Below, piece by piece: positions 1-64,000 of a stretch of DNA of 64,000 nucleotides. Both the position numbers and the translations under genes were made by a program. Within the stretch, counting starts at the first letter, position 1; each line of letters starts with the position of its first letter. The notes under the pieces are model-generated. The model had not been told where the DNA came from. It was given only the letters and a program-made list of their open reading frames with translations, and made no database searches. Source of the DNA: Lytechinus pictus (taxonomy: Eukaryota); the NCBI RefSeq assembly GCF_037042905.1, contig NC_087250.1, forward strand, positions 12,898,001 to 12,962,000, written 5' to 3'.

Positions 1-2092
1 TGAAAATCTTGCGTGTAGAAAAATAGAAATATTACTCGATTCAATTAGAACAATATAAACATGATATGAAAAACACATGGAAAGTTATTAAGCAAGCCTT
101 GAATATTTCAAAAAAGAAATCAAATATCACTAAAATAAGATTTAATAATCGGAATATTGATGATCCCACAGAAATCGCCAATATTTTAAATTCATACTTT
201 TCTACCATAGGGGAAAATTTGGCACAAAAAATTCCACAATCTAATAAGCATTTTTATAAATTCTTGGGACAACCTAATGCCAATTCCATTTTCTTCTATC
301 CGACTACTATTTATTAAGTGACCGATATTGTTTCCTCGTTGAATAATAAACACAGTGCTGGTCATGATGACATAAGTAATTTTATATTAAAAGGTACCAT
401 ATCGTCTATTGTTGAGCCCTTGACACATATATTAAATAAATCTATTTTGAGTGGTATTTTTCCTAAACAAATGAAAATTGCGAAAGTTATTCCCTTATTT
501 AAAAAGGTAGACGAGCTTGATGCTGGTAATTACCGTCCCATATCTTTACTCTCTTCTCTTTCTAAGATTTTAGAGAGATTAATTTTGGTTAGAACAACTA
601 AATTTCTTAATGTCAGTGGTATATTTACTAACTTTCAATTTGGTTTTAGACAAAAACATAGCACTATCCACGCTCTTTTAAATTTTGTGCATAAAGTAGC
701 CCATTCTTTGGATGATCATTCGCATCTAATTGGTATATTCCTGGACTTCTCCAAGGCATTCGACACTATTAACCACGACATTTTACTTTACAAGCTTTCT
801 CATTATGGAATACGTGGAATTGCCTTGGAGTGGTTCAAGAATTACCTTTAAAAAGAAAACAATATGTTTATTTAAATAATCACATCTCTGATCAACATGA
901 AATTAATTGTGGTGTCCCACAAGATAGTATATTAGGGCCTCTTTTATTCATTATTTACATTAACGATTTTCACAGATCATCTGACATTCTTTCGTTTATT
1001 CTTTTTGCAGATGATTCCAATGTATTTTCTGCTCACAAAAAACCCTCACCCCTTAGTTCAGATTATGAATTTGGAATTGCTAAATTTGACTCAATGGATA
1101 CGAGCCAATAAACTATCTCTTAATTTAAACAAAACCAAATATATGTTATTTAGTAATTCTATTGAATCTTTACCTTCTGACATTATCTTTGATGATACAC
1201 CTTTACAATGTGTTTCCCAAATTAAATTTTTAGGAATTATAGTTGATAATAAACTTTCTTGGAAACCCCACGTTCTTAATGTGAGCAAAACATTATCTCG
1301 TAATATTGGTGTAATTAATAAGTTAAAACACTATTTTCCTTCCGTCACATTACTCATGTTATACTCCTCTTTGATTTTACCTTACCTTAATTATGGAATA
1401 TTAGCATGGGGTAATACCCATAATTCTTTATTGGACAAAATATTAATTTTACAAAAGAAAACATTCCGAAATATATGTAATGCACCAGTTCGTTCTCATA
1501 CAGATCAATTGTTTCTGGAACATAAAATCATGAAAATAAAAAAAATATATTCATTTCAATTAGGTCAATTCATGTATAAATATAAAAATAATTTGTTGCC
1601 ACGCATATTTGATTTTATGTTTCCCCGAAACCAATCCCTCCATAACTATCCCACCAGGCAGTCAAATGAATTTCACTTGCCCCTCCTTAGAACGCATCTC
1701 GCACAAAATACTTACTTATATACAGGTCCAAGTTTTTGGAATTCCCTTAACGACGAGATTAAAGATGCCCGTTCTTTGCTGTCCTTTAAAAACAAACTAA
1801 AATTTATGCTCTTAAAATCTTAATTATATTTACTATTCTAAACTAAAATTTTGTATCCTTTTTTTTTTTTTTTTTTTTTTGCTAATCTATTATCAATGTT
1901 TATACTGAACATAATGCCTTATTTTTTCCAGTTAGACAATAAATAAAAAAGTTATAGCTTGTCTATACATTATATTGTACCTTTTATATTGTATATGTGT
2001 ATGCGTGTATGTGTGTATGTATGGGTGTGTATGTACGCGTGTGTACGTGTGTATTTGCATGTGTATATATGTATGTATGCGTGTGTGTATGT

Positions 2093-3724
2093 CACTGGTG
2101 TAAATCCCGGGGGGGATGGGGGGATATATCCCCCCCCCCCACTTTTCGAGGAGGGGGGATGGCCTGTACAAACATCCCCCCACTTTTTACGAAAGAAATG
2201 AAAAAAAATCACAAGAGATAATTGTTTTATTGGTAAAAATTCTTCCTGAAATACCGCTTAACAAATAAAACGATATTATTGAATCATAAAATGCAAATAA
2301 AGAGCCAGTTCACCATTTCCAAACGAAATACTTATGTCCTTATTATAACATTGAAGAGAAACTCCCGTTTCTTCCAATTCATCAATGTTGGGGTCTTTGG
2401 GAAGGGATTAAGATGGAATGTCAATTCTTTTTTAATGTAATCTCTAATAAAATCATTAAACCATCATGGGGTAAAAAAAGATAATAATATTGGAGGGGTA
2501 TTTGCCATATGGACATACAGTGGCTGACAAAAAACGGGGAAATGGGGAAAAGGAGAAAAGAGGGAGAAAGGAAGAGAAGCGTATAGTGGGAAAGAAAAAA
2601 ATATTATTCATTATAATGTTATATTATAATTATGTTATGTTACATTACATAAGAAACATTTTTATCATAACTTCATGAAACATAATTTGCACAAGGGCCT
2701 GGTGCTTGCATTATCTGTTAACGAGATATATAGTCCTGTTGTACTGAAACGTCCCGTTTTCAAGTCAATATAAACCAAATATATTTCCTAGCACTTGAGT
2801 TATCATTGTTTTATGAAGTGACATATGCTTCTTTTTCATGACTCAAAAAGTGATTGCCCCATGTTAAGGTCTTCGTATATATGACACATTTTACTGTCCG
2901 TGATTACGTTTGCATTAGTGGATTGGTGAGATATGTCTGCTCTTCATGAATTCCTAAAATCAGTCCTTAAAATGTCCCTTCTTCTGATCTGAATATCAAA
3001 AATTTTCAGCTCGCGCTTCGCGCTCGCATCATTTGGATATTGAAATACGTATGGTCCTAGTTAATTCCTACAAAGAAACCTTAGAATACCACACTTCAGG
3101 TCTGAATTATCTAAATTTTCAGCTCGCGCTTCGCGCTCGCAATATTTGATTAGTGAGATGCGTATGATAATCATGATTGCAATGACTACAAAAAGTGTTT
3201 CATGTGTTCAGATGTAATTTTTATAAACCAGCAAGCGCTTGGCACTCGCATTAGATGACTATGGTGAGATATGCATACTCTTAGTGGATTCCTAAAATAT
3301 ATTCCTCAAAATCTCGCTGTTTGGGGTCAAAATATAAGAAAACTTCAGCTCGCGCTTCGCGCTCGTATTGTTTAGCGAGACGGTACCTATCATGATTACA
3401 CAAATTTGATTATAATGTCCCTTTTTAGGTGTGAATATAAAAAAAATTCAGCTCGCGCTTCGTGCTCGCATTATTTGATCAGTGAGATGCATATCCGTTT
3501 AATGACATTGTCCAGAAAATGTCTCTATTAGGTCAGTATAACTGGCAACTGAGTGCGCTCACTCAGTGATTCAAACATTTTGCTGGTGCCCCCCTCCCCA
3601 TGCCGTGACCCACGGTACGCCACTGTGGACATATCAATGACAATTCCTTGCATATCTAAAAACATGCTTGCAAAAAAAAAAAATCAGTCATCCCCCCACC
3701 CATCAACACGGATTTACGCCAGTG
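2093..3724. mobile_element. Non-autonomous hAT-like DNA transposon inserted in the LINE 3' UTR
   Basis: TIRs CACTGGTGTAAATCC / GGATTTACGCCAGTG (14/15 match); perfect 8-bp TSD GTGTATGT at 2085-2092 and 3725-3732. Confidence 0.85.
2518..3625. mobile_element. Second hAT-like non-autonomous element nested in the previous one
   Basis: Ends CAGTGGC / GCCACTG; perfect 8-bp TSD TGGACATA at 2510-2517 and 3626-3633; internal repeated motif CAGCTCGCGCTTCGCGCTCG at ~3007, 3120, 3346 and 3449. Confidence 0.8.
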
Positions 3725-4315
3725 GTGTATGTGTATGTATATATGTTAATGCATATACATGTATAAATATGTGTGTATGTATGTGTAGACATAATATATA
3801 TGCAGCAGATTAGCTTTGCATCCGTCTCCCTATCTCTATTTTTCTTTCTATATTCTTGGCAGTTGTCATCGTATTATTTTCCACCTCATGTACTTGTGTT
3901 GTGTTGTGTCGTGTTATTGTCCTTGTCTCTGAATTTCAAAATCCTGTACATAAGATTTTTTTGTTTTTTTGCCCTTTTCGTTATTTTCATGTACTCCTTT
4001 ACGTATATTTCAATATTCTTTGTATCTAAGTTTTTTAGGGGTCCACATTCTACAAGCTTTGCTTTTTAGTGGACCCCTCCATTCTTCTCATGATATATAC
4101 TTATATTGATTTTAATTATATTTAATTATATTGATTATATTGATTTAAAATTGACATGCACGTTAATCTATATTTGAAGCACTTATTGAATATGTATATC
4201 ATTTATTCAATGTTGAATCTTGTTCATGCTTTTTGTTTAAATTGAATCAATTTATCTTGTACTTATTTATATTATGTTGAAGAATGAAAAATAAATTTGA
4301 ATTGAATTGAATTGC

Positions 4316-4568
4316 TCGAAGGAGAAAATTAGAATATTTCATATTTCATATAATAAAATACAAAAGAAATAGTGAGTAAGTGATGTCATCAGTTTCGTCA
4401 ATTGCATACTGACCAGGATGTGAATATGACTATTTTGTGAAATTAAGCGAAACTCAAAACTGTCATAACTTTCTTATTTTACATCCGATTTTGATGAAAT
4501 TTTCTGTGTTGTGCTTGTTGGATTTTTCCTTTTTTTTATTTACTTTTTATTAGGGGGGACTTGTCCTT
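4316..4568. mobile_element. Half copy of Kolobok/T2-like MITE (interrupted by the LINE)
   Basis: Matches the right half of the ~590-bp family at 48959-49558; ends GGACTTGTCCT-TTAA. Confidence 0.7.
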
Positions 4569-4637
4569 TAACTAAAATATATAAAATTTAATATATTCAA
4601 ATGTACGTGTGCATATTTGTATTCTGGTATATATGTT

Positions 4638-5052
4638 CAGTGGCGTAGACAGGTTCTTACACCAGGGGGGGGGGGGATGATTTGCCGTTCACGAGAAATC
4701 GAGGATCAATTTTACACACACACGCACACGATAGTAATCGTCATTTCAGTCACATTAACGATGATGATGATGATAACTATTATTATATTTTTATCATAAT
4801 AATAATAATAATAATAATAATTATTATTATCATTATTATTATTATTATTGTTGTTGTTGTTGTTGTTATAATAATAATTATCATTATTGCTGTTCCTATC
4901 ATTTCTATAACATGTTAATTCAATTTAATTGTAAGCAAACATCCTTCCCTAAAACCTGGGGGGGGGGATGATTGTACATGTCATCCCCCCCACCTTGTGA
5001 GTTGGGGGGGGGGGATGCATACCCCTCATCCCCCCCGCTGTCTACGCCCCTG
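4638..5052. mobile_element. hAT-like MITE
   Basis: TIRs CAGTGGCGTAGACAG / CTGTCTACGCCCCTG; near-TSD TATATGTT / TAATATGTT; internal (ATT/AAT/GTT)n. Confidence 0.7.
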
Positions 5053-5357
5053 TAATATGTTCAACAATAGAGGAGGTGGTTGGAACTGCTGGAAGTGACG
5101 CCGGTATGCGACTTCGTGCATTCGCGTCACTGATGGGACCATAGTTACACCAAACCTCAAATACCGTATATATTTTGTTTATATTCGTCATCGGTATTAT
5201 TACTACCAAATACAACATACAGGAAATGTAATTGAATTCATAAGAATAAGGAATCCTGGTTTTGAGTGAGAAATCATTCAACAAAATTCTAATAAATATG
5301 GACGTGATTGTTTGTGGATCCGCACTGTATCAAGCCATAGATAATTTTTGAACTATA

Positions 5358-7421
5358 CACAACAAAAAAAGTAAGTCCCCCCTAAATCAAATTGCCGTAA
5401 CTTTTGAACGGAATTATTTTGAGATATGATATTCCGTAGGTGGTTTTCTACACTCATTAAGCAACCTCTGGGGAAAAATGAGATTGATCGGTTGAGTCAT
5501 GCATGAGTAATTAAAGATTGAATTAAAAATGACCATTTTTGAAAGTCACAAGAGTCGTTTTTCAGATTGTGCAAATACAAAGCTGGGCAAAAGTTGTTTT
5601 TAGGTGAATTTTATGGTGTTAATGCTGTTTTACTATCCATCATTTAGCCACTCCACACACAATTTTGATATCGTATGTTCATGGTTGAGTGAGCACAATA
5701 ATGCAGGGGCCGCGGGGGGGGGGGGGCTCAGCCCCCACTTGTTTCCAAAAGCATGTACAAAAATGTAAAAATGACCATACGATTGTGATTTTTTGCATGG
5801 TCAGCCCCCCCCCCCTCCCCACTTTGAAAACCGTTCCGCGGCCCCTGTATAGTGACGAATCATCAAAGGGGTTTATGGTAGTATCCTCTACAACTTGATA
5901 GATCATGTTAAAATTTGAAAATGTTGGTGGCTCCCCCGATTATAGGCCCCTCCCCCATTTTAAAATTCTGGATCCACCAATGATTTGTCCATAAATTAAA
6001 CTGATCATGAGAATTTGTAAGAAAAAATACATTTATGCAGTATAAAGAGTATTCATTCCTAAGTTTTCGAATGTGCTCGCTCAACCATGAAAATTTTAAA
6101 ACTTCGGAAAGTGTGTGGTGATAGAAATAATGGATGATAAAAACAACAGCAATTAAAGTCACATTTGAAACCGAATTTGCCCCCTAATATTCACTTTATT
6201 ACCATTTAAAATGGGTCTGTGACATTGAAAATACCCAATTTCCCACTTTGATGTGTGCTCACTCATCCATAAATAAACTAATCGATTTCATTTTTGCACA
6301 GAATTCTGCCCATAGCTTGATAAACATTACTGCCAAATGACATTGCTAAAGACAGCCTTGAAAAAAAGTTCCACCACATTGAATAGGGGGTTACTTATTC
6401 TTAAACATATGCACCCATAATGTACACAAGTCTATGAGAGAGGAAGTCAACATTTTAACAAATATGAAATGAGGGTTTGTTTCATGGACGGTTTTTGTTA
6501 CTTCTGCCAACAGTTATTTCATGAAACTTCGCACATGGCTTCAGTGTAACACTATCCAAAATGTGCGCGCACCAAAATAACCATTTGATACGGCACAGAG
6601 TGGGGCCAGGGCCTTGAACTTTCTTCTCATTTGTTTAATTTTCGAGTATTGTGTGCTCACTGATGCATTAAACATCGGGATTTTCATAAAAATCAAATCA
6701 AATGAACCATGCAAGGAGGTTTGTGATAGATATCCATAGTTACAAATTGCATGTTTTCCAATAACGTAAAAAAGAGCTAATCACATTCCACATGTTCATT
6801 CAAGCGTGAATGTTTAATTAAACGCCTTTGAATCATTGAAGCATGTTAATTGGTCATGAACATAACGAGAAAGTTGAGAAAAGATCATTTTCAGTTACCA
6901 AAATGAAACAATACTTGCCTATGATATTTGAAAATCGTATCTTTTGTTTTTAATAAATGTTCATTGAACCGTGAAACAATGAATATTGTTGAAGATACTC
7001 TTCCCAAAAAAACTGTCATCATATTCTATCATTGTTATTGATAGAAACGTGTAAAAAATCAAATTATAGCAAATTTGGAATTGTGTTCATTTAACCGTGA
7101 AATTTAGCCAGAAAAGTTGTATCGTCTTTTAGAAAGTACCCTTTTACAGGCCTTCTGACTATTTTTCATGATGAGAATGTGGAATTAGTTCCAATAAAAA
7201 TGGAATAAAAGTCATGATATTTGGCTTGTGACTTTTAAAAAGTGACATTTTTGCCTTCTGACGGTGCTCACTGAAGCATGACGTAAAATACGTCCATAAC
7301 ATTTACTCAGAGGGTAGCCTATAAAATTACCTACACGCTCATGTAAAAATATATTAAAAACTCGCATTGGTTCGGAAATTATTGATGTTTGTTTAAGGGG
7401 GGACTTACTTTTTTTGTTGTG
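5358..7421. mobile_element. Non-autonomous TIR DNA transposon with TA flanks (Tc1/mariner-like), containing a small MITE at 5704-5847
   Basis: TIRs CACAACAAAAAAAGTAAGTCCCCCC / GGGGGGACTTACTTTTTTTGTTGTG, TA on both sides; no transposase ORF. The inner element has ends CAGGGGCCGCGG / CCGCGGCCCCTG. Confidence 0.75.
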
Positions 7422-8078
7422 TATATTTACTCCCGGCTTGCAACGTCATGATCTCGGGATTCATGGCACTTTTGCCAATTTTGTGACATTGGTTGGAATT
7501 ATATTTGGTCACATGACGGGGCTTACATTGTTACGATACTGCAACAAATAACAATGGAAATTTAGTTTTAAATTTGATTTCCTTTTTTTTTATTACAGGA
7601 AATGGATCAATCATAAACTAAACAAAACAAAAAATAATAATTTACATCTCTGAAGTGTCAGTTCTGATTATTCCATAAATGTATATTCCAAATATCTATA
7701 TCCAAGTTGGCTGGCAAAGGTTCCTTAATTAATGTTCACAATGTTGGCGATGATAAAATTGATGTTGAAACACGATGAAAAATAAGAGTCACTGCAATGA
7801 GTTGAAATGTCTGTGAAGACGATGTTGATAATGATTAACAGTCAATTTCAGCAATGCATGGGTTGAAAAGCGTTAATTAAAACAGGTTGATGATCTCGAT
7901 GAGAAATGAGAATTCCTCTCTCAAAGTAACTTGCAAACAGTTCATTGATGGCGTGCAAATAATTCCACAGAAGATAAATGTTGTATTCCAGTTGGAAATA
8001 AACTATGATCTGACAAAAAGTCTGGTGTTAAACTCTGAGTTATGATATGATGATGTAGAAACTGCTAGCTTCCATATA

Positions 8079-8899
8079 CAGTGCGTCCCACAAAAAACGA
8101 AACCGAGGTTTAGCGATGATTTATCATAACTTAATCACAAATGCAATAGGCAAATGACCTATCATTGCAAAGCTTAGAATGTCTTCTTTTAGCTGATATA
8201 AAATACAAGATTTTTCATCCACGCATGAGTGAGTAAAAACAATTTGAAGAAAGGATAGCAAAAAGTCATTTGGCGGGGGGTATCAAAATTTCAAAAAGAA
8301 AACCACACGCCTAAAAAGTTCAATATCTGCTCTTTAATTTGATAGCTAAATCGCAGAAAATTGTCACATAACAAAGCTATGTTTCTTCGAAACAATGCTT
8401 GTATTTCCATAATTTCATGAAACATAAGTGTTTTCACCGGTTTCCGATCGAAGCTATCGCAGAGTTAACAAAAGACTTTCTGCATGGCTGATCGTCAACA
8501 AAACGGACTGTCGAGTAAGTCTATAAAAGCTGTCATGTAAAACCTCTTCACTTTATGAAATTATCGGAATTCATAAAGCCTTATTTCAAACAAACAGAAC
8601 TTTGTTATTTTGCGACCGTTTTCTGTAATTCAGGTATTAGATTAAAAGCAGATATTGAACTTTTTAGAAATGTGATTTTCTTTTTAAAATTCAGATACTG
8701 ACCACCAATTGACTTGTTGGTTTCCTTGCTTCAAACTGTTTTTGCTCACTTATGCATGAATGAGGAATAATCTAAGTTATTTCAAATGAAAGAGGAGATC
8801 CTACGCTTCACAATGATGGGTCATTTGTCTATTGTATTTGCGATTAAGGCATGGTAAATGATCTATGAATCTCGGTTTCGTTTTTTGTGGGATGCACTG
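8079..8899. mobile_element. Tc1/mariner-like non-autonomous foldback element
   Basis: TA-CAGTGCGTCCCACAAAAAACGAAACCGAG ... CTCGGTTTCGTTTTTTGTGGGATGCACTG-TA; imperfect inverted symmetry continues for several hundred bp inward. Confidence 0.85.
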
Positions 8900-9099
8900 T
8901 ATATAAATTTCCACTATTTTGGAAGCTTCTAGTATTGTCTTTAAAAATAACATTATCCTTCTTTCTAGAATAGTCCTCTTCTAGAAGACTCTTGAATGAC
9001 CTCAGTGAAATTAACAATGTGAACAACGTAGCTAATCTGATTGTCCTTTTCACTGCAGGCAGGCTGTATTGTCTATATTTGTATATTCCAGAAATAACT

Positions 9100-9316
9100 A
9101 AAATTACTCAGCCTCATTAAATAGGCATGCCTAACAAAGCTTTACTGAGACATTCTGGAATATTCTTAATCATTATATGCTATGACTAAATATGGTCAGC
9201 GTTCTTTCTCTTATGCAGCTTCAATTCTTTGGAACAATCTCCCCCTACAAATTCGCAATGGTAACTGTGTTAATACATTTAAAGTTATGCTTAAAATTCA
9301 TCTTTTAAAATCTTAA
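9100..9316 (+). mobile_element. L2-like LINE ORF2 3'-end fragment
   Basis: Translates to ..TKYGQRSFSYAASILWNNLPLQIR..FKVMLKIHLL, a typical L2/CR1 C-terminus. Boundaries are approximate. Confidence 0.65.
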
Positions 9317-10539
9317 TCATATGTTTATTGGCCCATTTGATGACAACGACCCGCTTGACCCAAAAAGTAATTGGGTTTCTTGGACTGTAGCACAATTTCA
9401 CTATACTATGTATACCCTGAATGGTGGCTAAAAATGCACAAATTAAACTGTAAAAATAGCGAAATTAGTTGTTGTTTTATACACACCTGCAGAAGACACG
9501 CTGTGCTGCTTTTGGCCGCATCGGTACTGGCCGAAACATCTGCTGACGTCACTTTACACAGCAGAAAGAGGCGGAGCCAACCTGCAGAAAAAGGCGGAGC
9601 CAACCTGCAAAAAATCTTCGAACATCAGCAGGAGTATTCGCGAATAGAGATCATCGGTTTTGGGGCATTCAGAGTTCATTAATTTGGTGTCAAGGTCGCA
9701 CGGGCCATTAACATCGGGAAGGCAACAGATATTCATTCGAACCAACCCATTATCATTTTTATTTTATTTTGATATGGCTAATTGAGAACGTGTTTGAATA
9801 TAATTGTCCATCTAACACTGATTCTATTTTCGGTAATTAATGAACTTCTATTTTCCAAATAGGGAAGGAATATCTCCAACTTTGGAACTATATTGTGACT
9901 GGCGGAAGTTTAAGGGCCATTTTACTGTTTCAGGTGATGAATTTGATCCCTCAGGGTCCTCTTGCCTAGAACTTTGGCCTAAATAAACTCTGGCAAACAA
10001 AATTATGCCATTGAAAATTACAAAAAAAAAAAAAAAACTCTGGCAAAAAAATTGCCAGAGTTTTTTTTTATGGCAAAAGTTTTATGCAACGGGCCCAGGA
10101 GATCCTTACATGCCGATTGATTTTTAAAATGAGCTGGTCGAGGGACCCTTTTCTGGTCAGATATGGATTGTCAGATATAAACTTATTTACTGGTAGTAAG
10201 CATTCGACCCCCGAATTTCATCCTTATTTATGATTTTTTCAAGTAAAAAATTCAATTTTAGCACACTAGTCTATGGGAATTGTTTTAGGTCCCTCCGGAG
10301 CGAGTTGTCCTACATCGCCCCCTTTAGTTGACTTTAAATTTGACATTGCTGGGCTAATGGCCAGGATGGTAATGTGAAGAACAGAATATTACTATTACAT
10401 TACTATCATCAAAGGGATATTGATTGCAAGTTAATTCGTGTGAAGACAGTGATTTGATACTTGACTTTATATATAATATACGAGTTAGTACATTGACTGG
10501 TATTACTTCAACAAAAAAAAAAATACACGGCCATGTTAA

Positions 10540-11015
10540 AGGACAAGTCCAGTTATATGCACATCCTGGTTGGTATGCAAATGAGGAAACTGATGATATC
10601 ATCCACTCACTATTTCTTTTGTATTTTATTATATGAAATATGAAATATTCTAATTTTCTCTTCATTGTCAAGTGAAACAGTGATTAATTCCTCCCTGAAC
10701 ATGTGGAATTAGCAAATGTTTAATGTTATATGATTCAGTCAAGTCGGTCCATATGGTCAAATCTGTAAAAAAATGAAATATTGTATAATTCAAACAATAA
10801 AAAGCAAAAGAAATAGTGAGTGATGGACATCATCGACTGACTCATTTTCATGTCACTGAGTTGTGCATATCACTTTTTTGTGAAAAATAAGTGAAACTTT
10901 AAAATGCCATAACTTTATTATTTTACATCCGATTTTGATGAAATTTTCTGTATTATGCTATTTTGATTTTTCTCTATTTATTCAAATCAACTTTTTGCTG
11001 GGGTGGACTTGACCT
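10540..11015. mobile_element. Kolobok/T2-like MITE (internally deleted)
   Basis: TTAA-AGGACAAGTCCA ... TGGACTTGACCT-TTAA; TTAA target duplication on both sides. Confidence 0.8.
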
Positions 11016-11019
11016 TTAA

Positions 11020-11935
11020 ATGTAAAATTTAAAAAATCATCTGCTTTTAGGAACCTACAGAGAATTTATAATTTCTCTGAAAACGATATTCGTACAATAT
11101 TCTTAAAACCTAGGAAGTCCACGTTAAACGGTAGGTTGAGGGAATTGCAATTTAAAATGTTGTATGAGCCTATATACACTAGAAAATATTTGTATGTATT
11201 TGAATTTACTACGAGCAATGTTTGTGCTTTCTGTGATAAAAATGAAGTAACCTATAAACATTTATTTTTCAAGTGCGAAAAAATAAGAGATCTATGGAAA
11301 AAATGTGGTGTTCTTTTAAACTTAATTGATATTAAAGATATAAATTGGGAAGGAATTCACATTGGTATAAAGATACCTAATGTAGGGAAGGAACAGTTGC
11401 TTAATCATATAATACTGTTTAATCAAGTACGCGATCTTTGCTTATAGTAGGAATACAAATAAATCCCCCTCATCTCAAGAAATAAAACAAAAAATTATAG
11501 AAAATGAACATGAGGAGCAAAAACTAGCAGAAGAGAGGGACACTTTAGCGCACCATCTCAGAAAATGGGAAATTTTCAACAATAGAGGTGACGAGGCAGG
11601 CACGGATATCATGGATTGATGAAAGTACAGGGGGCTGTGTACTTCCGAGGGTGTGGGGGTGTGTGGGTGTTGGGGTGGTGTGTGTGTGTGTATGTGTGTC
11701 CGATTTTGTTTTGTTTGTGCTGGTGCTTTAGTTGACGGGGTTGGGGGAGGGGGTGTTTTGAAGACAGATTAAACTTCTAAAAATTATGTTGCATGTTCAT
11801 TATGTTTAAACAATTATCAATGATGTATTTCTTTTTATATGAAAAATGAAAATTTTTGTTGATTGCAATATAATGTATATATATATATTTTTTTTTTTTT
11901 GGAGAGAAATAAAACATTACTTTAAAAAAAAAAAT
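11020..11935 (+). mobile_element. L1/Tx1-like LINE 3' fragment (zf-RVT-type zinc finger)
   Basis: ORF 11136-11447 LRELQFKMLY..C-x2-C..HLFFKC..LW; followed by a G/T-rich UTR, AATAAA and an A-tail at ~11908-11935. Confidence 0.75.
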
Positions 11936-14749
11936 CGATATTTCGAATATTCCACGTGTCCTAAGTTTTATTTTATGTACACGGCTAGTGTGTTATAGTA
12001 CTTTGCCTAAATCATATGTATAAAGCTGCTTAAAATCTTATACAATGATGTTTACGATATGAACTTTGATGTAGTTATTTAAAGTTTAAACAGCCATGTT
12101 TATTTTCGTTTAGTTTACATAATATAAAAAAAAATTGTTTTAGATTTTAAACACTTGTTAAAACTAATACTTTTGATGTTCATATATTAAACAAAATTGT
12201 ACAAAAAATATAAACAGCGTTCTCACTGGTTGCGTAATAACTTCGTATACATTTGCAGATGTCAATTCAATTCATTTAAACACTATCAGATTTTGCTACA
12301 TAAGATGTACAAAGGTTTAAAAATCGAGTAGCACCCCAAGAAGCTTACGCCTTTCGAGAAAGATGCTCAATTACACCTAGAAAAAAAGGAAAATATGCCT
12401 ACTAAATTAGTTGATCTGATAGGTCTGCGAAATTGCAGTAATTTAATCAAAATCAGCTTCATTTTGTGGCGATACCTTTTCTTAATTTTAATTTTATTTA
12501 TTTATTTTTTATTTTTTGCTTGTCTAATTTTCCTGGAACAAATTCACCTTTATTTTGTATCCAAACCCTTTTTTATTGCTTGTCATATTTCTCATGACCA
12601 CAGTGAAAATCCCTTTTTTGGTCAAATTTAAACTAGCACCCCCTGTTAAAAAATCGTCCCCACTGAGCCCTGGGATTCGTGTGACCGTTACATTGAACTG
12701 AATTGAATTAGTTTACTAAGATCAACATCAATCATGCAGCTCGCGCAGGCTAAAAATGTCCAATTAACAAGCAAAAATGAATATAAAAAAAAAAATTTTT
12801 ACAAAGGATTGACACAAAAAATGAATCAAGTTATAAAAGAATACCCGACACTTTAACATTGATAAAATTCAAATTGCAACGGATATCAGGTTTGATATTA
12901 GAACAAATTAGCGAGCATCAGACGTGTCAATTCTCTCAAAATATAGAGGTTAGAGCTTTACGCTTCTAGCGGTTAGGCGCTCCCAAACTTAGCCCGCCTT
13001 AGGGCGGATCTAGTTTTTTTTTCAAGCAGGGGTTTAACCGAAATTTGACAAGCAAAAAAAAAAGGAAAAAAAGAAGGTTCACCATATAATTAATTTGGGG
13101 TTGGCTTAACAAATAATGTAGGCCTAGGTCATTATTATTATTTTTACTTCGCAGCCCAAATGATCATGGGGGAGTTAACCCCCCCCCCCCCCCCGGTCGG
13201 ATCTGCCACTGCCGCCCCTTTCCCTATAACCTACGCACAGTGTGTTCGCGCTTCACGGGATGGAAAATGTCCGACTATTTCCTCGGTAAAAAAAAGAAGA
13301 TTATTCAGCTCAGTGTTTCCGCTCTGTTACACCATTGATGTAAAAAGAGGATGGAATACCATCTAACTCGTTTCCTTTAAAGCCAAGTCTGATGCCGCAA
13401 GGATAAAATAATGTCACGCATAATCTTCATTGGATTTTTCTCGCAGATTTGTAAAAAAAAAATCCTGTCTTACCTGTCTTACTACAGACTTACTGGCTAG
13501 TTACAAATACTGAAGAAAAAAAAATACTTTGTAATGATAATTCCTTTTCGATGCCACTGCATGGTATGTAGCGTGGCCGGATTATGAGATGAAATATTGC
13601 TAACATTTAACAGGGAAAAGCAAAAATAAATGCTGAAATATTTATTGAACTATGATTCGAAAGTACTCAACTGGTGCCGCATGTGGCCGCAACTGTGGCA
13701 CATAACATCTCAAATAGATATATCCCCCAAAACTAAAATGTAAAATGCGGAATACCGTGTAGAAATTCATAAAAAGTTGATTTAAAAATTGTCATATTTT
13801 AAGTTTTTTTTTTTTTTTTTTTGGAAACAGTTTTCATACGTTATTTTGCCAAATTTCAGGACACAGTAAAGCTTTGAGATACCTTTCGTAATGTGTTTAT
13901 TATCGACGTTTGGTGATGAAATGAAAGTGGAAGCAAACCTAATTATCAATTTTCCAACACATAACTTTTCAGTTTTCTCTTGAAACTGGTGGCATCACAG
14001 GTCGCCACCAAATTCTATAGTACACCTGTGCACTCTTTTGTCATGTTTGTACTTTAGAAATTGGAAGCGGCATGAATCATTTTTTGGTTCGTTGTCACTC
14101 CATCCTCTTTACATCCATGGTAGTACCATTGGATAAAGTAATAGAGGGAGAGAGAAAGAGAGAGAGAGAGGGGGGGGGGGGGAGAGTAAAAAAAAAATCT
14201 GATGCTAGCGTTGTGTGTTAGCGTGCCTCACCGCTGTGTTCAGTGCGGGTGTGAATGCAGTTGGAAAACACTCCGTCCATTGGAAAGGACGCAGATGTTG
14301 GTCCCGTGTATAGGAGCGTCACAACCTATGCACTTTAAAACCAATACATTATTCGTCAAAGAGTAGGGTGTATATAGCACCTGCCGATCCCCGGTACTAC
14401 AATACTGCAATAATCTTCAAGATTGAAGGGGGCGATGGTAGGCCTATTATAGGTTTTGTTGTCCAGATTAAGTTTCCCAAAACGCCTTAGAGGTCTTCCA
14501 CACTGCAATGCCCAAGCGAATTATATTGGACAGTCACACCCATCAAACAAACAAATACACATCGATAGATGGTATGTCTTGGTAATAACGTATAAGCTTT
14601 TGTCGGTATGGGTAAGCTGCGTCGGTGTTGCCGTGTTATAACAATGGGATGCCTCGCGGATACCTATTAGAGATCGTTGACGCGTGGAAAGAATAGACAA
14701 CCCCCACTTTAAATTTGGCGCACGCATGGAGATATCTCCATTTTACACG

Positions 14750-14829
14750 TATAAAGTGATCGAGTGTGTAAAGAGAGACACATCGTCAAATACATATTGC
14801 ACACATAACGCTAATAAACTTTTGCACAC
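14750..14829 (+). promoter_or_regulatory. Putative core promoter of ZIP gene A: TATA box and two MRE cores
   Basis: TATAAAG at 14750-14756; TGCACAC (MRE core TGCRCNC) at 14798-14804 and 14823-14829; context resembles the gene B promoter. Confidence 0.6.
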
Positions 14830-14885
14830 AGACTTTGGCTCATCGACATTCGCTTCATTGTTAGAAGACTTTGGGCAAACCAACA

Positions 14886-42279
<27,394 letters not shown>

Positions 42280-43716
42280 ACATGGCAACCTTGGGGAGGA
42301 CGCCATCAGCCTCGCAATCTGAACAGGGCAATCTTTGGGTAGATCAAAATATCACAACTACTACTGCTTCGGAATTATCTTCAGCGTTAATGAGGGAAGG
42401 ATTATCATTCCTTTAAAATTGAATTGTGAATATTAACTGTTGTAATAAGAACTATATCGATGGAGCAGCTAACCTGTTGTCCCATCGGATAAAATAAAAT
42501 AAAACAATAAACAAGTGATATAAATGTGGCAATGACTTTCCAGGTAATAAAATAGCTTGCCTATAGGACCTACAATGCGCTGCATTCCTGAAATAATAAT
42601 AATGAATTATTTTTAAAAGTGAATACCTGAATGGCAGTGGCTGTATGGATATGAATTTTGAGTTAATTTCGTGCGTGTTTTGATGTGAATCATGCTGAAA
42701 TACTCTTAAAAAGGAATGGTCAAAATGGCCAATGTGTTAGACATGTGTCTGACCAAATAATTGTCCAAATTATCGCTAGAGTCTTAACAAATTCGTTTTA
42801 ATTTGTCCAATATTTTTGGTCTGATACCTATTTCTCAACAAATTGGTTATCTTAATTGATTGGTTATGTATAGATTGAATATGTAAATAGATTAGCCCTG
42901 ATCATCATACCTTTGAATAATATTGACTTGATATAAATAGTTATTCGAGGATTCGAGAAAAAAAAGTTAGAAATAATTTTGTCTTTACATTGTGTTTTTT
43001 TTTTTTGGGGGGGGGTTGGTGATAGTGTGAATTTTAAGTGAAAAGGGAGCCTTTCAACTTCTCTGTGGATTTTTGCTAAAAATTATCAGATTTTTTTTCT
43101 CTACAGTATCATCATCTTATGTTGCTTTGCTCCTTTTATAGTAGTTAATATTAAAAACTGAACATTTTTAACTCCTTTATCTAAGGGACAAACATGTGCT
43201 GTATAATTGATTCAATTTTGGCGAAATTTTGTTGTTATGAATTACAAAGCCGATTCATCTTTATGCTGCATATTTAGGAATTACTTTCGTATATACAATT
43301 TACTTCGTACTGCGTCGAGTTCTGTTTTTCCGATTATTTTAATTTTAACCTTTGTAATGCCCCCACCCACAATGTATCGCGCAGTTTTTAAGGTAGCGCC
43401 ACAAAATTTTATGACTTTTTTCTTTGAAGTCTCGCACAAGTTTGAGATGAAATTACCGACATATTCGCACAGCGTCGCGACGCCACGTGACTTTTTATGA
43501 GAAAATGTCTTGCCGAAAATGGTCCCCTCTTTATGTGCACAAAGTCAAGTGGAGGTTTTTTTCCCATAAAGTGGTGATCATTTTTCATTCTTATTGGTCT
43601 GTTTATATAAATGAGGTCACATTTAGTTGAGAAATGATCTTGGGTAATTTTCATTGAGAAAAAAAAAATGCAAAAACAGAGATGACAAAAAAATGCCTAC
43701 GAAATTAATGAATTAT

Positions 43717-43842
43717 AGAGTCAAAAGGGGCCTAAGCTTTCGATTCTAGCAAAATCTCCGTCGGAGGCAAAATGACCTCCGACGAAAATTGCCTCCGACG
43801 GAGATTCTGCTAGGATCGAAAGCTTAGGCCCCTTTTGACTCT
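43717..43842. repeat. Near-perfect inverted repeat (54-bp arms, 18-nt loop)
   Basis: 43717-43770 versus the reverse complement of 43789-43842: 52/54 identical. Confidence 0.9.
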
Positions 43843-44724
43843 CTAATTTACTGCATTGGCTCTCTTTTATTAGAGAAGCAGTTTTCAGCAGCTTCTTTCT
43901 GCCATTGAAATTAATGAATCATAGAAAAGTAAAAAATTGGTTTTGGGAAGTTTTGTTGTGAAAACCTATATGCGGAAAACAAATGAAAATCCTTAGGGAA
44001 ATTTGGTGTTAATTATATGCGGCGAAAATTGTTTCTCACGAATAGATTTGCATATCTCATTCATGATAATTAATGTATTTTCATAGAAATATAAAAGTAA
44101 AATCAAACCAAATGGGCATGTCCTTTTGAAATGACTGTTTTTTTTTATTGTTATCATAAATACACATATATATGGTTACTTTGCCATTATGGTTATTACC
44201 ATGGTAACAGGGTTGACTATCAAGATTTCCATGGTAATTGCCACAAAGGCATTATTTATGCTGCATGCTGTAGCGCGCTTGTGGACTTCTTACGAAGAGG
44301 TATGAAACGATATACGGCCCATTAGCAAGTGTAAATATTAATGAAGGTGCCTCAGCAATGGTAATATAAGTGGAAATATAATGCTAATGTATTCATTTAT
44401 TCAGTACTATTAACAATTTTTGTTACTATATATAATGTGTTTTTCATAGCTGCTAACACCTTTTATGTGAATTTTTACAAACTGAAATGTGAGATCAGTA
44501 TTTGAAAGGTTGGAGAAGTGACGTTTTTCTAATTGTTGCATTTACTACTTTAAATGGTTTGATCAAACACTTAAAACGTCGGATTCAGTTTTAGGCAAGG
44601 TTAGATATATCATTTGGAAAAAAAGTTGTCACTCCTCCACCCTTTCTATAAGTAATTTAACATTTCACTTTTAGTGTGTATAATAATACTATGAGTAGAG
44701 AATATTCTTAAACGGAAATATTAC

Positions 44725-45313
44725 AGGACAAGTCCACCCCAACAAAAAGTTGATTTGAATAAAAAGAGAAAAATCCAACAAACACAAAACTGAAAATATC
44801 ATCAAAACCGGATGTGAAATAAAAAGGTTATGACATTTTAAAGTTCCTCTTAATTTCACAAAACAGTTATATGCACATCCTGATCCGTATTCAAATGAGG
44901 AGACTGATGACGTCATCCATTTACTATTTATTTTGTATTTTATTATATGAAATATTCTAATTTTCTCCTCATTGTCAAGTGAAACAATGATTAATTCCTC
45001 CCTAAACATGTGGAATTATAGCATTGTTTAATGCTATGGTTCAGACAAGTTAATCCTTATCGTCAAATCTGTAAAAAAAAGGAAAAGAAATATTGTATAA
45101 TTAAAACAATAAAAAACAAAAGAAATGGTGAGTGTGGGACATCATCGACTGTCACTGAATTGTGCATATCACTGTTTTTTTTTAAATAAGTGAATCTTTG
45201 AAATGTCGTCACTTTCTTATTTTACATCAGATTTTGATGAAATGTTCAGCGTTATGCTAGTTTGATTTTCCCTATTTATTGGAATCAAAATTTTTCTGGG
45301 GTGGACTTGACCT
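44725..45313. mobile_element. Kolobok/T2-like MITE, full length (~590 bp)
   Basis: AGGACAAGTCCACCCC ... GGGGTGGACTTGACCT with ~150-bp imperfect TIRs. Confidence 0.85.
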
Positions 45314-48300
45314 TTGAGTTGGGTAAGAAAATTTGCCATCAATGTAATGATATCAATGATTTAAAATTCATCATATTTTTATGCTTGTTATCTCAATTAC
45401 AATAAAAACATGTTTGTGTTTCTGTATGCTTGTACATTTCGGCAGATGTATACCAACATCGCGTATTTTACTCTAGATATTCTTTCATGACCATTATCTG
45501 TAACTTATGTAAATTAACAAACAGTGACATTAATACTATTTTGGTAAATTTTAAAAGAGAGCTTTTTGGTATATTGTTAACCTATTTTATGTGTGGTTAT
45601 TTTTAGAATTAAAATAAATTAAAGAATATATTCGTGTTGGTCCTTTGGCTATTTTGTTGTGAATGCTACTGCTCGTGATTATTCAATATAATGATATCAT
45701 TTGATTTGGTGTCGCCTGTGCCGGGGAGGCGAAAAGCGAACTGAATCACTATGACCCAGATAACGCTCCTCCCAACATACAGTGCTGGTATAAAGTTATT
45801 TGCTTTTGTCAGTGATTTTCACCAAATAATGTTTTTCACACTGCATTTCCTTATCCCCATACTATCTTTTTTGTTTCACACTGTCTTTCTTAACCCCATA
45901 CTATTTCCTTAGCCGGGGTAAACGCTTTAACCCCGGACTATATATCGCACAGCTCATGAATAACGCGTGCAATTTCGACTTCTGTGATTAGCTAATGCTT
46001 AGCCACACTTTTCTTCAGCCCGGTGTTGTTTCACACTGCAGTTCTTAGCACCGCAACAGGCCAGATAATATCGTACTATTTACCGTGCTAGCCCACTTTG
46101 GTAAATTGTAATGTGAAACCGAAGTGGGCTAAGCTTAACCCCGGGAACTTGGAGGGGCTAAAGCCCCCCCCCCCTAGCCCCACCAATTCTCCGGGGTTAA
46201 GGAACATTTCTGTAGTGTGAAAAGCATATTTAAAACCCATAACACAATGCACTCCTTCATGCTTCATGAGTGTTGAATGTACACCGTTCGAAAATTTATC
46301 CTTAAAATAAAAGAAGTTCCTGCAGCAGAGTCTCGAGAACACCTGTAACCTTTCCAGATTGCATTATCTTACATTATATCATGTAACATTACAGGTAATT
46401 GGTATTTGGTGTATGTACCCTTACAAATTTCCTTAAATACTACACAATTTTTACCTTTTTAAACAGACCTGTTCTGTTAAATTGTAGAAAAATTCCTGTT
46501 TTATAAATTAACATGTGATTCTGTTATTGCTTTCTGCAAAGTCTTGGTTTTTTCTGTAAAATCAGGTTTTTTTTAGCAGTGTAGACAACAGCACTACAAT
46601 ATGTCGGCGATCCCAGAGAAACAAACTTTATTGAATGTGATATTTTATCACCTGACTTCACAATTAAATATCTATTGTATATCATGACAGAACTTGAACA
46701 CTGTCAAAGATTATCATTTGTGGAGGGGTTCACTAAATTTTTAGCACTACTGTAATGGGTAGATGCAGAAATAAACACTACGGAAAGTAAGCCTACCCCG
46801 TTAAAATGAAACTATTTAGCATAACCCTTATAACAAAGTCTGACCATTACAAAACGGTTGGTGTGAATCTAAATTTATTAGATTACCCCTGCATGTGTTA
46901 AAATAAAAATAATCAAATATTTGTTTTGCAATTTTCTTTAAAATTGTCTGCGCGTGACCCCTGTAGCTGGTATTTTAATTAATTTCTTTGTTTTTACAAT
47001 TGATGACACGGTTTCGTATAATTTTTTATTTGATTTTTCATTTCAATACTCCATGTAAATTTATTTGATTCATTCGATTTCATCGTTAAAACTTCGGAGA
47101 ATACTCGGGGGTTTTCATGAAATACAAATAAAAAAAAATCATCTGTATATACCAATATATCCTTTTTGTTCAAATATAAAATCTCAGATAAATTTGCTTC
47201 TACATGGTATACCCTTTAATTTAATTCGTATCATACATAATTATTTTTGCCTTCTTCTTTTTACATGGGTGTCTATATAGGCCTATAGCGAAATAAATAA
47301 TCCCAATCGTTTGTGACATCTTACATAGTAAAAAAAGTTGTCTATTTTTTTATACAACACTGTTTACTATACAGTAAGCGTTTAAACAAGTGTATAAAAT
47401 AATAAACAACAAGGTTTAACTTGTATCATGTTTTATTCTTTACTGAATTAAGCATGGTTGTTCAAACTTCAAAACAACTGCTGTACAGTTCATTAAACAA
47501 CGTTTTTCATAGTTAATCGCATAATTTATTAAACAGATTTCCGGGGATAGACCCTGTGCTTTAAAGGAAGTTGACACGACAAAAGTCAGAAAATACAGAA
47601 CTATTTTCTTTCTTTGAATGCTTTTTTATTCATTTATTTTTTATTTTTTACTCCTACTAAACGTATTAGACCCCTGTTTACAAGGGGGGCAACTGAACAT
47701 CGCACAGACAAAAATAATGTTTACAGTAGTATGCAAAATAATCTACAATAAAGCAAAGTCGCCAGACCGTATCTAGGGGTGGGGATTGCGTGGGGGCAAG
47801 TGCCCTCGTTTTTTACCCATAACAAATACCGTAATACCTCCACTGTGCTCCTTGGACATGTTAAACGAGCAAGTGAAAATTGGTCCTTATTTGGAAAGAA
47901 TACATTTTCTTTGGATTAATGTTTCAGAGTCTATTTATTTCTTTGAGCGACTGAAATTAACGACCAATTGAGGAGCAGGTGTCGCTCATTACTTTCCTAT
48001 GGATAAAAAAAAATCACTGTCCCTCAAAATATTATGGTAAATCCAGGAATCGCATTTGACAGTAATGGAATCTCATTCAAATATTGATTTCATCGATTTG
48101 ACCTATATACACAATTCATAAAAGACCAAAGACAATTTGAAAATTATTTTCTTAAAATATGCTGGGATTGACTAATATGGTAGCTAACTAACCGTTAATA
48201 AAATTTAAAAAGTATACAAAAAATGTACAAACCAGACGTTACATGGAACGGAATGAAAAGAAAAAGAAGAAAAAAAAAACATTTCAGTAGTTCTATGGAT

Positions 48301-48958
48301 GGATTATTTGGAATAGACTAAATTGGATATTACATAATAAAAAGAAATAATCATCATCAAATTTATAAGTCAAATACCGATTCATATTCATCCACTTCTA
48401 AAACAAAATGAACACATTGAACTTGAGATGGTATTAAACTAGGGCCTACATTATTCAAGATAATCGAAAAAAGTTACAATGCATCAATAAGCAGATAAGA
48501 TAAACACCCATCTCTACTGCATTATAAATAAATATTAGTATTTACTGTTGGTTTTTTTTTCTTGAGCCAGAGACCAAAAATGATGTAATTTCAGTATAAA
48601 TATACATATAGACTGTTTCCGAAGTAAAAGTGATAAAATCATTTTGACCGCCTGATAGCCTAATCCTATCATGAGAAAGACGAGATTCTTGCGATGTAAC
48701 GAAATGTTACCCCATTCATACATAATGCATTTATTGATTTTTGTTGTCTGAAGAATGATTTTCATCAGCAGTCCTAGCGATGGGGTATTATCGACCCAAT
48801 GGCCCGTATTCTGAACTCGGGTTTAACTGAAACCGTGGTCTACCTCTGTGCTAAAATGATGGGAAGCCAAACATATCGTTTGTTCAGATGGTAGGCATAT
48901 GTTTGTGTTCTTTCCGAATTCTTCAATGGTGACGACAATTATCTCATGTTTCCTTCCT

Positions 48959-49558
48959 AGGTCAAGTCCACCCCAGAAAAATGTTGATTTGAATAGATGG
49001 AGAAAAATCAAACTAGCATAAACACTGAAAATTTCATCATAATCGGATGTGAAATAAGAAAGTTATGCCATTTTAAAGTTTCGCTTATTTTTCACAAAAC
49101 AGTGATATGCACATTTCAGTGGCATGCAAATGAGACAGTCGATGATGTCCCTCACGATTTCTTTTGTTTTGTTTTTGTTTGAATTATACAAAATTTCATT
49201 TTTTACACATTTGACAATATGGACCAACTTGACTGAACCATATAGTATTAAACTGTGCTAATTTCACATGCTCAGGGAGGAATTAATCGTTGTTTCACTT
49301 GACAATGAGGAGAAAATTAGAATATTTCATATTTCATATAATAAAATACAAAAGAAATAGTGAGTGGACGATGTCATCAGTCTCCTAATTTGCATATCAA
49401 TCAGGATGTGCATAACTGTTTTGTGAAATTAAAGCGAAACTTTAAAATGTCATAACTTTCTTATTTTACATCCGATTTTGATGAAATTTTCAGTGTTATG
49501 CTTGTTATATTTTTCTCTTTTTATTCAAATTAATTGTTTGTTGGGGTGGGCTTGTCCT
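48959..49558. mobile_element. Kolobok/T2-like MITE (opposite orientation) nested in a Harbinger-like MITE (48801-49696)
   Basis: AGGTCAAGTCCACCCC ... GGGGTGGGCTTGTCCT-TTAA; host element ends GGCCCGTATTCTGAA / TTCTGTATACGGGTC. Confidence 0.8.
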
Positions 49559-49908
49559 TTAAGAATGATATGAGAGTCAAATGAGTTGAAACTGTGAACC
49601 TCTTCTGTTTAAGATATATGCCACAATTAGATATCCATAGATAAACCACAAATTTAGACCGGAGTTAAAATTAAACACGACTTCTGTATACGGGTCCATG
49701 AGTTCGTTTCTAACCAAACATAATTAGAACAATAACTTTAGGCGTATTAAACGAATGAAATCCGTGATGACTCTGCTGGGGGCAAGATCCCACAGGGAAT
49801 TCAATGAGGAACTCGTTATTATAATGAAAATTGGTGAGGCGTGCAAACTGGGTGGGGGGGGGGGGGGAGGCTTCCTCAAAGGACACCATAGCAACTTGTG
49901 TTAAAGCA

Positions 49909-50077
49909 TGCACACAACGAGTTGCCTTTTCGCACCGCTGTGTTTGCTTTGTCATTGCACACAGGACTTTGGAAAGTTTATGGGACTATAAAGTGTCGTG
50001 TGCAAATAAAGAACGCGCTGTCTCTCTCTCTCCCATAGCGGCCTGTGTTATTCGCAAAGGTTTGAGTATTTGCACAC
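49909..50077 (+). promoter_or_regulatory. Putative promoter of ZIP gene B: TATA box with four MRE cores
   Basis: TGCACAC at 49909-49915, 49956-49962 and 50071-50077, and GTGTGCA (reverse) at 49998-50004; TATAAAG at 49987-49993. Confidence 0.7.
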
Positions 50078-50143
50078 CACCCTATAGTTTTACACTCATT
50101 TTGACACAGAACTTTGGACAAACCAGAGACAAGGAAAAGAACC

Positions 50144-50467
50144 ATGGCGGTGTCTTCAAGGCCTTATAGTGTCGTGGGCATAACACTACTTTTACTTTTC
50201 CTCCAATCTTGTTCGGTTTCGGCGGAAAAGGATTTGTTCAGACCCAGACGAGAAGCAGACGACCACGACCACGACCACCATTCAGATGAGGAACACTTTG
50301 TAGCTGTCGGAAATTATCTGTTAGATCAGGAGTTATCCGCACAGAGAACCTCCGGTGATTTTGAGGAAAATCATGACCAAAACATTACTTCAACACAAGT
50401 CGACATTTTGATTTTGACGCTCTTTTCAAGGGTTGGATGTGAAAGTCTTGTCAATAACTGCTCCAAG
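50144..50467 (+). CDS. ZIP gene B exon 1
   Basis: ACCATGG start; [36 protein letters not shown]|gta. Confidence 0.9.
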
Positions 50468-53400
50468 GTAGAAACAATTACTCTTTCATTGTTTTGAATA
50501 TTCAATTTAACGACTTTATCATAATAGGCCTACGTGTGGATTAACTGCTAGTCGAATTTATTTACTTAGCCCATACTGATCCGATTTTCCAAAAACTGAA
50601 CATATTAAAAATATCTGATATCAATATCTTACAAACTGCAAATTTTATGTTCAATTATACTAATCACTTGGTTCCAAGCAATCTTAATTCAATGTTTATA
50701 CGCAATACCCAGGTTCATGAACACAATACCAGTGGTTCCAACAATTTTCATCTAAGTAATACCAAAACAGTACTTGCTTATAAATCCATCAGACAAAGAG
50801 GACCTGATGTGTGGCACTCACTGCCTCGTGAAATAAAAGAATGTTCTTCGCTTTATTCTTTTAAACGTAAGCTAAAAAAACACATTATATCATTATGACT
50901 CATAAATTTTCTTAAAGTGTTTTTAGATCATTAATATATTGTTGCACTGGTTTCCAGTTCCCGATGGGGGAGGGGGGGGGGGCATTAGGGCATCTGTACA
51001 TTGTTTTTCATCATGTCATCATTTTAACCTGTGTCAATGTACATGTATGTATTGCCAGCCATGATGGCAATCGGGGTCTGCCTCGTCAAGACCTTTCGGT
51101 CTTTTGCAGTCTCCCAAATTTCATTTTGTATTTATGTATGTTTAATTGCTTTGTTACCAATTATTTATTTATCTGATATTGTATCTTGTATTATTATAAA
51201 TGGAATTTGAATAAACGGAATTGAAATTGAATTGAAAATTGAATTTCATATTGCAAAATCATATTCTATCAATAGTAAATTTTCATGGAATAACATAATA
51301 CACTGTCAGAATATTTACAGAATCCTGACAGATATTTGATTTGCATTTTCAAATGACTTATTCAATATAACACTCTAAATTAAGCATTGCAACAGAGGGT
51401 CGTGGGTTGGATACTAGCCATAGTGTATACCCTGAAGAGCAAGAAATTTTTGCTAAATGTTCCGCACTCAATCCAAGGCCCCGTAACGCAAAGGTTGAGA
51501 TGAATTGCAAATATGAAAAAACCGCACTGATTGGTTCCCGGTCAGTCTTTTGAATAGAGTGGTTATGCAACGATGATCTTGATTGGTCATTTGAATTTGA
51601 ATGACGACAGTAAATCATGCATAAAAAGCTATATTATTATTATCATCATTATTATTTTATTATATTATCACTATTATTATTATTATTATTGTTATTATCA
51701 TTGTTATCATTCGTATTATTATCATTGTTATTATAATTACTATTTTCAACAGTGATTTTATTCAATTAGCATTGTGTTGCTCTATGTTTGCACTACATTC
51801 ATCTATACCGAACAAAATTAACGAAAAACATTTAACCCCTCCCCCCCCCAAAAAAAAAAGTATGTTTCCTATACTACATTATCCTAAACTTGCCAAATAT
51901 TGGATGTTTTCTACAAAACATCACATAAATATTCTGGGCGTCGTTTAGGTTTGGTATGATAACAAAATCTCTATACCAATTTTACTATCAGCCAATCAGA
52001 TTTGAGAATTTCGGTAGCCTTAAAATTAATATTTCAAATTTGTTATCAAAACAAGCTTTAATGAAACGGGCCCCTGAAAAGGCGTGCTCTAATAAGATGA
52101 CAACGGCTCGTCAGGTGACGCTAGGGGCTTGTCACGTGATTCGTACACAATGATATTGACTTATCCCATATAGTGAAACGTGCCATTGTTATATTCTTTT
52201 CAACTTTCAGGTGGCGCCAAGTTATATTGATTGAAAAGAGGGTGAGCGGGTGGGGAAAATTGGCAACCTAAATACTAATTTTATTCTCAATTGAATATTC
52301 GGTGTAGGTAAAATCTATACTCAGGCCGGTTTTTATACTCCTTTTCCTTCATTTCCACATTTCTTCGTGTTCTAATTTTTCTAGGAACAATTTGGTAACC
52401 TCGAGGAAATCATTCGCAATAGTCCTTACCCATCGTGGGTATTGACAACCCCCCATGGCAAATTTATGGTGGCTCTGAGTTTCTGAAGCAACTTTGATCG
52501 CATTTGGTCCGTACACAGTAAAAACGTTATTTGAAAATTCATAATGATACAACGTTGCTTACGATATGAACCTTACAGTAGTTGTTAAACAGATAAACAA
52601 CCATGCTTAATTTATTGAAAACTGAATATCAAAGATTAAACTTTGTTGTGTAAAATTGTATACACTTCTTAAATATGTTTAAACAGCTGCTGTAAAGTTC
52701 GTTTAGTAAGCAGCGATGTACGTTTCGAGTAAAAATTCTTAGCGTTTTTTTACTACCAATAGTAGGACTTTTGAGAACGGTGGGATCTTTTGCAGATTGA
52801 TTTTAATTTTTGACATCGTTATAACCTAAATTTTGAATAAAATGTGTCGTCAAACCATTATAATTTTGAAAAACAACACCAACCACAAACAAAATAATGT
52901 CTTTGGGTAAATGTCTTTGGGAAAGAAATGGACTGGTATTGATTGATCGCCAAACAGATCTTTGAAGTCATGTCGATATTAAGGATTTCGCCTATTGATT
53001 TCAAAATTCATCATTACCCCTTTTAATTTCTTTAATGGTCAATGATCTGAAAATAAAAAAATTGTCAATTTCGCAATATAAATCGCGAAACTGGCGAGCA
53101 GACTGTCTACAAACCACTGGACTGAAAGTCCCGAAGTTTAATTTGCACCTAGTTTTTAGCAATTCAAATTGTAGCTTTTTCTATGTTCGCTGAACTATGA
53201 CTCAGCGTATTTTTTTCACGTTGAATCTCAAAATTGGTGTTTGTTCTGCACTATAGATCATTTTCATCCCAAAATACCGTCACATACTAATCTGTACATT
53301 CCACGATGTAAAAACGCCAGTGTTAATTTAACACCAGCCTGGTATCTATTTTGGTCCACTTCCTTTGACGAATGGATACCATGCGCGACCATAGGGTCTC

Positions 53401-56400
53401 GAATTCGAAAAGCACCCTAAACAAGTATTTTCTATATTCTGAAAATGCACCCCTTAACAAGTATATTGGCGTGTGAAACCCTACCCTTAACAATTATTGG
53501 AAATAAAACGATACTCAAGTACAGGGATATTTTGATTGTTATATGTCACGGATGTCGGTTTTACCTTTACCAACGTGTACATCATTTGGTTTAGTATACG
53601 GCCCCACCTCCCACACCTCGCGTAAATCAGTCTCTCAGCTTACACGTATTCTTCTCATTCTTCCTCTCTTTCCCGCTCTCTCCATTTTCGAACTTCTTCC
53701 CTCTTTATTTCCCTTTCCTCTCTCACTTTCTTTATGTTTTCTTTATCTTTTCTTGGATATCAGTCTCTATATTCATTGTCAAAATATCTATCCGAATGAT
53801 TCCTATGTTTATTGTGTATATTTGTATATAATTTACAAGTTGTTTCTTTTTTCTTTTTTTTTTCTTTTTGGCGAAATTCTATTTTGTTTTTGTTTATTTG
53901 CTTATATTCCTTGCATTGTATATTTATCTTGTATCATTTTGTACTTCTTGTTATGAACAAAATACTGGCAATTGCCAGTGAAGTTCTAATAAATTCAATT
54001 CAATTCACGTAGTGTTGAATCTTGGGGTAAAAAGTACATCCTTTATCAATCAGTTTAGTCTTTTTTTATACCCTCGCAAATTTGCCCCTAAACACTTAGC
54101 TTTCCTAGCAAAATAGATACCCTTTTTCATTATTTTAGTATTTTTGACACCCTTATTATGTTACGTACGTAACGTGCCTTATCTTGAAAAAGACATCCTT
54201 TTTACGTGTTTCTTTTGGTCGCGCATGGTATCCACTCGTCAATGTAAGTGCCCCCCGGGTTTGGTCCACACCAAAGGGGTGTTGAAACAAGATCAGTTAA
54301 AAATCAAACCGATAATTGGTGTTGCTTAAATGCCAAATTGGTGTTAGCCTAACGCCAAACCGGTGTTGGAATTGCTTAAGTTTTCTTAAATTTGTTTAAA
54401 AGGTAACAACTGTGTGCGATCATTCAAATACCCTGGGGAATAGTGTGCATTATGTTTTATAAGAGAGTAATGTGGATACTTATCATTAAATAAACAATCA
54501 TTTTGTATCTCAAAATCATGACCGGTCAATACAACTTGTCGTTAGTACAAGACAATAGAAAATTAAGTGACTGGTCACGTGATGAATCACTTGACCAGGA
54601 TCCATCACTGTTTTATCAATATGCAAGTACCGCAGCGTTTGGAAACTGCACCGACATGGGCACTTGCATAAAATGTGCAATATCAGCCCTCCGAACCTGC
54701 ATGCCCTAGATAGCTCCATAATTTGCCAACGCATATAACTCTGAGATATTAGAATTTGTGAATTGGCCTTTGTATGTTGACAGTGACGGTCTGTCGCTGG
54801 GTAATCAGCGTAATTCGTGACTATAGCTGTTACAGACTTTGGGAATATTGTTGTGTAATTATAATTGTATTATCCTTTTGAATTCAAAGTTCACGAGTAT
54901 AAAAATCTTTTTATTTCTATTTGCCGCAGTGCGCCGATGATTTTCAGAATGATCTATTCAACGCCCTCAACGTTGACCCGACGAATGGCTTCAGTGAGGA
55001 TGTCTTTCACGAAGCAGCTCCGCTACTGCTCTATGCTCTCTTCGACCTGGAGGCCTTGTGCGCCGCTGGACCTGGCGGAACAGACCTTGATGAGGAAGTA
55101 GTGCTTGGGGAGTTGATGTCTGCCGGAGAAAACGGGACGAATACCACCATGTCCGAAGAAGACCTGGAAGAAATCTTACATGTGATTAGTGAGAATTACA
55201 CGGCTACAACCCAAGCAACGGTAAACCAGGAAGACTATGTCCAAGCACTAGGCCCCATTTCATAAAAAAAACTTGTTATGATAGCAGGTCTGGCTGGAAT
55301 GGCAACTACCATGACAACACTGACAATTCTGCTTCTTGATTGGCTCTTCTCATGAAAGTTGACATTCCAGCAAAAGTTGCTATCGTAGCATCCTGCAAGA
55401 GTTGCTGTCATAGCAACTTTTTACGAATTGGGGTCCTGGACTCATTCAAAGATTCTATGGCCTAACTACTATCAAATTCAAGAACGTTTTGGTGGTACAG
55501 CCTGATATTTTAGGACTAGAATCGATAATTAAGAGTTTAGTCTAACATTAATTGCAGGGTGTCTCTATTCCTGGTAGTAACCGCATTTCTTCTAGCCAAC
55601 CTATAACCCATTTCAAAGTGGAACCGGTTGGCTCCTATACAAGGACATGGGAACTACAGAATTTGGTATTGATTTTGTTTGATTTTCGATGAATATTGGA
55701 CTAACGTCAGTAGTTCTGCATTGAATACAACCGATGGCAAATTGAGCCTTAGACTGCGGGATTTTCTTAGGGAAAAGTGGCCCCAAAGTGTTGTCATTAA
55801 TAAGTTATTCAATTCATTTTCATTGCTTCCTTTATAGGTTTCTCACTTTACATTCCTTGTTTTCATTTCGAATATTACAGTGTTTCGATGTCGAATCGGT
55901 GTTTACCGCAACTGTTGAAGACCACGAAGCCGGAGCGAACGAAAGCGAGGTCCATAGCGTCGCCGAGGAAGTGATCAACAGCATTCTTCACGGATACTGT
56001 ATCGGCGAGGCAAGTTTACCATCTACCGACGATTTTGTGGATGCAGTTTTCGATTCCTACGCTGCTGATGGAGTCATTCCTGAAGAAGGTAAAAAAAAGA
56101 TTCAGGGAGCGTTTCATCAACATTTTGGTCAAACAAGTTGTAGGTATCTTTCCTTTATTCTGATTTGCTAAGAATAGAAGAACAGTTGCTATGGCAACTG
56201 TCTGATAAATCAGAATTTGTCTGGGGAAAAAAATCCGACAAGTACTTTCATGAAACGCTCCCGAATTGTAGGCCAAGCAACTGTTCAGAGGGGGACTTTA
56301 CTTTTGACATGGGAACACATTCTTACCAAACATCGATAGCTCTATAGAAATATGAAATAAGTTTGAAGAAATTTTAGTACAAATCAACCAGAACTTGGCT

Positions 56401-59400
56401 GGCGAGTGATGGAAATTTTCATGTAAAAATTGTTAAAATCATCTTTGTCATTATTGTCATTATCATGGCTATGATTATAATTTAATATTTATCTTCATTA
56501 TAGATCAAGAGTTGACATGTTGGTTATTGTAATATAACGATATCTGTTAGACTGAATACGCAATACACTTTACAATGTTTGCTTTGGAATTCGGATATAT
56601 CATTTCACGTTTTCAAAATCACAGCAACAACAGGAGTATAAGTAGTACAAACATAGATAATGGATAGTTGTTGTCAAACATATTGTATGAATGTTAGTAT
56701 TAATAGAGATAGGCTCAGTAAATATGTCAACTTTGCTTTTTTAGAATTCGAGCATTTGGTTTCTGATCTTGGTATTGGGGGCTCTTCTGGAGAACATGAC
56801 GACCACGAGGACCACGATGACCATGATCACCGTCGAAGGAGACATGTCGACATTCCGGTGGCAGCGGTGGGATACATACATCGCACGGAGCGTGCCGTGG
56901 ATGACCACGATCATGATCACGATGGACACTCGGAGGAGTTAAACGTATCTTCTGTAAGTGCCTGTCTACAATTGTACAGAGACGGCGCCACAAACAATAT
57001 CAAGGAATAACGGGGAAATGAAACATTAATATAAGGAAAATGAGGCAATATTGAGAAGGGATTGTCTCATGAAGTAATACATTTTCTGTCTTCTGCAATT
57101 GGAGAAAAAAGAAATCTTGAAAAATCAACCCGTGGCGTTCTTGATAAAATTTACAAAATCATTTTTAAAAGGAAATGTTTGATAATAAACTTTAAATAAC
57201 TCGTTGCCATTTTTGTTGTTCATTTTGATTTATCTTGTAGTCATGTCAATTTTAAGTACACATATTCATTATAACTCCCCCCTCTCTCCCTGGTCATATG
57301 AATCTGGAAAGTAAATTATCTCACCCAATTATAACCCTATGATAACTCACTTTGCACTCCATATTATTCATTTCAAATATAATTGTAGGTGCTGTATAAA
57401 GCATGGCCAGTGGCAGCTTTCTTGCAAATGAATATTCACTCTTTGACATGTGAATGCATTTTTATCATTCAGACATGCTACACGGGGGAGGAACTCCTAG
57501 ACATTCACGGAATCGAACACGAAGCTGGTATCACGGAGTCCCAGTACGCAGCCCTGTGTCCATCCCTAGTCCAGCAGATCCTCTCCGGTTCCTGCAGCAG
57601 TGATGAACATAATGACCCAACTGATGCGATTACAAACGCCGAGAGTACGTGATATTAACAATAATGATTACAAAAACAAAATATATTATCAAAATACTAT
57701 AGTACTGTCGATGATAATGATGAAATGATGATGACAATGATGTTGTTGATGAAGATGATGACGATGATGACGATGATGATAAAGATGATGATGGTGATAA
57801 CGATGATGATGAAGATGACAGTGATGACGATGATGTTGTTAATGATGCTGATAATGATGATGATAATGTTGATGATGCTCATAGTGCTACAAGCAATAAT
57901 ACTATCCGGTGTCTGCAACATTGATGAACAAACTTTGCAATTTTTCTTATTTTTTTTTAGTTTGGGGCTATGGTAACCTGGTTGTCCTCATCATCAGTCT
58001 CCTCGCCGTTTTCGGGGCTATTTTTGTTCCATGCATGTCCGGTTTCGTGTACGAGGCTGTTATTCAAACAATGATGGCGCTCGCCGTAGCAACATTGACA
58101 GGGGACGCCTTGTTACATCTTATACCACAGGTAACCATTTTCTCTTTAAGATCTGGACCCTATTCACCATCCTCTCGGGGTGATACTAGGGACCAATCCC
58201 TTTGGCGCGAATTGTGCATCCGTAGAGTGCATTGTGGCATCTGGAGTGAACTGAGCATCTTTTGATACACTTTCACATCCGACAAGTTGTCAGATCTGAC
58301 ATCTTTCCCTGATGCTGATTGGCTGAGAGGCACCGTTTCTATGGTAACGGTCGGATAAGATGGGACATGTCGGATAAAACGTCACACAAGTCCTTTCATG
58401 AAACGCTCCCCAGAAGGAGGTATAATCCACTCTGGAAGGATGTAATGAGGGACCGGGTTGGCTCTTTTGCATTTCGAGAGTAGTGGCAAACACAAACGAG
58501 TATTACACTGTAAATACAAGAACTACCCAGGCTTTGCAAAAAAAGGGGAAGGGAATCCAATAATAGATATTTTATACTGTTTCTTGTACAAGAGCCCATC
58601 TTATATGTAATTTACATCGTGAAATTAAACCTAGATGCACCTGAAATTGATATAAAACTGACCAAAATTTCTCAATGGAGTATGAAAACAAAATAGTTTC
58701 ATTTTTATTGATTTACTCGAAATGAACTAGCATTGATTTGGGCCATTTTTGCATTCCTGCACTCAAATGTCCCAATGAATGGCATTATGCAATACAAATT
58801 ATTCAAAGAAATATCAAATATCTCTAAAACGCTCAAATTCCTTTATAAAATGCAAGTCAAATCATAATGGAGAGCTGAGAGACTTTTGTCGAGAGGTGAT
58901 GGACCGGGACAGTAGCGTCGTCTCATGAGTCTGGACAACTATATTTGCAACTGTTCGTCCGGTCCAAATCTTCGGATGATCTGCTGTCCCGGTCCTCCAA
59001 CTTTTGCCAAAAGCCTCTTAGCTTATTTGACTTGCATTTTCAAAGGAATTGGTGCGTTGTAGAGAGCGGCTGCTTTTTGTGATTGCAAAAACTCTCTTAA
59101 CATGCTTAATGTATGACTTACAAAAACACTGACTACATTTCCCATCTTCTTTTTGCAGGCTCTCGGATTACATTCTCATGGTGGTTCGGGCCACGACCAC
59201 GCCGACCACGGTCCGACCAGCCCCGAGCTAGCCTACGTATGGAAATGTCTCGTGATAGAGGTATTCATCTACGTATTCTTCCTGATCGAGAGGATCGCTA
59301 GTATGACTGACGTAAGTATATACGGGCATGCATGCTGCAGTCACACCGAAGGGATTGACTCCAAACCAACCAAGTTCATGTAATGGAAGTAACCTGATCA

Positions 59401-62400
59401 GTTTCGGCGATGTGACTGGGTCGTTATTATTTTTTTTAATTTCTAATGTTTCAACGGCCCTCTCCTTGATTATGATGATTGTTGTTGTTATTATTATAAT
59501 TATTAGTATCAATACTACTACTACTACTTCTACTACTACTATTACTACTACTACTGCCACTGCTACTACTACTACTGCTACTACTAAATCTACTACTAGT
59601 ACTACTACTAGGCCTACTGCTGCTACTATTAGTACTATTTATCAATATCATCATTATTATTAAGGCGTATTTAGCTAAAATATTTTGAGGGACTGGGGAG
59701 ATATGGCGAATTGACCAAAAGTTCTTAAAAGATGCATGCGAGTAAAAAACTGACCCTTTTAATATAAAAATCTTTTATTTCTTTATTTTTATAGATTTCG
59801 ACAGACTGTTCAGAAAATAATCTAATATTTCACTCTTTTCCCTTTCTATTCATTCTTCTTATCCTTTTATTCAACTTTTATTTTTTGTCTTATAATTCAT
59901 ATATTTTTTTTTTTTTTTTTTTTTTTGGGGGGGGGGGGTGAACACAAGCCCCAGTGTACGCCAGTGTTATTATTTTTTGTCATTAGGGTTGTTTTTATTA
60001 TCATATTATTATAGGTTTTGTTATTATCACCATCATCATATTCTTATTATTATTATCATTATTATTATTTTTATTATTTTATTGTTATTATTATTATTAT
60101 CAATTATTATTTAGATATATTATCACTTATTTTTATTATTCTCTTGATCATTATTATCTTCATCATTATCATTAGAATAATTTATATTATATATATAATT
60201 ATGATCCTTCCATGCGTTTCTCTCCATGCAGGTCTGTGGACATGATCATTCCTTAGACAAGGCAGCAATGGGAACAGACACTGCTAAGACCCCCATTACC
60301 GCCTTCCAACGGTCCACAAAGGTATCCGATTCTACAAAGCAACTGGTAAGAACATTTTGGCTTTTCTTGTCAAGCTCCCAGGGGGGAGGGGGTTTGGGGG
60401 CACTCACTTATATTGATCCGATTCTACACGGCAACTGGTAAGAACATTTTGGCTTTTCTTTTCAAGCCCCCAGGGGGAGGGGGCACTCACTTATATTGGC
60501 GGTATGGGCATGTGCGATCCATTTCACGCCTTGCCAGCCTTTCCTAAGCATATCCCTTTTCACCATTGTTCATTGCCCAACTCGTTCTCCCTCGTTCCTA
60601 AGCCCCTATTTTTCATGCCTCAGTTCTCGATCCCCCCCCCCCCCATTTCATGTTACAGTTTCCAACAAGCACCCCATTTGCAGAGGACCATCTGACTTGA
60701 CAGTTGTTAAGCCTCTCTTTTCATAAGCAAATCAGTTATCAAGGGTATGGTTTCAGACTTAGGGTCCACACAGTGCCCTGGGAACGATTTATTTACTGGA
60801 GGGGCTGATGTAAATTTGAAAAGCGAAAAAAAAAAAGGTTTCACTACAAAATGGAGGTCATATTGGTCCCGAGGAATTTGAAAAGACCAAAACACAAACA
60901 AACAATAGCAACAACAACAGAAAACAAACAAAAGACAAATCAAAACAACCCCCCCCCCCAAAAAAAAAAAAAAGGTTTTCGCTAAAAACTGAAGGTTAAT
61001 TTGGTTCTAAGAAATGTGAAAAGCAAGGAAAAAAAGAATAGAATAAAAAGGTTTTCACAACAAGAACAAAACATTTTATTTTGGTTACATTTTTCATTTC
61101 TTACACATCTTCCAGAATACCTGCAACACCCCGCTTCCCAGAGTTATGGGTCCACACACCCCTACTATTTCTAAAACCGAGTGCCCACCCCCTGGGTAAG
61201 CTCCTTTGTTCCATGTTGTTTTACTTTTCTTTGAGAAAGTCACTGCTATTTGGATAATTTCAAGTTCATCACTTCTTCTATTTTATAAATAGTTATGATT
61301 GACATGCTTTTCGATTTATTCGAGATAATCATGAGTGGAAAATCAATAAATACATCGTATTATTTACTTCAGTCTAATTACCCTTCTAACACATTCTTTT
61401 AACAAATTTGGCCGATTCCTAGCGAAAGGCATTCATTATTTCATATCAGAGGTAAAAGAAAACGAGATAAGCTCCTGCAAAAAAAAAGAGAATAAACTGT
61501 TAGTTTCAGATGACCCCAGAATGTCGGACCACCATCGAGAGCTCCGAAACGTAGGACGAATTGCTGTTCCGGATCACCAGTTTTTGACAAAGACTTCCCA
61601 GCTGTTCATTGTCATTTGACAGGCATTTTCATTAATATACGATGTTCTTGAATTCCTTCAAAATAGGTATTATTATTATGTTTTTTTTTTACAGGCAACG
61701 GCTGAGAACGGAGAAGATCAGAAGGTCAGATACATGAAAGGTAAATTTTATGATTTTTGAGGCATTCTTTTTCTTCAAATCTTTTATGTAAGCAGTATGG
61801 CAGATGCATACTTTCCCTAATGCCCGATATCGGATAGATGATTTTTTTTTTGTTTTTTATAAAAGGAAAAAAAAGTGCTCAAGTAGAATAATAATAAACC
61901 TTTGAGTCAGTTAGTTATAAAGCGACTCGCTGAATCTTTATGACCGTGGACTGGTGGAAAACGGGTAAAAGGCAATGGAGTTGTAAAAAGAAATGGTTGT
62001 GAAATGAAAATGAACTTCCATGAAAACAGACTCGAATGCCTGTCATGCCAAAGCACAACAGAAAAGTCTTTGTCGAAAATTGGTGATTCAAAACACCAGT
62101 TTCGTTCTGGATTCTGTAAGAAAGACATAATTGCAATTTTCGTCAGCTCCGAAACTTAGGACGAAATCAGAGTGCTGTTCCGGTTCACCAATTTTAGACC
62201 AATACCTCCCAGCTGTTCTTTGCCATTTTACCGGCATTTTCAAAATGTCAATACATTTTCTGTGTTGTTGAATCCTTCTCTTTTCCAAATTCTTCAGGTT
62301 GTGGGACCGTTCCTTTCATGATCGTGGTGGGGGATGCTCTTCATAATTTCGGAGATGGACTTGCGATCGGGGCTTCATTCACTCTTGGGATCTCTGCCGG

Positions 62401-62450
62401 TCTCAGCACGAGCATCGCCGTGTTCTGCCACGAGCTGCCTCACGAGTTAG
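50144..62450 (+). CDS. SLC39A12-like: Gene B: tandem paralog, ZIP12/ZIP4-like zinc transporter; exons 1-10, 3'-partial
   Basis: join(50144-50467, 54930-55220, 55881-56088, 56745-56953, 57473-57644, 57961-58130, 59159-59311, 60232-60345, 61695-61740, 62298-62450) is open, GT-AG, with the same phases as gene A. Motifs [36 protein letters not shown]. Exons 11-12 were not found before 64000. Confidence 0.92.
50560..51245 (+). mobile_element. L2/CR1-group LINE 3' fragment in intron 1 of gene B
   Basis: ..[40 protein letters not shown] matches the C-terminus of the 1005-1823 ORF type; tail AATAAA..(ATTGAA)n. Confidence 0.8.
53365..54259. mobile_element. Non-autonomous TIR element with a nested retroposon tail
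   Basis: TTGACGAATGGATACCATGCGCGACCA (53365) inverted with TGGTCGCGCATGGTATCCACTCGTCAA (54216-54242); the inner segment ends AATAAATTCAATTCAATTCA at ~54006. Confidence 0.65.
54930..55220 (+). CDS. ZIP gene B exon 2
   Basis: [16 protein letters not shown]|gtaa; 291 nt. Confidence 0.9.
55881..56088 (+). CDS. ZIP gene B exon 3
   Basis: [14 protein letters not shown] g|gtaa; 208 nt. Confidence 0.9.
56745..56953 (+). CDS. ZIP gene B exon 4
   Basis: [26 protein letters not shown]|gtaagt. Confidence 0.9.
57473..57644 (+). CDS. ZIP gene B exon 5
   Basis: [25 protein letters not shown] a|gtacgt; 172 nt. Confidence 0.9.
57961..58130 (+). CDS. ZIP gene B exon 6
   Basis: [23 protein letters not shown]|gtaa; 170 nt. 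Confidence 0.93.
59159..59311 (+). CDS. ZIP gene B exon 7
   Basis: [20 protein letters not shown]|gtaagt; 153 nt. Confidence 0.92.
60232..60345 (+). CDS. ZIP gene B exon 8
   Basis: cag|[16 protein letters not shown]|gtaaga; 114 nt. Confidence 0.85.
61695..61740 (+). CDS. ZIP gene B exon 9 (46-nt small exon)
   Basis: (t)n-acag|[15 protein letters not shown] g|gtaa. Confidence 0.82.
62298..62450 (+). CDS. ZIP gene B exon 10 (TM4-TM5)
   Basis: [30 protein letters not shown] g|gtaa; 153 nt. Confidence 0.95.
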
Positions 62451-64000
62451 GTAATTACGTCCTGTCATGTTTCAAAATGGACAATTCCTATTCTCAGTCA
62501 TTATTATTAACGATAAATGCAAGGTATTATTTAGCGCCATTTCCACCTTGATAAAAATGCCTGAGGCGTTTTTTTAAAAAGAAAGAGAAAGAGAGAGAGA
62601 TACAGAGAGGGAGAGGGAGAGAGGGGGGGGGGGGTGGGGTGAAGAAGAAGAAACAGAAGAAAAGAAAGGGATAAATGACTGTCATTTAAACACACGTTGA
62701 AAGAAATTACAGCGTTTTCATTTTTAAAACCCCGTAGAAGAAGGAAAAGACATAGAAAGAACGCTGTTTAAAATGTTTGTACAACGCTGGCCTGGCTATT
62801 ATGGACTTTTAAAGTAGTCTTTTGACATTGTAAACGAGTATTTGCAATTGAGAGAAGAGGAAGAAGAAAAGAGAGATAAATAACTGTCATTCAAACACAT
62901 GTTGAAAAAATACAGGGTTTGTATGTTTCATGCTCTGTTACAGTATAGAAGAAACAATACATATAAAAAACGATGTTTAAATGTCAAAAGCTGATTAACA
63001 ACCATGCTTATTTCATTACACGTTGTCGCTTTTAAACAAGTCTTTAAACCTTCTACCGAGTACTCTAAAGTTCGTATCGTAAACAGCTAGCGTTGTATAA
63101 CTTTTAAACATCTTTTTTTTTTATGTGTATCTTGCTACTAAAATATTTCAATGGGAAGTAGAACATGAATAAGGCCATGATTAGAGTCCGTTTGTGTTGG
63201 TGAAGCATAAGTAAATAGTGATTGTAAAAAGCATCCCCTGCAGCCCAGTAGACTTTATTTTATTGTTTTATTGAGTGATAAAAGGAGGGGATCAATAAAG
63301 AAAGGACGTGGAGATATCTACTACACAAACGCGGCTTCTTTGATATACCGACTTCTTCTTAGTTCTCAATTTCTTATGTTCTTATTATGCCGTCTACTTC
63401 AAATGACACTGAAAGCTTAATTGTTTTGTCAATGTTGTCATGACAAACAACAGCCTTCTTCTTTTCTTCTTCTTCTTCTTCTCCTTCTTTTTTCTTTCTT
63501 TCTTCTTCTTCTTCTTCTCGGGTCACTACACAAGTCATGTTAAGTGTATATTGGAGTTAAACATGTTAAAAGACTCATGCGGGCGTCCAGTAATATAAAG
63601 GTTATAGCGATTCGTAGAAAAATGTTCTACGATCATTGCTAAGCTTTGTGCGGCGGGCCCATGATCTTTGGCAGCAGCAACCCTAAATGAATAAAAAAAA
63701 ATGAAATCTAAATGCAACTTACACGATTTTTACCCTCTTAATATATATATTTTTTGTTTGTTTGTCTATTATCTATTTTTTGTTGTTTTGCAAGGAAATT
63801 ATTCACACCTTGCCACTCTCCATCCGGTGCCAAAAGGGTACCTGGTATAGGATGTGAAAGTAATTTTAGCTTTTCCAGTATTGTGTGCGCCTCATTAACG
63901 ACTGGCTGGAATACTCCCAAGGGAGTGGAGGATGCGATTCCATTGTGTGCGGATATAAGTGATTGGAATCCGAAAACAGTGGAAAAAAAATCGGTGAGCG

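What the first reader, a model, noticed from the sequence alone, without database searches (positions are those of the whole stretch)
49909..50143. Four identical metal-response-element cores straddling the TATA box of a ZIP zinc importer (gene B)
Seen: TGCACAC occurs four times in ~170 bp (49909, 49956, 49998 reverse, 50071). Two are upstream of TATAAAG (49987), one lies 5 bp after it and one is in the presumptive 5' UTR. A rough estimate at about one-third GC gives one TGCRCNC per few kb by chance. Established: TGCRCNC is the MTF-1 binding core. MTF-1 usually activates metallothionein and ZnT1, but in vertebrate Zip10 it represses through MREs downstream of the start site. Inference: this ZIP4/12-type importer is under direct zinc/MTF-1 control, plausibly repression by promoter occlusion or a Pol II roadblock.
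Basis: partly seen in the sequence, partly recalled or inferred. Interest (0 to 1): 0.72.

Follow-up and report, generated by a model that had tools for sequence, protein, structure and literature searches.

The report
Metal-response cluster on urchin zinc importer
The start of a sea-urchin zinc-uptake gene carries a real cluster of binding-site motifs for the zinc sensor MTF-1, probably a switch that turns uptake down when zinc is plentiful, as is known for a different zinc importer in mice and fish, but binding and direction are untested.

Summary
The four TGCACAC cores are present as described, with a fifth MRE core at 49839. They lie in front of a spliced, transcribed ZIP4/12-type zinc importer, identical over 613 of 613 residues to Lytechinus pictus XP_063957010.1. 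The cluster exceeds chance (1 of 20,000 local shuffles). Its flanks fit the published extended MRE better than the window's other cores (P=0.0035). A tandem paralog (gene A) has the same TATAAAGT with two cores downstream of it. In a related species no change is listed in the four cores (P=0.07–0.22, not significant; one allele), while the fifth core and the TATA are altered. The start site, zinc response and MTF-1 binding were not measured, and a Lytechinus MTF-1 was not identified. Best reading (0.5): MTF-1 represses the gene in high zinc, through a strong site 4 bp behind the TATA and a 5'-UTR site. Activation, as at metallothionein promoters, remains possible (0.2). It works like vertebrate Zip10 regulation, but the gene is not a Zip10 ortholog. 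No paper on this gene's regulation was found, and the scan's look-ups showed no earlier MRE finding. New member of a known kind; interest 0.35.

The parts
49839..49845 (-).
49909..49915 (+). MRE core 1; weak flanks (1 of 5 to the published 3' flank; its first three 3' letters AAC match human MT1A MRE-b, reported as low-affinity)
49956..49962 (+). MRE core 2; runs directly into an ACTTTGG motif, a unit shared with the gene A promoter
49965..49972 (+). RACTTTGG motif overlapping the 3' flank of core 2 (resemblance to an HNF4-type half-site is recalled, not tested)
49987..49994 (+). TATAAAGT, putative TATA box; same 8-mer as in gene A; substitution plus 1-base insertion at 49990 in organism C
49998..50004 (-). 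MRE core 3, best-flanked site in the window; its 3' flank (49993-49997) abuts the TATA element
50071..50077 (+). MRE core 4, 73 bases before the ATG, about +54 from a TATA-predicted start
50110..50123 (+). Second RACTTTGG motif followed by CAAACCA, shared with gene A (14867-14881)
50144..50467 (+). Gene B coding exon 1 (ATG at 50144); spliced to exon 2 in an RNA-type contig
54930..62450 (+). Gene B coding exons 2-10 (54930-55220, 55881-56088, 56745-56953, 57473-57644, 57961-58130, 59159-59311, 60232-60345, 61695-61740, 62298-62450); the gene continues beyond the window
14750..14757 (+). Gene A putative TATA element TATAAAGT
14798..14829 (+). Two TGCACAC cores of paralog gene A (14798-14804, 14823-14829), both downstream of its TATA (+18 and +43 from a TATA-predicted start); the second runs into ACTTTGG
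14886..42279 (+). Gene A, tandem ZIP4/12-type paralog, about 70% identical to gene B at protein level

Best explanation
The cluster is a functional set of MTF-1 binding sites on the proximal promoter and 5' UTR of a plasma-membrane ZIP4/12-type zinc importer, and its net effect is to lower transcription when zinc is plentiful. Shown: the motifs, their excess over chance, the fit of their flanks, the gene and its splicing, and the paralog's cores. Inferred: zinc-loaded MTF-1 binds best at core 3, whose flank touches the TATA element and so would hinder assembly of the start complex; it also binds core 4 in the 5' UTR, where it would stall Pol II as at mouse Zip10. When zinc is low MTF-1 leaves and uptake capacity rises. 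Gene A, with both cores behind its TATA, is the cleaner Zip10-like layout.
For: Cluster beyond chance. Matches to the published 3' flank gGCCc (PMC9820605) are 1, 2, 3, 2, 3 for the five gene B cores against a mean of 0.81 for the 27 cores outside the two promoters, one-sided P=0.0035. A T lies directly 5' of the core in 6 of 7 promoter sites against 6 of 27 others. With a recalled 14-bp MTF1 consensus the top 4 of 34 core sites are all in this promoter, and core 3 matches 13 of 14 (0.007 expected in the window); the change at 49996 in organism C removes the one mismatch. No substitution or gap is listed in cores 1-4 in organism C. The 49901-50084 block has 9 substitutions in 184 bases against 18 in 141 just upstream (P=0.014), close to exon 1 at 9 in 298. 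Gene A has cores at +18 and +43; mouse Zip10's repressive MRE is at +17 (PMC3124522). An RNA-type contig of gene A is long enough to include both cores if colinear, and no good splice acceptor lies there (best score 0.2 against a median of 8.9 for true acceptors). Catfish zip10, zip13 and zip14 are lowered by zinc through MREs (PMC9321221).
Against: No start site, expression change or binding was measured. Unchanged cores are expected by chance in 6.6% of placements over 49760-50084 and 22% within the block. The block boundary was chosen after seeing the data, and P rises to 0.07 without the G run. Only 27 of the 31 differing letters in the relative's contig are listed with positions, and only one allele (half depth) was seen. 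The TATA element and core 5 are changed in that allele. Three of five cores lie upstream of the TATA, the layout of activated metallothionein genes. Two overlapping reads of run X21, probably one fragment, span about 49919-50044 across the TATA in the same orientation as exon reads. Acceptor-like AGs exist at 50039 and 50110 (scores 6.5 and 5.1). A TATAAAGT flanked by two TGCACAC also occurs in an intron of gene A (35450-35502), so such a layout can arise without a promoter. A Lytechinus MTF-1 was not identified here.
Confidence: 0.5

Rival explanations
1. The sites bind MTF-1 but the net effect is activation: the importer is induced by zinc or cadmium to load metal into storage or excretory cells.
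For: Three cores lie at about -178, -108 and -61 from a TATA-predicted start, as in activated MT and ZnT1 promoters (PMC3124522). Drosophila Zip71B mRNA is induced by zinc for excretion (PMC5309981; MTF-1 dependence not shown in the passages seen). Sea-urchin metallothioneins are zinc-induced (PMC5412396).
Against: The best-flanked sites are the two behind the TATA; core 1 has weak flanks and core 5 is lost in organism C. Gene A has no TGCRCNC core in the 178 bases before its TATA, only two behind it.
Confidence: 0.2
2. The motifs are not zinc switches. They come from local duplication of a short TGCACACAG-ACTTTGG unit, or are read by another factor, and are kept for a reason unrelated to zinc.
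For: The unit occurs at 49954 and 14821 and in decayed form near 50100. Core-level conservation is not significant. TGCACAC is about twice as common in the window as shuffles predict.
Against: Cores 1, 3 and 4 have different flanks and opposite orientations, so they are not copies of one unit. The flanks fit the MRE model independently of the core. The gene is a zinc importer, the expected kind of target.
Confidence: 0.2
3. The true start lies upstream, either just above 49919 or in a distant non-coding exon. The TATA element is then irrelevant and the cores act from the 5' UTR or an intron, possibly still repressing, as the intronic MRE cluster of zebrafish zip10 does.
For: One probable fragment in run X21 crosses the TATA. 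The TATA is altered in organism C. Acceptor-like AGs lie at 50039 and 50110. The gene A contig reaches about 14751, the TATA itself, if all 155 loose letters are genomic.
Against: One fragment may be read-through or DNA, and that run had no reads assignable to gene B exon 1. Both paralogs keep the identical TATAAAGT 136 and 157 bases before the ATG. A start above 49908 would put a 27-codon upstream ORF in the leader.
Confidence: 0.1

Closest known systems
Mouse Zip10 (Slc39a10) repression by MTF-1 (PMC3124522; passages read)
   Same: LIV-1-family zinc importer with an MRE core close behind the presumed start (+17 in mouse; predicted +54 in gene B, +18 and +43 in gene A).
   Different: Mouse Zip10 has one functional downstream MRE, with start site, binding and Pol II stalling shown. 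Gene B has five cores on both sides of a putative TATA, none tested, and belongs to the ZIP4/12-type group, not ZIP10.
Zebrafish zip10 intronic MRE cluster (Zheng et al. 2008; seen only as cited in PMC3124522)
   Same: A cluster of MREs on a zinc importer, linked to repression by zinc.
   Different: The zebrafish cluster is intronic; here the cluster sits at the proximal promoter, and the first introns hold only background numbers of cores.
Yellow catfish zip3, zip8, zip10, zip13, zip14 promoters (PMC7503416 abstract; PMC9321221 passages)
   Same: MTF-1 sites on ZIP promoters; negative regulation by high zinc reported for zip10, zip13 and zip14.
   Different: Single sites 345 to 2,017 bases upstream, tested in HEK293T cells; no dense cluster at the core promoter.
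Metallothionein and ZnT1 promoters (MTF-1-activated)
   Same: Several MREs within about 200 bases of a TATA element, in both orientations.
   Different: Their MREs lie upstream of the start; here the best-flanked sites lie behind the TATA, and the target is an importer.
Vertebrate ZIP4/ZIP12 (Pfam Zip + ZIP4_domain + EF-hand_Zip; bat ZIP4 ectodomain PDB 4x82)
   Same: Same three domains above cut-off, HNFGDG and HELPHE metal-site motifs.
   Different: Orthology to ZIP4 versus ZIP12 is unresolved in invertebrate deuterostomes (PMC4222902). For zip4 the passages seen name KLF4, not MTF-1, as the factor raising it in low zinc.

Membership tests
Metal response element (MTF-1 site) | TGCRCNC core | tested here: met
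   Five cores at 49839-50077
Metal response element (MTF-1 site) | Flanks resembling NTGCRCNCgGCCc | tested here: met
   Better than the 27 other cores, P=0.0035; individual sites match 1-3 of 5 (consensus from PMC9820605)
Metal response element (MTF-1 site) | Clustering near the gene start beyond chance | tested here: met
   1 of 20,000 local shuffles; 8 of 200,000 random placements
Metal response element (MTF-1 site) | Conservation in orthologous promoters | tested here: inconclusive
   No listed change in 4 of 5 cores in one allele of organism C; P=0.066-0.22; 4 of 31 differing letters unplaced
Metal response element (MTF-1 site) | Zinc-dependent binding by MTF-1 | not testable with these tools
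   Needs EMSA, ChIP or CUT&RUN
Metal response element (MTF-1 site) | An MTF-1 gene in the organism | not tested
   No genome was held. MTF-1 is reported in human, fly, Daphnia (PMC2889900) and amphioxus (PMC3419175), and is invoked for sea urchin in PMC4768315
Zip10-type MTF-1 roadblock repression | MRE downstream of a mapped start site | tested here: inconclusive
   Gene B RNA contig begins at 50125, after all cores; no start sites listed. The gene A contig would include both its cores if colinear
Zip10-type MTF-1 roadblock repression | mRNA falls with zinc and rises with chelation, dependent on MRE and MTF-1 | not testable with these tools
   No such data found in the papers read or searches
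Zip10-type MTF-1 roadblock repression | Target is a ZIP10 ortholog | tested here: not met
   Groups with vertebrate ZIP4 and invertebrate ZIP4/12-like proteins (bootstrap 92) apart from vertebrate ZIP10 (100); carries ZIP4_domain and EF-hand_Zip
ZIP4/12-type LIV-1 zinc importer | Zip, ZIP4_domain and EF-hand_Zip domains | tested here: met
   184.4, 66.8 and 43.2 bits against cut-offs 35.1, 26.3 and 27
ZIP4/12-type LIV-1 zinc importer | HNFxDG and HExPHE transport-site motifs, CPALLY-like motif (motif names recalled) | tested here: met
   HNFGDG 578, HELPHE 607, CPSLVQQIL 373 in P0005
ZIP4/12-type LIV-1 zinc importer | Zinc uptake at the plasma membrane | not testable with these tools
   Inferred from family
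TATA-box core promoter | TATA about 30 bases before the start and conserved | tested here: inconclusive
   Identical 8-mer in both paralogs but altered in organism C, and start not mapped

The most novel reading that the evidence does not exclude
Sea urchins recruited MTF-1 repression onto the ZIP4/12 lineage independently of vertebrate Zip10, using a different mechanism. One high-affinity site blocks the TATA element. A second MRE overlaps an ACTTTGG activator site (HNF4-like by recall), so zinc-bound MTF-1 displaces a tissue activator. The overlapping unit is shared by two old paralogs, which would then have different zinc set-points.
Probability: 0.15. Interest if true: 0.6.

Novelty: new member of a known kind. 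Interest (0 to 1): 0.35.

Why it matters
MTF-1 acting as a repressor of zinc uptake is documented for vertebrate Zip genes. A working example on a ZIP4/12-type gene in an echinoderm would show that this feedback is older than vertebrates or arose more than once. The promoter is compact, and the two paralogs differ in layout (cores on both sides of the TATA versus only behind it). They therefore give a direct test of the proposal that MRE position decides whether MTF-1 activates or represses. The genes could also serve as low-zinc markers alongside metallothionein in sea-urchin toxicology. The principle itself is known, which limits the surprise.

Tried and rejected
No whole genome was held, so a genome-wide MRE background, a metallothionein positive control, the third paralog's promoter and an MTF-1 search were not possible. 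The run search listed no holder on record as RNA; this says nothing on expression. A metagenome scan with exon 1 found no relative. Run X21 gave 16 laid reads; its exon reads carry gene A letters, so it gave no start site for gene B. The 17 loose letters before 49995 on the organism B contig (depth 2.6) match nothing in the window with up to 3 mismatches, so they give no evidence of an upstream exon. A repeat origin of the block was rejected: the nearest repeats end near 49694. A divergent gene sharing the promoter was not supported: only four ATG-started frames of 53-81 codons lie on the minus strand of 46000-50000, and they were not searched further. The 27-codon Cys/His-rich upstream ORF at 49908 is probably a by-product of the motifs; the insertion at 49990 removes its stop in organism C. 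The recalled 14-bp consensus could not be confirmed as a string in print; PMC9820605 confirms only that the JASPAR matrix is 14 long and gives the older consensus, which I used as the primary flank test. No zinc-response data for these genes appeared in PMC1929154 (text and 2 supplementary files), PMC9231221 (text only) or PMC12189403. A paper on PVC leachate in sea-urchin embryos, recalled as relevant, is not held. 'Mtf1' in PMC2702171 is melanotransferrin.

Full report
Observation. All four TGCACAC cores are at the stated coordinates, and TATAAAG is at 49987-49993, 4 bases before the reverse core. A fifth core, TGCACGC, lies at 49839-49845 on the minus strand. The window holds 34 TGCRCNC (shuffle mean 21.8) and 13 TGCACAC (mean 6.2). 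Random placement of 13 sites gave four within 170 bp in 8 of 200,000 trials. Local dinucleotide shuffles of the 314 bp before the ATG gave four or more cores in 1 of 20,000. The block is not part of a repeat in this window. One caution: TATAAAGT alone is not enriched (8 found, 6.4 expected), and one copy at 35480 in an intron of gene A is also flanked by two TGCACAC, near an 11-bp minisatellite.

The gene. Ten GT-AG exons from 50144 to 62450 give an open frame of 613 residues that runs off the window. It is identical over 613 of 613 residues to P0005, Lytechinus pictus XP_063957010.1 'ZIP4-like'. P0005 carries Pfam Zip, ZIP4_domain and EF-hand_Zip above cut-off, matches the bat ZIP4 ectodomain 4x82 and has HNFGDG and HELPHE. 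A tandem paralog, gene A, spans 14886-42279; a third paralog, P0004, is recorded on a contig of the same length and is not in the window. I built a tree from the membrane part of 32 of the 86 proteins held, rooted on insect foi. The urchin genes group with vertebrate ZIP4 and invertebrate ZIP4/12-like proteins (bootstrap 92), apart from vertebrate ZIP10. Inner branches there are weak (35, 41), and the set lacked vertebrate ZIP12, ZIP5, ZIP8 and ZIP14. A full-length tree of 11 urchin proteins puts gene A with the Strongylocentrotus pair (99/99) and gene B outside (midpoint root), which suggests an old duplication; the membrane-only tree does not resolve this.

Are the cores MTF-1 sites? The flanks give a test independent of the core. 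Against the published 3' flank gGCCc (PMC9820605, passages and Table 1) the five gene B sites score 1, 2, 3, 2 and 3 of 5, and the 27 cores outside the two promoters average 0.81 (one-sided P=0.0035). A T precedes the core in 6 of 7 promoter sites and 6 of 27 others. With a 14-bp MTF1 consensus that I recalled and could not confirm as a string in print, the four best of 34 core sites are all in this promoter; core 3 matches 13 of 14, where 0.007 such matches are expected in the window. Core 1 is the weakest; its first 3' letters match human MT1A MRE-b, reported as low-affinity. Gene A has the same TATAAAGT and two TGCACAC behind it, at +18 and +43 from a TATA-predicted start. Two such cores arose in 61 of 20,000 local shuffles, but two TGCRCNC in 1,043 of 20,000, so gene A alone is modest evidence. 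Both promoters also carry RACTTTGG twice, 4 of the 9 copies in the window, and in each promoter one copy directly follows an MRE core. Its likeness to an HNF4-type site is recalled and untested.

Conservation. I laid 4 of the 24 runs listed. A DNA contig of organism C, a different species label, covers 49729-50114 with 31 differing letters and 7 gap letters. Twenty-seven substitutions and five gaps are listed by position; 22 rows of the whole table were not shown, so up to four differences of this contig are unplaced. None of the listed changes touches cores 1-4. Core 5 is changed at 49844, and the TATA has a substitution and an insertion at 49990. The change at 49996 brings core 3 to a full match with the recalled consensus. 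Four random 7-mers stay unchanged in 6.6% of placements over 49760-50084 and 22% within 49901-50084, so core conservation alone is not significant. The block as a whole changes less than the DNA just upstream: 9 of 184 against 18 of 141, P=0.014, or 0.07 without the G run, or 0.035 if all four unplaced differences fall in it. Its rate is near that of exon 1 (9 of 298). The boundary was chosen after the fact. The contig has half the depth of the exon contig, so only one allele was seen. A low-depth contig of organism B covers 49995-50177 with 2 differing letters, the listed one outside the cores.

Transcription. Run X1 holds contigs that join exon 1 to exon 2 for both genes, so both are transcribed and spliced. 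The gene B contig starts at 50125, after all cores, and gives no start site. The gene A contig has 155 loose letters before its aligned part. If they are all genomic and colinear, the RNA reaches about 14751 and includes both cores. That is 30 bases above a TATA-predicted start, which means an earlier start, an allele difference or library adapter; only the last 30 letters were shown. No good acceptor lies in that stretch of gene A, whereas gene B has moderate ones at 50039 and 50110. In raw RNA run X21, 16 reads were laid. The exon reads are gene A's. Two overlapping reads, probably one fragment, cross the gene B TATA from about 49919 to 50044; this may be an upstream start, read-through or DNA.

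Mechanism. The most likely reading is zinc-dependent repression by MTF-1 (0.5). The best site abuts the TATA element, a second good site lies in the presumed 5' UTR, the paralog has only downstream cores, and an importer is the expected target of negative feedback. Mouse Zip10 is repressed through an MRE at +17 that stalls Pol II (PMC3124522, passages), and catfish zip10, zip13 and zip14 are lowered through MREs (PMC9321221, passages). Activation (0.2) fits the three upstream cores and has a precedent in zinc-induced fly Zip71B (PMC5309981, passages). No zinc role (0.2) and a different start site (0.1) complete the set. Every step from binding onward is inferred. MTF-1 is reported in human, fly and Daphnia (PMC2889900, passages) and amphioxus (PMC3419175, passages), and is invoked for sea urchins (PMC4768315, passages); I did not identify it in Lytechinus.

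Prior knowledge and novelty. Ten full-text searches listed no paper on MREs or zinc regulation of an echinoderm ZIP4/12-type gene. The library lacks most subscription journals, and I did not open the supplement of PMC9231221, so such data may exist. Other papers consulted: PMC4222902, PMC12189403, PMC5412396, PMC2702171, PMC9231221 and PMC4101491 (passages), PMC7503416 (abstract), PMC1929154 (passages and 2 supplementary files). Four look-ups in the scan's own notes showed no earlier MRE finding; one note on another ZIP gene of this genome prompted a check for dibasic sites. The finding works like Zip10 regulation, but the gene is not a Zip10 ortholog. It is a new member of a known kind: a well-supported, testable prediction and no new principle. 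Interest 0.35.

Noticed in passing
window 14886-26467: Gene A exons 1-8 form an open 543-residue frame, and exon 1 splices to exon 2 in RNA. The newer database model P0006 (XP_054757221.2, 553 aa) starts only at residue 166, so it seems to omit an intact N-terminus.
   Followed up: partly
window 49965-49972, 50110-50117, 14831-14838, 14867-14874: RACTTTGG occurs twice in each paralog's promoter or leader (4 of 9 copies in the window), once fused to an MRE core; a candidate activator site, HNF4-like by recall.
   Followed up: partly
window 35450-35502: TATAAAGT flanked by two TGCACAC inside gene A intron 6, with poor MRE flanks, near an 11-bp minisatellite at 35729-36609 (81 copies); probably a chance mimic of the promoter layout.
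   Followed up: partly
   Followed up: partly
window 48959-49558: A 600-bp self-palindromic element (75% inverted identity) with about ten related pieces elsewhere in the window, MITE-like, about 280 bases upstream of the fifth MRE core.
   Followed up: partly
window 49908-49991: 27-codon upstream ORF with 4 Cys and 2 His running through cores 1 and 2; matters only if the start lies upstream; its stop is lost in organism C.
   Followed up: partly
P0001 versus P0005: Two database versions of gene B from the same species differ at 20 of 613 residues, high allelic divergence for one gene.
   Followed up: no
organism C contigs, window 49729-50481: Organism C holds a gene B ortholog with its promoter, although the protein searches listed gene B only for L. 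pictus.
   Followed up: no
window 27-1823, 50545-50898, 26600-29200: Fragments resembling non-LTR retrotransposon reverse transcriptase frames (by inspection of translations, not searched), and a 2.6-kb (ACT)n-type microsatellite in gene A intron 2.
   Followed up: no
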